NCBI GenBank assembly: GCA_050250895.1
Contig: JBFWNU010000006.1
Coordinates: forward strand, 1 to 55,412
Reading direction: 5' to 3'
From: Vulcanimicrobiota bacterium
GTDB taxonomy: Bacteria; Vulcanimicrobiota; Xenobia; Xenobiales; JADMJV01
DNA: 55,412 nucleotides
In this document: one piece after another, positions 1-55,412 of the stretch
Layout: every line of letters starts with the position of its first letter
How positions within the stretch are numbered: position 1 is the first letter of the stretch
The notes under the pieces: generated by a model
What the model saw: the letters and a program-made list of their open reading frames with translations, nothing else
Database searches by the model: none
Told to the model about the DNA's origin: nothing
Position numbers and translations under genes: made by a program

Positions 1-467
1 TTCCCCCATCCCTTCTCGGGCGCCAATGTCGTCCCCACCGACAACTCCGACTGGGCCGCTCCTTATCCCGAACTGAGCTGTCGCTCTGTTCGGGATAAGG
101 AGCGGCCCTGCGGGCCGAGAGGGAGCTCTCGCCGCGCTCGCGAGAAGGGAGCGAACTGAGCTGTCGCTCAGTTCGGGATAAGGAGCGGCCCTGCGGGCCG
201 AGAGGGGAGCTCTCGCTGCGCTCGAGGGAAGGGAGCGAACTGAGCTGTCGCTCAGTTCGGGATAAGGAGCGGCCCTGCGGGCCGAGAGGGGAGCTCTCGC
301 TGCGCTCGCGAGAAGGGAGCGAACTGAGCTGTCGCTCAGTTCGGGAAGGCTCCTAGCGGCGTCAGCCGCTCTTCTTGTCGGCCGCAAGGCCGAAATCTCC
401 GCGCGCAGCGAACGGCTCCTTCTCCCGCCGACGCAGTCGGCGCTCCCCGCCGGCCGCAAGGCCGAAG
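1..467. repeat. Hairpin-chain repeat region containing ~3.3 tandem copies of an 83-84 bp unit
   Basis: Unit CGAACTGAGC-TGTC-GCTCAGTTCG...CGGCCC-TGC-GGGCCG...GAGAAGGGAG starts at 69, 152, 236 and 320. Further mini-palindromes follow (AGCGGC-GTCA-GCCGCT; CGGCC-GCAA-GGCCG twice) up to the stop codon of the next gene. Confidence 0.9.
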
Positions 468-851
468 TTAGTTCAGTCGAATCGGGGTGGCTCGCAAGCC
501 GTCAAAGAGGATGCCGCCCGAGAGATTCCAGTTCTGGTCGACCAGCAGGCTGGCGCGATAGCCGATCGAGCACAGGCCGTCGGGTTTGCCTTCGAAGACC
601 ACACACACGGTGTCGTGGTCGACCGGGCGCACTTCGCGAAAGGTGAGCGACTCGTCGCAGCGCAACTCGCGCCGCAGGCGCTTGAGTTGGCGGCGGATTT
701 CTTCGGATTGCTCGAAGGGAAGGCTGGCCGGGTCGTGGCGATACAGGCACAGAAGGCGGAGAAGCTCGTTGCGTTGGGGTACCTGGGGTTGCCAATGGAC
801 GGGGTGAATCGGCTCGCTTTGTGGCTTTGGCCTGTCGCCGTCTCGTGGCAT
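468..851 (-). CDS. Hypothetical protein (127 aa)
   Basis: ATG preceded by GAGGAAGGGGAG (RBS-like) and a sigma70-like promoter; protein-like composition; no family recognised. Confidence 0.7.
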   Translation of the reverse strand: MPRDGDRPKPQSEPIHPVHWQPQVPQRNELLRLLCLYRHDPASLPFEQSEEIRRQLKRLRRELRCDESLTFREVRPVDHDTVCVVFEGKPDGLCSIGYRASLLVDQNWNLSGGILFDGLRATPIRLN

Positions 852-883
852 ATGCTCCCCTTCCTCGAATCGTCCCTGTTTCG

Positions 884-912
884 ATTATAAGGGGGCGCCC
901 TGTTGCCCGCAA
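884..912 (-). promoter_or_regulatory. Sigma70-type promoter for 468..851
   Basis: On the minus strand TTGCGG-N17-TATAAT. Confidence 0.6.
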
Positions 913-921
913 GGTTGACTT

Positions 922-1230
922 TTAGAGCTTTTTGTAGATCAATCCCAGACTTTCGGGGGGGCGCACTGCTCCTTGTTCCCAACTGGCTAGAAGATGGGGA
1001 GTTACGCCCAGCCGGTCAGCCATGGCGGCAAGCTCGACGCCGCGCGTCTCGCGAGTTTGGGTCAGCCACCCTGGCTCGACCGCCAATCCCTGTCTGGGCT
1101 CGCGTCCGGGGAGGGATTCGGCCAGCAGACGATCACCCACGCGGCGCAACGACTCGGGATCGTTCTGTTGCCAGAATTCGGTGAGCCGCTCAACCGACAT
1201 GAGCAGCAGGTCGGGACACTCTTTTGCCAT
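922..1230 (-). CDS. XRE-type helix-turn-helix protein
   Basis: C-terminal LTQTRETRGVELAAMADRLGVTPHLLASWEQGAVRP matches the XRE HTH pattern; AAGGA upstream. Confidence 0.7.
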   Translation of the reverse strand: MAKECPDLLLMSVERLTEFWQQNDPESLRRVGDRLLAESLPGREPRQGLAVEPGWLTQTRETRGVELAAMADRLGVTPHLLASWEQGAVRPPESLGLIYKKL

Positions 1231-1257
1231 GTTCTATTCCTTGTTCGCTTTAGGAGG

Positions 1258-1266
1258 TGCTATAAT
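1258..1266 (+). promoter_or_regulatory. Extended -10 promoter (TGnTATAAT) of the maf operon
   Basis: TGCTATAAT lies 8 nt before the maf ATG. Confidence 0.6.
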
Positions 1267-1274
1267 CCGGCCCG

Positions 1275-1883
1275 ATGTCTTCGAGCCAAAAGCCCTTCGT
1301 GCTAGCTTCGGCCTCTCCTCGTCGACGCCAGTTGCTGGAAGGTCTGGGTCTGGCTTTTCAGGTGGTCCATCCCGACGAGGCGGTCGAGGCCGGGCTGGCT
1401 GTAGATGGACTGGCTGCCAGCCTGGTGCCACTAGCCCTGGCCCGGGCCAAGACCCTGAGTGTGGCCTCCGAACTGCCCGGCCAGCTGGTGGTCGGCGCCG
1501 ATACGGTCGTGGTCGAGGGCGACACCATTCTGGGCAAGCCCGTCGACGACCGCGAGGCAACCGCGATGATAGCACGCCTGGCGGGCAGACAGCATCAAGT
1601 TATCACGGCCGTGGCCGCCTGTCTTGACGAACGGGTCGAGGCCCGGGTCGAAACCACCCAGGTCTTCTTTCGCCCCCTCGCGTCGGCCGAGATAGCCCAC
1701 TATGTCCGCAGTGGTGAAGGCCGCGACAAGGCCGGCGCCTATGGCATCCAGGGTCTGGGTTCGCTGTTGGTGGACCGCATCGAGGGATGCTATTTCAACG
1801 TGGTGGGCCTGCCCCTGGTAGCGCTGATGAACCTGCTGCGAGAGTTTGACCTCGACCTGTTGGAGGCGGCTTGCTCAGTCTGA
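1275..1883 (+). CDS. maf: Maf family nucleotide pyrophosphatase
   Basis: LASASPRRRQLL, GADTVV, ILGKP, DKAGAYGIQG, NVVGLP motifs. Confidence 0.97.
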   Translation: MSSSQKPFVLASASPRRRQLLEGLGLAFQVVHPDEAVEAGLAVDGLAASLVPLALARAKTLSVASELPGQLVVGADTVVVEGDTILGKPVDDREATAMIARLAGRQHQVITAVAACLDERVEARVETTQVFFRPLASAEIAHYVRSGEGRDKAGAYGIQGLGSLLVDRIEGCYFNVVGLPLVALMNLLREFDLDLLEAACSV

Positions 1884-2908
1884 GCGCCGTCAGCCGTGCC
1901 TGGTCCCCGGTCAGCTTCGACCTGGGCCTGGATTTGGGCAGCGCCAACCTGGCCGTTACGGCCGGCGGTCAGAGCCTGGTCTTTCCTGCATGCCTGGCTC
2001 TCGACGTTCGCCGGGGCGAGGTGGTGGCCTGGGGCGAGGGGGCTCGGCGACTGGAGGGCCGGGTCCCACCCTATCTCGAGGTGGTTTATCCCATTGTCTC
2101 GGGGGCTCCGGCCGACTTTGACCTTTGTGAAGAGCTGTTGAGTCGTCTTCTCTCTCAGCTGAGGCTAACGCGTCCCAGGCTGCTGGTAGGCGTCGGTTGG
2201 GACCTGACCGAGGTCGAGTGCAAGGCTCTCGAGCAACTGGCCCGCCAGGCCGGGGCTCGCTCGGTGCAGTTGGTCCCGTCTGCGCTGGTGGCGGCCTATG
2301 GAGGCAACCTGCCCATTCTCGAGGCGGGGGCCTCGATGCTGGTCGAGCTGGGGGCCGGACGTTGCCAGGCAACCGTTTGTTGCATGGGCTCGGTATTGGT
2401 GCGCAAGACCCTTCGCTACGGCGGACACCATCTCGATCGTCGTCTGGCCGACCACTTTCGCCGGGTGCACGGCCTGCTGGTGGGACCCCGTAGCGCCGAG
2501 GAGGTTAAAATCCTGGCGGCCAGCGCTTCGCCGGAACTCCGAGGGCGCAGTTACCTGGTCCGGGGCCAGGATTTAGAGAGCGGCCTTCCCCGCGGGATGG
2601 AGGTCTTCTCGGAAGACCTGGTCGCCGTGCTCAAGCCTTTTCTGGGCCAGCTCGAAGAGCTGATTCAGCGGACCCTGGAGGCAACTCCCGACGAGCTGGC
2701 CGCGCAACTTTCAGAACGGGGACTGGCGCTGACCGGAGGAGCCAGTTTGTTGGACGGGCTGGAACAGTACCTGGCCCGTCGCCTGGGCATGCCGTTCCGG
2801 TTGTTGGAGCGGCCGTCGCGCAGCTTCTGCGACGGCCTCGAGAAGCTGGCCACCGACCCCGCGGCCTTCGAGACCATCGCCGGCCAGCCGCTGGTCAGGG
2901 CCGGATGA
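1871..2908 (+). CDS. mreB: MreB/Mbl-like rod-shape actin homologue (divergent)
   Basis: LGLDLGSAN, AEEVKI, VRGQDLESGLP, LALTGGASLL; directly upstream of mreC. Start uncertain. Confidence 0.85.
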   Translation: MLSLSAVSRAWSPVSFDLGLDLGSANLAVTAGGQSLVFPACLALDVRRGEVVAWGEGARRLEGRVPPYLEVVYPIVSGAPADFDLCEELLSRLLSQLRLTRPRLLVGVGWDLTEVECKALEQLARQAGARSVQLVPSALVAAYGGNLPILEAGASMLVELGAGRCQATVCCMGSVLVRKTLRYGGHHLDRRLADHFRRVHGLLVGPRSAEEVKILAASASPELRGRSYLVRGQDLESGLPRGMEVFSEDLVAVLKPFLGQLEELIQRTLEATPDELAAQLSERGLALTGGASLLDGLEQYLARRLGMPFRLLERPSRSFCDGLEKLATDPAAFETIAGQPLVRAG

Positions 2909-3654
2909 ATCGGCGTAATCTCGGGCTGTTGCTCGCTACCGGGTTGGGTCTGTTGTTGGCTCAGTGGTATTTCGGGTGGCGCGGGGCGGGCCTCGAGTTG
3001 CGGCTGGCCCCGGTGGGTGCGCCGGTGTCCTCGGGGCTCTCGCGGGCCGACGGTTGGATGCGCGATCTCGGGCGCTTTCCTCAGCTAGCCGAAGAGAACC
3101 GTCAGTTGCGGCAGGAACTTGGTCGGCTGCGAGCCGAGAATGCTAGTTTGCTCAGCCAGCGCGAAGAGAACGAGCGCTTGCGGGCCCTGGCTGGATTGAA
3201 GACTCCCCACTTCTCGGGGCGAGTGGTGGCGCGAATCTGCGCTCGTCAGCCCGCGTCATGGCAGCGCGAAGTGATGATAGACAAGGGTCTGGCTGACGGC
3301 GTCCAGGTGGGCTGGGTGGCCCTCACCGAGGCTGGCCTGGTGGGTAGCGTGATCGAAGTCGAGCCGGGGGCTGCCCGCCTGCGGCTGGTTACCGCTAGCG
3401 AGCACGCCGTTCCCGTCAAGCTGGCCGCTCAGGGTCAGACCGGGGTGCTCTACGGTGAAGGACACTACTGTCGACTGCGCTTTGTCAATCTCGAGCAGAT
3501 CGAGCCGGGACAGGCGGTGGTCACCTCAGGACAGGGGCGTTTCTTCCCCGGGGGCGTGCTGGTGGGTCGCCTCGACCAGGCCGGGCAGGTGATACCGGCG
3601 GTGGACTTTACGCGGCTGCTCGAAGTCGTCCTGATCGGAGAAAAGGGCTCGTGA
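2905..3654 (+). CDS. mreC: Rod shape-determining protein MreC
   Basis: N-terminal TM segment, coiled coil (ENRQLR..ENERLRAL), IDKG..DGV, VVTSG.G..FP.G..VG. Confidence 0.92.
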   Translation: MNRRNLGLLLATGLGLLLAQWYFGWRGAGLELRLAPVGAPVSSGLSRADGWMRDLGRFPQLAEENRQLRQELGRLRAENASLLSQREENERLRALAGLKTPHFSGRVVARICARQPASWQREVMIDKGLADGVQVGWVALTEAGLVGSVIEVEPGAARLRLVTASEHAVPVKLAAQGQTGVLYGEGHYCRLRFVNLEQIEPGQAVVTSGQGRFFPGGVLVGRLDQAGQVIPAVDFTRLLEVVLIGEKGS

Positions 3655-4067
3655 CCATCCGTCTGCTCGCTTTGTGGGGCCTGGTGGTGTTGGTTCAGGC
3701 CCTGGAGATGTGGCTGCCGGGACTCTGGCTTCGCCCCGACGCCATTGTCCTGGCCTGCCTCGTCCTGGCCCGCTGGGGCAAGCCCGAACAGGCCTGCCTG
3801 TTGGGGGCGATGGCGGCTCTGTGGGGCGCCCTCTGGTGGTCGGACTGGAGCGCCCTCTCGGTGGTGGTTTACGGCCTGGTGGGGCCCTTTCTGGCCGGCG
3901 GGGCCGGAGCAGCGGCGGGGGCGGCGGCCCTGGCCGGGCTGCTCTTGCACGGGCCAGGATCGGGCTGGCTGGGCACGGCGGTGTGCACCGGTCTGCTGGC
4001 GCCCCTGGTGGGGATGCTGGCAGAGGATTTTCGTCCTGGCCTGACCGTCGAGCGCCTCCATGTCTGA
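3651..4067 (+). CDS. mreD: MreD-like membrane protein (divergent)
   Basis: Hydrophobic 138 aa with LRPDAIVLA; lies between mreC and mrdA with overlapping ends. Confidence 0.6.
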   Translation: MTIRLLALWGLVVLVQALEMWLPGLWLRPDAIVLACLVLARWGKPEQACLLGAMAALWGALWWSDWSALSVVVYGLVGPFLAGGAGAAAGAAALAGLLLHGPGSGWLGTAVCTGLLAPLVGMLAEDFRPGLTVERLHV

Positions 4068-5763
4068 GCCCTGGCATCGGCTGCAACTGCTAGTTGCTCT
4101 TGGCTTTGCTCTGCTGTTGACCCGACTCGGCTGGCTGCAGCTTAAGGCCGGTCAGGACTTTGCTCGCCAGGCCCGTCAGAACGCCACTCGCCGTCTCACT
4201 CTGGCGGCCCCCCGCGGGGCCATCACCGACCGTCTGGGCCGAGTGCTGGTGAGCAACGCGCCGGGCTATTCGGTCTCGCTGGTGGCGGGCCGTAGCACTC
4301 GCCATCAGGCCTTGCTGGCAGCCGTGGCCGATTGTCTCGGGCTCTCGCCCGAGCGGGTCGAGCAGCTGAATCATAGCCTGGCCACCGACCCGAGCCAGGA
4401 GGTGGCCGTGCTCTCGTCGCTCGATCGCAGCCAGTTAGCGCGGTTGGCCGAGCTGAGCAATCTCTTCCCCGAGATTCGCCTGGAAGAGGTGCCCGGCCGC
4501 CACTACCCTTACGGCTCTCTGGCCTGCCACACGCTGGGCCACCTGGGCCAGGGAGAAGCCGGTTGGGAGGGTAGGGAAGGGCTCGAGTTCTCTCAACAGC
4601 GTCGGCTGGAGGGTCAGCCCGGCGAGCGGGTAGTTCAGGTCGACTCGCGGGGCCAGGTCTTGCGCGTGCTGTCGGAGCGTGCGCCCCGACCAGGCCAGGC
4701 GCTACGGCTGACCCTCGACCTGGAGCTGCAGCAGGTGGCCGAGCAGGCCCTGGCCGCGCAGCTAGAGAGCCGCAGCCGGGCGCTCAAGCAGTGGGTGGCC
4801 GGGGCGGCCGTGGCTATCGAGCCCGATACCGGCAAAGTAAGGGCGATGGTCAGCCTGCCCGGCTACCAGCCCGAGTGGTTTCTGGGCTCGGCTCCACCTG
4901 GCACCTTCGAACGCCTGTTCAAAGACCCTCGCGGGCCGCTGGTTCACCGGGCCGTGGGGGCCGCCTATCCGCCCGCCTCGACCTTCAAGCTGGTCACCAC
5001 CATGGCCGCCCTCGAAGCGGGTCGGTTGCCCACGGGACGAGTTTTTCACTGCGGCGGCGCGCTGGTGGTGGGAGGAATGCCATTTCACTGTTTCGTGCGC
5101 AGTGGCCATGGCAGCTTGCAGCTCGAGTCGGCCCTGGCTCAATCCTGCGATGTGGTCTTTTATCAGCTCGGTCGCGAATTGGGGGCAGGTCCCCTGGTGA
5201 CATGGTCGAGGCGTCTGGGGCTGGGGCGCCCCACGGGCATTTGTCTGCCCGGCGAGGTCGCGGGTAACGTGCCGACTCCCGAGTGGAAAGAAAAAGAGAT
5301 GGGCGTCCCGTGGTTTCCTGGGGATGACGCCAACTTTTCGATCGGCCAGGGTTTTCTCACCGTCACTCCGCTACAGATGGCCGTGCTGGTCAGCAGTCTG
5401 GTCAACGGGGGCAGACGGATTCGCCCTCGCCTGCTCGAGGATGAGGCTTTCGAGTTCGAGTCCCTGGAGCTGCCTGCCCACCCCCGCCTGTTGGCCGGGC
5501 TGCGCAAGACGGCCGTCGAAGGGACGGCCCGCGGGGTGGCTGACGACCTCGATTTTAGTGGAAAAACCGGAACAGTAGAAAATTTTTCTAGTTTTTTAAA
5601 CCCCTTCGGAGCCAACCATGTGTGGTTCGTCGGTTATGCTCCGTCATCGCAGCCAAAGCTTGTGGTTGTCGTGTTTATTGAGCGTTCCGGCGGCTACGGA
5701 GGGAGCCTGGCGGCGCCGGTAGCGGCCACCATTTTGAGGGCTTGGAGGCCCGACCGAAAGTAA
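4060..5763 (+). CDS. mrdA: Penicillin-binding protein 2 (class B transpeptidase)
   Basis: APRGAITDR, PASTFK (SxxK), QSCD, GKTGT, HVWFVGYAP. Confidence 0.95.
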   Translation: MSEPWHRLQLLVALGFALLLTRLGWLQLKAGQDFARQARQNATRRLTLAAPRGAITDRLGRVLVSNAPGYSVSLVAGRSTRHQALLAAVADCLGLSPERVEQLNHSLATDPSQEVAVLSSLDRSQLARLAELSNLFPEIRLEEVPGRHYPYGSLACHTLGHLGQGEAGWEGREGLEFSQQRRLEGQPGERVVQVDSRGQVLRVLSERAPRPGQALRLTLDLELQQVAEQALAAQLESRSRALKQWVAGAAVAIEPDTGKVRAMVSLPGYQPEWFLGSAPPGTFERLFKDPRGPLVHRAVGAAYPPASTFKLVTTMAALEAGRLPTGRVFHCGGALVVGGMPFHCFVRSGHGSLQLESALAQSCDVVFYQLGRELGAGPLVTWSRRLGLGRPTGICLPGEVAGNVPTPEWKEKEMGVPWFPGDDANFSIGQGFLTVTPLQMAVLVSSLVNGGRRIRPRLLEDEAFEFESLELPAHPRLLAGLRKTAVEGTARGVADDLDFSGKTGTVENFSSFLNPFGANHVWFVGYAPSSQPKLVVVVFIERSGGYGGSLAAPVAATILRAWRPDRK

Positions 5764-5850
5764 GTTCTGCAGGAAAGAACTCGGGGGGATGAATAATCTT
5801 CCTTAATCCGGGGCGACCGGTGTCATCCGATGAAATAGAGAGATTTTGCA

Positions 5851-7131
5851 ATGGACAACTTTAGCAATCAGAGTTTCGAAGACGCTAGCGTCGAGCCTTC
5901 CATCGAGCCGAGCCTCGAGCCGATGCCGGCAGCTCCGCCGCCGGTCGCAGCGGCCCCCCCTATCGCCCGGCCGGTCCCGGTGGCCAAAGCTCCGGCCAAA
6001 CCCCCCATTCCGCCGGCTCCGGCCAAGCCCAAGCCGAAGGTCGAACCCCGCAACCAACTCGAGCATTTCGCTGGCATCAAGGTTATCGGCGTCGGTGGGG
6101 CGGGCTGTAACGCCGTCAGCCGCATGATTCAAGAAGGGCTCGGCGGGGTCGAGTTCATCGCCATCAATACCGACGCTCAGGCCCTCTTCCTCTGTGACGC
6201 TGACCAGCGCATTCATATCGGCTCGCAGGTGACTCGCGGTCTCGGGGCGGGCTCGGCCCCCGAAGTGGGTCGTCGGGCTGTCGAAGAGAATTCTGAAGAG
6301 GTCGTCAAAGCCATCGAAGGGGCCGACATGGTCTTCATTACGGCCGGAATGGGCGGCGGCACCGGCACCGGAGCCAGCCCCGTGGTGGCCGAGCTGGCGC
6401 GGGCGGCCGGCGCTTTGACGGTGGCCGTGGTTACCAAGCCGTTCAGCTTTGAGGGTCGTCGCCGCATGCAGCTGGCCGAAGAAGGCATCGAGCAGCTCAA
6501 ATCCAAGGTCGACACCATCATCACCATCCCCAACGATCGCCTGCTCAAGATCGTCAGCGAGAAGGAATGCATCTCGGATGCCTTCCGGCTGGCCGACGAC
6601 GTGCTGCGCAACGGTGTGCAGGGCATCTCAGAGATTATCACCGTGCCCGGTCGTATCAACGTCGACTTCGCCGACGTGCAGACCATTATGGCCGATGCCG
6701 GCTCGGCGCTGCTGGGCATCGGGATCGCCTCGGGCGAGAACCGGGCGGTCGAGGCTGCTCGCGCGGCCATCTCCAGCCCGTTGCTAGAGGCGTCCATCGA
6801 CGGAGCCACCGGCGTGCTGTTCAACATCACCGGCGGCCGCGACATGACCTTGCTCGAACTGCACGAAGCCGCTCGCATCATCTCCGAGGCGGTCGACCCT
6901 GAAGCGCAGATTATCTTCGGCTCGGTCCAAGACGAGCGGATGGAGGGCGAGATTCGCATCACCGTGGTGGCTACCGGTTTCTCGAACGCTCCGCCCACCC
7001 CGCTCGAGTCCGACGAGGGCGGCTTCCACCTGGGGGCTCTCAAAGAAGAGATCACTTTCGGCAGCGCCCTCAAAGAGATGGAGCTCGAGCCGGCGATTTT
7101 CCGCCGCACCAAGAGTTCTCAAGAAGTGTGA
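5851..7131 (+). CDS. ftsZ: Cell division protein FtsZ with a Pro-rich N-terminal extension
   Basis: [31 protein letters not shown]. Confidence 0.98.
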
Positions 7132-7155
7132 TAGTTGCAACCCCGTGAGGGTGCG

Positions 7156-7187
7156 AAAGGGCGCGGGCTTCGGCCTCGTGCTCTTTT
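7156..7187 (+). terminator. Probable intrinsic terminator after ftsZ
   Basis: AAAGGGCGCGGGC-TTCG-GCCTCGTGCTCTTTT: imperfect hairpin with a UUCG loop and a short U tract. Confidence 0.55.
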
Positions 7188-7208
7188 GCTGTCTGGAGGA
7201 TAAAGAGA

Positions 7209-8939
7209 TTGATCACCTCGGATAATCAGAAGGCTGCCCGGCTCTTTCAGGAGATCGCCGATTTTCTCGAGCTCAAGGGCGAGAATCAGTTTAAAGTCAA
7301 GGCCTACCAGAAGGCGGCGCGGGCCCTTTCGGGCATCGAGCGGCCGCTGCGCGACCTTTACGACTCGGGCGAACTCAAGTCGGTGCCCGGCATTGGCAAG
7401 GCGATCGCTGAAAAGATCGAAGAGCTACTCCAGGCTGGGCAGATCTCCATGCATCGGCAACTGTCCGAAGAGTTTCCTCCCCAGATTCTCGATCTGATGG
7501 ATGTGCCGGGACTGGGGGCCAAAAAGGCGGCCGTCCTTTATCGCGAGCTGCGTATCGGCAGTCTGCCCGAACTCGAGGAAGCCCTCGCCGCAGGCAAGTT
7601 GCGTGATCTCAAAGGTTTTGGCAAGAAGACCGAAGAGAAGTTGCTGGAAGGTATCAAGCGGCTGGCTCAGGTCGAGCATCGGTTACCCCTGGGACAGGCC
7701 GTGCGGGTGGCCCGCGAGTTCGTGGCTGAACTGTCCAAGCTCGCCGGGGTCGAGACGGTGGTCCCGGCCGGGTCGCTCCGGCGAGGGGCCGAGACGGTGG
7801 GCGATCTCGATCTGGTCTGCGTGGCCTCGAATTCCGCCGAGGTGATGGCTGCCTTCTGCTCGGCGGTCGACAGTCAAGACGTGCTGATGAAGGGCGAGAC
7901 CCGTTCTTCGATTCGTTTGAGCAACGGCTTTCAAGTCGATCTCAGGGTGGTTCCGGCCGACTCTCTGGGGGCGGCCATGCAGTATTTCACGGGTTCCAAA
8001 GATCACAACGTAGCCCTGCGGGCCCGGGCCGAGCAGCGCGGCTTGAAGCTCAACGAATATGGACTTTACGACCAAGACGGTCAGGTCGTGGCCGGGCGCA
8101 GCGAAGAGTCGATCTATGCCTATCTCGGACTCGACTTCGTGCCGCCCGAGTTGCGTGAGACCGGGGCCGAGGTGGCTCTGGCCGCCGAAGGCAGGCTGCC
8201 TGCGTTGCTGGAAATCGAGCAGGTGCGAGGCAACCTGCACACCCACTCCGAGTGGTCCGACGGCTCGGACACCCTGGAAGAATTGGCCGCTAAAGCTCGA
8301 CAGATGGGCTATGCCTATCTGGCCGTCACCGACCACTCGCGGGCTCTGGTCATTGCCAACGGCCTCACCATCGAGCGCCTGGCCGAGCAGGGCCGCCGCA
8401 TCGACGAACTCAATGCCGACTTCGACGACTTTCGGTTGCTCAAAGGGACCGAATGCGACATCTTGCCCGACGGCACTCTCGACTTTCCCGACGAGGTGTT
8501 GGCTTCACTCGACCTGGTGGTGGCCGCCGTGCACTCGTCTTTCCATCTCGACAAGGTCGCCATGACCCAGCGCATCCTCAAGGCTATCGAGAATCCCCAT
8601 GTCGACATCCTGGCTCACCCGAGTGGGCGGATCCTGGGTCGTCGTCCCGGTTACGAAGTCGACTGGGAAGAGGTCTTCAAAGCGGCTGCCCGCACCCAGA
8701 CCGCCCTCGAGATCAATTGCTCTCCCAAGCGATTGGACCTCTCCGACAAGATGGTACGCCGGGCCCGCGAACTGGGGGTCGTCTTCAGCCTGGGGACCGA
8801 CGCCCACTCGCTGCGCGAGTTTGACTATCTGCCTCTGGGTGTGGGCGTAGCTCGCCGCGGTTGGCTGGGCCCCGAGCAGGTCCTCAATTCCCGCGATGGG
8901 GAGCGGCTGTCGTTGTGGCTCAAGAGCCGGACTGCCTGA
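7209..8939 (+). CDS. polX: DNA polymerase X / PHP domain protein
   Basis: PGIGK HhH, GSLRRG..VGDLD, QVDLRVV, YFTGSK.HN, PHP motifs LHTHS, TDHS, GTDAH; TTG start after GGAGG. Confidence 0.96.
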   Translation: MITSDNQKAARLFQEIADFLELKGENQFKVKAYQKAARALSGIERPLRDLYDSGELKSVPGIGKAIAEKIEELLQAGQISMHRQLSEEFPPQILDLMDVPGLGAKKAAVLYRELRIGSLPELEEALAAGKLRDLKGFGKKTEEKLLEGIKRLAQVEHRLPLGQAVRVAREFVAELSKLAGVETVVPAGSLRRGAETVGDLDLVCVASNSAEVMAAFCSAVDSQDVLMKGETRSSIRLSNGFQVDLRVVPADSLGAAMQYFTGSKDHNVALRARAEQRGLKLNEYGLYDQDGQVVAGRSEESIYAYLGLDFVPPELRETGAEVALAAEGRLPALLEIEQVRGNLHTHSEWSDGSDTLEELAAKARQMGYAYLAVTDHSRALVIANGLTIERLAEQGRRIDELNADFDDFRLLKGTECDILPDGTLDFPDEVLASLDLVVAAVHSSFHLDKVAMTQRILKAIENPHVDILAHPSGRILGRRPGYEVDWEEVFKAAARTQTALEINCSPKRLDLSDKMVRRARELGVVFSLGTDAHSLREFDYLPLGVGVARRGWLGPEQVLNSRDGERLSLWLKSRTA

Positions 8940-9523
8940 GCTTTTCACCGGATTTCTTCGGGCGAGACACCGAACTGGTGGCGCGCGAACTGATTGGGTG
9001 CCACCTCTACCACGGCCCGACCCGGGGGGTCATTGTCGAGGTCGAAGCCTATCGAGGCCACGACGACCCGGCTTCTCACGCCTTTCGCGGGCCAACCCCC
9101 CGCAGTCAGATCATGTTCGGCGCGCCGGCTCGAGCGTACGTCTACCTGAGCTATGGAGTCCATCGCTGTCTTAACGTGGTGGCCCACCGACCGGGCCAGG
9201 CCGGGGCGGTTTTGGTGCGCGCGCTCGAGCCGATAGAAGGGATAGAAGAAATGCGTCGGCGGCGGAGCCGCCGGGACCAATTGACCAACGGACCGGGGAG
9301 GCTCTGCCAGGCCATGGGCATCGAACTAGCACACGATGGTGAGGACCTGCTCGAGCCTGGGGGACTGATGCTGCGACCCGCTTCATCACCTGTGGGCCGG
9401 GTGGTGTGCGGGCCTCGAGTCGGGATCTCGGTGGCCACTGAGCGGGAATATCGTTTCTGGCTCGAAGGCAATCCTCACGTGAGCAAGTGGCGAGCAGCCG
9501 GAAAAAGGAGGGCTAAAGGTTGA
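8915..9523 (+). CDS. mpg: DNA-3-methyladenine glycosylase (MPG/AAG family)
   Basis: IVEVEAY, D.ASH, AYVYLSYG.H.CLNVV, AVLVRALEP, NGPGRLC, PRVGI. Start set at in-frame GTG 8915 (uncertain). Confidence 0.93.
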   Translation: MAQEPDCLSFSPDFFGRDTELVARELIGCHLYHGPTRGVIVEVEAYRGHDDPASHAFRGPTPRSQIMFGAPARAYVYLSYGVHRCLNVVAHRPGQAGAVLVRALEPIEGIEEMRRRRSRRDQLTNGPGRLCQAMGIELAHDGEDLLEPGGLMLRPASSPVGRVVCGPRVGISVATEREYRFWLEGNPHVSKWRAAGKRRAKG

Positions 9524-10668
9524 TTTTTGATCTAGCTTTCCGCAACGTCTTGCGAAATCGTGAGCGAAGCCTCTTGACCCTCATCGGAGTGCTGCTGGCG
9601 GTGGGGTCCTTCGTGGCTCTGGTCAGCCTGGCCGAAGGCTTCCATCGCCGGGTCGACAATGAACTCAACGCCCGTCGAGTCGACATCTACGTGGTGCCCC
9701 GGCGGGCCACCATCCTGCCGACCGGTCCCATCGGCACGGTCGGCTACACCAGCCACACCATCCACCGCGACTGGGCCGCGGCCCTGCAGCGGGACATGAC
9801 CGAAGTGGTCCGGGTGCAGGGTATTATTCGCCTGACCTGGGAGGGCAATCGTTCGTTGGTGCCGGTGATCGCCACCGACCTGTCGACCATCGCCGAGTTT
9901 TTGCCCGGCTTTACCGTTACCGAGGGCATGCTTCCCCTCGAGGCTGGCGAAGCCGCTGTGGGAGCGGGAGTGTCGCCAGCCGAGTTCGTCTCGGGCGAGC
10001 GGGTCATGCGTATCGAAGACATCGACTTCAAAGTCAGCGGCGTGGTCAGTGGGGGAGGCTTCCGCGACTTCTTCGCCTATGTCCCCATCGGAGCGCTGGT
10101 CGAGGCGCGGCCCGAGCGCGGCTATCATGAACTCTGGCTTCAGCTCAACGACCCCAACCTGGCCCGCGGCATAGCCGACGCCATCAATGCTAAGCCCATC
10201 CCCCAGGCGATTGCCCTCACCCGCGAGCAGTATCTGGGAGCGGCCAATGAATTTATCGGCTACGCCTGGTTGCTCCAGTTCGCCATCTCCATGATCGGTG
10301 TCCTGATCGCCATCACCGCTTCGATGAACACCATGCTGATGTCGACCTACGAACGCCTGCGGGAGTTTTCGACCATGCGGGCCATCGGGGCGCCGCGCTC
10401 GGTAGTGGCCTGGATGCTCGTAGTCGAGTCGGTCATTCTTAATCTGGCCGGAGGCGTGTTGGGCTTGCTCTTTGGCTCGATCGCCTCGGGCGTGCTCGAC
10501 AAGGCGGTGGGTCTGTTGCTGGAGGTGCCTTTTCCGCTGGCGAAAGTGACTCCCACGCTCCTGTTGGAGGGCTTGCTACTGTCGGTAGCAGTCGGTGTCG
10601 TCGGGGCCATCATACCGTGTTTCATCATTTGGCGGCTCGACCTGGTCCGAGCCCTGCGGTGGGACTGA
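9520..10668 (+). CDS. ABC transporter permease, MacB/FtsX family
   Basis: AFRNVLRNRERSLLT, NTMLMSTYER.REF..MRAIGA, 4-TM layout. Confidence 0.92.
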   Translation: MIFDLAFRNVLRNRERSLLTLIGVLLAVGSFVALVSLAEGFHRRVDNELNARRVDIYVVPRRATILPTGPIGTVGYTSHTIHRDWAAALQRDMTEVVRVQGIIRLTWEGNRSLVPVIATDLSTIAEFLPGFTVTEGMLPLEAGEAAVGAGVSPAEFVSGERVMRIEDIDFKVSGVVSGGGFRDFFAYVPIGALVEARPERGYHELWLQLNDPNLARGIADAINAKPIPQAIALTREQYLGAANEFIGYAWLLQFAISMIGVLIAITASMNTMLMSTYERLREFSTMRAIGAPRSVVAWMLVVESVILNLAGGVLGLLFGSIASGVLDKAVGLLLEVPFPLAKVTPTLLLEGLLLSVAVGVVGAIIPCFIIWRLDLVRALRWD

Positions 10669-11345
10669 TGAGAATCCGCCTCAAGGGGGTCCACAAGCAC
10701 TATCTGGCGGCCCCCACGCCTACCAAGGTGCTCGACGGGGTCGACCTCGACGTCGAGTCAGGCGGATTCATTTCGGTGATGGGGCCCTCGGGAATGGGCA
10801 AGACCACTTTGCTCAACCTCATCGGTTGCCTCGATTACCCGGCCTTCGGCGAGATTCTGCTCAAAGAGAAAGACGTCGCTAGCGCCAGCGAGGCGGTCCG
10901 GGAACAGATTCGCTTGCATCACATCGGCTTCGTCTTTCAGAATTACAATCTCTTGCCCACCCTGACCGTGCTCGAGAACGTCACCTTGCCGATGCAACTG
11001 GCTCGCCTGCCGCGAGCCGAGCGTCTGCAACGTGGGGGCGCTCTACTGCGATTGGTCAATCTCGATAACCGGGCGGCTCAACCGGTGTCCACCCTCAGCG
11101 GTGGTCAGAAACAACGAGTCGCTATCGCTCGGGCCCTGGCCAACCTGCCCGAATTGCTGTTGGCTGACGAGCCCACCGGCAATCTCGACGGCAAGGCTAG
11201 CAAAGAAGTCATGGACGTTCTCAAGTCGATCAACGAGAGCCAGAACATCACCACCATTCTGGTCACCCACGACCCCATGGTCGCCTCCTACGCTCGCGAT
11301 GTCTACTACCTCGAGGGCGGTTTGCTGCGCCACTCGGCCCTCTGA
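10668..11345 (+). CDS. ABC transporter ATP-binding protein (LolD/MacB type)
   Basis: GPSGMGKTT, LSGGQKQRVAIARAL, LADEPTGNLD; ATG overlaps the permease stop (TGATG). Confidence 0.95.
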   Translation: MRIRLKGVHKHYLAAPTPTKVLDGVDLDVESGGFISVMGPSGMGKTTLLNLIGCLDYPAFGEILLKEKDVASASEAVREQIRLHHIGFVFQNYNLLPTLTVLENVTLPMQLARLPRAERLQRGGALLRLVNLDNRAAQPVSTLSGGQKQRVAIARALANLPELLLADEPTGNLDGKASKEVMDVLKSINESQNITTILVTHDPMVASYARDVYYLEGGLLRHSAL

Positions 11346-11421
11346 CGGGAGTGCGTTGTTGGCAGGGGGAAGGCCACCTGCGGAGAACTGCAAGGGCACT
11401 CGGAATTCGGGAAGGTCGCAA

Positions 11422-12039
11422 GTGCTAGTCTGCTTTCACTGCGGGGCGGCTAACAGCCCAGGCAAAACACACTGCCATAGTTGCGCCAGTGCCCTACCGC
11501 AGTCGGCCTCCGATGACGCCGATGAAGGGGGTGGTGGCCGTGTCCCCATGGTGGTCTGCATCCATTGTGGTCAGCAGAACATCCCTGGCTCGGCCGAGTG
11601 CAACAACTGCGGCGCCCTCATTCCCCAGATGGATCGCTCCACCTATTTTCGCACTCACGACACCATCACCGAGCGCTACGACGAGTTTCGCGTCGCTGCC
11701 GAAAAGGCCCGGGCTGGGGAGTGGAGTCCCCAAGAGCTCAAGCAGTGGCTCGAAAACATGGAGACCATGCTGGCCAAGCGCCGCGATTATCTGATCAACG
11801 TCATCAAAGGCGCGGATTATTATGAGTATCGCAGTGAGGAAGTCGAGTTGGGCGTCACCGGTGTCTTCGACTATGAAGAAGGCATGAACATGATGAGCAG
11901 CTTCATCGAAGACGGCAATCCGATGCATCTTGATGTGGGTCTCGAGAAGATCTGGGAAGGCAACGAGAAGATTAACGAGGCCATGAGGATGAATCGCGAG
12001 TTTCGGCGAAAACTCGAAGAAGAATGGGGTTACATGTAG
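11422..12039 (+). CDS. Zinc-ribbon domain protein (two CxxC-x10-CxxC ribbons plus a helical domain)
   Basis: CFHC...CHSC and CIHC...CNNC. Start is either GTG 11422 or ATG 11548. Confidence 0.75.
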   Translation: MLVCFHCGAANSPGKTHCHSCASALPQSASDDADEGGGGRVPMVVCIHCGQQNIPGSAECNNCGALIPQMDRSTYFRTHDTITERYDEFRVAAEKARAGEWSPQELKQWLENMETMLAKRRDYLINVIKGADYYEYRSEEVELGVTGVFDYEEGMNMMSSFIEDGNPMHLDVGLEKIWEGNEKINEAMRMNREFRRKLEEEWGYM

Positions 12040-13151
12040 CCAGACTGGCTCGCACTCTGGCCGTTGTCGGCCTGGTGGCGATGGTCTACGCCGGGCTGGG
12101 CGCGCTCGGCGCGCTGTGGCTCGGATTTGATCCCCGGCAGGGCGGACTGGCCGGGGCTTTGTTTTTCCTGGTCAGCCTGCCCCTGGGCAACCTCTACTTC
12201 TGGCTCTTCGCCGGGCGACTGGCTCCCGAGGGCCATCCGCTGGCGCTCGGACCGGGACCACTGACGGTTTCTGGAAGGCTATCCGCGTCGGCCCATCTCG
12301 AGCGGCGGGGCGGCCTCTACGGTCTGGTTCGGACCGGCCTGATTCTCTGGCCCTTCGGTTGCCATCGCCTGGCCCAGACCATCGGCCAACTGCTATCCAA
12401 TCGTCCCTTTGGGCCGGCTGACCTGCTGGTGCTCTTTCTCCAGGGGGTAGCCCGGTTTGGTCTTGAGCCGGTGCGCTGGCTCGACCGCCCCGACGACTTT
12501 GGCGACCTCGACGAACTGGTCCGGGCGGTAGGGCCCGTGACCCCCTTTGACGCCTGGCTGGGACCCCTCTTTCCGGCCCGGGTCGAGCGCTGGAAGGCCC
12601 TGGCCCGGCTGCGGGGATGGAACGGAAACCAGCCGTTCGCGGCCTTTGTGCAAGCCGACCCGGAGTTGTCTGCCCAGCTGGCGCGGGAACCGGCCGCCGG
12701 CCTGGACCTGGCGACCCTGGTGGGAGGCGCCCTGGGTTGTCTGTTTTGGCTTGGCCCCGAGCCCTTTCTGGTGGGGCCTTTGCTGGGAGCGTGCCTGGCT
12801 CGTCTGGGCGGGCTGTGTTATCGCCTGTGGCCCGGCCGTGCCAAGCAAGGGCTGGCCGCCCTGGCTCTCTGGCATTCGTGGCTGGGTTGGTGTTCGATCA
12901 GCCTCACAGGCCGAGCGCAGGGCCTGGCCTTGAACACCGAGAACGGGCGTATAACATTGGATCAAGAACTGGAGGGCGAGGTCGAGGTGAGTGGTTGGTA
13001 TGACCCCGAGACAGCCCGTCTGGTGGTCAGCCGATGGAGCACGCAGGACCGCAAGTGGCGCGGCCTGGTCGGTTTGCGACTGGTAATGCCCACGCTCGCC
13101 AGCACCGCCTTCTTCGCTCTCTGGGGAGCCCTGCAGTGGCTGAAGATTTAG
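12024..13151 (+). CDS. Hypothetical membrane protein
   Basis: Long ORF with several hydrophobic segments, overlapping both neighbours. Confidence 0.65.
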   Translation: MGLHVARLARTLAVVGLVAMVYAGLGALGALWLGFDPRQGGLAGALFFLVSLPLGNLYFWLFAGRLAPEGHPLALGPGPLTVSGRLSASAHLERRGGLYGLVRTGLILWPFGCHRLAQTIGQLLSNRPFGPADLLVLFLQGVARFGLEPVRWLDRPDDFGDLDELVRAVGPVTPFDAWLGPLFPARVERWKALARLRGWNGNQPFAAFVQADPELSAQLAREPAAGLDLATLVGGALGCLFWLGPEPFLVGPLLGACLARLGGLCYRLWPGRAKQGLAALALWHSWLGWCSISLTGRAQGLALNTENGRITLDQELEGEVEVSGWYDPETARLVVSRWSTQDRKWRGLVGLRLVMPTLASTAFFALWGALQWLKI

Positions 13152-13921
13152 CTCCAGCCATCGAGGTCGAGAATCTCTGCCGGAGCTTCGGGGCGCGCCC
13201 AGCCCTGGCCGGGGTCGGTTTTCAGGTGCGCAAAGGCGAGCTTTTTGGCTATCTCGGGCCCAATGGCGCCGGCAAGTCCACCACTCTCAAGATTCTGCTG
13301 GGGCTCTTGAGGGCCGACAGCGGCCGGATCCGGGTGCTGGGTCTGGATCCGGTAGCGAGCCCCCTCGAGGTGCGCCGGCGGGTGGGCGTTCTGTTCGAGG
13401 ATTGCGGTCACTACTCGCGGCTGTCGGTGCGGGCCAACCTGACTTTCTTCGCTCGTCTCTATGGCCAGGAACTCGGTCGCGTCGAGGCGGTGCTCGAGGC
13501 GGTGGGGTTGGCGGACCGCCTCGATGAGCGAGCCGGGGCACTGTCGAAGGGAATGCGCCAGCGCCTTGGTCTGGCCCGCAGCTTGCTGGGACAGCCCGAG
13601 ATTCTCTTTCTCGATGAGCCCACGGCCGGGCTCGACCCGATCTCGGCCCGGTCGGTGCGCGAGTTGGTGGCTCGCTTCGCGGCCGATGGCGGAACCGTAT
13701 TCTTGACGACCCACCTGATGGAAGAGGCCCGGGAACTCTGCGGTCGCGTCGCCTTTCTCAAGGCTGGACAGCTGGTCGCGGTCGGTGCTCCGAGCCAATT
13801 GATCGCCGAGAATCTGCCTGAGGGCGGAAGTCTCGAGGACCTGTTTGTCCGTCTGGCGGGAAGGACTAGCTCACAAACCGTCGAAGCTCCGGCATCGGAA
13901 ACCGTTCCACACTCATCTTGA
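13136..13921 (+). CDS. ABC transporter ATP-binding protein (ABC-2 exporter type)
   Basis: GPNGAGKST, LSKGMRQR, LDEPTAGLD, LTTH; in-frame GTG at 13136. Confidence 0.93.
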   Translation: MAEDLAPAIEVENLCRSFGARPALAGVGFQVRKGELFGYLGPNGAGKSTTLKILLGLLRADSGRIRVLGLDPVASPLEVRRRVGVLFEDCGHYSRLSVRANLTFFARLYGQELGRVEAVLEAVGLADRLDERAGALSKGMRQRLGLARSLLGQPEILFLDEPTAGLDPISARSVRELVARFAADGGTVFLTTHLMEEARELCGRVAFLKAGQLVAVGAPSQLIAENLPEGGSLEDLFVRLAGRTSSQTVEAPASETVPHSS

Positions 13922-13941
13922 CCGCTTAGAAACTCACCATT

Positions 13942-14535
13942 GTGACAGTCCTTCGCCGAATTTTACTTGCCATCGTCGCGCTAGCCTTTCTGGCTGACTC
14001 CCTTGCCTGGGGACTAGTCAAGCTCAGCAGCGACTCTGAGGGTCCAGACACCATGTCCAAGACCGACGTGGTGGCCTGGGTCGACAATGCCGGCAAGGCC
14101 AAAGTGGTAGCCTCGGCTATCGAAGAGGCCGGCATCAAGGCGGTCCAGGTCAAGGCGGGCAAACGCGAAACACAAAAGCCGGCCGGCTATCGGCTGGTGT
14201 TGCACGTTTCGCGCAAGGACATCGCTGCACCCATCGCCGAGACCCTCAAGAGTCGCGGCCACCAGCAGGTGAAGATCGTCGAAGGCGACGAGGGCACCGA
14301 GCTTCAGTTGGGTGGCACCTACAATAGCAAAGCCCAGGCCAAGGCTCTGGCCGATCGGGTCGAGCGGCAAGAATCGTTCAAGTTTGAAGTCGTGGCCGGG
14401 ACCAAAACGGTCCAGATCGACTCCAACAAGCTCATTGTCAAGGGTCTTGACAAAGAGCAGGCAAAAAAAGTGGTCGACATCCTCGTCGAAAACAAAATCG
14501 AGCTCTTCGAGAAAGTCGACTCAAAGACGGAGTAG
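13942..14535 (+). CDS. Exported protein, possible SPOR-like domain
   Basis: Signal peptide; LQLGGTYNSKAQAKALADRV resembles the SPOR beta-alpha motif. Confidence 0.65.
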   Translation: MTVLRRILLAIVALAFLADSLAWGLVKLSSDSEGPDTMSKTDVVAWVDNAGKAKVVASAIEEAGIKAVQVKAGKRETQKPAGYRLVLHVSRKDIAAPIAETLKSRGHQQVKIVEGDEGTELQLGGTYNSKAQAKALADRVERQESFKFEVVAGTKTVQIDSNKLIVKGLDKEQAKKVVDILVENKIELFEKVDSKTE

Positions 14536-14555
14536 CTTTCCCCAATCCAAGGATC

Positions 14556-15587
14556 TTGTCTAACCTGGGAGCCATTGCGGCCATTCTAGCCAAGGACCTC
14601 GAGGACGCTGTCCGCAGCTACACCCTGGTGCTGGTGTTAGTCGGACCTGTGATTCTCTCGGTGTTCTTCACTCGCTCCTTTTCAGACAAGGACTTGCGGC
14701 GACCAGAAATGGCCCTGTTCGACCCCGGCCGAAGCGGTTTGGCCAGAGTTCTCAGGGCGTCGGATCTGGTCCGGTTGAGGGAAGTGTCCTCGCCAGAGAG
14801 TGGTCGCCAACTCGTCGAGAATGGCGAGCTAGCGGCCTTTCTCGTCATCTCTGAGGGCTTCGACGAAAAACTTCTGGCCGACCAATTTCCCCGCCTGGAA
14901 CTCACTGTCGACGAGACGGCTTCGGGGAAAGTCGCTCTCGTTCGCGAAGCGGTGCGAGCCGCTTTGAGAGAGCAGGCCGGCCAGGAGATCCCCGCCGATA
15001 TTCGCGTGGAAAGGATAGGTAAGAGCCAGAAGCCGGCTGCCAGCCTGCTTCCCCTGTGGGTCGTATTCACGGCTCTCTCGGGGTTGATGGTCAGTTCTTC
15101 GAGTTTTATCGAAGAAAAAGACAGCGGAACCCTGGCTCAGGTCTTGACAGCGCCTGTGAGCATGGTAGAAGTGATAGTAGGCAAAGTAGGGGTGGGCTTC
15201 ATCTTAGCTACCCTCGCTGCCGTGCTCGTCCTGGTCTTCAATGGGATCACCCCAGATGTTCGACTCTTAGGACTAACCGCGGTCGGTTGTCTCGCCTTCT
15301 CGAGTCTCGGCGTTCTCATCGGGCTCGGAGCGGCCAGTCAGTCCGCGGCCAACGCGGCCACTTCGGCAATATTCATGGTCTTGTTCATCCCGGTGGCGCT
15401 GGCTGACTACAGCCAGACCATGGGGAAACTGGCGATTCTCTCACCCGCCTTCTACCTCCAACGGGGGGTTGGAGCAGGGCTGGGCGGACACGCCGCATTC
15501 TGGATGCAGGACATGTTGGCTTTGTCGGCCACATTCCTGGGTATTTGCCTGGTCGGAGCTCTCAGGCTCCGACGAGGTGTTTGTTAG
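14556..15587 (+). CDS. ABC-2 type transporter permease
   Basis: FIEEKDSGTL..VLTAP....VIVGK motif, extracytoplasmic loop and several TM segments. Confidence 0.9.
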   Translation: MSNLGAIAAILAKDLEDAVRSYTLVLVLVGPVILSVFFTRSFSDKDLRRPEMALFDPGRSGLARVLRASDLVRLREVSSPESGRQLVENGELAAFLVISEGFDEKLLADQFPRLELTVDETASGKVALVREAVRAALREQAGQEIPADIRVERIGKSQKPAASLLPLWVVFTALSGLMVSSSSFIEEKDSGTLAQVLTAPVSMVEVIVGKVGVGFILATLAAVLVLVFNGITPDVRLLGLTAVGCLAFSSLGVLIGLGAASQSAANAATSAIFMVLFIPVALADYSQTMGKLAILSPAFYLQRGVGAGLGGHAAFWMQDMLALSATFLGICLVGALRLRRGVC

Positions 15588-15623
15588 CTCCGTCCTCGGC
15601 GGAGACAAAAAAAGGAGAAGTAT

Positions 15624-17315
15624 ATGGCAAACCTCACCGCTTCCGGTCTTCGCAACCGGAGTCGAGTCGAGCTCATGGAGCTCGCCAAGGACATGGGTCT
15701 CAAAGGCCTGCAGAAGCTGCGCAAGGACGATATGATCGCCAAGATTCTTGAGGAGCAGAACGGAGCGCCCGCCGCTGAGCCGTCCGAGCCGGCGGAGGAA
15801 GAAGAGCCCCAGACCGAGCCTGAGGCCGAGCCGGAAGAAGAGGATGCCGGTGAACCGAGCCGCAGTCGCTCGCGCCGCCGCAGCCGCGGCCGTGGACTTG
15901 ACCGTGATCGCGACGAGCGCGACGAGCGCGAGGAGCGCGACGAGCGCGAGGAGAGCGAGGACGACGAGCCGGTGGCGGAAGCCGAGGCCGAGGATGAAGA
16001 CGACGAAGAGGAGGAAGCTCAAGAGCGCTCCCGTTCCCGTCGCCGCTCCCGCCGCCGAGGTCGTGATCGTGACCGCGACCGCGACCGCGACGACCAGAAA
16101 GAGACTCACGACGACCGCGATCAGGACGACGATGAGGGCGACGACGAGCAAGACTCCGAGCCTGAGCGCGCCCCGCGCGAGAAGCTGGGCCTGCTTTATG
16201 CCAGCGGAGTCCTCGAGATTCTGCCCGAAGGCTACGGCTTCTTGCGCGGACGCAGCTACCTTCCCAGTCCCTCAGACATCTACGTGTCGATGTCACAGGT
16301 GCGCCGTTTCGGCCTGCGTATGGGTGACATGGTACTGGGCCAGGTGCGTCCTCCCAAGAGCGGCGAGAAGTACTACGGGTTGCTCAAAGTGGCTTCGGTC
16401 AACGGAACCGATCCCGAGGCCGCCCGCCGCCGTCCTCACTTCGAGCAGTTGACGCCCATCTTCCCCAACGAGCGCTACACTCTCGAGCACGCCGAAACCA
16501 ACGATTTCTCACGGCGTATCATCGACCTGTTCGCGCCCATCGGCAAAGGGCAGCGCGGCCTGCTGGTGGCGCCCCCCAAGGCCGGTAAGACGATTCTCCT
16601 CAAGAAGATCGCCAACGGCATCGCCGAGAACTATCCCGAGGTGACCCTCATGGCCCTGCTCGTCGACGAGCGGCCCGAAGAGGTGACCGACATGGAGCGT
16701 TCCATCCACGGCGAAGTCATCGCCTCGACCTTCGACGAGCCCCCCGAGCAGCACGCTCACGTCAGCGAACTGGTGCTGGCCAAAGCCATGCGCATGGTCG
16801 AGATGGGCAAAGATGTGGTCATCCTGCTCGACTCGCTCACCCGCATGGGTCGCGCCTACAATAACATCACACCGCCCTCGGGCCGCACCCTGTCGGGTGG
16901 TCTTGATACGGCCGCCCTGCGTATTCCCAAACGCTTCTTCGGAGCCGCTCGCAACATCGAGAACGGCGGGAGCCTCACCATCATCGCTACCGCTCTCATC
17001 GAGACGGGCTCGAAGATGGACGAGGTCATCTTCGAGGAGTTCAAGGGAACTGGCAACATGGAACTTGACCTCTCGCGTCGCCTGGCCGAAAAGCGCGTCT
17101 TCCCGGCCATGGACCTCAAGAAGTCGGGCACTCGCCACGAAGAGCTTTTGCTCACCGAAGAAGAGCTGCAGAAGATCGTGCTCATGCGGCGCGCGCTCAC
17201 TCTGTTGGGCGAGGGTCAAGATCCCACCGAGGCCGTGCTCGAGCGGATGCGGCGTACCACGAGCAACGCTCAGTTCTTGATGACTCTCGGCAAAGAAACG
17301 ACCCACGCCCGTTAG
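15624..17315 (+). CDS. rho: Transcription termination factor Rho with a low-complexity N-terminal insertion
   Basis: [54 protein letters not shown]; AAGGAG RBS. Confidence 0.98.
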
Positions 17316-18638
17316 ATGGCACGCCGCCGACCCTGGGTGGTGGTGGCTGCCGACGACACGGGAGCCTACTGGGACGAGCCGGACTTCGGTGCTCTGGGTC
17401 GGACCGGTGATGAGTTTCGCGAGCCTCGGCCCGACGAACTCACCGAACTACCCCCGGGGGCCCGGGTCCAGTTCTTGCCCGATCGGATCGCCCTGGGTCA
17501 GCCCAAGAAACGGAAGGAAGTTGAACGCCTCAAAGGCCGGCTGGCCGTGGCTGTTCAGCTTCCTTCCGGCTTTACTCGCACTCTCTTGCCGGCCTATCGA
17601 GCCCGCGGCCAGGCCGATTACCTTCCGTTCTTCGGCTATACGGCGGTGGTGGCCCGAGGCGACAAACTGTATTGCGCGGCTGTTCAGACCGACACCAACC
17701 CCCACTGGGTGCCGTCGCACTACGGCGGAGACGAACTGCCGGCCCGCATCGAACAGCTGCAGCAGCAGTATCCTGAGAACCGGGTGCTCAAGCAGCTCGA
17801 GCGGTGCGCCCTGGAGTACGGTTGCTACAACGCCCAGAACGTCTTCTTCAATCGCTGGGAAGGGGCCGTGGCCGTCTCTCCTTCGTGTAACGCCCAGTGT
17901 CGAGGTTGCATCTCGTTGCAGCCTGAAGAATTCCCTCCCTCGCCTCAGGAACGCTTTCACTTCGTGCCCACGGTCGACGAAATCGTCGAAGTCGGCCTGC
18001 ACCACCTTAAAGGCCCGGAGTCGATCTATTCCTTCGGCCAGGGTTGTGAGGGCGAGCCACTGCTTCAGGGCGAGCGCATCGCCGAGTCGATTCGCCGCCT
18101 CCGGGCCGAGACCGATCTCGGCAGTCTGCACATCAACACCAACGCCTCTTTACCAGACCAGGTGCGGCGAGTGGTCGAAGCCGGTATCGACTCGATGCGG
18201 GTCTCGCTCAACAGCGTGGTGGCCGAGCGCTACGAGGCCTATTATCAGCCCAAGCGTTACCGCTATCAACAGTTGCTCGAGTCGATTCGCATCGCGCGCT
18301 CGAATGGCGTCTACGTCTCTTTGAACTTGCTGATGATGCCCGGCTGGAACGATGCTCCGGAAGAGGTCGAAGCCTTGCTCGAGATGCTCGAGGTCGAAGA
18401 CGTCAACATGATCCAGTTGCGTACCCTCAACATCGATCCCGACCTCTACACCCGCTTCGTTCCGCCGCCCGAGGGACCGGCTCTGGGGGTGGCTAGACTT
18501 CTCGAGATTCTGCGGGAAGAACGTCCCAGGGTGTTCTTGGGAAATCACAGTCCAGCCGTCCGCCGAGGGCAGGTTCCGTCTCACGTATCAAGAACGAGTC
18601 AAGCCAGAACCGACCCGGAGGAGCACAACTTTGGTTAA
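17316..18638 (+). CDS. Radical SAM protein
   Basis: CNAQCRGC (CxxxCxxC), SFGQGCEGEP, INTNAS, RVSLNS. Confidence 0.92.
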   Translation: MARRRPWVVVAADDTGAYWDEPDFGALGRTGDEFREPRPDELTELPPGARVQFLPDRIALGQPKKRKEVERLKGRLAVAVQLPSGFTRTLLPAYRARGQADYLPFFGYTAVVARGDKLYCAAVQTDTNPHWVPSHYGGDELPARIEQLQQQYPENRVLKQLERCALEYGCYNAQNVFFNRWEGAVAVSPSCNAQCRGCISLQPEEFPPSPQERFHFVPTVDEIVEVGLHHLKGPESIYSFGQGCEGEPLLQGERIAESIRRLRAETDLGSLHINTNASLPDQVRRVVEAGIDSMRVSLNSVVAERYEAYYQPKRYRYQQLLESIRIARSNGVYVSLNLLMMPGWNDAPEEVEALLEMLEVEDVNMIQLRTLNIDPDLYTRFVPPPEGPALGVARLLEILREERPRVFLGNHSPAVRRGQVPSHVSRTSQARTDPEEHNFG

Positions 18639-20613
18639 CGCCACCATAGGTCGCTATCACATCATCGAGGAGCTAGGCCGCGGTGGCATGGGCGTGGTTT
18701 ATCACGGCCACGACCCCCTGTTGAACCGGCCGGTGGCGATCAAGATTCTCTCCCAGCAACTGGTCGGCAATCCCGAGTCCAAAGAGCGTTTCATCCGCGA
18801 GGCGCAGGCGGCTGCCCGCCTCAACCACCCCAACATCACGGCCATCTATGACATCAACGAACACGAAGGCATTTACTACCTGGTCTTCGAGTACATCTCT
18901 GGCTCGGCCCTCGACAAGGTCATCATCGAGAGCAAGGGTCCCATGAAGGTCCTCGACGCCCTCGAGCTGTTCATTCCCATGGCCCAGGCTCTGGACTATG
19001 CCCATCAGCACGGTATCGTCCATCGCGACGTCAAGCCGGGTAACGTGATGGTCACCGACGACAAGGACATCAAAGTCTGCGACTTCGGGATCGCCTGGGT
19101 CGAGATGTCTCACACCCTGACTCAACCGGGCCAGCCCATCGGCAGTTGCTTCTACTTCTCACCCGAGCAAGCGCGTGGCGAGAAGGTCGACCGCCGGGCC
19201 GACATCTACAGTCTCGGCATCGTGCTCTACGAGATGCTGACGGGACGGGTGCCGTTCAAGGCCGACAATCTACCGGCCGTCATCCAGCTGCACCTGACCC
19301 AGAGCCCGGTGCCCCCGCGCGAATTCAACAAGATCATTCCCGAAAACGTCGAGCAAGCCATCCTGCGCTGCATGAAGAAAGACCCGGGCGAGCGCTTTCA
19401 GAACATCACCGACCTGATCAAATCGCTCGAGGTCGACGAAGCCCCTGAGGATCTGTACAAGACCGCTATCAGCCCCTCCGAGGCTGCTCTGCACAACATT
19501 CTGGGCAACAACTACTACAAGCAGGGCAAGCTTGACCTGGCCATTCTCGAGTGGCAGAAAGCCACTAACCTCGACCCCTACAACGCCCTCACTCACAATA
19601 ACCTGGGCACTGCCCTCGACGGCTTGGGCAAGCTGCCCGAGGCCATCGTAGAGTATGGCAAAGCGGTGGACCTCAACCCCAATAACTTCGTGGCTCACTA
19701 CAACCTCGGCTCGGCCTTTTACCGCCAGGGCGAACTCGAGCGCTCCATCGAGGAGTATCGCAAGGTGACGGTGCTCAACCCCAAGTTCGCTCCCGCCTAT
19801 TACAACCTGGGCAACGGCCAATATCGTCGGGGCAAGGTCGAGGCCGCCATTGAAGAGTGGCAAAAGGCCCTGGTGCTCAACCCCAAATTTGCCGAGGTGC
19901 ACTACAATCTGGGCAACGCCTACTACAAGAAGGGGCGCAAAGAAGAGGCGGTCACCCACTGGGAAAAGGCCCTTGAGCTTGACCCCCAGTTTGCCATTGC
20001 CCTCTACAACATGGGCACGCTCAAACTCGAACAGGGCGACGTCGACGGAGCCGTCGAGCTGTGGAGCAAAGCGGTCGAACTCAATCCCGAGTTTGCGCAG
20101 GCCCACTACAACATCGGCAACATGCACTACGAGAAGGGCAACATCGACCTGGCCGTGCGCGAGTGGGAGAAGGCGACCAACGCCAAGCACGGCTTCTGGC
20201 AGGCCCACAACAATCTGGGTAACGCCTATTACCAGCAGTCGATGTTCGACGAGGCCATCGGCCAATGGCAAAAGACCGTGCAATTCAAGAAAGAGTTCTG
20301 GCCAGCCCATTGGAACCTGGCCAACACCTATTACTACCACCGGGCCCAACTCGACGAGGCCATCATCGAGTGGCAGACGGTCACCCAGATCAACTCCAAC
20401 TACTGGCAGGCCTACTATAATCTGGGCGAAGCCTATCTCGAGCAGGGCAAGATCGAACTGGCAATCCTCGAATGGGACAAGGTGGTTCAGCTCAATCCCG
20501 GATTCTGGCACGTCTACCACAACCTGGGCACGCTATTTTACCAGCGTGGCAAGATCGACCAGGCTATCGCTTATTGGACCAGGGCGGTAGCCCTGATGTT
20601 GTTCCCATGGTAA
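18631..20613 (+). CDS. Hanks-type Ser/Thr protein kinase with a C-terminal TPR array
   Basis: LGRGGMGVVY, VAIK, HRDVKPGN, DFG, SPEQ, then ~11 TPRs (HNNLG/YNLGN). Confidence 0.95.
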   Translation: MVNATIGRYHIIEELGRGGMGVVYHGHDPLLNRPVAIKILSQQLVGNPESKERFIREAQAAARLNHPNITAIYDINEHEGIYYLVFEYISGSALDKVIIESKGPMKVLDALELFIPMAQALDYAHQHGIVHRDVKPGNVMVTDDKDIKVCDFGIAWVEMSHTLTQPGQPIGSCFYFSPEQARGEKVDRRADIYSLGIVLYEMLTGRVPFKADNLPAVIQLHLTQSPVPPREFNKIIPENVEQAILRCMKKDPGERFQNITDLIKSLEVDEAPEDLYKTAISPSEAALHNILGNNYYKQGKLDLAILEWQKATNLDPYNALTHNNLGTALDGLGKLPEAIVEYGKAVDLNPNNFVAHYNLGSAFYRQGELERSIEEYRKVTVLNPKFAPAYYNLGNGQYRRGKVEAAIEEWQKALVLNPKFAEVHYNLGNAYYKKGRKEEAVTHWEKALELDPQFAIALYNMGTLKLEQGDVDGAVELWSKAVELNPEFAQAHYNIGNMHYEKGNIDLAVREWEKATNAKHGFWQAHNNLGNAYYQQSMFDEAIGQWQKTVQFKKEFWPAHWNLANTYYYHRAQLDEAIIEWQTVTQINSNYWQAYYNLGEAYLEQGKIELAILEWDKVVQLNPGFWHVYHNLGTLFYQRGKIDQAIAYWTRAVALMLFPW

Positions 20614-21017
20614 AAGCCGATCGCGCCGCCATAGCTCGGGCCTTTGACGATACCGACCAGGCCAATCATTACCTGCTGGATCGCACGACCGGCAAGGTTC
20701 TGACCGTATCCCTGCACGATAAGGCAGGACTGGCCGACATTCAGAAAAAGCTCACCCAGGACAAGGGTCGCTATCTTCAAATTCCCAAGCCCAACGCCCG
20801 GGCCAATTTCGAAGAACTCGAGCGTTTCATCCATCAGATGAAGGACCCTCACTTTCAGGCGGTTTGCAAACGAACCTTGACCAGTCATCGACCCTTTCGA
20901 GAATTTCGCGATGCCCTGGCTACCAAGCCGAAAGAGAAACGCGAATGGGAATCTTTTCACCGCGCGAACCTCGAGCGAAAAGTCGATGAATACTTGCGTT
21001 CCGTGCGAATGCAGTGA
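20607..21017 (+). CDS. UPF0158 family protein
   Basis: YLLDRTTGKV, RYLQIP, PFREFRDAL...EW pattern; in-frame ATG at 20607. Confidence 0.75.
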   Translation: MVKADRAAIARAFDDTDQANHYLLDRTTGKVLTVSLHDKAGLADIQKKLTQDKGRYLQIPKPNARANFEELERFIHQMKDPHFQAVCKRTLTSHRPFREFRDALATKPKEKREWESFHRANLERKVDEYLRSVRMQ

Positions 21018-21096
21018 CGCCAGGAATCTGATTCACTGCAGGCGAACACACTATTAATCCTGACTTTAGTCACTATTTATCTAGGAATTTTCACTC

Positions 21097-21816
21097 GTGA
21101 ACGCTGAAGACGAAGCCAGAGCCAGACTCGAGGTCGCACAACTCTATGTAGAGATGGGCCAATTGCCCAAGGCGGCCCGCTACTATCTGGCCGCGGCTGA
21201 AATCTACCGAGACGCAGGTCTGGCCCACAAGGCTCGCGAGCTGTTGCTCAAAGTCATGGAATTCGAGCCCGGCAACGTCCAGGCTCAAGAGATGATCGGG
21301 TCGCTGGCCGGCACCCCCGGCGTCGGCGGCGCCCCCAGCGCGCCCGCCCGCCCGGCCGCCGCTCCCGCTGCCCAGACACCGGCCGCAGTGACCAGTGGCG
21401 GCGGAGCCGGCTCTGGGGCCGTGACTTCGCCGACACCATGTCTCTTCCTTCGCAAAGACCAGCAGGCGGCCGTGATGAGTCAGATCACCCAGGCTCCAGA
21501 CCCGGCCGCTTTCCCGTTCCAACCTCTTCCCCGAGTAGACGCCAGAGCCATGGCCAAGCGGCAAGAGGAGCGGCGCCAAGCCGAAGAAGCCATGCGCGTC
21601 AAAGACCGCACTCGTGTCGAGTCAGCCTTCGGCGGCGGGCCGGGCGGCCTCACGGCCGGTGGCGGCGGGTTGCTAGCCCAGGCCAAGCGGTCGGGCCAGG
21701 GCCGTCGCAAGGGCGACAGCACGGAAGACGAGGCTCCCAAGCGCGGCCCTCGGGGCGTCCGCAGCGGGAACACCGACCTGGCCGACGCCATCCGCCGTAA
21801 GCTCCAGGGGGGCTAG
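21097..21816 (+). CDS. Hypothetical protein with an N-terminal TPR-like domain and low-complexity linker
   Basis: AQLYVEMGQLPKAARYY...ARELLLKVMEFEPGN. Confidence 0.75.
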   Translation: MNAEDEARARLEVAQLYVEMGQLPKAARYYLAAAEIYRDAGLAHKARELLLKVMEFEPGNVQAQEMIGSLAGTPGVGGAPSAPARPAAAPAAQTPAAVTSGGGAGSGAVTSPTPCLFLRKDQQAAVMSQITQAPDPAAFPFQPLPRVDARAMAKRQEERRQAEEAMRVKDRTRVESAFGGGPGGLTAGGGGLLAQAKRSGQGRRKGDSTEDEAPKRGPRGVRSGNTDLADAIRRKLQGG

Positions 21817-21831
21817 ACCCGCCTGAAGGGC

Positions 21832-22153
21832 GGCGCTTTCGATAAAACCGCAAAGGCGCAAATGCGCCGAGAGGGACCTGGATCTCGCAGGTGAGCGCTC
21901 GAATTTGAGAAAACCGCGGAGATACGCGGTGGGCGCGGGGAGGGTCGCTTACCTGGAAGGTTGGCGCTTTCGATAAAACCGCAAAGGCGCAAAGGCGCCG
22001 AGAGGGACCTGGATCTCGCAGGTGAGCGCTCGAATTTGAGAAAACCGCGGAGATACGCGGTGGGCGCGGGGAGGGTCGCTTACCTGGAAGGTTGGCGCTT
22101 TCGATAGAACCGCAAAGGCGCAAAGGCGCCGAGAGGGACATGGATCTCGAAGG
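21832..22153 (+). repeat. 131-bp tandem repeat array, left block (~2.5 copies)
   Basis: Units starting GGCGCTTTCGATA(A/G)AACCGCAAAGGCGC at 21832, 21963 and 22094. Confidence 0.95.
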
Positions 22154-22312
22154 TTGAGCTCGCTTGTGTAATTTTTGGATCGGGCGGCTGGAACTGGGAC
22201 GGGAGCGCCTCTTCGAGCAAGCCGCAGGCGCACGGTGATCTCGGTGTTCAGATTCGCTTACCCGCTCAGGTGGAGGTCGAAGGTGCTCTAGCAAGCCCTG
22301 AGGAGCGAAAGT

Positions 22313-22600
22313 ATGGACTTTCTAGAATTGATCCAGGACTTAGAAGCCGAGTGGGATACAGGCTTTTTCGCCAAACTGCGCGTCAACGGTTTTGACCTGG
22401 ATGGATTTAAGCGCGTAGAGTTGCTCCTATTGAAGCTAAGTCATGAGACAGAAAGCTACCCACAGAGGCTCGTCGCGTTGACCTGGTTCATTCCTTTGTT
22501 CATGAGTTGGCAGGAAGCGCCAAATTTGGAGGCTCAGGAGTACAGGAATTACTGCAATCGTCTTGAGAAACTGGTGATGGAAGGTCTGGGGATGCCGTGA
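22313..22600 (+). CDS. Small orphan protein (95 aa) inside the repeat array; immunity-protein-like
   Basis: GAGGAG RBS, visibly lower GC; GFFAKLR..GFD, WFIPLFMSWQ, terminal LGMP. The immunity assignment is inference. Confidence 0.75.
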   Translation: MDFLELIQDLEAEWDTGFFAKLRVNGFDLDGFKRVELLLLKLSHETESYPQRLVALTWFIPLFMSWQEAPNLEAQEYRNYCNRLEKLVMEGLGMP

Positions 22601-22614
22601 CGCCGAGCCGCGAC

Positions 22615-23010
22615 GGCGCCGAGAGGGACATGGGCCTCGAAGGGCTCGAGTTGAGAAAACCGCGGAGATACGCGGTGGGCGCGGGGAGGGTCGCTTACCT
22701 GGAAGGTTGGCGCTTTCGATAAAACCGCAAAGGCGCAAAGGCGCCGAGAGGGACGCGGATCTCGCAGGTGAGCGCTCGAATTTGAGAAAACCGCGGAGAT
22801 ACGCGGTGGGCGCGGGGAGGGTCGCTTACCTGGAAGGTTGGCGCTTTCGATAAAACCGCAAAGGCGCAAAGGCGCCGAGAGGGACCTGGATCTCGCAGGT
22901 GAGCGCTCGAATTTGAGAAAACCGCGGAGATACGCGGTGGGCGCGGGGAGGGTCGCTTACCTGGAAGGTTGGCGCTTTCGATAAAACCGCAAAGGCGCCG
23001 AGACGCAGAG
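22615..23010 (+). repeat. 131-bp tandem repeat array, right block (~3 copies)
   Basis: Resumes mid-unit at 22615; unit starts at 22709, 22840 and 22971. Confidence 0.95.
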
Positions 23011-23352
23011 GGCGCAGTGCCTGAGAAATTAACCGCGGAGATCAGGAAGGCACGGAGAGGGTTGTGGGGGGCGTGGAGTGAGCGTCCTGGTGAATTTTAT
23101 GGGTTAGGATTTTACCCACTTCGAATGGGGTGCTCAAAACGGCGGTGGCTGCCCGATCCCCGCGTTAAAGACCCAGCAGGCGCACACGTTCAATGTGAGC
23201 GGTGCCTGAAGCGCGTCGGTCGTCCCGGCGCGTGGCGGAGGTCCCGGCCACCTCCTCCGTGGCCTCTGTGACCCACGAGCATCGACCGCCCAGTCGCCCC
23301 TCGGCCTTGACCACCGAGTGCGACTACGAGGGGTAAGCCCTCGATTGGCGTT

Positions 23353-23817
23353 TCACTCGCGATTCTCGGTCTCTTCTTCGCCCGTTTCGAAATCCTCGGG
23401 AAAGTCGTGCCGAATGGCGCACCCAAGGTTGCCGTCGTGATCAGCTAAGATGGTCCAGGCCCAAGTCGGGCACCACAAAGCTGAATCTCCTCCGAATTCC
23501 CGGAAGAACAAATCCAGGTCACTTGGGGATGGCAGACGAGCACAAGCGCAAAGATAGAGATCTCTACAGATTCTCTGTGGGAGGAAGTAGAAAGAAGTTC
23601 CCACAAATCCTCCAAAGGCTGCAATGGCACGCATTCCGAAGTATCGGCTATGCAGGGAGCGGCCCTCTTCAAAAGACGAGAATAACGGGGCTGATTTGCC
23701 ACCGACGCCGAAGTGCTGATTCCACGCTGCAAACTGTTTCTTGCGTTCGCGCGCAGGAAGCAAAACAGAAGTAGAACAGTTCCTGGCGATAAAGCGCTCT
23801 GCACGATCGAGGAACAT
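23353..23817 (-). CDS. Orphan hypothetical protein (154 aa)
   Basis: AGGAGG RBS 7 nt before the ATG; lower GC than the flanking housekeeping genes. Confidence 0.65.
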   Translation of the reverse strand: MFLDRAERFIARNCSTSVLLPARERKKQFAAWNQHFGVGGKSAPLFSSFEEGRSLHSRYFGMRAIAAFGGFVGTSFYFLPQRICRDLYLCACARLPSPSDLDLFFREFGGDSALWCPTWAWTILADHDGNLGCAIRHDFPEDFETGEEETENRE

Positions 23818-23934
23818 CCTATTGCCTCCTTGCTGGTGAAGGGGGGACTCCGGTGCCGCAGTACCAATTCCTCCGCGCCCCCCGCGGAACTCCGCGGTCT
23901 ACCACCCAGCAACCGCCAACGCTCCAGCCACACT

Positions 23935-23962
23935 CTCTGCGTCTCGGCGCCTCGGCGGTTTT
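23935..23962 (-). repeat. Inverted copy of the array core motif
   Basis: Reverse complement AAAACCGCCGAGGCGCCGAGACGCAGAG matches 22983..23010 at 26/28. Confidence 0.85.
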
Positions 23963-23974
23963 CACAGCGGGGGC

Positions 23975-25126
23975 CTAGGCCTGGGCCAGTTGCCCCTGAT
24001 TGCGCCGCAGGAAGTATTCTTGCGCCCGGGCCAGGGCGGGGGCGACATGTTCTTCGAATTTGAGCACAGCCTCGACGGCGGCTCGGAAGCAGTCCATGGG
24101 TAGGGCTTGTTTGGCATCGCAGAGCTGCTCGGGGCGGAAGGCTTCGGAGTGGATGATCTCGGTGATGGTGCCGGCCGGGCCGTAGGGCAGGGCGGACATG
24201 ATGTTCTCGACCACCAGGCGGTCGTCGCCGGCGGCGTGGCTGGGGTCGTAGATCACCGGCAAGATGGTTTTTTGCTGAGCAAAGCGGATGACGTTGAGAT
24301 CGGGGGTGAAGCGGTTGTAGCCTTTGCCCGCGAACATCGTCTTGACACCGCGCTCACAGAGGATGATTTCCAGGTTGTTCTGGTTGGCGATGTATTCGGC
24401 CGCGTTAAACCACTCTTCGGCGTCGTTACCGAAGCCTCGCTTGAGGATGACCGGTTTGCCCGTCTGGCCCACCGTCTCGAGCAGTTTGAAGTCCTGGGCG
24501 TTGCGAGTGCCGATCTGAAAGCAATCGAGATGGCCGGCCAGTTGCTCGACCAGGGTATGATCCATCACTTCAGAGACGTAAGGCAGGCCGGTCTCTTCGC
24601 GGACTCGGTCGAGCAGTGCGACGCCCTGCATGCCCAGCCCGCGAAAATCGGTGGGGCGGGTGCGCGGCTTGAAAGCGCCGGCCCGGAACATGACGCGGTC
24701 GCGAAGGCCATACTCGTCGGCCAGTTTGGCCACCTGACGCGCCTGGATGAAGACCTGCTCTTCGGTCTGGACCGAGTCGGGCCCCACCACGAAGATATGG
24801 CGGTTGTCTCCGAAGCGGCGCACGGCTCCGTCGGGGCCGCTGATCTCGACGATGCGATTGTCGCGGCTGACCGCCTGTCCGTCGCGGCCCGAGACGATGC
24901 GGGCGATGTTCTTGTAGCCCGACGAGATGCGCCAGGCCCGGGTGACGCCGGGCAGGCTCTCGATGTAGTCGAGGTGGTTGGCGACGGCGCGCACATCGCC
25001 AATGACGTGCAGCGTGTCATAGACTTCTTTGCCCTCGATGGTTTCGAGTTCGTTACCGTGCTGGGCCAGGAGTTTGCGAATAGAGTCAACAGTGGGGCTA
25101 TTGCCCTTGCGGATTTCGATGATCAT
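23975..25126 (-). CDS. aroF: 3-deoxy-7-phosphoheptulonate (DAHP) synthase, type I-beta, with an N-terminal regulatory domain
   Basis: RAGAFKPRT, QIGTRN, LKRGFG, LCERG, DPSH, CD..Q. Confidence 0.88.
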   Translation of the reverse strand: MIIEIRKGNSPTVDSIRKLLAQHGNELETIEGKEVYDTLHVIGDVRAVANHLDYIESLPGVTRAWRISSGYKNIARIVSGRDGQAVSRDNRIVEISGPDGAVRRFGDNRHIFVVGPDSVQTEEQVFIQARQVAKLADEYGLRDRVMFRAGAFKPRTRPTDFRGLGMQGVALLDRVREETGLPYVSEVMDHTLVEQLAGHLDCFQIGTRNAQDFKLLETVGQTGKPVILKRGFGNDAEEWFNAAEYIANQNNLEIILCERGVKTMFAGKGYNRFTPDLNVIRFAQQKTILPVIYDPSHAAGDDRLVVENIMSALPYGPAGTITEIIHSEAFRPEQLCDAKQALPMDCFRAAVEAVLKFEEHVAPALARAQEYFLRRNQGQLAQA

Positions 25127-25132
25127 GGAAAG

Positions 25133-25720
25133 CTACTTTTCTTTGCCGATGCCGGCCAGTTGGGCCAGTGTTCGATTGGTCTCATGCAGGGTCTTGAGGG
25201 TGTGATCGAGAGTGTGGGGAAAGAGGCCGGCCAGTTTTTCGACCAGTTCGCGCTCTTCTACCAGTAAGATCATCAGCGGTTGAACCGCGATGCCCTCGAG
25301 ATACTGTTGCTCTTGCTCGATGGGCACAATCTCTTCGAGTTCGCTGACCAGGCGGGCGGCTCGGGTCGGTCCGGGACCGGTGTGCATCCCATGGGCACGG
25401 GAAACCCTCTCGACCGATTCGAGCATTTGCTCGGGGGTGACCAGTCGCATGAGAGCAAAGGCTTTGAGCTGGTTTTGCAGCTCGCTGACCAGCAGGGCCA
25501 CGAGATCCACTTCTTGGGCGGCGGCCTGGGAGCGCACTCGGCTCTCTTCGGCTGCTTCGATGGCCAGACACATCTTCTTGAGTTCATTGAGATAGATGAC
25601 CTGGCTGTCGCCCGAGTATTTTTTGAGGGCCATACGGGCCTGGGTAAAGGCCGAGATGGCTCGAGCCATTTCGGCTGAGACCTTCTGGGTCGACCCCATC
25701 GGGTTCTGATAGTAATGCAC
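25133..25720 (-). CDS. Hypothetical helical protein
   Basis: Fills the gap between folA and the DAHP synthase gene on the same strand; start uncertain. Confidence 0.7.
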   Translation of the reverse strand: MHYYQNPMGSTQKVSAEMARAISAFTQARMALKKYSGDSQVIYLNELKKMCLAIEAAEESRVRSQAAAQEVDLVALLVSELQNQLKAFALMRLVTPEQMLESVERVSRAHGMHTGPGPTRAARLVSELEEIVPIEQEQQYLEGIAVQPLMILLVEERELVEKLAGLFPHTLDHTLKTLHETNRTLAQLAGIGKEK

Positions 25721-25721
25721 T

Positions 25722-26210
25722 CTAATCGCGCCTCTCGAGAGTTACGAACACACTGTCGTAGGCGTGTCTTTCGTCTCGAGGATGGGGAACCCTGGCGGTT
25801 TCCTTCCACTCGTCGCGGTCAAACTCGGGATAGAAGGCGTCGGCCTCGAAACCGCCCTCTACGTAGGTGAGATACTGACGGTCGGCCCGGGGCAGGAAAT
25901 AGGCATAGATGGCCTCGCCTCCGCCGATCATGACCTCCGGTGTCCCGTGACAGAGCGCCACGGCGGCCTCGGGGTCAGAAACCACCTCGCACCCCGGCGC
26001 CTCGAAGTCGGGTTGGCGGGTGACGACGATCATTCTCCGGCCGGGCAGAGGGCGACCGATGGACTGATAGGTCTTGCGCCCCATCACCAGCGGCTTGCCT
26101 GCCGTCAGCGACTTGAAGCGGGCGAGGTCGTCGGGAAGACGCCACAGTAGCTGGTTGTCTTTGCCTATCTCACGGTTTTCTCCGAGGGCCGCGATCAGAC
26201 TGATGGTCAT
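25722..26210 (-). CDS. folA: Dihydrofolate reductase
   Basis: [39 protein letters not shown]. Confidence 0.97.
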
Positions 26211-27001
26211 ACCGCGATGGGAGCCCGCAAAGCGGGGTGGTGCTGATAGTTGACCAGTTCGAAGTGCTCATAGCGAAAGTCGTCGATCGACTGGACGCTG
26301 GGGTCGATCTTCATGGTTGGCAAGGGAAAGGGCTTGCGCTTCAACTGCTCGTCGACCTGGGTGAAGTGGTTGGTGTAGAGGTGGGCATCGCCCAGGGTGT
26401 GGACGAAGTCACCGGGCTTTAAACCGGTGACCTGAGCCATCATCATGGTTAAAAGCGCGTAGGAGGCGATGTTGAACGGCACCCCCAGGAAGACGTCGGC
26501 GCTACGCTGATAGAGTTGGCAGCTGAGCTTGCCTTCGGCCACGTAGAACTGGAAGAAGGCGTGGCAGGGGGGCAGGGCCATGTGGGGCAGCTCCCCTACG
26601 TTCCAGGCGCTCACGATGTGGCGCCGGGAATCGGGGTTGGTGCGAAGACCTTCCACTACGGCCGCGATCTGGTCGATGGTGCCTCCGTCGCGGGTGGGCC
26701 AACTGCGCCACTGGGCGCCGTAGACCGGCCCTAGATCACCGTTTTCGTCGGCCCATTCGTCCCAAATCGGAACCTTGTTCTCTCGCAGATAGGCGATGTT
26801 GGTCTCGCCTTTGAGAAACCAGAGAAGCTCGTGGATGACCGATTTCAGAAAGAGCTTCTTGGTGGTGACGGCCGGGAACCCGGCGGCCAGGTCAAAGCGC
26901 ATCTGATGTCCGAAGATGCTGACGGTGCCGGTGCCGGTGCGGTCAGACTTAGGCACCCCCTGGTCGCGGATGAGTCTCATCAGGTCTAAGTATTGCTGCA
27001 T
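26207..27001 (-). CDS. thyA: Thymidylate synthase
   Basis: DRTGTGT, ELLWFL, LPPCH, YQRSAD, HLY.NH. Confidence 0.98.
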
Positions 27002-27137
27002 GGTGTGCTCTGCTTCGGGGACCTCTCGCCGAATCCCGCGAAAACCTGTTCCATATCGACTTCGCGGAGCCGCGGGAGCTTCCTGGCCTCCTCAGGGCGG
27101 GAGGAGCGCATTCTGACGAAGCGAAGCCAGGGGTCGT

Positions 27138-28766
27138 GTGACCAGTTCCGAGCCACATGGGGGCGAAAGCGTCCCCCAACGCGAGTTTCGCCTCGACCTG
27201 CTAGCGGCTCTGGCTCTTGGTCTGGCGGTGACCATCTTTTATGCCGTCTGGCCTGCCCACGACACTCGGAATTGGGACGCCCTCACGGCTGCGGGTTGCC
27301 TGGTTTTCTGGGATAGGCTGAGTTGGGCTCAGGTGCTCCACTTCGCCCATCCTCTCGTGTTTCCGGTCACCCGTCTGTTTCAATTTGGGTTGCCGGGACT
27401 CTCGCCTCTGATGGTGGTGACCGTCACCGAGTCGGCCTTTATGGGCCTGTGCGCCAGCCTGCTGTTTGGCGCCGGTCGGGCCAGCGGCGCCGGCCGATGG
27501 TTTGCCTGCTTTCCGGGCCTGATTCTGGCTTTGTCCACCGGCCTGTGGGTGGTCACCACTTCGGGGGAGGAAAAGCCGATGGGGACGGCCATCGCCCTGC
27601 TCTTCACAGTGCTTTATCTCAGCTCGGCCGGGGCCTTCGCCGAGCATTACCCCAGGGTGCCCGAGACCAGGTTGACGGCGCTTTGCCTGGCGGGACTGTT
27701 ATGGTTGGCCCTGATGGCGCACCTGGTGAACGGACTACTTTTTGGCCTGGTGGGACTCACCGCCGGCGTGCGCTGGTTGCAGGGCCAGAAAGAACAACTG
27801 GTGAGCGCCGGCATCATTCTGGGGCTAGGGGTCCCGGCCTCGCTCTTGAGCTACGTCGCCCTGGGGTTGTGGGTGCACCATCAACCCGGTCTGGCCGCTC
27901 TGCCGGCCTGGTTGACCCAGTATCACTACGACACCTACTTTCAACCCGATCAATCGGTGGTGACCGCTCTCACCCAGAGCGGTCTGGGGATCTGGCAGGC
28001 CCTCCTGGGAGAGCCGTTGCCCTCGGCAGGCTGGGCTCTGCTGCTGGTAGCCGTCTGTCTGCTGGTCGAGTTGGTGGCGTTGATCGCGCTGGTCCGACGG
28101 GGACGGCTGGGAGCCGCGGTCGGTTTGGCAGGCTTCCTGGCGGTGTCGTTCGTGAACTCCATGTATTTCGCCGCGCTCATTCCCGAGAGTTGGCTCGAAA
28201 TTATCGTCTTTGCCCTGTTGCCAGCTTCTATGGCTATGGCTTCTCCCAAGGCAGGATTGAATGTGGGCGGGGTATTGGCAGGGCTTTTGGTGTTAGTTTT
28301 CGCCGGGCGTCATCTGCCCGTCATGACGGCCAGCTGGCACGGCCAGAACCACCACCAGAACCTGGCCCGGTTGGTGGCCCGCGAGGCGGACGGGGGCATC
28401 GTCTTGCACAACTATCTCTATCTGCAGCACTATCTGTTGATGGAACAGGGGATCGAGCCCATCCTCTGGGGCAATCTCTATGCGGTCGGCCGGCCCCGAC
28501 TCGAAGTGATGGGCGCCTATCAAACACCTTATCGCTCGGTGTTCTACGACACAAAGGCAACGATCGACAGCGTCAATCTCAAGCTCGAGCAGGGCACACC
28601 GGTGTTCGCACTGGGATTGGAGGTGCCTCAAGAGACGGCCACTCTCCGGTCACTGGCCGAACTGGGCCCTCACAAGACCCTGGTGGTCAGCACCCCTCCA
28701 CGGAATGGTCAGGCGGGCGAAGTCCGCTTTCGCCTATGGAAGGTCTTGCGACTCAAGCCCGGGTAG
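27138..28766 (+). CDS. Multi-pass membrane protein, possibly GT-C glycosyltransferase-like
   Basis: About 10-11 hydrophobic segments, a WD motif and HPL in the first loop, soluble C-terminal domain. Confidence 0.65.
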   Translation: MTSSEPHGGESVPQREFRLDLLAALALGLAVTIFYAVWPAHDTRNWDALTAAGCLVFWDRLSWAQVLHFAHPLVFPVTRLFQFGLPGLSPLMVVTVTESAFMGLCASLLFGAGRASGAGRWFACFPGLILALSTGLWVVTTSGEEKPMGTAIALLFTVLYLSSAGAFAEHYPRVPETRLTALCLAGLLWLALMAHLVNGLLFGLVGLTAGVRWLQGQKEQLVSAGIILGLGVPASLLSYVALGLWVHHQPGLAALPAWLTQYHYDTYFQPDQSVVTALTQSGLGIWQALLGEPLPSAGWALLLVAVCLLVELVALIALVRRGRLGAAVGLAGFLAVSFVNSMYFAALIPESWLEIIVFALLPASMAMASPKAGLNVGGVLAGLLVLVFAGRHLPVMTASWHGQNHHQNLARLVAREADGGIVLHNYLYLQHYLLMEQGIEPILWGNLYAVGRPRLEVMGAYQTPYRSVFYDTKATIDSVNLKLEQGTPVFALGLEVPQETATLRSLAELGPHKTLVVSTPPRNGQAGEVRFRLWKVLRLKPG

Positions 28767-28798
28767 GGATGTCGGCGCCGACCTAGAACAGCGGGGTC

Positions 28799-29713
28799 GT
28801 GCCCCCTTCTCAACAGGTCGAACATCCCCCCCATCCTTGGGACTGGCGTACCATCCTGGTGCTGACCGTCATGCACCTGGGAGCTCTCGCCGCCCCTTTC
28901 GTCTATACTCCCTCAGCCGCGCTGATGGCCCTATCGCTCTATGTGATGAGCGCTCTGGGCATCACCCTTGGCTATCATCGCTTGCTGACCCACCGAAGTT
29001 ATCGCGCCTCACCCTGGCTTGAACGACTGATCGTCCTTATGGGGTCGCTGTCTTTTCAAGCTGGGCCGGCCGCCTGGGTGGCCATTCATCGCTCCCACCA
29101 CGCGCGCAGCGATCGCGAAGGCGATCCTCACAGTCGAGCCGAGGGCTTCTGGTGGTCCCATGTCGGTTGGATGCTTTATCTGACCCCACGTCGCCTCGAC
29201 GACTCCTACACCCGGCGACTGGCTCGCGATATCCTGGCCAATCCTTTCTATGCCTTCCTCGATCGCCATTACTTCAAGCTCTGTCTGGGGACCGGCTGGT
29301 TGCTGTTCATCCTCGGCGGCTGGTCGTGGCTGGTGTGGGGGATGTTCCTGCGGGTGGCCCTGGTCTTTCACGCCACCTGGCTGGTCAATAGCGCGGCCCA
29401 CACCTTCGGCTATCGTAGCTATGCTACCGGAGATCGGTCGACTAACTGTTGGTGGGTGGCTCTGCTGACGATGGGAGAAGGGTGGCACAATAATCATCAC
29501 GCCTTTCCCACCTCGGCCCGGCATGGGTTGCGCTGGTATGAGTTCGACCTGACCTGGCTGGTCATCTCGGGCCTGGAACGGGCCGGACTGGCCTGGGATG
29601 TGAAGCTACCGCGTCTGGAAACGAGCAGGGAGGGCGGGTCGAGCGGGTCGAACCCCGAGCCGTGGCCACCGTTAGATTCACTAACCACCTCAAGCGATTC
29701 TTCCCGGACCTGA
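28799..29713 (+). CDS. Fatty acid (delta-9 type) desaturase
   Basis: His boxes HRLLTH, HRSHH, GEGWHNNHH. Confidence 0.95.
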   Translation: MPPSQQVEHPPHPWDWRTILVLTVMHLGALAAPFVYTPSAALMALSLYVMSALGITLGYHRLLTHRSYRASPWLERLIVLMGSLSFQAGPAAWVAIHRSHHARSDREGDPHSRAEGFWWSHVGWMLYLTPRRLDDSYTRRLARDILANPFYAFLDRHYFKLCLGTGWLLFILGGWSWLVWGMFLRVALVFHATWLVNSAAHTFGYRSYATGDRSTNCWWVALLTMGEGWHNNHHAFPTSARHGLRWYEFDLTWLVISGLERAGLAWDVKLPRLETSREGGSSGSNPEPWPPLDSLTTSSDSSRT

Positions 29714-29934
29714 CCGAGGTCGAAGTGGCCTGTGCCACGGTGGCCGAACTGGTAGCGGGCCTCGACCAGCGTTATCCCGGCCTGGCCGGCTATCTGCTCG
29801 ATGATCGAGGTCGTCTGCGAGGGCACGTCAACGTCTTCGTTGATGGTAGCGTCATTGCCGACCGCGCCAACTTGAGCGATACCCTGACTCCGGCCAGCGA
29901 AGTTCATATCATGCAAGCACTTTCAGGAGGTTAG
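29662..29934 (+). CDS. MoaD/ThiS family ubiquitin-like protein
   Basis: TVAELV..L..RYPGL, HVNVFVDG, C-terminal ALSGG. Confidence 0.92.
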   Translation: MATVRFTNHLKRFFPDLTEVEVACATVAELVAGLDQRYPGLAGYLLDDRGRLRGHVNVFVDGSVIADRANLSDTLTPASEVHIMQALSGG

Positions 29935-31032
29935 ATGCTCTCGAAGACCAGGGACACTCTGTTGCTCGGCACCCGCAAGGGTCTGCTGACCTTCGCTCGC
30001 GAGAACGGCAAGTGGTCGCTTGCCGGCGAGGCCCATCAGGCCATCCCCGTTTCGTACGCCGATGTCGATGCCCGCACCGGCCACTGGTGGGCTTGTCTCG
30101 ACCACGGGCATTGGGGCAACAAGTTGCACCGTTCCAGGGACGAGGGAAAGAGTTGGCAAGAGTTGGCCGCACCCAAGTATCCCGAGGGCGAAGAGATCAA
30201 GGAGGGGGTGCCCGCCAGCCTCTCTTACTTGTGGGTATTTGCCCCCGGGGGCGCTGATCAGCCGGAGCGGGTCTATCTGGGCACCATTCCCGGGGGACTC
30301 TTCTGCAGCGACGATGGGGGAGAGACCTTTGAATTGGTGCGCGGACTGTGGGACCATCCCAGCCGCAAGACCAACTGGTTCGGGGGCGGCTACGACCATC
30401 CGGGAATTCACTCGATCCTGGTGGATCCCGCCGATAGCCGGCGCGTTCTCGTGGGTATCAGTTGCGCCGGCGTTTTCGAGACCACCGATGGGGGCCAGAG
30501 TTGGAACGCTCGCAATCGAGGCCTCAAAGCCGAATTTTTGCCCGACCAGGAGGCCGAGTATGGCCATGACCCTCATCGCCTGGACGTGTGCGGGGCCGAC
30601 TTTCGTGCCATGTGGCAACAGAATCACTGCGGCATCTTTCGCAGCACCGACGGGGCCGTGAGCTGGGAAATGGTGAGCCAGGAGGGGGGACCCGCCCATT
30701 TTGGCTTCGCTCTGGCTGTGCATCCCCAGCGGGGAGACACCGCCTGGGTGGTGCCGGCTCTCAGCGACGAGAAGCGGGTGGCCATCGACCGCAGCCTGTG
30801 TGTTTGCCGCACCGAAGACGGCGGCCGCAGTTGGACCGCGCTCCGCCGGGGTTTGCCCCAGCAGAATTGCTACGACATTGTCTATCGGCATGGCCTGGAC
30901 GGCTGCGGCGAGCGACTGGCTTTCGGGACCACCACTGGTAATCTCTATATTTCGGACGACGGCGGCGAGGGCTGGCAGGCGGTGGCCCACCATCTGCCCC
31001 CGATCTACTCGGTGCGGTTCGCCGACCTGTAA
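29935..31032 (+). CDS. BNR/Asp-box beta-propeller protein
   Basis: LLLGTRKGL and repeated S/T-x-D-G-G-x-S/T-W boxes. Confidence 0.92.
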   Translation: MLSKTRDTLLLGTRKGLLTFARENGKWSLAGEAHQAIPVSYADVDARTGHWWACLDHGHWGNKLHRSRDEGKSWQELAAPKYPEGEEIKEGVPASLSYLWVFAPGGADQPERVYLGTIPGGLFCSDDGGETFELVRGLWDHPSRKTNWFGGGYDHPGIHSILVDPADSRRVLVGISCAGVFETTDGGQSWNARNRGLKAEFLPDQEAEYGHDPHRLDVCGADFRAMWQQNHCGIFRSTDGAVSWEMVSQEGGPAHFGFALAVHPQRGDTAWVVPALSDEKRVAIDRSLCVCRTEDGGRSWTALRRGLPQQNCYDIVYRHGLDGCGERLAFGTTTGNLYISDDGGEGWQAVAHHLPPIYSVRFADL

Positions 31033-31077
31033 CCATGATCACTGAGGCGGGGGCTGCGGCCGGGCTAAACTGAGCCT

Positions 31078-31365
31078 ATGTTAAGAATGCTGCAGAACCT
31101 GTTCCGTTCCAGGACCGCCCCGACCAGTAGAGAGGTCTATCAGGTGCGAGGCCACCTCACCGACCTCACCGGCGGGGTCGTTTTTTTGCGCAGCGAACTG
31201 GAGGGAGTCTTTCTGCTGGTGCCGGCCTCGAGCCCCGAGGAGGCGACCACGAATGCTTACAACTGCTATCGCACGATGCTAGAAACAGCCGGACATCAGG
31301 TCGCCGACAGCACCGTCGACAGCCGCTATCGGATGCACTTGGATGTGCTGGGAACGACGGCCTAG
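31078..31365 (+). CDS. Hypothetical protein (95 aa)
   Basis: ORF fills the gap; TAAACT lies 6 nt before the ATG. Confidence 0.6.
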   Translation: MLRMLQNLFRSRTAPTSREVYQVRGHLTDLTGGVVFLRSELEGVFLLVPASSPEEATTNAYNCYRTMLETAGHQVADSTVDSRYRMHLDVLGTTA

Positions 31366-33389
31366 GGGACCTGGGCTACGTCGCAAAGCCAGAAGTCGGT
31401 CAGATAGATAGCCTGGTCGGCCCCGCTGGCATCGGCCGAGAAGACCTCGGAGGGCGTGCCCGTGTTCGTCGCCCAAGAAAGGCTGTAGACGCGCGAAACG
31501 TCGGGGGCGATTCCGGCCCCGCCCACCACCCGGCCACTGGTCACGACGGTGGTCGTATCAGCGCCCAGGTCGGCCAGAATCACCCGGCCGTTCGAGGACA
31601 CGGCCGAGTGGGTTCCGCCGGCTGAAAGGGCCAGGTTTCCCGAACTGATGCCGCCCAACGAGAGATACGAAGTAAAGACCGGCGCCGTCGGGGTCGAGAT
31701 GTCGAGCTTGCCCATGTAGTAGCCGCTAGCGGTGCGATAGGTTACCGCCAGTTCGTTGGCCGTAGCCCAGCGCATCAGCGCGACACCTTCGCTGGCCGGA
31801 ATGCCGATGTCGAGGGTAGATCCGTAGTTGGTGCCCTCATAAACAGTCAGGGTCGAGGGCGAATAGCCGGTGTTGACCGCCAGCCGAGTCCCATCGGGCG
31901 AAAACGACATGGCGGCCGCGCTGGTGGTGGTGGGCCCGGTCCAGAGCAGAGTGCCGTCCATGGTGATCACCCGCGGCGCTGCCGTGAAGACCGCGCCCCC
32001 CCAATAGGCCACCCTGGTGCCGTCGCGCGAGACGGTAAAGGGTCCGGGTCCGCCGGCCACGCTGCCGACCGGGCCGCCCAGCCGGCGGATGTTCGAGCCG
32101 GTCAGGCTGGCCGCCATCAGATCGTTGGATCCCCCCACCGTGGCGGTGAAGATCACCCACGAGCCGTCGCCCGAGAAGCTGACGTATTTAGAGATTCCGG
32201 TGCAGCCGGTGATGTCGCTCTGGGTTACGACCGGGGTCAGCTCGCTACCGTCAGGATTGGCGATCCAGATAGCGTGCTCACCGTCTTTCTGTGTCCAGAG
32301 CAACATCTGGCCCGGCTCGGCGGTCAGGCCGGCCTGATAAGCCGTGTTCACGCCCGAGGCGGCCGTGGCCACGTTGCCGAACTCATCGGTGACCTCGACC
32401 TCCAGGGTCACCGGGCCGGTCACGTTCTGCGCATGCCAGACCCAGTGCGAGCGGTAGCGTCCCGAGGCCGAGTCCCATTCCATGCGGGTGGGGGTGGCCG
32501 AGGAGAGGACTCCCTGCCCGGCCGTCCAGTTGCAGAAGAGCGCTGCGCCTTCGGGGCTGACGGCCTCGACTAGCAACTCGATGTAACCGCCGTCCGAGAT
32601 CGAAATGTCGAGCCCGGCGGGCAGATGGGTGTCGCTCGGGTCGGGCTGCAACGAAGTGGCCACGATCTGGGGGGCGGTCGTGGCCGGTCCGGCCAGGGCG
32701 GGCAGAGCCAGGCTGGCGGCCTCGAGACGCCCCTGCACCGCCACCCCGGGGTTGGCCTGGTAGGCCCCCTTGGCCAGGGTGACCTCGCCGGTAGGGTTGA
32801 TCGTCAGAGTAAAGGGTTCGGCCAGTTGAGTGGCGGTCTCGAGGGCCACCGGGCTCGAGGTCGGAGGGGTTCCTGTCAGGCTGGCTCCACCGGTCGTGGT
32901 CGCTCCACTGGATACGATCAAGCGGTAGCAGCCGTCAAACAGCGGCAATCCGTTGCTGGTCACCTCTCCGGAGGGAAGGAAGATCAGGGCCGGGTGGGTC
33001 GGGTCTGGCAACAGCAGGTCGTCGACCGGAAAGTTGATGGGCGAAGTCAGAGTGACGGTGGCCGCACTGGGATAGTTGCCCAGGAAGGCGGTAGCCCCAC
33101 TATAATCCCGGCCAAAATCCTGCGACCGAATGACCTGCATCTGATGCTCGCCTCGGACCAGGTAAAAGCCCGAGGCCGCGGCGGCCGGCAGCACGAAGGC
33201 GTGGGGTTCACCGGTCGAGATGGCGGCCAGGCGCAGGCTGCGAAGGTCGTCGGATAAGGCGGTAGCGGCTCCGCCAGCCCCGGCCTGGCCCTGAGTCGGC
33301 TGGAGTGTATAAAGGCAGAGCAGCAGTAGCGAAAACACTACCAGCGAGACCATCAGCTCAAGCAGAGTAAAGGCGCGGTTTCGCTTCAT
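31362..33389 (-). CDS. Large prepilin-type protein with an Ig-like segment and a C-terminal TolB-like beta-propeller
   Basis: KRNRA|FTLLELMV type IV signal; propeller repeats SFSGDG, VSRDG, FSPDG. Confidence 0.85.
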   Translation of the reverse strand: MKRNRAFTLLELMVSLVVFSLLLLCLYTLQPTQGQAGAGGAATALSDDLRSLRLAAISTGEPHAFVLPAAAASGFYLVRGEHQMQVIRSQDFGRDYSGATAFLGNYPSAATVTLTSPINFPVDDLLLPDPTHPALIFLPSGEVTSNGLPLFDGCYRLIVSSGATTTGGASLTGTPPTSSPVALETATQLAEPFTLTINPTGEVTLAKGAYQANPGVAVQGRLEAASLALPALAGPATTAPQIVATSLQPDPSDTHLPAGLDISISDGGYIELLVEAVSPEGAALFCNWTAGQGVLSSATPTRMEWDSASGRYRSHWVWHAQNVTGPVTLEVEVTDEFGNVATAASGVNTAYQAGLTAEPGQMLLWTQKDGEHAIWIANPDGSELTPVVTQSDITGCTGISKYVSFSGDGSWVIFTATVGGSNDLMAASLTGSNIRRLGGPVGSVAGGPGPFTVSRDGTRVAYWGGAVFTAAPRVITMDGTLLWTGPTTTSAAAMSFSPDGTRLAVNTGYSPSTLTVYEGTNYGSTLDIGIPASEGVALMRWATANELAVTYRTASGYYMGKLDISTPTAPVFTSYLSLGGISSGNLALSAGGTHSAVSSNGRVILADLGADTTTVVTSGRVVGGAGIAPDVSRVYSLSWATNTGTPSEVFSADASGADQAIYLTDFWLCDVAQVP

Positions 33390-33880
33390 GAGTTGGCTCC
33401 CAGGTCAAAGATCGAAAGGAAGTGGACGTAGTCGGGATTGGGAGTGGTTGGGCTCGAGCGCAGGGTGGCCGACATGTCGACTTCGGCCTCGAGGGTGCGG
33501 CGCACGCGCCGTTCTCCGGGGGGACCCAGCCCGCCGGTGGACCGGACTTTCAAGATTCGGTGAGGATCAGGCATCAGCGCATAGTCCAACTCTACCATGT
33601 AGCTGCCCACCAGGTTGCCGTCGAGGTCTTGAACCTGCTCGGTGTAGGTAAAGGAACTCGAGAGCAGCGAGGTGGGTGGGGGAAAGGCCCAATCTTTGAG
33701 CAGCTTGACTCTCGCATCTTCCAGGCCAGCTTCGGCCAGAGCCCGGGCGGCGACCTGCTTTTCCATCCAGGCCGCCTGCTGGTAGCGGCTTGCTCCCTGG
33801 CTGGCCACGCCCAGGCCCAACAGAAATAGTAGGCTGATCAACAACAGGGCGGCCACGATTCCGATACCTCGTCTGGTCAC
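33386..33880 (-). CDS. PilX/GspK-like minor pilin
   Basis: RRG|IGIVAALLL (no Glu5), ARALAEAGLEDA, VRSTG; in-frame GTG at 33880. Confidence 0.8.
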   Translation of the reverse strand: MTRRGIGIVAALLLISLLFLLGLGVASQGASRYQQAAWMEKQVAARALAEAGLEDARVKLLKDWAFPPPTSLLSSSFTYTEQVQDLDGNLVGSYMVELDYALMPDPHRILKVRSTGGLGPPGERRVRRTLEAEVDMSATLRSSPTTPNPDYVHFLSIFDLGANS

Positions 33881-34371
33881 AGCAACCTCAACAGGGCCGC
33901 GCCGGAAAACGGTATGACCCGTCCCTCGCCGGGGATGGTCAGAGTCACGTTTACGGCCGTGCCGTTGAGGGTGGCGGCAAAGCCCGCCACCTTGCCCAGG
34001 TCTTCGGCGCGCCCACCGGTGGTGCAAATGAGGTGCTCGTCGATCACCTCATAGCGCACCCGCACCGTGGCCGCTCGCGGGTTCCAGGGGTCGGGGGCCG
34101 AGGCCGGCACCACCCGCGCCGGGTCCTGGCGGTCGATCTTGTCGAACTCTATTACCGAGGCCGTCCCGCTGGCCGGCGAGACCAGCGCCGTCACCTGCTC
34201 GAGGTCGTTGGTGATGCGCCAGACCAGAGCGCTCCCGGTGGTGGTATCCAGGGCTCCCGCCCGCCGCATGGCCTGCCAGTAGCGGTCGGCCAGGCTGGCG
34301 CTGACCACCAGGATGGTGGCCATCAGGCCGACGCTGACGACGACTTCTATAAGCGATAACCCGCGGTTCAT
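33877..34371 (-). CDS. Prepilin-type (PilW/GspJ-like) minor pilin
   Basis: MNRG|LSLIEVVVSV; in-frame ATG at 34371. Confidence 0.8.
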   Translation of the reverse strand: MNRGLSLIEVVVSVGLMATILVVSASLADRYWQAMRRAGALDTTTGSALVWRITNDLEQVTALVSPASGTASVIEFDKIDRQDPARVVPASAPDPWNPRAATVRVRYEVIDEHLICTTGGRAEDLGKVAGFAATLNGTAVNVTLTIPGEGRVIPFSGAALLRLL

Positions 34372-35111
34372 GGCGTCACGTCCATCACCGCTGAAGCCGC
34401 TCGAAGGCTCGCCCCATCGTAGCGGACCACCGCCTCGACCCGGCACTGGCCGGCCGTGCCGGTGCCGGTTTGGAAACGGGCCGTCGCTCCGCTGCGGTCG
34501 ATGGACTGCCAGGACCCGATGCCCCCCATCGAGACGATCTGCCAGTCGACAAAGATGTCCGGCACGGGATTGCCGAATTCGTCGTTGATGGTGGTGGTGA
34601 AGACGGGGGTTTGCCCCGGCCCCACAGGATTGGTAAAGGTGCCGTTGACGGCGGGAGTGATCTGGCGGGGAGTATCGGCCACCAGCGACACCAGCCGGTA
34701 ACGACCGTTGGCTCCCCAGGTCACGGTGATTTCGACGGTGTAAGCCGAGGCCGCCAGCAGGCGTTGTTGACCGGCTGCGTAGCTGCTTTCGAGCTGGCTG
34801 CTGGGGCTAAATAGCTGGCGCGGGGCCGAGCGGGTGCGCACCGAGAACGTCGGGGCGTCGGGGTAGCTCATGGTCTGGTCGGCCAGGCTCGACCAATCGT
34901 CGAAATGGTAAGCCGCTCCCTGGCCGCGGGCCCACTCGTGGATTTCGGTCAGTCGGCGGTGAGCCAACAAAGCCGCTTCCGACCGCTGACCCGCCTGCAC
35001 CTTGCGCTGATAGGTGGTGTGGAAGAGCGCTGTCACCACCGCCAATCCGGTCAGCAGGAAAAAGACGGCGATCACACACTCCACCAGCGACATGCCTGAA
35101 GCTTGCCGCAT
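34368..35111 (-). CDS. Prepilin-type (PilV/GspI-like) minor pilin
   Basis: RQASG|MSLVECVIAV. Confidence 0.8.
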   Translation of the reverse strand: MRQASGMSLVECVIAVFFLLTGLAVVTALFHTTYQRKVQAGQRSEAALLAHRRLTEIHEWARGQGAAYHFDDWSSLADQTMSYPDAPTFSVRTRSAPRQLFSPSSQLESSYAAGQQRLLAASAYTVEITVTWGANGRYRLVSLVADTPRQITPAVNGTFTNPVGPGQTPVFTTTINDEFGNPVPDIFVDWQIVSMGGIGSWQSIDRSGATARFQTGTGTAGQCRVEAVVRYDGASLRAASAVMDVTP

Positions 35112-36187
35112 CAGACGCCGAGTCTCCCCAGCGAGGCATAGAGCGGCAGAAACACCGAGACGATGACGAATCCCACGACCAGAGCGAGAAAGCCCAACAG
35201 CAGGGGTTCGATGACCACTCCTAGAGCCTCGGCCCGATAGTCCACCTCGTCGTCATAGAACCAGGCGGCCCGCAGCATCATGTCGGCCACCGAGGACGAC
35301 TCTTCGCCAACCCGCACCAACTGCCGCAACAGGGCTGGGTAGAGGGCTGGAGCTTCATCCATGCCGGTGGATAGGGTCTCTCCTTCGACGATGCAATCCA
35401 CGATGCGGACCGAATCCTCGGCCAACAGGGCGTTGCCGCTGGCGTGGGCTCCGAGTCTGAGGCTGGTCATCACGTCCAGACCCGACGATAATAGGGTGCC
35501 GACCACGGCGCTAAAACGAGCCGTGGTGCTCATGGTGACCAGCGGCCCCACCACCGGCAGGACCACCACGGCCCGAAAGAGCCTGGCGGCGGATTTTGGT
35601 TGGCGCATGGCGTCGTTCACCAGAAAATAGATGGCCAGCACCGCCGTCAGCGCGAGCAACCAGATGCCCGGATTGCGAACGGCTCCGGTGATGACGAACA
35701 TCACCCGGGTGGGCAGCGGCAGTTCGGCATCCATCTGGCGAAGCACCTCCACGAAGCCCGGCAGCACACTATGAAAAAGGAAGAGGGTGGCGCCGGTGGT
35801 CAAAACCAGCACGAACGTCGGATAGGTGAGGGTGGAACGCACCTTGCGGACCAGGGCAAAGTCCTTTTCGACCCAGCTGGCTAATTTTTCGAGGGACGAG
35901 TCCAGGTCGCCGGTGCGCTCGCCCACCCGCACCATCGTCACATAGACCGGGGAAAAGATGCGGGGAAACAGGGCCAGGCTGGCACTGAAGTTATGGCCCT
36001 GGCTGATGCGCGCGGCGATGACCGAGATGACTTCCATGAAGACGGGGTCCTCGTGCTGGTGGCTCAGGCCGTTGAGAGCATCGAGAATGGGCATGCCGCT
36101 GCGCAACATGGTGGCCAACTGGCGGGTGAAAAAGACTATCACCGAGTGGGGGCATCGCGCGCGTGACATCCAAGAATTGGGCCCCAT
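35111..36187 (-). CDS. pilC: Type II secretion F / PilC family platform protein
   Basis: FFTRQLATMLRSG, VGERTGDL, LTYP, VGEESS, IEP, FLPLY. Start is 36187 or 36169. Confidence 0.92.
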   Translation of the reverse strand: MGPNSWMSRARCPHSVIVFFTRQLATMLRSGMPILDALNGLSHQHEDPVFMEVISVIAARISQGHNFSASLALFPRIFSPVYVTMVRVGERTGDLDSSLEKLASWVEKDFALVRKVRSTLTYPTFVLVLTTGATLFLFHSVLPGFVEVLRQMDAELPLPTRVMFVITGAVRNPGIWLLALTAVLAIYFLVNDAMRQPKSAARLFRAVVVLPVVGPLVTMSTTARFSAVVGTLLSSGLDVMTSLRLGAHASGNALLAEDSVRIVDCIVEGETLSTGMDEAPALYPALLRQLVRVGEESSSVADMMLRAAWFYDDEVDYRAEALGVVIEPLLLGFLALVVGFVIVSVFLPLYASLGRLGV

Positions 36188-36230
36188 GGAGATCAATTCT
36201 GGGGGGGCGACTCGGGTCCTGCGCTCGCTG

Positions 36231-37022
36231 TCAGGCGAACGGCAGCTTTCGGACCGAGACGACCGTCTGGTCTTCCTGTCGCAACTCACTGCCCGGGTCG
36301 TTGTGCTCACGTCGTACGTAACCTAGACCGATGGGGCCGAAACGGGGCGATTCGACGGCGCTGGTCACCCAACCCACCTCTTTGTCTTCCACCATCAGCT
36401 TTCCGGTCAACGGTTTCTCGGCGCTCAAACCGACCAGGCGTCGGTTGACTCTGCCCCGGTGTAGAATGCGAGCCACCACTTCCTGGCCCGGGTAACATCC
36501 CTTGCTCTCGGAATACGAATCTGGGTCGGCCATCTCCAGGAACAACGTTTCTTGGTCATAGTCCTGGCCGTAGCGAGGTGTGCCCTGTTCGATGCGAAGC
36601 AGTTCGAGATTGGCCTCTCCATTTACCAGGTCTCGGGCTTCGGCCTCGGGTAACAGCACGGCGTGCGCCTCGGCCGCCAGGCGGCCGGTGGCAAACGAGT
36701 GCTCTCCCCTGGGCCCCTCCAGGCTGCACAGGACCTGCCAATCCGAGAGCACCTCCATCCTGAGCTTCTCACCGAAGTGAAACTTGTCGAGTTCGGCCAC
36801 AGCCTCTTGCTCGAGTCCGGCCGGCACCTCGATCAGGTGTTCGTCTCCCAGGTTGTGAGCCCACATTTCAACCAGGGGTTTACCTTGTACGCTCAAAAGA
36901 AAGGTGTGCACGGTGGAACCCGCCGGGGTTCTCATGTTGTTGGAGGTGAGACGGTGCAAGAAATCGATTCGGTCGGGGCCCGAGATACGCACGATGCCCC
37001 AGTCTGGCCAGGCGGTGATCAT
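36231..37022 (-). CDS. ygfZ: Folate-binding YgfZ/GcvT family protein
   Basis: ISGPDRIDFL, LRIEQG.P, KGCYPGQE signature. Confidence 0.92.
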   Translation of the reverse strand: MITAWPDWGIVRISGPDRIDFLHRLTSNNMRTPAGSTVHTFLLSVQGKPLVEMWAHNLGDEHLIEVPAGLEQEAVAELDKFHFGEKLRMEVLSDWQVLCSLEGPRGEHSFATGRLAAEAHAVLLPEAEARDLVNGEANLELLRIEQGTPRYGQDYDQETLFLEMADPDSYSESKGCYPGQEVVARILHRGRVNRRLVGLSAEKPLTGKLMVEDKEVGWVTSAVESPRFGPIGLGYVRREHNDPGSELRQEDQTVVSVRKLPFA

Positions 37023-37103
37023 ACCCGTCAATACGCGGCCGGTTGGAGAAATCCTTACAAACCGTTAACACTCCTCGGAGCCCTCGGGTCTAGGTTGGCC
37101 CGT

Positions 37104-37820
37104 ATGAGAATGCGCCTACTGCTAGTGGGCCTGACCGTGCTGGCTGCTTTCTTGGTACCAAGCGGCCGGGTCCAGGCCCAGGGAGGGCTACAGGGGTTTT
37201 TCGCCGGCACCTCCGCCGACGGCGGCATCTTTCTGGCCCAGAGTCACCAGGATCTCTCCGGCTCCATGCTGATCAAAATGGCCGGGGTCACCATCCCCGG
37301 GCGAGCCCTATCCTCTTTCAACAAGTATTGCTCTTCGGTGCTCGGTGGTCACCTCCTGATGATCAAGGTCTATGAGCGTCAGAACGACGTCAAGTTCATG
37401 CCCAGCTATACCGGTGTCATCACCATCATCACCGGTGGCAAGCAAGTCAACTTCAATAAACAGGCCCTGGTGGATGGTTACGGTATGCTTCGCCGCCAGG
37501 ACGCCCGCTTTTCGACCTGGGAGAAATACGAGAGCAAAGGTCGCGAGCGCAAGGTAGGCATTTGGGCCGTCGGAGCGCCACACTGGCCGGTTCCCAAGAT
37601 CCCCCACGCCGCCCCCGAATCCACCGCCCAGGGCACCGACCGCGATCGCATCATCGCCCAGCACGGACTGCCGGACCACACCAACCGCACCACCATTCCC
37701 GACAACTACAGCATCATCTCCTACCATCTCTACATCACCGATTTCTATCTGCGCGAGGGACTGGTGTTCATCTATCGCGACGGAAAACTGGTCAACAAAC
37801 AGCCCTATGTCGAACGTTAA
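37104..37820 (+). CDS. Exported protein with a degenerate thermonuclease (SNase)-like domain
   Basis: Signal peptide; VNFNKQALVDGYG...E..GRERKVGIW resembles the SNase C-terminal helices. Confidence 0.65.
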   Translation: MRMRLLLVGLTVLAAFLVPSGRVQAQGGLQGFFAGTSADGGIFLAQSHQDLSGSMLIKMAGVTIPGRALSSFNKYCSSVLGGHLLMIKVYERQNDVKFMPSYTGVITIITGGKQVNFNKQALVDGYGMLRRQDARFSTWEKYESKGRERKVGIWAVGAPHWPVPKIPHAAPESTAQGTDRDRIIAQHGLPDHTNRTTIPDNYSIISYHLYITDFYLREGLVFIYRDGKLVNKQPYVER

Positions 37821-39168
37821 GCTCCTGATTCTTTGTTTGCTTTTGCTGGCGGCCCCGGCCCTTGCCCAGCCCCAGCCGGCCACCGACGACCAGGATCTGG
37901 TCATCGAAGAGGTCTTTGAGTCCCTGGGCGAGGCGGTCGACCCTGGCGAGCAGTACCAGCATGTTTTGACCTTCTGGTGCTCGCCCTATCCCCTCGAGCA
38001 GGGCTGGGCGGTTCAAGTGACGCGCCGCTGGAACCACCTGCATCCCGATCAGGCTGTGCGTCTGGTGGGCATCCCTCCCGATCGCCTGGCCGAGGATGTG
38101 CTGCGCGAGGCCATCAAGAAAGGCGAGACGCCCGACCTGAGCAATCACCTGTTTCCTTCGAACGTAGCCGAGTTTGCTCCCGCCCTGCGTCGACTCGACG
38201 ACTTTCCCAAGCTCATGTCCCACCTGGCGGACCGCTCGGGGCAGGGCGCCGCGGCCCCCTTCCGCTCGCCCGATGGGGGACTCTATCAACTGCCATGGAA
38301 GGGCAACCCCATCCTGCTCCAATACAACACGGCGATGTTCCGGCGCTATGGAGTCGAGCCCCCGCGCACCTACAGCGATCTGCTCAAGGCGGCCAGGGAA
38401 CTGCAGGCGCGCGAGCAGGTCTTCATGCTGGCTCCGGACCCGGCCGACAAGTTCTGGCGGCGGTATTACGATTTCTATCCGCTCTTCCTGGCGGCCTCGG
38501 GGGGACAGAGCCTGCTCAAAGCCGACGGCAGCGCCAACTTCGACAATGCGGCCGGGGTGGCCGTGATGACGTTTCTCAAGGAGCTCTACGCCAGTGGTGC
38601 CGCTCCGCGCCAGGAACTTTATCCTGATGCTTCCGACGAACTAGTCGCCTTCACCTCGGACAAACTGGCCACCCTGTTGACCGGTCCCTGGAACATCGAG
38701 TTGACCCGCGATATCGGAGGCGAGGCCGAGCAGTTCGACTTCGGACCGGTTCCCGTGCCCGATGACTACCCCGTTGATCAGCCCGTCTATAGCTACGGCA
38801 ACTTTCGCAACTTCGGCATCTTCAAGAGCTGCCAGAATCCCGAATTGGCGGCCGAGTTCATTCTGTTTGCCACCAGCCACGAGAGCGATCTCGACCTGCT
38901 GCGCACCACCCACGAGTTGCCCTTTCGCCAGGGCCTCGAGTCGGATCCCCAGTTCGTCACGGCTCTGCAGCTCGAGCCGGCCCACCTGTCGAAGTTCGCC
39001 TTGCAGGCCCGCTGGCTCAAGCCGGTCGACAACGTGCCCTACTTCAACGAAGTGCTGAAGGCGCTTTCGAAGGAAGTGGTGGCCTGCGCCGTCGAGGGCA
39101 AGAAGACGCCCGAACAGGCCATTCACGACGCTGCCCTGGCCACCAACGGCTTGTCTTCAAAGCGCTAG
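37807..39168 (+). CDS. Extracellular solute-binding protein (sugar-binding family 1-like)
   Basis: Signal peptide, TPDL, DGGLYQLPW, YN..MF, TGPW, KKTPEQA. Confidence 0.88.
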   Translation: MSNVKLLILCLLLLAAPALAQPQPATDDQDLVIEEVFESLGEAVDPGEQYQHVLTFWCSPYPLEQGWAVQVTRRWNHLHPDQAVRLVGIPPDRLAEDVLREAIKKGETPDLSNHLFPSNVAEFAPALRRLDDFPKLMSHLADRSGQGAAAPFRSPDGGLYQLPWKGNPILLQYNTAMFRRYGVEPPRTYSDLLKAARELQAREQVFMLAPDPADKFWRRYYDFYPLFLAASGGQSLLKADGSANFDNAAGVAVMTFLKELYASGAAPRQELYPDASDELVAFTSDKLATLLTGPWNIELTRDIGGEAEQFDFGPVPVPDDYPVDQPVYSYGNFRNFGIFKSCQNPELAAEFILFATSHESDLDLLRTTHELPFRQGLESDPQFVTALQLEPAHLSKFALQARWLKPVDNVPYFNEVLKALSKEVVACAVEGKKTPEQAIHDAALATNGLSSKR

Positions 39169-39207
39169 ACCGAGGTCGGCTCAGCTTCGAGAGCGAATAG
39201 TTTCGCT

Positions 39208-39738
39208 ATGAAGACTCTCTACACGGGTGAGGATTTTGCTCGACTGCCCCTCGAGGGTCCGTACGAACTGGTGAGAGGAGAGCTCAGAGCCTTGACGCCT
39301 CCAGGTTTCGAGCACGGCGAGATCGCCAGCAATGTGGCCTTCGTGCTGAAGTCCTTCACCCGCCGGGTGGGTTGGGGCAGGGTCACCGTCGAGTCGGGTT
39401 TCTACACCCGTCGGGCGCCGGATTCAGTGCGCGGTCCGGATGTTGCGCTCTGGGCCGACCGCGAGGGGAGTCCCACCGGATTTAGCTTGACGCCACCGCT
39501 GGTGGCGGTTGAGGTCGTTTCGCCCAAGGACGCTTCGGAAGAAGTCGAGGAGAAGGTTCAAGAGTATCTGGCCGCAGGGGTTTTGCGGGTGTGGATACTT
39601 TATCCTCGCACCCAGACGATGCACGTCTACGCTCCCGAGGGTGTCTGCCAGGTCTACGGGATCGATTCTGCCGTCGAGGTCGATCCGTTGCTGCCGGGGT
39701 TTGCCTGCCAGCTGGGTGAGTTCTTCGGCCAGCTGTAG
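39208..39738 (+). CDS. Uma2 family endonuclease-fold protein
   Basis: ELVRG, P..EHG, RGPDVA, P.VAVEVVSP, K..EYL.AGV..VW. Confidence 0.92.
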   Translation: MKTLYTGEDFARLPLEGPYELVRGELRALTPPGFEHGEIASNVAFVLKSFTRRVGWGRVTVESGFYTRRAPDSVRGPDVALWADREGSPTGFSLTPPLVAVEVVSPKDASEEVEEKVQEYLAAGVLRVWILYPRTQTMHVYAPEGVCQVYGIDSAVEVDPLLPGFACQLGEFFGQL

Positions 39739-39772
39739 CGGGCTTTCGCAGGTCTGGCGCGAAGTCTGGACG

Positions 39773-40498
39773 ATGTCGATTCGAATCACCCTGCTGGCCC
39801 TTTTGCTGACCTGTGTGGCCCTGGCCGAGCCTACCCCCAAAGAGCTGCTGGAAGCCGTCTTGAAGGACCCGGGCGGCTATAGTCAGATGTGCGCCATGCC
39901 CGAACCCAAGCCGCGCACCGAATTGCCCCTGTTTGGCTATCAGCGCGACTGGCGCGATAGCTGGATCACGGTCGAGAACTTCAAGAAGCTGCGGGCCCAG
40001 CGGGCCGGCGTAGTCAAAGCCGTGGCGCGCCGGCTCGAGAATGCCCTGCCGGGGGCTGTCAAGAAGGCCCAGAGCGAAGCCGCTCGCCTCAAGGCCGGCA
40101 AAGGCCAGACCAGCACCGAGCCCAACCTCGAGCTGGAATACATGATCCTGCTCGACCTCAACGGCGTGGAAGCCCTGCCGGCCTTGCTCCACCTCGAGCG
40201 AAAGCTCGACGAGGCCGCCATCTACCGATTGCCGGCCGCCAAGCTCGCCGCCCCCGACAACCCTCCCGAGTTCTACGGCCCCGGCGGTTACCTCGACCAC
40301 GTTCAGGTGCTCTCGGTCATCTCGGCCCTCTTGCGCAATGAGCAGGCCGCCGGCATCGACTCGCTCAAAGCACCGGCCCGCTACGATCAAAAGCATCGCG
40401 ATCGCATCGTGACTTTGGCCAACCAGTTTCTCAAGAACACCAAGCCCCAGAACTATCGGGCCGGCAAAGCCATGGCCAAAGAGCCGGTCACGCGATGA
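39773..40498 (+). CDS. Hypothetical exported protein
   Basis: In-frame ATG at 39773 followed by a signal peptide (MSIRITLLALLLTCVALA). Confidence 0.75.
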   Translation: MSIRITLLALLLTCVALAEPTPKELLEAVLKDPGGYSQMCAMPEPKPRTELPLFGYQRDWRDSWITVENFKKLRAQRAGVVKAVARRLENALPGAVKKAQSEAARLKAGKGQTSTEPNLELEYMILLDLNGVEALPALLHLERKLDEAAIYRLPAAKLAAPDNPPEFYGPGGYLDHVQVLSVISALLRNEQAAGIDSLKAPARYDQKHRDRIVTLANQFLKNTKPQNYRAGKAMAKEPVTR

Positions 40499-41334
40499 TT
40501 CGCCTGTTGGTGTTGGTGGCGCTGCTGGGCGGCCCTCTTGACGGCGTCGAGTTCGTGCCGGTGGCGGCTGGCAGCTACATCGTTGGGGTGCCGGGGCATC
40601 CCCGCAATCCCCGGCGTACGGTCCGACTCGAGGCCTTCGAGGTCGCTACCACCGAGGTCACCAACGCCCAATTCGGGCGCTTTGTCGAGGCCACCGGCTA
40701 CCTGCCCGACGCCAATCGCAACGGCTATGGCATGACCTTTCAGGAGGGAATGAAAGACTGGCATTGGGACTCGACCCGCGGGGCCGACTGGAGGCACCCG
40801 TTCGGTCCCGACCAGCCCGGTATCGAGGACAAGCCCGACCACCCCGTCACCCAGATCTCGTTCCAGGATGCCCAGGCTTACTGCGCCTGGGCGGGGGTCC
40901 GCCTGCCCACGGTCGAGGAGTGGGAAGTCGCCGCCCGAGCCGGCAGCCTCACCCGCTGGCCCTGGGGCGACGAGTTTTCACCGGCTCAGGCCAACACCTG
41001 GCAGGGCCAGTCTCACGCTCATAACACCCTGGAAGACGGTTTTCTTTATACCTCACCGGTGAAGAGCTTTGCGCCCAATGCCTGGGGACTCTACGACGTG
41101 ATCGGCAATGTCTTCGAATATTGCGTTGATGAGCGTCTGCGCGACCCTAACGGCACTCTGCCAGCGGCCGGCCGGGGAGGGTCCTGGTGGTGCTCGCAAG
41201 GCACCTGTGACTTCTTCAACCTGGTCGACATCGGCCGCATGCACCCGCGCGGCACGCTCTGCAACCAGGGCTTTCGCGTGGTCCGCTCTATAGACCCGGA
41301 CAGCCCCCACGAAACAGATAGTCGGCCCGATTGA
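40495..41334 (+). CDS. Formylglycine-generating enzyme (SUMF1/FGE-sulfatase) family protein
   Basis: TEVTNAQF, HPV, RLPT.EEWE.AAR, N.WGLYD..GNV.E, RGGSWWC....C, GFR. Confidence 0.93.
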   Translation: MIRLLVLVALLGGPLDGVEFVPVAAGSYIVGVPGHPRNPRRTVRLEAFEVATTEVTNAQFGRFVEATGYLPDANRNGYGMTFQEGMKDWHWDSTRGADWRHPFGPDQPGIEDKPDHPVTQISFQDAQAYCAWAGVRLPTVEEWEVAARAGSLTRWPWGDEFSPAQANTWQGQSHAHNTLEDGFLYTSPVKSFAPNAWGLYDVIGNVFEYCVDERLRDPNGTLPAAGRGGSWWCSQGTCDFFNLVDIGRMHPRGTLCNQGFRVVRSIDPDSPHETDSRPD

Positions 41335-41734
41335 CCACGTAGCCGTGGGCCAGGCGACGGACCGAGTCGAGTACGGCCGGGGCGCGCTTGCCGAAGCGAG
41401 AGGCGCCCGCCCACTTTTCGGGACAGCCGGCCATCTCGGCGGCCCAGCGCGCGATGACGTCGGCTTGAACCATCCACTCCAGCTCGCGGCGGGCGGAGGC
41501 GCTGGCTTTGGCAAAGTCAGGGTCGGCTTTCAAAGCACGGTAAACAGCACCAATGCGTGAGCCGATCTCGCGTTTGTCAACCTCCTCCAGGCAGGCGAAC
41601 GTCTGGTTGAGCAGGTTCCAGCTGTGATCAGCGCGCTTTTGCCCGCGCACGAGCATGCGGTTGACGGGAGGGCTGCTGAGTTGGCGCCCTTTGGTTGCGA
41701 ACGTGGTCGATTGGGTGAAATTGATGGTCTGCAT
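41288..41734 (-). CDS. Hypothetical protein (148 aa)
   Basis: ATG at 41734 with AGGAG RBS and an ECF-like promoter upstream. Confidence 0.7.
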   Translation of the reverse strand: MQTINFTQSTTFATKGRQLSSPPVNRMLVRGQKRADHSWNLLNQTFACLEEVDKREIGSRIGAVYRALKADPDFAKASASARRELEWMVQADVIARWAAEMAGCPEKWAGASRFGKRAPAVLDSVRRLAHGYVVNRADYLFRGGCPGL

Positions 41735-41767
41735 CGGACTCTCTCCTGGCTCTGAGTTGATCAGAGC

Positions 41768-41795
41768 ATAGAGGGGGACCATCAAAAAAAGTTCC
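41768..41795 (-). promoter_or_regulatory. ECF (RpoE/AlgU-like) sigma promoter
   Basis: GGAACTT-N16-TCTAT on the minus strand. Confidence 0.55.
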
Positions 41796-41837
41796 TTGTT
41801 CAGGCGGAGCAGTTTGCCAAATTGTAAACAGTCGGCT

Positions 41838-43370
41838 CTAGGGTCTGGCCACCGCCCTGGCCTGGGCGAAGATGGCTCGGGGCCCAGAACCCTCCATCCT
41901 GGCCCGTCCATTGGCGGCCAGGTGCTGGAGGATATGGAAGATGGTCTCGGTCTGGTCGACCCGGCCCATCCGGTCGGCCAGATCGCTGGCCGTCATGGCC
42001 TCACCCAGGCTGGTCTCGACGGCCTTCTGCAGTTCGAGCACGTCGGCCGCGGCCTTCTTGCCGGCCTCGACCCCGGGCTGGTGGTAGGCGTTGATGTCGA
42101 CCAGTTCAGCGTACAGCCCCACGGCCCGCTCGTAGAGGGCGATCAATCCCCCGACCGTGAAGGCGTCGACCCGGGGCACGGTGAGCGTGATCGAGCTGCG
42201 TCCGTTCTCGGAGAGGGCCTGGCGGGTGCCCTGCCAGAACCCCGAAAGGTAGTCGCCCGAGGTCACTCCCTCGGCCACCTCGACCGGGCGGCCGCCGTCT
42301 TCGAGCACCACGATGAAGGTGGCAAAGAAGTTGTTGAGGCCGTCCCGTAGCTGTTGCACATAGGCGTGCTGGTCGGTGCTGCCTTTGTTGCCATAGACGG
42401 CGATGCCCTGATGGACCTCCTTGCCTCGGCGGTCGAGCGCCTTGCCCAGCGACTCCATCACCAGTTGCTGCAGGTAGCGGCTAAACAGCTCGAGACTATC
42501 TTTGTAAGGCAAGATCACCATGTCCTTGGCGCCTTTACCATTGCCGGCGGCGTGCCAGGCGGCCGCCAGCAAAGCGGCCGGATTCTCACGCCAACTCTGG
42601 CGGCGGGTGAGATTGTCCATCACCCTGGCCCCCTCCAGCAGGGCGTCGCAGTCGACCCCGGCCAGCCCACAGGGAACCAGTCCCACGGCCGACATCACCG
42701 AAGTGCGTCCCCCTACCCAATCCCACATGGGAAAGCGGGCCAACCAGCCTTCGGCCTCGGCCATTTGGTCGAGCTTGCTGCCCAGACCGGTCACGGCCAC
42801 GGCTTGCTTGGCGAAGCTGAGTCCGGCGGCCTCGACGGTTTTACGGGCTACCAGCATGCCGTTGAAGGTCTCGGGTGTGCCGCCCGACTTAGAGATGACC
42901 ACCACCAGGGTTTTGGCCAGGTCCAGCCCCTTGAGGGTGCGCTCGAAGCCGGCCGGATCGGTGTTGTCGAAAAAGTGCAAGTCGAGACCCTGTCCGGTCA
43001 ACGCCTGGTAGATGAACTGGGGACCCAGGGCCGAGCCGCCGATGCCGATGGAGAGCACGTGTCGAAACTGGCCCCCGCTCTTGATTCTGGCCACGAAGGT
43101 CTTGATGTTGGCCGCCGTCTCGCGGATCTCGGCCGTGAGTTCGGGCTCGGGAGCCAGCTCAGGGAAGCGCAACCAGTAGTGCCCGACCATCCGCTGCTCG
43201 TCCGGATTGGCCACGGCCCCGGCTTCAAGCGCCTCCATCGCCGCCAGCGCGCCGGCCATCGGCTCATCGAACCGGGTTAAGTCGGCGAGATCGCTGCGCG
43301 AGAGGTCGAGGGTCAATCCCGCTTCGGGATAGGCGAAGTAGAAGTCTTGAAAACGTTGCCAGGTGGTCAT
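41838..43370 (-). CDS. pgi: Glucose-6-phosphate isomerase
   Basis: [52 protein letters not shown]. Confidence 0.97.
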
Positions 43371-43421
43371 GGGGCTGGCTTTCGTGTCCCCTCGGCCGTT
43401 CGCCTCCAGGGCGCGCTCGGC

Positions 43422-43776
43422 AGAAGGGAGCCGCTGCGCGGAGAAAGGAGCAGTGGCTGCGCCACTGAGACGGGAGCGCTAACTTCGCTTGCGCTCGTTA
43501 GCGGGAGAGGGGCGAGGTTCGCTTTGGCTCACCTCGAGATTTTAAGGTACACGACGCTCCGCGTCGTAACACGGGCGCGGCAAGCCGCGAAGTCCGACCC
43601 CCCGGGCCGAAGGCCTCGAAGGTTTGCGGCCGCAGGCCGCCTATCCATCCCTCGAAGCGAGCGACAGCGAGTTTCGCTCCCCCCTCGGAGCTCTGCTCCG
43701 CTCCCCTCTCCGGCCAAAGGCCGGCTCCTTTCTCGGCCACATCGTGGCCGCTTCGCTCTCGCGAGCGTAGCGAGCG
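43422..43776 (-). repeat. Hairpin-chain element, inverted copy
   Basis: Reverse complement of 48279..48638 and of ~49281..49640. Confidence 0.92.
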
Positions 43777-43777
43777 C

Positions 43778-46700
43778 CTACTGCCGGATGTCGAGCTGGA
43801 AGTCGTTGATGGTGACGGTTTGCTCGTCCATTTCGAGGCTGCCGCCGGCCTGGCGGCTAGCCAGGAAGTTGTTCCAGGCCGTCTCGACGTTGGGAGAGAG
43901 GACATACTCGTGGGCCAGTTGGGTGACGGCCTTGCCCAGGTCGGGCAGGTTTAGGTTGTAGAGTCGGCCGAGCAATACCAGGCCGTCTCCGTTGGGAATT
44001 CCGCTCAGGGTCTTGAGGCCTTTGAGCAAGTCGGGATTGGGATCTTTGGCGATGCGCGCCACCGATTCGGCGGCCGTCTTGCCACCGTCATCGCGATAGA
44101 CCGTGCCGTCTGAGTCTTTCACCTCGAGAGCCTTGAGCCAGAATCCGTCTTTCTCGTTGCTGCCGTCACTGGTGAAGTGAAAGCGCAGGCGGACCTGGCC
44201 GACTTGCTCGGGCAGGTTGAGGGTGGTCGGCCCGCTGCTGGTGCCGGTGAACTCTTGGAGATTGTTCCAGGTCTGACCGTCGCTCGACCAGGCCAGGGCC
44301 ACCTTGTCATACCCCTGCTCGAGATCATAGTCGAGGTCGAGGCTCACGGTGGCGGCTTTGCCCCGCAGCCCGAAGGGCGGGGTGATCAAGCTCTTGGATT
44401 GGTTGGACTGATAAGGACCATAGGGGCTCTCGCTCCAACCGTGGCTGGTGCGGGTCCAGCCGTCGCTGTGCCAGCCCGCTTCCGGGGCTGACTTCAAGAG
44501 GGCCAGGATAGCCTCGGCGGTGGCTGGTTCGATGCTCATTTCGCCGGGCTCGGCCACGCCCAGGGCCTTGAGTTCTTCCGCCACCAGACGACCTGACAGG
44601 CGGGCTCCCACACCGGGGCCGGGAGCGAGTCCATCGGCGACGGCCCGGGCCCGGGCCGCACCGAAGTTGGTGGCCGTCAGCATGACCGTGCGAGCGAAGT
44701 CGCCAAAGTCGGGATGCTCGCGGTGAGGGTGCAGCACCGAGAAGACCTGCATGGCGGCATGGACGTTGCCTAGAGCCTGGGCGAGTTCATAGATGGCTTC
44801 GCACCCTTCCAGAGCCTGCTCCCGGTCGCCCGCAAACAGGGCTTTGATCGTATCGAGTTCGATTCGACGCTCTTCGGGAACGTCGGTCATCAGAGTTTGC
44901 TCACCGTCGCGCACCCGAAAATTGCGCATGGCGAATCCGTCCATGGCGTTGGAGGCGTCGGTGACTTCGCGCAAGCGCAACCGCAGGGGACCGCCTGCGA
45001 AGGGCTGGAGAGGAACCGAGACAGCGGTCCAGGCCTCGAGGGGGCCGGTGAATGCCTTCAGTTCGTGCCACTGGCCATCGCCCCGGCTGGCTTCTAGCAA
45101 CACCTTGTCATAGTTTTGCTCGAGCTGGTGGCGAGCCTCGAATTCGACCACCGGGGCCGCTGCCCCGGCCAGGTTCAGGGGATGCGTAGTCAGCGACTGA
45201 TTGGCGTTCAAAGCATAATCGCGACCGGGCAAACTGTCGAGCCAGACCGGGCCCCGGCGGCGCCATTCGCCTTCGGCGGTCCACAGGGACAAGCCCTGGG
45301 CGAGTTTGGTCAGGGCCGGTTCGTGGTCGAGTTGGAGACGGGTCAGATTGTCGGTCAACTCGACCAGATCGTCTAGCCGCGGGGCCTGAGAGGTGCCTTT
45401 GAGCAATTCCTGAGCGAGGTCCCAACTCCGCATGGCCCGCTCGACGTTTTGTTCGACATCTCCTTCGAGCACTCGGGTGGCCAGCCGTTGGGTGGGTTCG
45501 ACTCCCAGCTTTCCGATCATCGGCGCCAGGGCTTGGGTGGGTTGCGATTGCAGCGACGGCCAGAGCTTGAGGGCGGTCGCCGCACTGCCGATTGCCTCAG
45601 CCAGCCCAGCTAAAGCGGGCACCTGGGCCGGCGTTTGGCCGGCAAACTCGTGCAGCCCCTCGAGTGTCAGGCGACGGCCTTCGGCTCCCGCGTCGAATAG
45701 GACCTCCGGTTCGCGTTCGGGAGCGTAGTTGCGCCGGCCTTCGAGCTTGAGGTCCTTGAGAAAGAATCCCTCACCGTCGTTGGAGGCATCGGAGGTGAGG
45801 TGGAAGCGAATCCAGACCCGTCCGCCTTCAAAAGGAGTCAGGTCGTAGTGCTGGTCGCTCCAGCCGGAGTCTCCGGTGTAGCTGGCCAGGGTGGTAAACG
45901 TATGACCGTCGCTGGACGCCTGCAGGTCGACCTTGTCATAGCCCTTCTCGAGCTGATGGCGAGAGGTAAACGACAACCGGGTTCCGGCCGCGTGGGTGAG
46001 GTCGATGGGCTCGAGCGTAAGCGAGTCGTTGCGGTTCATTCCGTAACCGCCGTTGGGATTGGTGCACCATTGGCCGGGCTCGTTCTGGCCCCACACGCCG
46101 CCGCAATCAAACGGCGAGCGCACGGCCAGCTCGACCAACCGTCCGAAGCTCTGAGGTTCGACGCCCTGGGATTTCAGCTGGTCATACAGGCCAAGAGCGT
46201 GCTCTAGCCCGTTGCGACTTAGCTCGGAGGCGGCCGAGAAGAGAGCAATCTTGTCGGTCACCGCGCCCTCCTTTTCGAGCAAAGCCCGGGCCGGTCGCAT
46301 GCCCAGGGCAGACTCGAGTTGACGAGCCGCCTCCAGCTGGTCAGAACCTTCCAGGGCCAGCCCTACCAACAGCGCCGATTGCTGGGGCTGGTCGAGGCGG
46401 GCCAATCCTTCCAGGCGAGATTTTAGCAGCTCGCTCGGGGCATCGCCGTCGAGCAAATCGGCCAACACTCGGCCAGCCGTGTTCTCGGCTTCGAAAAGGT
46501 CCTCGGCCGGTCCGCCGTAGGCCGGGGTAGCCAGCAGTTTGACCTCGCTCAAGCGGCTCGCCGGGCCGTCGTTGCTGGCGTCTGAGGTCAGTCGAAAGCG
46601 TACTTCGGCGGCCTGGCCGTCGAAGGCACTCAGAGAATACTCGTGTTTTCCGCTGGTGGTTCCGGTGAAAGCCTCCAACGGCTGCCACGCGCCGGCCGGC

Positions 46701-48178
46701 TTGCGGACCTCGACATGCAGTTGGTCATAGCCCTTCTCGAGTTGGGTGGCCAGCTCAAACGACAGCCGGGCGCCCCGGTGGTGAGACAGGTCGACCCGCC
46801 GGGTCAGCGATTGGTTGGCGTTGTTGGGATAGTTGCCTGCGGCCTCAGCGAACACTCCGGGACTGGTCTCCAGCCAGCTGCCCTCGGCCTGCCAGCCCGA
46901 ACCGAGGTTGGTCTTGACCAGCCCATCGAGAAGTGCCAGGCTCAGACCCGTCTGCTGATAACGGGCCGCGCGCGCCGCCAGCACGGCAGGCTTGTCGGTG
47001 GCCAGTCGGGCGAGCGACTCGACCGTTTTGGCGTCGAGAGGCAGGCGGTCCCGGGTGGCCGTCAGGCAGCCGTCCAGTTGGTCGGGAAAGGCCTTGACCA
47101 GGGCCAGATGACCCTCCAGCTTTTCGTTGGGCAGCTCTTCGAGCTGACGGTGCAGGGCGACCACTTGCTCGGGCGAGACCGGGGCCGCCAGGCTAAAGTT
47201 GACCAACGACCTGTCCAGATCAGGGCTGGCAGCTACCTGGCCCACCAGCTCAGCCGGGTTCTCGCAGCCTCGTTGCCGGAGTCCGATGGTGGCCTTGAGC
47301 TGTCGCTCGAGGTCGCCGCCAAGGTCGAGCGCATTCCAGTCCTGGTTGGCCGTCTGCGGCGTGGCCTCGGCGAGCTGGTCGAAGCGGCGGGCCCGCTCGA
47401 GCAACTGGCTGGCATTGGCGTCAAAGGCCTGGGCTGGCTCATAGTTCCCGAGCGCGGCCTGGCGATAGTAGACGGGCACGGCCTGGCCCTGACCGGCCTG
47501 GCTGTACGCCTCGAGCAAGGCCTGAGGCTCAATCTTTTCCTGCCGGAGTTTGAGCAGTTCGGCGGCCTGGTCGGGGTGGGCGAGTTGGCTGGTGACCCCT
47601 TCGATACTGGCCAGAAAGGCGGCCTGATCGGGCGTGCTCAGACGGCCCAGGTCGGTCTCGACCGCTTGACCTTGTTGCAACTGGCGGTAGGCTGCCAGGG
47701 CCCCACCTTCTCCCAGGTGAATCTCGCCCGCTTTCAAATAGCTGCCCAGCGGGTCGGGCTGAAATTCCAGCGCGTGCAGAACAGTCAGGCCAGTCACACC
47801 CTCGAGGGGTAGCCAGGCGTGCTTGCCCACTTTGACCTGCAGGCTGGGTTCGTTCTTGACGGCCAGCCGGGCCGCTTTGGCCGGGTCGGCCGGCTTCCAA
47901 TCCTTGCGCCAGAAATCCCAGCCTCGGCCCTGATAGCGAAAGCTGACTTTATCGGCCAGCGCCTGGGTCTGTCGGGTGGCCTCGAGCACCGCCGGTCCTG
48001 GTCCGAAAAGCCCGCCAAAGAAGGCTCCAACCGCGCCCCACCACGAGGTTTTCGGGCTCGGGCTCGGCCTCTGGTCCGAGACCTCGACCTGGTCGTTTCT
48101 CTCCGGCGCCGGCGCAGCCACGCGCGGCACCGCCGGGGGGCGCCGGGCAAACGAGTGGCTGATCGGACCGATCTGCAT
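43778..48178 (-). CDS. 1466-aa protein with four repeated beta-sandwich domains (MAM / immune inhibitor A-like)
   Basis: Four copies of Y..N...SL...LE.(G/N)YD....W..L..FTG...R...(T)SD.SN..G separated by helical regions. Confidence 0.88.
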   Translation of the reverse strand: MQIGPISHSFARRPPAVPRVAAPAPERNDQVEVSDQRPSPSPKTSWWGAVGAFFGGLFGPGPAVLEATRQTQALADKVSFRYQGRGWDFWRKDWKPADPAKAARLAVKNEPSLQVKVGKHAWLPLEGVTGLTVLHALEFQPDPLGSYLKAGEIHLGEGGALAAYRQLQQGQAVETDLGRLSTPDQAAFLASIEGVTSQLAHPDQAAELLKLRQEKIEPQALLEAYSQAGQGQAVPVYYRQAALGNYEPAQAFDANASQLLERARRFDQLAEATPQTANQDWNALDLGGDLERQLKATIGLRQRGCENPAELVGQVAASPDLDRSLVNFSLAAPVSPEQVVALHRQLEELPNEKLEGHLALVKAFPDQLDGCLTATRDRLPLDAKTVESLARLATDKPAVLAARAARYQQTGLSLALLDGLVKTNLGSGWQAEGSWLETSPGVFAEAAGNYPNNANQSLTRRVDLSHHRGARLSFELATQLEKGYDQLHVEVRKPAGAWQPLEAFTGTTSGKHEYSLSAFDGQAAEVRFRLTSDASNDGPASRLSEVKLLATPAYGGPAEDLFEAENTAGRVLADLLDGDAPSELLKSRLEGLARLDQPQQSALLVGLALEGSDQLEAARQLESALGMRPARALLEKEGAVTDKIALFSAASELSRNGLEHALGLYDQLKSQGVEPQSFGRLVELAVRSPFDCGGVWGQNEPGQWCTNPNGGYGMNRNDSLTLEPIDLTHAAGTRLSFTSRHQLEKGYDKVDLQASSDGHTFTTLASYTGDSGWSDQHYDLTPFEGGRVWIRFHLTSDASNDGEGFFLKDLKLEGRRNYAPEREPEVLFDAGAEGRRLTLEGLHEFAGQTPAQVPALAGLAEAIGSAATALKLWPSLQSQPTQALAPMIGKLGVEPTQRLATRVLEGDVEQNVERAMRSWDLAQELLKGTSQAPRLDDLVELTDNLTRLQLDHEPALTKLAQGLSLWTAEGEWRRRGPVWLDSLPGRDYALNANQSLTTHPLNLAGAAAPVVEFEARHQLEQNYDKVLLEASRGDGQWHELKAFTGPLEAWTAVSVPLQPFAGGPLRLRLREVTDASNAMDGFAMRNFRVRDGEQTLMTDVPEERRIELDTIKALFAGDREQALEGCEAIYELAQALGNVHAAMQVFSVLHPHREHPDFGDFARTVMLTATNFGAARARAVADGLAPGPGVGARLSGRLVAEELKALGVAEPGEMSIEPATAEAILALLKSAPEAGWHSDGWTRTSHGWSESPYGPYQSNQSKSLITPPFGLRGKAATVSLDLDYDLEQGYDKVALAWSSDGQTWNNLQEFTGTSSGPTTLNLPEQVGQVRLRFHFTSDGSNEKDGFWLKALEVKDSDGTVYRDDGGKTAAESVARIAKDPNPDLLKGLKTLSGIPNGDGLVLLGRLYNLNLPDLGKAVTQLAHEYVLSPNVETAWNNFLASRQAGGSLEMDEQTVTINDFQLDIRQ

Positions 48179-48220
48179 ATCCCCAGCCTATCGCCAGACC
48201 CTGAAAAATCGGTGAAGCGC

Positions 48221-48660
48221 GGCGCTCGCTGTGCTCGCGCGACGGGAGCGGCCACGTTGTGGCCGAGAAGGGAGCCGACGCTCGCTGTGCTCGCGAGAAG
48301 GGAGCGGCCACGATGTGGCCGAGAAGGGAGCCGGCCTTTGGCCGGAGAGGGGAGCGGAGCAGAGCTCCGAGGAGGGAGCGAAACTCGCTGTCGCTCGTTT
48401 CGGGTGGTCAGATAGGCGGCCTGCGGCCGCAACCCTTCGATGGCCTTCGGCCAGAGCCGGGCCGAATTTTGCGGCTTGCCGCACCAGTGTTACGACGCGA
48501 AGCGTCGTGTACCTCAAAATCTCGAGGTGAGCCAAAGCGAACCTCGCCCCTTTTCCCGCTAACGAGCGCAAGCGAAGTTAGCGCTCCCATCTCAGCGGCG
48601 CAGCCGCTGCTCCCACCTCCGCGTAGCGGCTCCCTTCTCGCCGGCTACGCCGGCGCCGCT
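48221..48660 (+). repeat. Hairpin-chain element, with its first ~57-bp module duplicated
   Basis: Chain of ~15-bp palindromes joined by GAGAAGGGAG / CTCCCTTCTC linkers. Confidence 0.92.
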
Positions 48661-48709
48661 TGGACATTCGTTCGACGGGAGGGGGTTTGGAGGCGGCGAA
48701 GATGAGTCG

Positions 48710-49069
48710 ATGCATTCTCAACCTTATCAAAAACTGGTCACCTGGCAGCGAGCCATGGACCTTGTGCCTAAAATCTATAAACTAACCAACGACATCCCCC
48801 CACACGAGCAGTTTGGCCTCATCAGCCAGATTCAGCGCGCTAGCGTTTTGATCGCGGCCAACATCGCCGAGGGTCAGACGCGCGAGTCGCCGCGAGCGTT
48901 TGCCTATCATCTCAGCCTCGCCCGCGGTAAGCTGGCGCAGGTCGAGACCCTGCTTCAGATCGCCCTCAAGCTCCACTACATTCGCCCCGCCCAGGTGGAT
49001 GCTTTGAAGGGCAATCTGGCCGACCTGCGCCGCCTGCTCGCTGGGCTGGTTCGAAAGGTCGAGGCGTGA
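48710..49069 (+). CDS. Four-helix-bundle protein (23S rRNA IVP / bAvd-like family)
   Basis: L.TWQRAMDL...IY.LT...P..E.FGL.SQI.RA.V.I.ANIAEG...F...L..ARG...ET.L.IA..L.Y. Confidence 0.95.
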   Translation: MHSQPYQKLVTWQRAMDLVPKIYKLTNDIPPHEQFGLISQIQRASVLIAANIAEGQTRESPRAFAYHLSLARGKLAQVETLLQIALKLHYIRPAQVDALKGNLADLRRLLAGLVRKVEA

Positions 49070-49787
49070 TGCTCGCTGTGCTCGCGAGAAGGGAGCCGAC
49101 GCTCGCTTTGCTCGCGAGAAGAGAGCGGCCACGTTGTGGCCGAGAAAGGAGCCGGCCTTGGGCCGGAGAGGGGAGCGGAGCAGAGCTCCGAGGAGGGAGC
49201 GAAACTCGCTGTCGCTCGTTTCGAGGGATGGATAGGCGGCCTTAGGCCGCAACCCTTGGATGGCCTTCGGCCAGAGCCGGCGCTCGCTATGCTCGCGAGA
49301 AGGGAGCGGCCACGTTGTGGCCGAGAAAGGAGCCGGCCTTGGGCCGGAGAGGGGAGCGGAGCAGAGCTCCGAGGAGGGAGCGAAACTCGCTGTCGCTCGT
49401 TTCGAGGGTAAGATAGGCGGCCTGCGGCCGCAACCCTTGGATGGCCTTCGGCCCGGGGGGTCGGACTTCGCGGCTTGCCGCGCCCGAATTACGACGCGAA
49501 GCGTCGTGTACCTTAAGAACTCGAGGTGAGCCAAAGCGAACCTCGCTCCTTCCTCGCTAACGAGCGCAAGCGAAGTTAGCGCTCCCATCTCAGCGGCGCA
49601 GCCGCTGCTCCCACCTCCGCGTAGCGGCTCCCTTCTCGCCGGCGTAGCCGGCGCCGCTCCCATCTCAGCGGCGCAGCCGCTGCTCCCACCTCCGCGTAGC
49701 GGCTCCCTTCTCGCCGGCGTAGCCGGCGCCGCTCCCTTCTCGCAAGCGAAGCGACGCGCTCCCTTCTCGCCGGCTACGCCGGCGCCG
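49070..49787 (+). repeat. Expanded hairpin-chain element with internal 181-bp and 75-bp tandem duplications
   Basis: Duplicated blocks start at 49100/49281 and 49581/49656; the element fills the whole gap between two convergent stop codons. Confidence 0.92.
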
Positions 49788-50768
49788 CTAGCCGAACAGC
49801 TTGCTGACCGAAAGGTTGAAATAGTTGCGCCGAATGGCTTCGCCTAAAAGGGGAGCGACCGAGAGCACCGTGACTTTGCCGCGTTGGGCCGAGGAGGCCA
49901 CTGGAATGGTGTCGGTGACGATCACTTCTTCCAGGGGCGAGGCCTCGATCAGATCTACGGCGTTGCCGGCGAAGAGAGCGTGGGTGGCGGCCGCGAAGGC
50001 CCGCTTGGCGCCTCGCTCCATGAGCATCTCGACGCCGCGCACCAGGGTGTTGCCGGTCGAGATGATATCGTCGACGATCAACACCGTCTTGCCTTCGATT
50101 TCACCCACCAGGTCGATCACGTCGATGGCGTCGGGGCGGGGGCGGCGTTTGAAGATGATGGCCAGGCCTGCGCCCAGACGCTCGGCGAACATGCGGGCGC
50201 GGTTCACGCCTCCGGCGTCGGGCGAGACCACGACCAGGTCTTCCTTGGGAAAGTTCTTGCGGCGGAAATACTCGACCACGATTGGCATGGCCATCAGGTT
50301 GTCCACCGGAATGTCGAAGAAGCCCTGAATGGCAGCCGCGTGCAGGTCGACCGTGACCACGCGGTCGGCCCCGGCGGTAGTGATCAGGTTGGCTACCAGT
50401 TTGGCCGTGATGGGTTCGCGACCGGCCGTCTTCTTTTCCTGGCGGGCGTAGCCATAGTAGGGGATGACGGCGGTGATGGTCTTGGCCGAAGAGCGGCTCA
50501 GGGCGTCGCACATAATGAGCAATTCCATCAGTGTCTCGTTGACGTTGCCGCAGGTCGGCTGCACCACGAAGACCTCGGCCCCGCGCACGTTCTCTTCGAT
50601 CTGGACCCGGATCTCGCCGTTGGTGAAACGGGACACCAGCGCGTCACCGAGAGAGACCTCCAGATACTCCGAAATCGCCTGGGCCAGCCTGGGGTTGGCG
50701 TTGCCGGTGAAGACAACGATATTCTCACCCTCGAGGGCTGGCTGCTCCCTCTCTTCCAGAACTAACAT
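49788..50768 (-). CDS. prs: Ribose-phosphate pyrophosphokinase
   Basis: FTNGE, PYYGYARQEKK, DLH, VVSPDAGG, IVDDIISTGNT. Start is 50768 or 50777. Confidence 0.97.
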   Translation of the reverse strand: MLVLEEREQPALEGENIVVFTGNANPRLAQAISEYLEVSLGDALVSRFTNGEIRVQIEENVRGAEVFVVQPTCGNVNETLMELLIMCDALSRSSAKTITAVIPYYGYARQEKKTAGREPITAKLVANLITTAGADRVVTVDLHAAAIQGFFDIPVDNLMAMPIVVEYFRRKNFPKEDLVVVSPDAGGVNRARMFAERLGAGLAIIFKRRPRPDAIDVIDLVGEIEGKTVLIVDDIISTGNTLVRGVEMLMERGAKRAFAAATHALFAGNAVDLIEASPLEEVIVTDTIPVASSAQRGKVTVLSVAPLLGEAIRRNYFNLSVSKLFG

Positions 50769-50787
50769 CTCCCGCATCCCCTTCGCT

Positions 50788-51903
50788 TTACAGATTACCC
50801 CGCCGAGCTTGCTCTCGCTCAATCGCTTCGAACAAAGCTTTGAAGTTCCCCTGGCCAAAACCGCGACTTCCGCGTCTTTGGATCACCTCGAAGAAGACGG
50901 TGGGGCGATCCTGGATGGGGCGGGTGAAGATCTGCAACAGATAGCCTTCTTCATCGCGGTCGACCAGAATGCCCAGCCGCTGCAGGTCGGCCAGGTTCTC
51001 TTTGATGGTCCCGATCCGGTCGGGAATGGCCGCATAATAGCTGTCGGGAATGGTCAAGAACTCGAGGCCGTTGTCGCGCAGTTGGGACACGGTGGAGATG
51101 ATATCGCCGGTCAGCAGGGCGATGTGCTGCACCCCAGGGCCTCGATAGAAGTCGAGGTACTCTTCGATCTGGGATTTTTTCTTGCCCTGGGCGGGCTCGT
51201 TGATCGGAAACTTGATCTTGCCGGTGCCGTCCTGCATCACCTTGGACATCAGGGCGCTGTATTCGGTCGAGATATCTTCATCGTCAAAGTGCAGCAGTTG
51301 CGAAAAGCCCATGGTTTCGGCATAGAACCGGACCCACTCGTTCATCCTGCCGAGCTCGACATTGCCGACGATGTGGTCGATGGCCGCCAACCCTACTCCG
51401 TGGCCCTTCTGGTCGCGGGATTCGAAACCAGGTAGGAAGGGTCCGGTGTAGTCGCCCAGGGCCACGAAGGTGTGCACGGTATCGCCGTAGGTAGCGATGG
51501 TCGCCAGTTCCACCGTGCCGTTGTCATCGCTGAGCTTGCGGGGCTCCTCCACCGGCTGGGCGCCGCGCTTGGTGGTCTCGGCGAAGGCTTTGGCTGCATC
51601 GTCGACCTCGAGCGCCATGCAGCGAACGCCGTCGCCGTGACGATGGATGTGGTCGGCCATCGGGTGATCGGGAGTGAGGGGAGTACTGACCACGAAGCGG
51701 ACCTTACCCTGCCCGAGCACATAACTGGCGGCCTCACGATGACCGGTCTCGGGGCCTCGATAGGCCACCAGGTCAAAGCCCATCACTTTATGGTAGAAAT
51801 ACGAGGCCTGTTTGGCGTTGCCAACCCAGAACTCGATGTGATGGACGTTCTTGAGAGGGAGAAAATCCTGGGCGGCCGGTGTCGCCTGTGACTGCGTCTT
51901 CAT
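50788..51903 (-). CDS. hppD: 4-hydroxyphenylpyruvate dioxygenase
   Basis: HHIEFWVGNAKQA, HGDGV, IDHIVGN, GVQHIAL, LLQIFT, FFEVIQR, GFGQGNFKALFEAIE. Confidence 0.97.
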   Translation of the reverse strand: MKTQSQATPAAQDFLPLKNVHHIEFWVGNAKQASYFYHKVMGFDLVAYRGPETGHREAASYVLGQGKVRFVVSTPLTPDHPMADHIHRHGDGVRCMALEVDDAAKAFAETTKRGAQPVEEPRKLSDDNGTVELATIATYGDTVHTFVALGDYTGPFLPGFESRDQKGHGVGLAAIDHIVGNVELGRMNEWVRFYAETMGFSQLLHFDDEDISTEYSALMSKVMQDGTGKIKFPINEPAQGKKKSQIEEYLDFYRGPGVQHIALLTGDIISTVSQLRDNGLEFLTIPDSYYAAIPDRIGTIKENLADLQRLGILVDRDEEGYLLQIFTRPIQDRPTVFFEVIQRRGSRGFGQGNFKALFEAIEREQARRGNL

Positions 51904-52035
51904 GGTCTGTTCCTTCAGGTGGGTTTAAAGGCCGTTTTCGCGCCAATCCACTAGATCCTCCCGCATTTCAGGGAAGGATAGGCGATCCTGTTGCCGAACC
52001 CCTCTGCGCCCCCGCTGTAGACGGGGTGGAACGAT

Positions 52036-53265
52036 ATGGTAAGACTGCGCAATTCGTTAGAAGTCAAAGTCGGGACGGTCTCGATGGGCGGGGCCAACCC
52101 GGTTCGCGTCCAGAGCATGACCAACACCGACACGGCTGACGTCGAAGCGACCGTCAAACAGGTGCTCGAGCTGGCCGAGGCCGGCTCTGAGTTGGTGCGG
52201 TTTACGGTCAAAGACGGCGAAAATGCCGAGGCGGTGCCCGAGATTCAAAAGCGGGTGCGGGCGGCCGGTTGCGACGTGCCCTTGATCGGTGACTTTCACT
52301 ACAACGGTCACAAGTTGCTGGTGCAGTATCCCGAGTGCGCCAGAGCGCTCGACAAATATCGCATCAACCCCGGCAACGTCGGGGTCGGGCAGCAGCATGA
52401 CACCAACTTCAAGACCATGATCGAGGCCGCCGTCGAATATGGCAAGCCGGTTCGCATCGGGGTCAACGGTGGCTCGCTCGACCAGGCTCTGCTCAAAGAA
52501 CTCATCGACGAAGACCTGGCCAACGGCCAGCCCAAGGGCGCCAAGCAGGTCTTTCTCGAGGCCATGGTCGAGAGCGCCCTGCGTTCGGCTCGTATGGCCG
52601 AGGAGTATGGTCTTGCGGCCAATCGTATCATCCTCTCCACCAAGGTCAGTGAGGTCAACGAGGTGGTGCATGTCTACCGGGCTCTGTCCAAGCAAGCACG
52701 CTACGCCCTTCACGTCGGGCTGACCGAGGCGGGCATGGGTCTCAAAGGCACGGTCTCTTCCAGTTTGGCGCTGGGCATTTTGCTGCACGACGGCATCGGA
52801 GATACCATTCGCGTCAGCCTGACTCCCGAGCCTGGAGCTTCGCGGACCCAAGAGGTCGAAATCTGCAAAGAGATCCTACAAAATCTGGGTCTGCGTAGCT
52901 TCAATCCGCGGGTGACCGCCTGTCCCGGTTGCGGGCGAACCACCAGCACCCTATTCCAAGAATTGGCGATCGATGTCGAGAAGCACCTCAAAGTGCGGAT
53001 GGATTTCTGGAAGAACTCCGGCTATGCCGGGGTCGAGTCCATGAAGGTGGCGGTGATGGGCTGCGTGGTCAACGGGCCTGGCGAGGCCAAAGGGGCCCAT
53101 ATCGGCCTCTCTTTGCCGGGCACCGGCGAGACCCCCTCGGCCCCCGTTTATGCCGATGGCGTCAAAGTCGCCACTTTGAAAGGCGACGGCAAAGTTATCG
53201 CGGCCCGCTTTCTCGAGCTGGTCGAAGACTATGTAGAACGGCACTACGCTCCCGCGGGGGCTTAG
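52036..53265 (+). CDS. ispG: (E)-4-hydroxy-3-methylbut-2-enyl-diphosphate synthase
   Basis: [36 protein letters not shown]. Confidence 0.97.
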
Positions 53266-53281
53266 CAGAAGGGAGTATGCG

Positions 53282-53641
53282 TTGCGAGTAGGTTTTTTGC
53301 TTTCTAAGTCCCCCCACGCCCTGGCGGGGTCACGAACCTTCTACCACCTGGCCCTCGGGGCGCTTGATTTGGGTCACGAGGTGCACGCGTTTTGTCGAGG
53401 TGACGGTATCTATCAGGCCCTCAAAGGTCAACATTTTCCTCAGAACGAGGCCCCTAACGGCTCGCCGGCCAACTGGTGGGCCGCGCTGATGGCTCGCGGG
53501 GTCAGGGTCACCGTCAACGAGTTGTGCGCCGAGGTGCGCGGCCTGGGTGACGCCGAGTTCTTCTTGGATGGAGTGCGTCTTGGCGACGCCAACCATCTCT
53601 CGGAGATGGCGGCCGATTGCGACAAGGTGGTCTGCTTATGA
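53282..53641 (+). CDS. DsrE/TusD-like protein
   Basis: GHEV..F..DGIY, CAEVRGL, D.VV C-terminus. Confidence 0.8.
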   Translation: MRVGFLLSKSPHALAGSRTFYHLALGALDLGHEVHAFCRGDGIYQALKGQHFPQNEAPNGSPANWWAALMARGVRVTVNELCAEVRGLGDAEFFLDGVRLGDANHLSEMAADCDKVVCL

Positions 53642-53964
53642 AGATTCTCATCTCGGTACATAGTCCGGTCAACAGCCTGGGTTTGGGCGAGGTGTTGGGT
53701 CCAGCGCTGGGTCTGGCCACCGGCTACAAGCCCCACGAGGTCACCGTCGTTTTTCAGGGTGATGCGGTGGTCACGGCCCTTCGTTCCGGGGGGAAGCGTT
53801 ATTTGACGGCGGCCCAGGCCCTAGGGGTCACCCTCAAGCTCGATGAAGAAAGCCTCAAAGCGGCTGGCAAGAGTGAAGGCGGGCTAGCCGCCGCGGCCGA
53901 GACCATCAGCCTTGACGACTACCTCAAATGCTGGCAGGAAAGCGACTTGCAACTACGCCTATGA
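53638..53964 (+). CDS. DsrF/TusC-like protein
   Basis: VTVVFQGDAV..AL, DEESL; ATG overlaps the upstream stop. Confidence 0.7.
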   Translation: MKILISVHSPVNSLGLGEVLGPALGLATGYKPHEVTVVFQGDAVVTALRSGGKRYLTAAQALGVTLKLDEESLKAAGKSEGGLAAAAETISLDDYLKCWQESDLQLRL

Positions 53965-54227
53965 ACAAAGACGAACTATTCATCGTAGCCAACCGTCTGG
54001 ACGAGGCTACCCGAAGGGTGTTGGCCAGTCGCGCTGACGCGCCCGTCCTCTTGCTCGGCGAGAGTCTGTTTGGTGATCTGGGGCAGCTCGGTGACCGGCC
54101 GCTCTACTGTGTCGAGGAAGAGGTTCAAGAGTTGGGCCTGGCTTCGGTGCTCGACCAGAAGATCGAGCGATGGCGACCGTCGGAAGTGATGGAGATGGTC
54201 TGCGCCAAGAGGGTCCTGAATCTCTAA
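53961..54227 (+). CDS. DsrH/TusB-like protein
   Basis: VLLLGES, LYCVEEEV..LGL; third small coupled gene of the trio. Confidence 0.6.
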   Translation: MNKDELFIVANRLDEATRRVLASRADAPVLLLGESLFGDLGQLGDRPLYCVEEEVQELGLASVLDQKIERWRPSEVMEMVCAKRVLNL

Positions 54228-54650
54228 ATGCGGCTCTGGCCCATCCTGATCTTGTGCTTGAGCCTGCCGGTGGTGGCCAAGCCCATGCGAGCACCCAGCC
54301 TCGACGAGGGGTTGAGGCGAGCGACCCCCGTGGTGGCTGAGTTCGTCGACTACGAAGGCGATGGTATCGACTATTTCACCGGGGCGGTAGCGCGCTACAA
54401 GGTGTTGCATCGGCCTACCGGGCAAGGCCCGGCGGTGGGCAGCCTGATTCGGGTGCGTTATGCCTTTCAAGACGGCAGTGCCTGCCTTCCCGAGCAGGGC
54501 TGGAAGTTCTCTCCGGGAATGATGCCGGCGGCCAGGAGCCGCTGGATCCTATTGCTCGAAGGCGAACAAGAGCCATGGAACACCTATCGGGGCGATTTCG
54601 GACGCCTGCCGGCCACCCCCGAGAACCTGACCCGTGTCTCTACCCCCTAG
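54228..54650 (+). CDS. Hypothetical exported protein
   Basis: Signal peptide MRLWPILILCLSLPVVA; abuts the upstream stop. Confidence 0.7.
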   Translation: MRLWPILILCLSLPVVAKPMRAPSLDEGLRRATPVVAEFVDYEGDGIDYFTGAVARYKVLHRPTGQGPAVGSLIRVRYAFQDGSACLPEQGWKFSPGMMPAARSRWILLLEGEQEPWNTYRGDFGRLPATPENLTRVSTP

Positions 54651-55412
54651 AAGCGATTTTCCGGCTCTTGAGCGTCACCATCGGGGCAGGCCGGTGGCCT
54701 ATTTCGATGGTCCGGGCGGAACCCAGGTGGCGGCCCCGGTGGTCGCGGCCATCAGCCGTTACCTGATTGAGCACAACGCCAATACCCATTGGGATTTCCC
54801 CAGCAGCCACGAGACCGACGCCATGCTCGACCGGGCTCGCGCGACCTTCGGCCAGTTCTTTGGTGGCGATCCGGCCGGGGTCATCTTCGGGGCCAATATG
54901 ACCACCCTGACCTTTCATCTGAGCCGGACCCTGGCGGCGGATTGGGGCTCCGAAGACGAGGTGGTGGTGACCGAGCTGGACCATCATGCCAATGTCGATC
55001 CCTGGAGGCACCTGGGAGTCAAGGTCGTGGTGGTTCCTTTGCTGCCCGACAATGGTCAACTAGACTATGACCGGATGCGCGAGGCCATCGGCCCGCGCAC
55101 TCGCCTGGTAGCGGTGGGAGCTGCTTCCAACGCTCTGGGCACGGTCAATCAAGTGGCTCGAGTGGTCGAGTGGGCCCGCCAGGTGGGGGCTCTCAGCTAT
55201 GTCGACGCGGTTCACTACGCCCCTCACTTTCTGCTCGACGTGGCCGACTGGGGTTGCGATTTTCTGGCCTGCTCGGCCTATAAGTTCTATGGACCCCATG
55301 TGGGCGTACTGTGGGGCCGTCCCCGGTTGCTCGAGCAGCTTCGCCCGCCCCATCTCGAGCCGGCCGGTCCCGGACTCGAGACAGGGACCCTCAATCACGA
55401 AGGGATCGCGGG
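54634..55412 (+). CDS. Cysteine desulfurase-like PLP-dependent protein, truncated by the window end
   Basis: Absent from the ORF track (no stop in the window). Manual translation gives RSDFPAL, YFDGPGGTQV, FGANMTTL, TELDHHANVDPW, VDAVHYAPH, CSAYKFYGPH, ETGT. Confidence 0.93.
   Translation, partial: MSLPPRSDFPALERHHRGRPVAYFDGPGGTQVAAPVVAAISRYLIEHNANTHWDFPSSHETDAMLDRARATFGQFFGGDPAGVIFGANMTTLTFHLSRTLAADWGSEDEVVVTELDHHANVDPWRHLGVKVVVVPLLPDNGQLDYDRMREAIGPRTRLVAVGAASNALGTVNQVARVVEWARQVGALSYVDAVHYAPHFLLDVADWGCDFLACSAYKFYGPHVGVLWGRPRLLEQLRPPHLEPAGPGLETGTLNHEGIA

Follow-up and report, generated by a model that had tools for sequence, protein, structure and literature searches.

A likely orphan immunity gene within a REP/BIME-like repeat mosaic of a Vulcanimicrobiota bacterium

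Between two convergent core genes in the DNA that we analysed (the window, a stretch of 55 412 nt on contig C6 of the source genome, G000) lies a mosaic of short repeats and, inside it, a small gene, ORF1, which is likely to encode an orphan immunity protein. Our preferred explanation, held with moderate confidence, is that the mosaic is of the REP/BIME type and that its repeats have supplied the homology through which ordinary recombination, with no recombinase of its own, moved the gene and reshuffled the locus. The whole looks like a single busy hotspot in a REP/BIME-like mosaic without a RAYT gene, rather than an integron-like cassette system.

Results

Organization of the locus

Tandem Repeats Finder delimited two arrays of period 131, at 21825–22159 (2.5 copies) and 22644–22998 (2.7 copies). 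Four complete 131-bp units are present, 98–100% alike: relative to the unit at 21963, those at 21832, 22709 and 22840 are identical at 130, 129 and 131 of 131 bases, respectively, and private differences between units occur at 21863 and at 22755–22756. To this extent the tandem array of the original prediction was confirmed, but two copies that it had also counted as units, at 22094 and 22971, are partial, with lengths of about 66 and 40 nt. Each full unit consists of a 74-nt module, A0, followed by a 57-nt module, B, which has a CCGCG-loop-CGCGG hairpin, and the order along the window is (A0-B)(A0-B) A1-linker-ORF1-A2-B (A0-B)(A0-B).

All features are on the forward strand unless stated otherwise. 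The left flanking core gene (21097–21816), which has a TPR-like N-terminus by weak TPR matches and an orthologue in five of five relatives, is convergent with the right flanking core gene, a member of the DAHP synthase family (23975–25126, reverse strand; PF00793, E 3.5e-50). The left core gene is followed by two full A0-B units (21832–22093), by module A1, the repeat copy at the left junction (22094–22159), and by a repeat-related linker (22160–22235), which is also found in a sister strain and loosely resembles a mosaic at C1:3252.4 kb. A 54-nt internal fragment of dnaN comes next (22236–22289; 92% over 63 nt to C1:1146444–1146506) and then, at 22290–22312, what is likely to be the stub of a lost toxin gene's last codons, judged from a short match, in which a stop codon overlaps the Shine–Dalgarno motif. 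ORF1 itself (22313–22600) encodes an all-helical protein of 95 amino acids. Module A2, the repeat copy at the right junction, starts at 22601, the first base past the ORF1 stop codon, and over its first 14 nt it resembles a different subfamily (C1:3252558); together with a module B it occupies 22601–22708, a segment 11 nt shorter in the sister strain. Two further A0-B units (22709–22970) are of the same type as those to the left of ORF1.

It had been claimed that the array is interrupted by a lower-GC gene with its own ribosome-binding site, and this holds: the 95-residue reading frame has a GC content of 0.49, compared with 0.63 for the window, and GAGGAG upstream. The description of the insert as about 460 bp carrying one gene was right as regards the gene, but the insert proved to be a mosaic of repeat-related DNA, then the dnaN piece, then ORF1. 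At the start of the contig (69–346), the window also contains an 84-bp tandem array of a different hairpin repeat family.

To the right of the second array, an inverted repeat of 28 nt (93%) brackets a block containing a second gene, ORF2. The left arm lies at 22983–23010 and is followed by a second dispersed repeat module, R2 (23019–23158), with 42 profile matches in the genome; the right arm (23935–23962) forms part of an inverted copy of the repeat family (23873–23966, reverse strand). ORF2 (23353–23817, reverse strand; 154 amino acids), 750 bp from ORF1, is likewise low in GC (0.53) and has AAGGAGG upstream. Its homologues were found at 89% and 78%, and its look-alikes among Atlas clusters, DUF6756, DUF4275 and CdiI_ImmP, fall below the bar for naming a family; it is possibly a second orphan immunity gene, which we offer as a lead only. 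Elsewhere in the same genome, at C8:364062–364220, a piece from the 3′ end of an ORF2-like gene (70% over 37 amino acids) stands by itself next to an HNH gene and an Rhs tip–immunity module.

The junction copies

The original prediction drew its main argument from two 29-bp stretches at the junctions, 22125–22153 and 22615–22643, which do agree at 27 of 29 positions. The match is not diagnostic, however, as the left junction agrees equally well (26–27/29) with the four ordinary units, and the two shared variants, ACATGG and CGAAGG, are missing only from the window's other units and occur in other parts of the genome. Among 16 copies outside the locus, as caught by one pattern, TCGAAGG occurs four times, ACATG once and CGCAGG not at all. 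CGAAGG is thus the common state of the repeat family, and CGCAGG is restricted to the expanded units. The junction pair is two copies of the repeat family and not a target-site duplication. By the latter we mean a short exact direct repeat private to both ends of the insert, and we rejected it because 27/29 is no better than the match to ordinary units and because the right copy of the sister strain is without 11 nt.

A joint from 22643 to 22154, as would be left by a circle, was not seen in contigs of other strains from seven runs, and neither was a gene-free allele bearing the repeats. A joint that goes back 606 nt (22778 to 22173) was considered as a circle and rejected as a mapping effect, because the single left copy of the sister strain maps best onto the window's right array. 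The best match of that copy is the ACGCGG unit, and from this mapping we infer that it carries ACGCGG. A 24-nt repeat pattern retrieved no stretches from metagenome contigs.

The repeat family in the genome

Searching for the 131-bp unit in the genome and its relatives, as had been proposed, revealed a dispersed family but little of it outside G000. BLAST returned 47 matches in G000, and profiles of the modules gave 62 clusters, while among 15 other genomes of the taxonomic family only one gave a match, and that marginal (E 0.008). The repeat is dispersed, lineage-specific, extragenic, hairpin-forming and REP/BIME-like; the hairpins of the unit have fold z values of −1.7 to −2.7. Tandem expansions are common in the family, and its clusters are mosaics with other repeat modules, which fill most of the gaps between copies. 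No Y1/RAYT gene was found (no match to PF01797 in a genome 99.6% complete), and a reading as structured RNA was rejected, the single Rfam match, at 22 bits against a cut-off of 50, being taken as chance.

Thirty of the 62 clusters contain at least two separate copies, giving 44 gaps between copies. Only five gaps contain at least 150 nt of unique DNA, and a low-GC stretch with a convincing gene occupies just two, both at this locus, so that a genome-wide cassette system is not supported. Of 90 small low-GC ORFs, ORF1 alone has repeats on both sides, compared with 6 of 2321 ordinary small genes (Fisher p 0.23).

Several other repeat-associated arrangements were observed. Between inward-facing copies at C2:872292–872756 lie 465 bp of unique DNA (GC 0.61) with no convincing gene. 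A 35–40-nt repeat, CRISPR-like in number with about 180–190 near-identical copies on several G000 contigs, dominates the k-mer census. Within the window, a gene for a four-helix bundle of the 23S_rRNA_IVP family (PF05635; 48755–49069) lies inside a repeat mosaic (48214–49789), modules of which recur inverted at 43422–43796, and a second gene of this family, at C8:174162–174491, is likewise bracketed by repeats. Finally, the last part of the gene at C6:494.4 kb (its 3′ end) and the repeat behind it recur as a short copy 3.3 kb away, at C6:491040–491130.

ORF1 and its homologues

The gene had been taken for an orphan, but homologues are known, among them a paralogue (64%) in the same genome at C3:181953–182240, directly downstream of a fragment of an RHS-core gene with a toxin tip. 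Homologues lie directly behind the same toxin tip at three further loci (L017, L095 and L096), where the tips are 51–53% identical to that on C3. The pairing thus occurs at four of the nine homologue loci examined, a count that leaves out L022 with its 20-residue match, and no such tip is present at the other five (L002/L021, L018, L019, L020 and L097). A profile of the four tips matched chain B of PDB entry 9ZDM (E 9e-14); the C3 tip, searched alone, gave no match. Entry 9ZDM is RhsF-CT/RhsFi of Chromobacterium violaceum, and the chain matched is RhsF-CT, an antibacterial toxin reported to have an ADP-ribosyltransferase fold (10.64898/2025.12.06.692724).

Because homologues follow the same Rhs toxin tip at four of nine loci, ORF1 is likely to be an orphan immunity gene, and its product would protect against an Rhs C-terminal toxin of the ADP-ribosyltransferase type. 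The assignment to immunity rests on gene order, since five of the nine loci are without the toxin and ORF1 gave no match to Pfam, NCBIfam, PDB sequences or, by Foldseek, to known folds. Its model has a pLDDT of 94.7, and its best named Atlas cluster was Imm41, at 0.78, which we treat as a lead only. The family numbers at least 180 proteins, all without a name. The bases before ORF1, AAG CCC TGA GGAG, correspond closely to the end of the C3 toxin gene, AGA CCT TGA GGAG. We read ORF1 as an orphan immunity gene that was probably cut from a toxin–immunity operon. No promoter-like site was found upstream of it. The benefit of the gene would likely be protection from a neighbour's toxin.

Some features of the wider family are noted here as anecdotal: two of the toxin-less homologues adjoin short tandem or palindromic repeats, at L002:1280–1480 (genome G006) and at L020:3750–3790 (a Chloroflexota genome). 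As a separate observation, an HNH endonuclease gene lies no more than 3 kb from 12 of 19 RHS-core positions, including C3:181953–184703 of G000, and six of the 12 stand next to copies 95–100% identical. The repeats in which these dispersed modules of toxin tip and immunity gene end are shared among them, and the modules may be mobile units linked to HNH genes.

The dnaN fragment

The donor of 22236–22289 was identified by Pfam as dnaN, the gene for the beta clamp, and in two codons the piece and the dnaN gene of G000 differ at the third position. It is absent from sister strains, a joint of 22218 to 22290 being found in X1 and X2. A screen of 3677 intergenic stretches yielded 19 candidate stray gene fragments, and among the eight of these that were inspected the dnaN piece was the only fragment of a single-copy housekeeping gene.

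Comparison with sister strains and relatives

One sister contig, from X2 (2573 nt), carries the left core gene, one B-A unit, the linker, ORF1, a repeat and then ORF2 on the opposite strand. Its left joint recurs in X1, from another study, and in X4, and appears in X3 as a 68-nt skip; contigs of X2 and X4 span 22173–22235, and those of X6 and X7 match 22168–22221 and then continue into other DNA. Compared with the window, the sister has ORF1 at the same site, but without the tandem array and the dnaN piece, with the ORF2 block inverted and with a right junction copy that is shorter by 11 nt. ORF1 and ORF2, opposed in the window, are co-directional in the sister strain and separated by repeats. 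The strains differ at this locus in the expansion of the tandem, in the inversion of one block, in two small deletions and in the dnaN insert.

In more distant relatives the site takes other forms. The stop codons of the two core genes abut in G006, with no repeats, representing the empty ancestral state; G002 and G010 have a methyltransferase-like gene (labelled by eye) in the gap, also with no repeats; G001 has a different neighbour at the site and the sequence of G004 ends there. A homologue of ORF1 is found in one of 40 relatives, where it is distant and at another locus.

The divergence between the window and its sister is uneven. Silent differences number 4 of 58 sites in ORF1 (0.07) and at least 28 of 81.4 in the flanking core genes (0.34; Fisher p 9e-5, or 5e-4 if one unlisted ORF1 difference is counted as silent), a baseline of about 2.2 kb of neighbouring genes in one sister lineage seen in two studies. 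Overall, the flanks differ at 181 of 2218 positions, the piece containing ORF1 at 10 of 368 and ORF2 at 24 of 451; five of the nine ORF1 differences listed change the protein. A third strain, X6, on a contig not bridged to the locus, gave 3/157 against 113/1050. In the left flank, divergence persists to 21810, which is 6 nt short of the stop codon, and the low-divergence tract starts within about 30 nt of the first repeat. An accessory gene inherited vertically would be expected to be at least as diverged at silent sites as its neighbours. It is therefore likely that exchange of the block took place once the strains had separated, with the left end of the exchange at a repeat. The roughly five-fold lower silent divergence of ORF1 points to inter-strain exchange with breakpoints at the repeats. 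The mobile block of gene plus repeat that had originally been proposed survives as probable mobility from strain to strain, with ends at repeats, but not as the product of a duplicated target or as part of a genome-wide cassette system.

Discussion

Origin of the present arrangement

From these comparisons, we propose that ORF1 was cut from a toxin–immunity operon together with a few bases of the toxin end, and that an illegitimate or end-joining step linked it to repeat DNA. The resulting A1-linker-ORF1-A2-B unit would then have entered a resident (A0-B)n array by one crossover in the 57-bp module B. A single crossover there accounts both for the same A0-B units on the two sides and for the A1 and A2 variants that the array lacks; A1 and A2 would both arrive with the cargo and so would not represent a duplicated target. 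RecA-type exchange through the repeats may subsequently have spread the block between strains after the split of the core genes, and the dnaN piece would have been pasted in later, by microhomology (SPDIR-like annealing) or by Ku-type repair, and either route could also underlie the first capture of ORF1; Ku, DprA and ComEC are encoded in G000. Recombination at the repeat is retained from the earlier reading, with the crossover moved to module B and with general recombination, as we infer, being sufficient. Later expansion with gene conversion between the flanks can yield the same layout, and is the main rival to the crossover.

The strongest competitor to this account as a whole, though we regard it as unlikely, holds that the repeats were passive: ORF1 made one illegitimate landing in a repeat-filled spacer, slippage and gene conversion enlarged the arrays around it, and a later exchange took in the whole 2.1-kb spacer, by homology-facilitated illegitimate recombination near the gene ends. 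It draws strength from the two-sided repeats, which among small low-GC ORFs are no more frequent than background, from the sister strain, which has ORF1 without a tandem array, from the frequency of tandem expansion in the family, and from ORF2, which is also less diverged than the flanks, so that the block may have moved as a whole. The position of the left breakpoint, so close to the first repeat, speaks against it, as does the absence of the A0-B junction from both flanks of ORF1 in the sister strain, since both arrays then need a third source.

Rather more doubtful is the suggestion that the repeats are sites of dedicated DNA capture, at which a trans-acting enzyme cuts and foreign or own DNA is inserted to build cassette arrays. 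The best candidate is the GxxExxY nuclease, whose single gene in G000 (C9:221510–221863; L016), lying between two sugar-pathway genes (labelled by eye), is framed by inward-facing, inverted copies of the family (E 3e-9 and 0.002). Across the phylum, 15 of 23 near-complete GxxExxY loci score higher for such repeat frames than the 95th percentile of 600 control genes, a count that leaves out 9 of 32 rows (partial matches or no locus) and includes kin that are not independent; the framing repeats differ in flavour from genome to genome. We did not find a link between GxxExxY genes and repeats in literature searches. Under this suggestion the nuclease would cut the repeats, short pieces (the two immunity genes and, at the same junction, the 54-nt dnaN piece) would be taken up by end-joining and the repeats would carry the catch between strains. 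It is in keeping with the repeat-like DNA that adjoins both ends of the ORF1 piece and the dnaN piece, with entry of dnaN at the left junction of ORF1, and with the co-directional, repeat-separated ORF1 and ORF2 of the sister strain. It sits poorly, however, with the occurrence of low-GC genes in only two gaps, both here, with the rarity of stray gene fragments in spacers, with the lack of an integron integrase or a RAYT, and with four relatives that have a GxxExxY gene above the cut-off but not the repeat family. Were it nevertheless true, the locus would represent a recombinase-free system of acquired interbacterial defence and would give a first function to a widespread nuclease–repeat pair; should these sites be opened by the GxxExxY nuclease, its role could be tested directly at this locus.

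That the tandem copies are an assembly artefact, the real locus having one repeat on each side of the gene, is very improbable: the sister has no tandem, N gaps occur within a related array at C1:3251.5 kb and reads of the source strain were not found (the best share of words was 0.11), but the locus itself contains no N, its units carry private differences, with CGCAGG occurring nowhere else, and the gene, the flanking repeats and the locus were confirmed by independent contigs.

Relationship to known systems

We return to recombination through the repeats as the preferred reading and consider the systems that the locus resembles. An integron cassette is a single promoterless gene that has its own ribosome-binding site and lies between repeats, and ORF1 shares this appearance. 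An attC site carries RYYYAAC and GTTRRRY 40–140 nt apart after the gene. No such pair occurs on either strand in 21801–24000, in agreement with the original view that the array is not attC-like. The accompanying statement that the window encodes no recombinase also stands, for the 42 window proteins scanned (five called genes were left out) and the two flanking genes. In the whole genome, the integron integrase model TIGR02249 gave 19 partial matches, none above the cut-off, and PF00589 gave 15, none on C6. Thus, unlike integron cassettes, the locus is without IntI, the attC core pair and a cassette array, and we rejected membership of integrons, of rAID-1 (no XerD-like recombinase) and of RAYT systems (no PF01797).

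As a single locus with no dedicated enzyme evident, it is of moderate interest and does not constitute a new cassette system. Its cargo, likely an antitoxin gene, belongs to an unnamed family of at least 180 members that can now be linked to an Rhs toxin of ADP-ribosyltransferase-like type. The tip that accompanies ORF1 homologues is related to RhsF-CT, but the ORF1 family matches no PDB chain by sequence or fold, RhsFi among them. In titles and opening abstracts of the literature searched, orphan immunity genes inside REP arrays were not found.

Published accounts allow a closer placing. REP, REPIN and BIME elements are described as short, hairpin-forming extragenic repeats, dispersed and lineage-specific, which occur in tandem and mosaic clusters (PMC3116915); these REP-like features are all present here but, unlike REPIN–RAYT systems, the family has no RAYT and frames a GxxExxY gene instead. 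The rAID-1 arrays of Bacteroidales comprise up to 31 low-GC orphan immunity genes with repetitive intergenic sequences and a XerD-like recombinase at the 5′ end (10.1101/471110). Repetitive intergenic sequences between low-GC genes are shared with our locus, which by comparison has no XerD-like recombinase and only one or two genes, and the repeat of which belongs to a family spread over the genome. At Rhs and T6SS loci, arrays of orphan immunity genes are reported to be horizontally acquired, with homology-facilitated illegitimate recombination proposed and no integrase (PMC5361080); there the orphans stay downstream of the effector locus, whereas ORF1 lies between repeats and at a distance from every Rhs gene. 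SPDIR microindels are reported to be own or foreign pieces of up to about 100 bp integrated at microhomologies (10.1101/2023.11.22.568220), and the dnaN piece fits this size, although it is a pure insertion relative to the sister and the nearby microhomologies, of only about 4 nt, are offset.

Closest in proposed working are the neisserial NIME/dRS3 arrays, dispersed hairpin repeats which have been proposed as portable homology for the entry of genes and their movement between strains (PMC1797815). On that proposal the two would work alike, but the present repeats are of unrelated sequence and belong to another phylum, there is no dRS3, and what the array holds as cargo is a probable orphan immunity gene. 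Being without dRS3, a XerD-like recombinase or a linked effector locus, our locus is a member of none of the NIME, rAID-1 or orphan immunity arrays; it is, rather, a natural case for the NIME-based proposal that dispersed hairpin repeats can act as portable homology.

Follow-up and report, generated by a model that had tools for sequence, protein, structure and literature searches.

The interval 48221-49787 of the window (the whole stretch of 55,412 nt analysed here, from a contig of a Vulcanimicrobiota bacterium) contains two repeat units made of GC mini-hairpins; GAGAAGGGAGC links the hairpins of one half, and its complement links those of the other. Unit A was delimited at 48215-48662 (+) by its sequence, fold z, long-range helices between linkers and covariation counts. 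Unit B extends over 49070-49787 (+), as defined by the repeat families D1, D2, D4 and D6, by module layout and by its identity to unit A (92-93%). An intact PF05635 gene of 119 aa, identified by a Pfam profile match, is located between them at 48710-49069 (+). The first-pass annotation had regarded the interval as a single element of ~360-440 bp and had overlooked this gene in its middle, which is the tie to cassettes of the rRNA intervening sequence (IVS) type. The interval consists instead of unit A, the 119-codon gene and unit B, the latter comprising 1.5 units with extra right-arm modules.

A unit of ~400 bp is laid out as a 5' half chain with GAGAAGGGAGC, a core, and a 3' half chain with the complementary GCTCCCTTCTC. 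In the sequence of unit A these parts are a purine-linker hairpin chain (about 48221-48379, +), a core of five to six longer hairpins (48380-48560, +) and a pyrimidine-linker hairpin chain (48561-48660, +). The leader of the PF05635 gene follows at 48661-48709 (+) and contains the motif TGGACATTCGTTCGACGGGAG at 48661-48681. Unit B starts with the base after the stop codon of the PF05635 gene and ends with the base just before the prs stop codon. It is composed of a truncated first unit (49070-49272, +), a full second unit (49274-49660, +) and extra duplicated right-arm modules (49655-49787, +). The module period is 24-30 nt (a hairpin plus an 11-nt linker) and not 7 nt, and both the bracket around the gene and its polarity are present. 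The linker GAGAAGGGAGC reads as 1.5 units of a (GGGAGAA)n array, and another genome of the set, G018, uses (GGGAGAT)n. Outside the interval, a gene-less near-full copy lies inverted at 43409-43778 (-), between the stop codon of a 1466-aa gene and the pgi start, and is 90% identical to unit A over 365 nt. The 1466-aa gene (43778-48178, -) is InhA-like with a MAM domain. The inverted unit, this gene, unit A, the PF05635 gene and unit B make up a 6.4-kb segment (43371-49787) that is absent in relatives. A divergent gene-less copy of a second subfamily (C2 type) lies at 53-470, where the contig begins; in the assembly as a whole, five contig ends fall on repeats of this kind.

In the same-genus genome G001, 9 nt lie between prs and pgi (TAA AGGAGCGCC ATG), and the segment 43371-49787 is therefore an insertion. 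The two genes were adjacent in all four relatives examined (G001, G004, G005 and G002). The PF05635 cassette on C8, of about 1.3 kb, is replaced in G001 by a 162-bp spacer with a terminator-like hairpin, which gave one clean empty site, with about 27 nt after the stop codon replaced. No target-site duplication or defined ends were visible at this site, and the unit halves are inverted. The remaining three of the five synteny comparisons (the C2 cassette, a gene-less copy on C7 and the copy at C1:428290) yielded no clean empty site. BLAST of unit A against 40 relatives gave 0/40 matches, with nothing outside G000, and no PF05635 gene was detected in 15 same-family genomes, G001 included. The core 23-mer had 0 matches in metagenome contigs. 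A three-linker pattern searched across many phyla, in a set from which the genome itself was possibly left out, retrieved 49 short-period arrays, none related, most of which, by rough estimate, are probably tandem repeats that matched by chance. In four DNA runs from sludge or wastewater, compared over positions 42800-51000, a ~92%-alike population carries prs and pgi as well as both the PF05635 gene and the 1466-aa gene, and the contigs of this population end at unit edges. At one joint in the sludge data, 33 nt replace 208 nt of the unit A core in three runs, but with only 21 nt on its shorter side the joint carries little weight.

PF05635, the family of 23S-rRNA-IVS proteins that is known as S23p or IVP, is Avd-like and adopts a four-helix bundle. 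The 119-aa product matches this profile at E 3.2e-29 over positions 2-105 of 106. Its match to bAvd is weak (E 1.3e-5, below the bAvd cut-off). The protein is net basic, with 16 K+R versus 9 D+E. Only three PF05635 genes are present in the 9.5-Mb genome, and all three are tightly flanked by units on both sides. The motif TGGACATTCGTTCGACGGGAG is conserved upstream of each of them (C6, C8 and C2), and the leader may be a promoter or a 5' UTR. Between the C6 and C8 cassettes the arms are 87% identical and the proteins 55% (62% at the nucleotide level), which indicates that arms turn over independently of the genes. This contrast fits repeats that home to each other equally with a gene that drives repeats. 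Comparison of the upstream with the reverse-complemented downstream sequence scored 40 at the window locus, and one shifted control, overlapping the repeats, scored 44. The termini of the window cassette are complementary and able to form a stem looping out the ORF, and linker-linker helices appear in its predicted folds.

All hairpins quoted in the first-pass annotation were recovered at or beside their given places: GGCCAC-GAT-GTGGCC (48306-48320), CCGGCC-TTT-GGCCGG (48331-48345), GCGGCC-TGC-GGCCGC (48417-48431), ACGACGC-GAA-GCGTCGT (48493-48509), AGCGGC-GCA-GCCGCT (48594-48608) and GCCGGC-TAC-GCCGGC (48640-48654). The minus-strand module CGAAACGAGC-GACA-GCGAGTTTCG was located at 48380-48403, and the compensatory stem AGTGGC..GCCACT at 43452-43466 is real. 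The hairpin and linker pattern far exceeds chance: the linker occurs 34 times in the window at no more than one mismatch, compared with 2.7 expected and a shuffle maximum of 7. A perfect stem of at least 4 bp was found in 51% of the 193 distinct linker-bounded modules in the genome, compared with 11% in shuffles (maximum 19%), and the 98 modules with such a stem show 45 distinct stem arms. The proposed GNA triloops and G.A mismatches also held, and on one strand. GNA triloops make up 50/89 triloops on the pyrimidine-linker strand versus 3/89 on the other strand, and G.A plus A.G account for 59 of the 104 internal mismatches on the pyrimidine-linker strand.

The computed fold of unit A reached -259 kcal/mol (z -7.4) as RNA and -144.6 (z -6.9) as DNA. 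In these folds the left-half linkers pair with the complementary right-half linkers and the mini-hairpins branch off, so that the whole unit is predicted by the folding programs to form the single branched structure that had been proposed. The suggested covariation check was modest but positive. Across four near-full copies, both sides had changed in 5/121 pairs, compared with 2.0 +/- 1.1 after shuffling; 2 of 500 shuffles reached 5, and slid controls gave 0-2. The further claim of selection on single-stranded structure was not borne out as such, because DNA-level templated correction of quasi-palindromes yields the same pattern of perfect hairpins. A loop is flipped (TAC versus GTA) between identical stems, and G.U pairs are not in excess on either strand (5 G.T/T.G versus 10 A.C/C.A); these two features lean towards DNA-level processes. 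No T-run was seen 3' of the hairpins by sequence inspection. A search of the whole window at the Rfam gathering score returned 0 matches to any described RNA family.

Genome-wide, the linker has 608 matches, which form 51 clusters of at least three. In total 135 repeat loci were mapped, covering 34.7 kb and nearly all outside called genes; 127 are gene-less loci beyond the cassettes, and 109 intergenic spacers are occupied, those of the cassettes included. The suggestion of a REP/BIME-like element is therefore upheld for layout and placement, the 135 loci being a dispersed, modular, extragenic palindromic repeat, and the units are probably non-autonomous. With genes called by our own crude caller and stop-codon distances accordingly approximate, an element edge fell within 5 nt of the adjacent gene's 3' end at 49/167 ends, compared with 3/98 5' ends. 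Convergent spacers account for 38 of the 109 occupied spacers versus 1529 of 7783 overall. Among stop-abutting arrays with one linker type, 23 carried the purine linker in the mRNA sense, compared with 9 that carried the pyrimidine linker. The copies fall into two arm superfamilies, and of the 127 gene-less loci, 123 are similar to sequence flanking one of the three PF05635 genes, a count that is partly circular in that some flanks were the queries. No pair of copies at different loci exceeded about 91% identity, which gives no sign of a very recent burst. Units pile up side by side at many loci, and the genes sandwiched between units encode an HNH-like protein, a DUF433-like protein and hypotheticals.

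A PF05635 gene between inverted periodic arms is a general arrangement. Inverted arrays of about 7-nt repeats bracket the gene in 32/37 loci sampled from other genomes, in the manner of the Coxiella IVS. Within the phylum, inverted arms were found at 8/9 full-length PF05635 loci from eight other genomes, the ninth having no detectable arms. In other phyla they were found at 24/28 loci from 10 genomes, scoring above the 99th percentile of 318 shifted controls, and four loci had no detectable arms. Gene-less spread of such arrays was also seen elsewhere. The arm heptamer (GGGAGAT)3 occurs 292 times in G018 compared with 1 for the control, and 0-1 times in 10 other genomes, and the gene-less (GGGAGAT) loci of G018 are hairpins behind stop codons. 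The repeat (GGGTGTT)3 occurs 65 times in G066 and 23 times in G063, compared with 1-2 times in two congeners and 0 in seven others. In Fischerella PCC 9431, heptamer arrays bracket four of the six PF05635 loci tested, above the 99th percentile of controls. PF05635 carriers number 10/44 among array-bearing genomes versus 15/301 in the phylum, but the taxa differ between the two sets and the enrichment is suggestive only.

A published counterpart is the rRNA IVS. PMC4990558 describes the Coxiella burnetii 23S helix-45 IVS as carrying an S23p ORF and a variable number of tandem heptamers; its termini are inverted repeats that form a 28-bp stem, which RNase III cuts. Leptospira and others are cited there as also carrying an ORF-bearing 23S IVS. 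Both kinds of element have a PF05635-family ORF in the middle, complementary termini able to loop the ORF out, and short tandem repeats beside it, which in the IVS vary in number among strains. The IVS is regarded as selfish and its protein is without known function. The window cassette, however, lies at a protein-operon junction between prs and pgi and not in rRNA, and the sole 23S gene (C1:2632839-2635844, 3006 nt) has no repeat locus or such insert. In place of a 28-bp stem with heptamers it has ~400-bp chains of hairpins and 11-nt linkers, and its arms have multiplied alone at more than 100 sites.

The REP/BIME and REPIN-RAYT elements of proteobacteria are mosaics of extragenic palindromes with conserved linkers, present in tens to hundreds of copies, biased to gene 3' ends and convergent spacers, and accompanied by a low-copy gene flanked by its own repeats. 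The present repeats share the mosaic of extragenic palindromes, the copy number, the 3'-end and convergent bias and the low-copy flanked gene. They differ in that the flanked gene is not a Y1 transposase, none being found in the genome, in that the units form a large self-complementary structure of a purine half and a pyrimidine half, and in that the family is restricted to one species-level lineage. The BOX elements of Streptococcus pneumoniae, with modules of 45-59 nt, are likewise modular and non-coding; the number of modules between their fixed ends varies, they fold strongly, and they have no transposase of their own. There is no sequence relation between the two, BOX modules are not chains of hairpins plus linkers, and no gene is known to be associated with BOX.

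The STRR heptamers of heterocystous cyanobacteria are dispersed, intergenic, genome-specific 7-nt arrays of unknown function. They resemble the present repeats in their dispersed intergenic placement, and the arrays in Fischerella PCC 9431 bracket PF05635 loci; they differ in being plain heptamer arrays. Full-text search found no literature linking STRRs and PF05635. GNA-triloop DNA mini-hairpins of the d(GCGAAGC) type and tandem sheared G.A pairs are biophysical motifs. On the pyrimidine-linker strand, C-GAA-G, C-GCA-G and C-GTA-G are the most frequent module readings, and non-palindromic modules become hairpins by tandem G.A on that strand. These are motifs and not a genetic element, however, and their presence leaves the folding species, DNA or RNA, unspecified. 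In the open full-text literature, subscription journals and supplements aside, no inverted heptamer arrays around non-rRNA PF05635 genes and no gene-less derivatives were found, and heptamers were mentioned only in the paper on the Coxiella IVS. The novelty lies in arms built as hairpin chains and in how widely the units have spread without the gene.

We consider it reasonably probable that the locus represents a selfish cassette of the IVS type outside rRNA, the arms of which became hairpin chains and multiplied without the gene. The PF05635 four-helix-bundle gene is framed by complementary arms, and the plain inverted ~7-nt arrays of most genomes would have become composite units of ~400 bp in this genome. 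Each unit is self-complementary and is predicted to fold into one long branched stem; with the gene at the junction of two units, the flanking half-units can pair as well and loop the gene out. Gene-less units occupy over 100 intergenic spacers, with a preference for the first bases behind a stop codon, and are distributed like REP/BIME or REPIN elements; they probably derive from the three cassettes that carry the gene. The arms may fold in transcripts and be processed by RNase III, as happens in rRNA IVSs. The IVP protein, which is basic and probably forms a ring, may bind the periodic arms. Spread and module turnover would proceed by hairpin-driven slippage, template switching or recombination of DNA and not by a classical transposase.

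The same units could be independent miniature palindromes of MITE or REP type with no functional tie to the protein, which insert preferentially into hairpins, terminators and each other and are attracted by the inverted arms of PF05635 cassettes. The contrast of arms (87% alike) and genes (55% aa) between C6 and C8, the piling up of units and their occupation of terminator places, as at the empty site in G001 with its terminator-like hairpin, would be expected from such elements. Nevertheless, all three PF05635 genes are flanked on both sides, compared with a handful of the roughly 7800 called genes, the dispersed arrays of two other lineages are again those that bracket a resident PF05635 gene, and no transposase candidate was found with the profiles searched (Y1_Tnp and RVT_1); we regard this explanation as unlikely. 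It is rather improbable that the units serve the host as RNA elements kept by selection on RNA structure, whether as 3'-UTR stabilisers or terminators, operon-uncoupling RNase III sites or sponges for a GGA-binding regulator of the CsrA type, in which single-stranded A/G-rich linkers would lie between the hairpins. Their position directly behind stop codons, the excess of purine (Shine-Dalgarno-like or GGA-like) linkers in the mRNA sense (23 versus 9), a CsrA gene in the genome and the strong predicted folds point that way. However, the units were not found at either comparable site of G001, nor their DNA in the 40 relatives, and they are therefore not conserved parts of operon regulation; nor do the missing downstream T-run, the lack of a G.U excess on either strand and the absence of Rfam matches speak for host RNAs, and the number of gene-less loci, 127, is high for a sponge RNA. 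The units may still have a secondary host use.

Mosaic short palindromes with conserved linkers, extragenic and at gene 3' ends, and a single-copy-class gene with repeats on both sides would also suit a REP/BIME system mobilised by a domesticated HUH (Y1) transposase. The flanked gene, however, encodes a 119-aa helical bundle and no enzyme, and PF01797 (Y1_Tnp) has 0 matches in the 99.6%-complete genome, although the same search matches 6 of 14 control genomes. A RAYT system is thus largely refuted and very improbable here. An accessory (Avd) gene of a diversity-generating retroelement (DGR), with the repeats as remnants of template and variable regions, is barely credible. The weak bAvd match, below the cut-off, and the common occurrence of PF05635 beside DGRs (PMC10053308) speak for it, but the flanks are hairpin chains and not a TR/VR pair, and this genome has no RVT_1 reverse transcriptase. 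With PF00078 giving 0 matches in the assembled genome, DGR identity of the window locus is refuted as far as the assembled sequence goes. The HUH/RAYT transposase or reverse transcriptase for which the first-pass annotation suggested looking was found in neither form by the PF01797 and PF00078 profiles.

An extension of the IVS-type cassette reading is possible, though doubtful. PF05635 proteins could be the trans-acting partners of a widespread, undescribed IVP-array system, an analogue of RAYT-REPIN without the transposase fold, in which the basic ring-shaped bundle would recognise the periodic arms, whether heptamers or, in this genome, modules of hairpin plus linker, as folded single strands. 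It would promote the copying of these arms into rRNA helices and into places behind stop codons that tend to form hairpins. If so, one account would cover rRNA IVSs, the cyanobacterial STRR heptamers and many orphan short-period arrays, and protein-binding studies would find their best natural substrate in the hairpin-chain arms of this genome, with strand-specific GNA triloops and tandem G.A pairs.

Ever since rRNA intervening sequences were first described, the S23p/IVP family has lacked a known function. It is still called uncharacterised (PMC11270868, PMC4990558), and other papers list it among genes associated with CRISPR or defence loci (PMC3936711, PMC10910872, PMC10053308). The present genome offers an unusually rich case: it has three diverged genes, arms of two superfamilies and 127 copies without the gene, a sister species has empty sites, and the mini-hairpin motifs of the arms are strongly strand-specific. 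It opens tests of protein binding to the arms, of cutting of the arms in RNA and of the spread of palindromic repeats without a transposase. The cassettes split tightly coupled operon genes, prs/pgi here and rfbB/rfbA, sucC/sucD and hisH/hisF elsewhere, and they may pass wrongly as functional members of host operons or defence islands.

As shown by splitting the sequence of positions 47900-50100 at the linker motif, the flagged interval contains three components: unit A (48215-48662), a 119-codon ORF on the plus strand (48710-49069) and unit B (49070-49787), the last delimited by linker splitting and by repeat families D1, D2, D4 and D6. The first-pass annotation had described a single element; its hairpin-chain units are real and all the hairpins it quoted are present, but the interval is two units with a gene between them. 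In the 5′ half of a unit, GC hairpins of 13-19 nt are strung together, with GAGAAGGGAGC or a variant differing by one letter after each of them. The core is ~180 nt with longer hairpins, and in the 3′ half a GCTCCCTTCTC-type linker stands ahead of each hairpin. Unit B opens with a truncated unit that runs to 49272; a full unit follows at 49274-49660, and additional, duplicated right-arm modules complete it. An inverted copy at 43409-43778 carries the compensatory AGTGGC/GCCACT stem noted earlier, and positions 53-470 hold a fourth copy, a divergent one. The window contains 34 linkers with at most one mismatch, where 2.7 would be expected. In metagenome contigs of a ~92%-alike population (three runs), 208 nt of the unit A core (48452-48661) were replaced by 33 other letters that resemble the short core of the C8 units; the shorter side of this joint spans only 21 nt, so the replacement carries little weight.

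Compared with shuffles, unit A gave z-scores of −7.4 (plus strand) and −5.8 (minus strand) folded as RNA and −6.9 folded as DNA. Left-half linkers paired with right-half linkers, with the mini-hairpins protruding, in every predicted fold, so that the single branched structure proposed in the first pass is the one that the predictions return. When the four near-full copies were compared, paired cells made up 98.6%. Both partners differed in 5 of 121 pairs, three of which belong to the long-range linker helices; shuffles gave 2.0 ± 1.1 such pairs (2 of 500 reached this value) and slid controls 0-2. Copies also differ by a loop flip, TAC versus GTA on identical stems, the outcome to be expected when a palindromic hairpin inverts at the DNA level.

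Between consecutive linkers the genome holds 431 modules, 193 of them distinct. Perfect stems of at least 4 bp were present in 51% of the distinct modules (shuffles 11%, largest 19%) and of at least 5 bp in 36% (shuffles 2%). Stem arms vary among the 98 perfect hairpins, with 45 different ones, but the closing pair is C-G in 89 of the 98; of 89 triloops, 50 read GNA on the pyrimidine-linker strand and 3 on the other. Direct-repeat-like modules (GCTCGC-TGT-GCTCGC) form hairpins via tandem G.A pairs on the pyrimidine-linker strand. The fact that GNA triloops and G.A pairs are strand-specific indicates a defined structure-forming strand. Among 104 internal mismatches of the modules, read on that strand, 59 were G.A/A.G, 10 A.C/C.A and 5 G.T/T.G, with no wobble signature pointing to RNA.

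The ORF belongs to PF05635, the 23S-rRNA-IVS protein (S23p/IVP) family, and matched the Avd profile bAvd weakly, below threshold. Only three PF05635 genes were found in this genome (9.5 Mb, 17 contigs, 99.6% complete), on contigs C2, C6 (which holds the window) and C8, and all three have units on both sides, each within a few dozen bases. The leader motif TGGACAnnCGTTCGACGGGA precedes each of them, and the three proteins are intact and net basic. The arms of the C2 gene form a second subfamily with different linkers. Two other genes lie between repeat loci more loosely than the PF05635 genes do, one HNH-endonuclease-like (C7:258021-259277) and one DUF433-like (C9:189614-189904).

Comparison with relatives showed two of the sites without the insertions. 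A relative of the same genus (G001) has nine bases between prs and pgi, TAA AGGAGCGCC ATG, and the two genes are also neighbours in three further genomes (G004, G005, G002). Here the gap is 6.4 kb (43371-49787), with units beginning directly at the prs stop codon; besides the inverted unit and a 1466-aa InhA-like/MAM gene, it holds units A and B with the PF05635 gene between them. The 1466-aa gene (43778-48178, minus strand; InhA-like MAM and F5/8 type C domains), inside the segment missing from four relatives, has inverted copies of the unit at its boundaries, much as cargo does in a composite element. The ~1.3-kb C8 cassette (gene with flanking arms) occupies the position of a 162-bp spacer in G001 and replaces ~27 nt directly 3′ of a stop codon, small-terminator-like in G001; no target duplication was visible against this empty site. 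Three further synteny comparisons were uninformative. Unit DNA was found in none of 40 relatives and PF05635 in none of 15 same-family genomes, G001 included; 15 of the 301 genomes of the phylum carry it.

A census that combined clusters of linkers with BLAST searches from ten query units gave 135 loci (34.7 kb, 0.37% of the genome). Judged by a rough gene prediction of our own (7800 genes, 88.8% coding), the loci overlap almost no genes and occupy 109 spacers, in which convergent spacers are enriched (38 of 109, versus 20% of all spacers) and divergent ones depleted (15 of 109, versus 20%). The distance from a unit's edge to the neighbouring gene is at most 5 nt at 49 of 167 3′ ends and at 3 of 98 5′ ends. 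Five contig ends coincide with units. Linker orientation was counted over 68 rows, 25 of which have no canonical linker. Stop-abutting units with both linker types read purine then pyrimidine in 11 of 11 rows, and among arrays with a single type, 23 rows show the purine linker in mRNA sense and 9 the pyrimidine linker. The closest flanks of the 127 gene-less loci were those of the C6 (52), C2 (40) or C8 gene (31), with none for 4, an assignment that is partly circular as some flanks served as queries.

Inverted arms, a ~7-nt repeat array facing its reverse complement, surround the gene in 8 of 9 full-length PF05635 loci (8 genomes) of the phylum. The repeat is genome-specific (GGGAGAT, GGGTGTT, GCGTGAY, GTGAAAS, AGTATTT, CAGTGAC, AGTCAGG, GTTAAGAG). 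In ten genomes of other phyla picked up through an unrelated pattern scan, including Fischerella, Gemmataceae, Myxococcota, Bacteroidaceae and Syntrophobacteraceae, 24 of 28 loci had arm scores above the 99th percentile of shifted controls (n = 318). Such cassettes lie at operon junctions (hisH|hisF, rfbB|rfbA, sucC|sucD, hbd|thiolase) or within methyltransferase reading frames. The arm repeat of one genome (G018), (GGGAGAT)n, includes GAGATGGGAG, a variant of the linker studied here; that genome has 292 occurrences of the array (against 1 for the control), ten others have none or one each, and most of the gene-less loci read there are (GGGAGTA)n-loop-(ATCTCCC)n hairpins at gene ends. (GGGTGTT)3 behaves in the same way in G066 and its congener G063. 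Thus a PF05635 gene with its own dispersed arrays holds in three lineages, of which the present one has elaborated arrays: its 11-nt linker is 1.5 units of (GGGAGAA)n, with a mini-hairpin between successive linkers.

Several further observations concern other genomes. Inverted-arm cassettes at L134, L135 and L140 (genomes G311, G301 and G303) lie within the reading frame of DNA methyltransferase-like genes, which are either split or have the insert removed from the transcript; those at L134 and L135, in two distant genomes, lie between ...SYYTP... and ...DPACGSGHFL... motifs, apparently at the same position. At L070 (G054) three tandem ~76-nt blocks upstream of the gene each hold a heptamer arm and the gene's first codons, indicating that arm and gene 5′ end were duplicated together. 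Many matches in G043, G030, G066 and G051 are fragments with stop codons or within a few hundred bases of contig ends, a pattern that suggests frequent assembly breaks at cassettes and their decay. In other phyla, arrays at L011, L023 and L027 have a 24-27-nt period with a GAGAGGGGAGC-type motif and a short GC module, and adjoin CCCTCTCCCC...GGGGAGAGGG hairpins; all three genomes have PF05635 genes.

The units were compared with REP/BIME, REPIN-RAYT, BOX, STRR and d(GCGAAGC) hairpins, and no Rfam family matched in the window, a check that the first pass had proposed. A search of the whole genome found neither a Y1 (HUH)/RAYT transposase nor a reverse transcriptase, the two partners that the first pass had suggested looking for beside the hairpins, so that both a REP-RAYT system and a diversity-generating retroelement are all but ruled out. 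The single 23S rRNA gene contains no unit. The first-pass interpretation is thus partly supported: the branched fold and the dispersed palindromic units stand, and the RAYT or reverse transcriptase does not.

PMC4990558 treats Coxiella burnetii's 23S intervening sequence (IVS) as a selfish element with an S23p ORF, in which RNase III cuts a 28-bp terminal inverted-repeat stem and tandem GACAGAT heptamers vary in copy number by strain; the role of the protein is given there as unknown. Elsewhere the family is called uncharacterised or placed in cas operons, in sets linked to CRISPR or in the neighbourhood of DGRs (PMC11270868, PMC3936711, PMC10910872, PMC10053308). Our literature search found no description of arms around non-rRNA PF05635 copies or of gene-less derivatives.

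At 87% identity, the arms of the C6 and C8 genes are more alike than the three proteins (55-56%; 62-66% for the nucleotide sequences), which makes the arms younger than the genes or more homogenised. The main rival reading, in which the units are independent palindromic parasites homing to hairpins, the cassette arms among them, fits this gap equally well. On balance, the best overall reading is probably a PF05635 cassette of the IVS type that lies outside rRNA, has hairpin chains as arms and is accompanied by a large progeny of gene-less units. The identity of the cassette and the association of the units with the PF05635 gene are very likely. How the parts would work together is a tentative and rather doubtful proposal: arms would fold in transcripts and be cut by RNase III, the IVP protein would bind the periodic arms, and units would spread via hairpin-driven DNA processes. 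The overall reading is no more than probable because it combines that identity with these workings. The present genome is an unusually informative case of the PF05635 cassette.

Follow-up and report, generated by a model that had tools for sequence, protein, structure and literature searches.

Positions 48221–49787 of the window (the whole 55,412-nt stretch analyzed here) are several repeat copies arranged around a gene of family PF05635 (23S-rRNA-intervening-sequence protein), not a single element. We read these copies, with a probability of roughly 0.55, as members of a lineage-specific dispersed mosaic repeat that forms the repeat-array component of a selfish cassette resembling the intervening sequences (IVS) of 23S rRNA; our own verdict is that the element is a new hairpin-bearing, IVS-like and REP/BIME-like selfish repeat, found in this genome alone. 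The initial annotation had described one ~360–440 bp element; a full copy does exist, but the interval also holds a gene, a truncated copy, and a second full copy, and the gene, which encodes a 119-aa protein and lies between the repeat copies, had been overlooked. The stop-flush polarity of the arrays and their link to PF05635 tie the element to an IVS-type selfish cassette, not to RAYT-driven REPs.

Repeat copies and the PF05635 gene between prs and pgi

The first full copy (48221–48672, plus strand) begins with a left array (48221–48399) of six units, each consisting of a mini-hairpin and the purine linker GAGARGGGAGC (families D4 and D6); its first unit is of the GCTCGC-TGT-GCTCGC type and carries tandem C·T/T·C mismatches, which correspond to G·A/A·G on the opposite strand. 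The core (48400–48559) contains hairpins at 48416–48430, 48441–48453, 48470–48483, and 48492–48508 as well as a variable hairpin (~48523–48546) in which covariation was seen, and is followed by a right array (48560–48660; families D5, D7, and D9) in which hairpins with the plus-strand loops GCA, GTA, TAC, and GCAA are spaced by the complementary linker GCTCCCNTCTC. A leader (48661–48709) with a 20-nt motif precedes the four-helix-bundle gene (48710–49069, plus strand), which was identified by profile search. The first base of the truncated copy (49070–49273, plus strand; a left array and the start of a core, D2, 96% identical to 49274–49453) directly follows the TGA stop of this gene. The next full copy (49274–49787, plus strand) is 92% identical to the first copy and has a multiplied right array, with repeat units at 49550, 49625, and ~49700–49787; it ends immediately next to the prs stop codon (49788–49790, minus strand).

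An inverted full copy (43400–43778, minus strand), 90% identical to the first one, was found on the far side of a minus-strand InhA-like/MAM gene (43778–48178, 1466 aa, Pfam assignment); in this copy, the left array follows immediately on the stop of that gene, and the far end lies ~30 nt before the pgi start. Judged by the spacing in relatives, prs and pgi are separated here by a 6.4-kb insertion (43371–49787), composed of three repeat elements plus the genes for the four-helix-bundle and InhA-like/MAM proteins. Arrays of another, related subfamily (38–470; 84-nt period of three units, D3 and D4) are located right where the contig begins, and the right-type units at their far side abut the stop of a minus-strand gene (468–851).

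The 119-aa protein matches PF05635 with an E-value of 3.2e-29 and 101.7 bits (cut-off 33.8), is a four-helix bundle, and has XCC0516 (2gsc, 3.4e-20) as its nearest solved structure; the bAvd profile also matches it (1.3e-05), with 26 bits and thus below the 40-bit cut-off. Right-array linkers are located upstream of the gene and left-array linkers downstream, and a stem could, from these sequences, close around the ORF in its transcript. All three PF05635 genes of the genome lie inside arrays, each with a right array on one side and a left array on the other, and their inverted flank scores (15.0, 23.0, and 16.0) exceed those of shuffles (7.8–8.6) and of direct repeats (7.5–9.5); for the 119-aa gene, the shuffles gave 8.6 ± 1.3. 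The 20-nt leader motif is common to all three genes and to one other upstream region (contig 1, near 2716982). By eye, no convincing −10 element that would make this leader a promoter was found.

Hairpin structure and covariation

All six hairpins named in the initial annotation were recovered by a generic hairpin finder, i.e., CGGCCAC-GAT-GTGGCCG (48305–48321), CCGGCC-TTT-GGCCGG (48331–48345), GCGGCC-TGC-GGCCGC (48416–48430), ACGACGC-GAA-GCGTCGT (48492–48508), CAGCGGC-GCA-GCCGCTG (48593–48609), and CGCCGGC-TAC-GCCGGCG (48639–48655); stems listed here with one more closing base pair start one base before the coordinate first given. The loop differences reported among copies are real (GAT/GTT/GAA, TTT/TTG/TTC, GAA/GGA, TGC/TTA, and TAC/GTA), and so is the compensatory change of AGCGGC..GCCGCT to AGTGGC..GCCACT (at 43451–43467). 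A second compensatory change, GAGGT..ACCTC to GAAGT..ACTTC, is present in a copy on contig 7; one stem change, at column 127 of alignment A3, is uncompensated (C instead of T in the copy at 43405). The GNA-type loops and tandem G·A pairs that had been pointed out are likewise present, on one strand, and the tandem G·A motif extends to the core hairpin (62–63 distinct copies), in which G·A occurs in 49 copies and A·G in 38, alternating with G-C (13) and A-T (14).

Folding of the 452-nt copy gave −253.5 kcal/mol (z = −7.3) for the plus strand and −238.3 kcal/mol (z = −5.1) for the minus strand, and none of 100 shuffles was as stable. Module hairpins averaged −6.9 kcal/mol, as compared to −4.1 kcal/mol in shuffles (n = 260), and the Watson-Crick symmetry of modules was 0.56 versus 0.31 ± 0.01. 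Across four full copies, 5 of 121 consensus pairs changed on both sides, three of these five being long-range linker–linker pairs, and three stem pairs of the core showed two to three Watson-Crick types each while being 95–100% paired. These double-sided changes and core pair counts bear out the earlier description of a structured modular repeat with covariation; left linkers also pair with right linkers in the computed folds, as had been guessed. In a comparison with MITEs, which carry terminal inverted repeats and a target-site duplication, the halves of the element were complementary at the linker level only; the linkers are predicted to pair into a long interrupted rod from which the mini-hairpins protrude.

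Energies say little about which strand is the folded one. Nearest-neighbor energies of the module hairpins showed almost no strand preference; the RNA difference between left and right modules (−6.90 versus −6.57 kcal/mol) is too small to decide the strand, and folding as DNA gave equal energies for both strands (−4.38 versus −4.39 kcal/mol). In the left arrays, the most stable hairpin chemistry (GNA loops and tandem G·A pairs) belongs to the strand that is antisense to the gene upstream, which fits poorly with a role as sense RNA.

No Rfam family matched at gathering score in the whole window or at E ≤ 1 in 43300–49900, in line with the proposal that the element is undescribed there, and Rfam covariance models found no rRNA in the window. 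An integron attC was rejected as an explanation, its core sites being absent by eye.

Distribution in the genome and among relatives

The repeat unit is a 13–20-nt GC-rich mini-hairpin followed by an 11-nt purine linker, and an element runs from a left array through a ~150-nt core to a right array of the complementary kind. We identified 180 arrays with 625 modules (about 550–625, depending on the count), 402 of them distinct, in the whole genome; 149 of these arrays are intergenic by our own crude gene predictor, on which the polarity figures given below also depend, and merge into 130 loci (21.7 kb), and the arrays cover 0.23% of the genome. The linker has the consensus GAGARGGGAGC (702 linkers) and occurs exactly 96 times (64 + 32), as compared to ~7 expected occurrences and 0–9 for eight scrambled versions; GGAGC-to-GGAGC spacings peak at 23, 24, 26, and 27 nt (146–209 cases, 33–62 for a control word). 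The core is present in 69 copies (63 distinct) at 43 loci, and its stretch around ACGACGC-GAA-GCGTCGT, together with an A-rich tract, is nearly invariant genome-wide. Unit number and content vary widely among loci; arrays reach up to 15 units and include perfect tandem runs, such as 13 near-identical 26-nt units near 519811 on contig 1, and alternating unit pairs near 3173584. The arrays break assemblies: 4 of 34 contig ends lie ≤400 nt from an array (~0.45 expected), an N-gap (contig 1, 519998–520007) falls inside one, and two further N-gaps fall in a core-repeat locus.

Arrays show a polarity relative to genes. Fifty-nine of the 144 scorable intergenic arrays begin ≤60 nt past the stop codon of a co-oriented gene, as compared to four that abut a stop in antisense, and none lies ≤60 nt before a downstream start codon; arrays are flush on their 5′ side, with a median gap of 363 nt on the 3′ side, and the purine-linker strand is the mRNA-sense strand. 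Of the 99 loci for which both neighboring genes could be scored, 35 lie between convergent genes, as compared to 17.5% of all intergenic gaps. The core itself has no polarity relative to genes; of its 43 loci, 29 have a gene 3′ end facing the core on one side and 27 on the other. The previously proposed REP/BIME-like architecture is apparent, and the repeat behaves as dispersed, probably mobile DNA, while a discrete trans-acting ncRNA, also considered in the initial annotation, fits poorly with ~130 heterogeneous, tandemly amplified, strain-variable arrays.

A three-linker pattern matched 236 times in this genome (once for a reversed control), and among 39 other genomes of the order gave no match in 38 and a single match in one; this pattern, like the GGGAGAT pattern described below, was derived from the genome in which it was then counted. 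Element DNA was found in none of 40 relatives, the same-genus genome included. A module-pattern scan over species genomes was uninformative on distribution; among the matches listed, there were single chance ones, mostly in unrelated GC-rich genomes, and none had the module design. The prs–pgi gap, 6.4 kb here, measures 9, 9, and ~25 nt in three relatives and ~375 nt in a fourth. This is the single clean empty-site comparison, and it revealed neither a target-site duplication nor an exact end of the element; three further attempts at empty sites were set aside, two queries belonging to multi-paralog families and one lacking downstream synteny. At an orthologous site, two relatives (G002 and G004) carry, judged by what follows the stop codon of the orthologue, a canonical A-tract/hairpin/T-tract terminator in place of an array present here. 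Metagenomic contigs from four runs represent a ~92%-identical relative that also has the four-helix-bundle gene and a variant upstream element, with 33 nt in place of 208 nt; contig joints across the region in these runs were repeat artifacts, and no clean empty site was seen among them.

PF05635 genes were found in one of 16 genomes of the family (this genome only), and a PF05635 protein query matched six of 401 genomes in a phylum sample. Elsewhere, PF05635 genes have tandem heptamers in inverted orientation on either side; in 72 metagenomic loci, found with a four-protein alignment as query (a nine-protein alignment was too divergent), inverted flank scores were at least 14 in 50 loci, as compared to 10 for direct repeats, and median scores were 19 (inverted), 7 (direct), and 7.5 (shuffled). 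The flank repeats of related cassettes in other genomes (e.g., GTGAAAC, GCGTGAC, and AGTTCTC) are unrelated sequences. Within the order, PF05635 genes are otherwise confined to G018, which has two of them and 221 matches to dispersed GGGAGAT arrays, whose unit flanks one of the two genes; this array pattern matched once each in G016 and G035 and in none of the other 37 genomes (G000, the genome studied here, included), and the array was flush with an ORF end at four of the six G018 loci inspected. In G066, the flank array matches itself only, and genome-wide spread is therefore not a universal companion of a PF05635 gene. The 50 of 72 metagenomic loci with high inverted scores suggest that free-standing PF05635 genes generally have inverted tandem repeats at their flanks, a generality that we did not find stated in full-text literature searches. 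Hairpin-plus-linker units were present at 0 of 80 metagenomic loci, so that the homology of the hairpin arrays with the heptamer flanks is argued from position and linker likeness.

Origin of the arrays and comparison with known systems

Under the IVS-like reading, the arrays would be co-transcribed as 3′ UTRs and would fold into a rod, which may serve as a barrier at the 3′ end or as a substrate of RNase III. After divergence from the same-genus relative, the family would have spread to ~130 sites flush with stop codons, with local tandem amplification, and hairpin pairing would have been kept because spreading, or toleration, depends on folding. The likeliest element-encoded factor would be the four-helix-bundle protein, which we take to be related to Avd, a nucleic-acid-binding protein; DNA movement would depend on an enzyme that is neither a RAYT nor a reverse transcriptase recognizable by Pfam. 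More broadly, we put forward, as a conjecture that we consider unlikely, that PF05635 proteins may be the element-encoded factor of a widespread, unrecognized selfish class. Its members would be hairpins of inverted short tandem repeats that lack their own transposase or reverse transcriptase and insert flush after stop codons or in rRNA helices. On this view, the rRNA IVS, the G018 heptamer arrays, and the hairpin-chain family would be manifestations of a single system, in which the hairpin-chain units would be derived and would have taken over the gene ends of this genome.

REP sequences in E. coli are reported to act as mRNA 3′-end stabilizers or terminators, and the arrays could similarly be a host-useful 3′-UTR device of this lineage under RNA-level selection, into which PF05635 genes merely landed. 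Their position flush after stops on the sense strand, their enrichment between convergent genes, the canonical terminator at the orthologous site in two relatives, and the reverse complement of the core, which reads as a hairpin plus T-run, would all suit this role; we consider it unlikely, however, given that the same-genus genome and the rest of the order lack arrays, that unit number and content differ so widely by locus, that arrays of up to 15 units go far beyond the needs of a terminator, that the ~92%-identical relative has a variant element, and that a terminator scan of the region found 7 candidates versus 6.1 ± 2.6 in shuffles, which is not above chance. Replication slippage and gene conversion at passive, hairpin-prone minisatellites without mobility or function, sites that the PF05635 cassette would happen to prefer, could account for the perfect tandem runs, the alternating pairs, and the excess of contig ends and N-gaps at arrays and the core locus, and templated repair can preserve the pairing of palindromes without selection. 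Yet slippage cannot seed ~130 loci with the same linker and a near-invariant core in one lineage, and both the 5′-flush arrays with their wide 3′ gap and the presence of three of three genes in arrays that cover so little of the genome are left unexplained, which makes this origin improbable in our view.

Two further readings can be given very little credence. GNA loops and tandem G·A pairs stabilize DNA mini-hairpins, and their occurrence on one strand, together with a family of extragenic imperfect palindromes that number in the hundreds and form mosaic arrays joined by conserved linkers, would be expected if these were REP/BIME-REPIN sequences moved as single-stranded DNA hairpins by a RAYT (HUH Y1 transposase). 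The flanking HUH/RAYT or reverse transcriptase gene that the initial annotation had suggested looking for is, however, absent: a six-frame search of the 99.6%-complete genome gave no match to Y1_Tnp (PF01797) at E ≤ 0.001, although Y1_Tnp was detected in this way in 6 of 14 control genomes, and the genome has no match to PF00078 either; the reading thus fails its defining test here, and the equal DNA folding energies of the two strands do not favor it. Very improbable, too, is a multivalent RNA platform, in which GGA/GGAG linkers between hairpins, Shine-Dalgarno- or CsrA-like in sequence, might titrate CsrA or 30S subunits. CsrB/RsmZ sponge RNAs have CsrA-binding motifs laid out between hairpins, the linker consensus is of this kind, a csrA gene is present, and the native prs–pgi spacer of the same-genus relative is AGGAGCGCC; against this, no scorable array lies close before a start codon, and the unrelated flank repeats of related cassettes indicate that GGA content is not a family trait.

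The prs–pgi insertion is datable, and a same-genus relative has no arrays; the diverse hairpin stems are natural lineage barcodes, and the flush-after-stop placement is a sharp target to test. Repeat finders can mistake such arrays for CRISPR arrays; the PF05635 genes reported from cas loci may have arisen in this way.

Among known systems, the Avd of diversity-generating retroelements resembles the protein encoded here in being a small basic four-helix bundle of the same superfamily, as the bAvd match indicates; it differs in that this match stays below its cut-off and in that no reverse transcriptase is present in the genome. REP, BIME, and REPIN sequences of proteobacteria are likewise extragenic imperfect palindromes in hundreds of copies, arranged in mosaic arrays with conserved linker motifs at gene 3′ ends; here, in contrast, there is no RAYT, the stems are diverse (402 of 625 modules distinct) and the linker is the conserved part, and units keep one orientation per half and flip only across the core, whereas REP units alternate. 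Cyanobacterial STRR and the small dispersed repeats described by Elhai et al. (2008) are reportedly tandem heptamer arrays found at dispersed sites. These and the arrays of Geobacter share with the present ones short tandem units at many intergenic sites, often as inverted pairs, and the lack of a known mobilizing enzyme, but the units here are ~26 nt long and each has an internal hairpin. In the sections consulted of the Geobacter metallireducens study, its paired tandem hepta- and octanucleotide sites were read as regulator-binding sites (PMC2700814); neither those sections nor the parts consulted of the literature citing Elhai et al. 2008 mentioned a PF05635 link or stop-flush placement.

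The closest likeness is to the 23S rRNA IVS of Leptospira, Coxiella, and others, whose origin and mobility, and the function of whose conserved ORF, have been an open question for some 30 years. The two share the PF05635/S23p protein family, complementary flanks that enclose the ORF (an ORF inside a stem), short tandem repeats beside the ORF, and a sporadic taxonomic distribution that suggests horizontal spread. According to the portions consulted of one study, the Coxiella IVS is a selfish element with terminal inverted repeats and has three GACAGAT heptamers upstream of its S23p ORF, an RNase III site being located at the first of them, and a 1993 hypothesis holds that the IVS ORF codes for a mobility component (PMC4990558). 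Unlike the rRNA IVS, the element described here is located in a stop-flush position between protein genes (prs and an InhA/MAM-domain gene) and not in an rRNA helix; its flanks are chains of mini-hairpins and linkers instead of plain inverted repeats or heptamers, and ~130 ORF-less array loci are present genome-wide. In this genome, the PF05635 family is found outside rRNA and within arrays that have clearly spread in one lineage.

Structure and Dispersal of the Repeat Unit

Each repeat unit is a GC-rich mini-hairpin that leads into a purine linker (consensus GAGARGGGAGC; n = 702 linkers). The genome (9.5 Mb) holds 96 exact copies of the linker, as compared to ~7 expected and 0–9 for each of eight scrambles, and the spacing from one GGAGC to the next peaks at 23–27 nt. 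Genome-wide chaining of linker words identified 180 arrays with 625 units (402 distinct). Unit hairpins (260 distinct) presented a mean folding energy of −6.9 kcal/mol vs −4.1 in shuffles and a Watson-Crick symmetry of 0.56 vs 0.31 ± 0.01. Among the 427 of 553 units with a perfect stem of at least 3 bp, linker-strand loops were mostly TGC (135), TTC (94), and TTT (30); TGC and TTC read GCA and GAA on the complementary strand.

Direct reading of 47900–50100 resolved the hairpin chain at 48221–49787 into a full repeat copy (48221–48672), an ORF (48710–49069), a truncated copy (49070–49273), and a further copy with a multiplied right part (49274–49787). A fourth, inverted copy (90% identity) lies at ~43400–43778, and arrays of a different subfamily occupy 38–470. 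A generic hairpin finder recovered every hairpin named in the initial annotation, each displaced by at most one base, along with the loop differences described between copies. Alignment of four full copies (mean column identity 89%) showed variation concentrated in loops, linkers, and spacers; the compensatory stem change previously noticed is one of two compensated changes, with one uncompensated, and 5 of 121 consensus pairs were altered on both sides, including three long-range linker-linker pairs. The full 452-nt copy presented folding z scores of −7.3 (plus strand) and −5.1 (minus strand); the suggested pairing of left and right linkers appears in its predicted fold, with mini-hairpins sticking out, and the repeat as modeled can fold into an interrupted rod.

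The core, located between the two arrays, was found in 69 copies at 43 loci (63 distinct); ~35 nt are nearly invariant, including the ACGACGC-GAA-GCGTCGT hairpin. The hairpin after this invariant part shows compensatory variation at three pairs (2–3 Watson-Crick types each, 95–100% paired), and it also carries the tandem G.A mismatches reported initially (G.A in 49 and A.G in 38 of 62–63 copies), alternating at the same positions with G-C (13 copies) or A-T (14 copies). A lack of covariation had been named as evidence against a structured element; this core hairpin does covary, though independent covariation events are few, with roughly five or six stem haplotypes.

Placement Past Stop Codons

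Placement rests on gene calls from a crude in-house predictor (8292 genes, 90% coding). While 149 of the 180 arrays were intergenic, 30 fell inside called genes and probably represent chance or coding repeats. Among the 144 intergenic arrays with a scorable neighbor, 59 start within 60 nt past a co-oriented stop codon, their linker strand being mRNA-sense; seven lie near a start facing the array, four adjoin a stop in antisense, and in no case does an array precede a start codon. At the junctions, the first hairpin or linker starts 0–3 nt past the stop codon. TAG terminates 35 of the 59 array-adjacent genes vs 39% of all called genes (p = 0.002), suggesting a target preference or a stop supplied by the element. 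Three such cases are found in the window, with Pfam-supported upstream genes (the InhA/MAM-domain gene, prs, and the four-helix-bundle gene). Hairpin chemistry is at its most stable on the antisense strand relative to the adjacent gene, whereas placement favors the sense strand.

Four of 34 contig ends (the end of contig 2 and the starts of contigs 4, 5, and 6) are located within 400 nt of an array vs ~0.45 expected. An array also spans at least one scaffold gap (N-gap at contig 1, 519998–520007). Arrays break the assembly, and their true number and length are therefore underestimated. Two other repeats were observed in the window. Six copies of a 300-nt repeat (family D1; 131-nt spacing, two blocks, 68–97% identity) at 21694–23132 are partially covered by gene calls and have no relation to the hairpin arrays; a 9-nt tandem repeat at 15906–15968 (five overlapping 27-nt copies), inside a predicted gene (15624–17315), is probably a coding acidic/basic repeat.

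The element DNA was found in none of the 40 relatives searched. The three-linker pattern presented 236 matches in this genome, none in 38 and one in one of the other 39 genomes of the order; this pattern and the GGGAGAT pattern (see below) were derived from the very genomes that score, and genomes lacking a PF05635 gene may therefore hold other arrays that these patterns miss. The neighboring genes prs and pgi are separated by 9, 9, ~25, and ~375 nt in four relatives and by 6.4 kb here, with the extra DNA beginning directly past the prs stop. This insertion includes a gene (43778–48178, minus strand) for a 1466-aa protein with InhA-like MAM and F5/8 type C domains; a repeat copy lies on each side of this gene, the two being inverted relative to each other, and the gene resembles composite-element cargo. 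For a second array-bearing gene (contig 1, 2737176–2737859), four relatives could be compared just past the orthologue: two (loci L248 of genome G002 and L249 of G004) have a textbook A-tract/hairpin/T-tract terminator exactly at the site of a 750-nt array in our genome, and the other two have unrelated sequence. A ~92%-identical relative, represented by metagenome contigs, has the four-helix-bundle gene and an upstream element variant.

Association with PF05635 Genes

The ORF at 48710–49069 encodes a PF05635 (23S_rRNA_IVP) protein, with XCC0516 as closest solved structure. Each of the three PF05635 genes in the genome is preceded by a right-type array and followed by a left-type one; the three share a leader motif, and their 140-nt upstream and downstream flanks are inverted-complementary (scores 15–23 vs ~8 in shuffles). 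The shared motif spans 20 nt (48661–48680; elsewhere at contig 8 ~174585, contig 2 ~653424, and contig 1 ~2716982), leads into a small TTCGAC...GTCGAA stem, and is also found ahead of one unrelated gene; it may serve as leader or promoter. A phmmer search with the protein (48710–49066) weakly matched TALE repeat proteins at whole-sequence level (E 4e-07 to 8e-04); no single stretch passed alone, and we regard these matches as an artefact of composition or helical repeats.

Within the family, PF05635 was found in one of 16 genomes, the one studied here, and in a phylum-wide sample of 401 genomes the protein query matched six. Upstream short tandem repeats with a downstream reverse complement, often beginning at the upstream gene's stop codon, were present at five of six PF05635 loci in the other phylum-sample genomes; the sixth has repeats downstream only. 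Of 80 metagenomic loci fetched, 72 had ≥100 nt of sequence on either side and were scored: 50 reached a score ≥14 for inverted flank repeats, as compared to 10 for direct repeats, and 56 had z > 4. Hairpin-plus-linker units were absent from these loci, all repeat-bearing flanks being heptamer-type. Genome G018, of the same order, has two four-helix-bundle genes, one flanked by GGGAGAT-type heptamers similar to our linker. This unit is dispersed there (488 matches at ≤2 mismatches, 221 at ≤1), with one match at ≤1 mismatch in each of two genomes (G016 and G035) and none in the other 37, including ours. Four of six G018 loci inspected had an array flush with an ORF end, and four of six had inverted pairs of purine and pyrimidine arrays. 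G018 holds hundreds of GGGAGAT arrays (e.g., loci L237 and L239), which often pair with CTCCCTA arrays into hairpins with an A.A/T.T mismatch every 7 nt, flush past ORF ends. In another genome (G066), the PF05635 flank array matched only itself, which counts against the generality of the gene-repeat link.

Comparison with Known Elements

The finding is real. The REP/BIME-like reading put forward initially holds as regards a structured, dispersed repeat, but not an ordinary REP. The genome yielded no match to the Y1/RAYT transposase that was proposed as a companion; no reverse transcriptase, likewise proposed, was found in it either. An Rfam search gave no match, in keeping with the suggestion of an undescribed element. 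The best-supported reading is a dispersed repeat, specific to this lineage and amplifying in tandem, that groups with IVS-type cassettes and colonizes the first bases past stop codons. We infer that the arrays are transcribed and processed, with a role for the four-helix-bundle protein.

Full-text searches outside subscription journals returned no description of free-standing PF05635 genes with inverted tandem arrays flush with stops, a silence that is not proof of absence. PF05635 genes are reported within cas loci, e.g., between cmr3 and cmr2 (PMC3936711), among CRISPR-linked genes (PMC10910872), and in insertions within the rRNA of CPR bacteria (PMC11270868). The Coxiella IVS is described as a selfish element with terminal inverted repeats forming a 28-bp stem; GACAGAT heptamers are repeated in tandem ahead of its S23p ORF, with an RNase III site at the first of them, and an old idea cited in the same source has the ORF encode a mobility component (PMC4990558). 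Dispersed, paired tandem hepta-/octanucleotide sites have been described in Geobacter metallireducens, where the authors interpret them as regulator-binding sites (PMC2700814).
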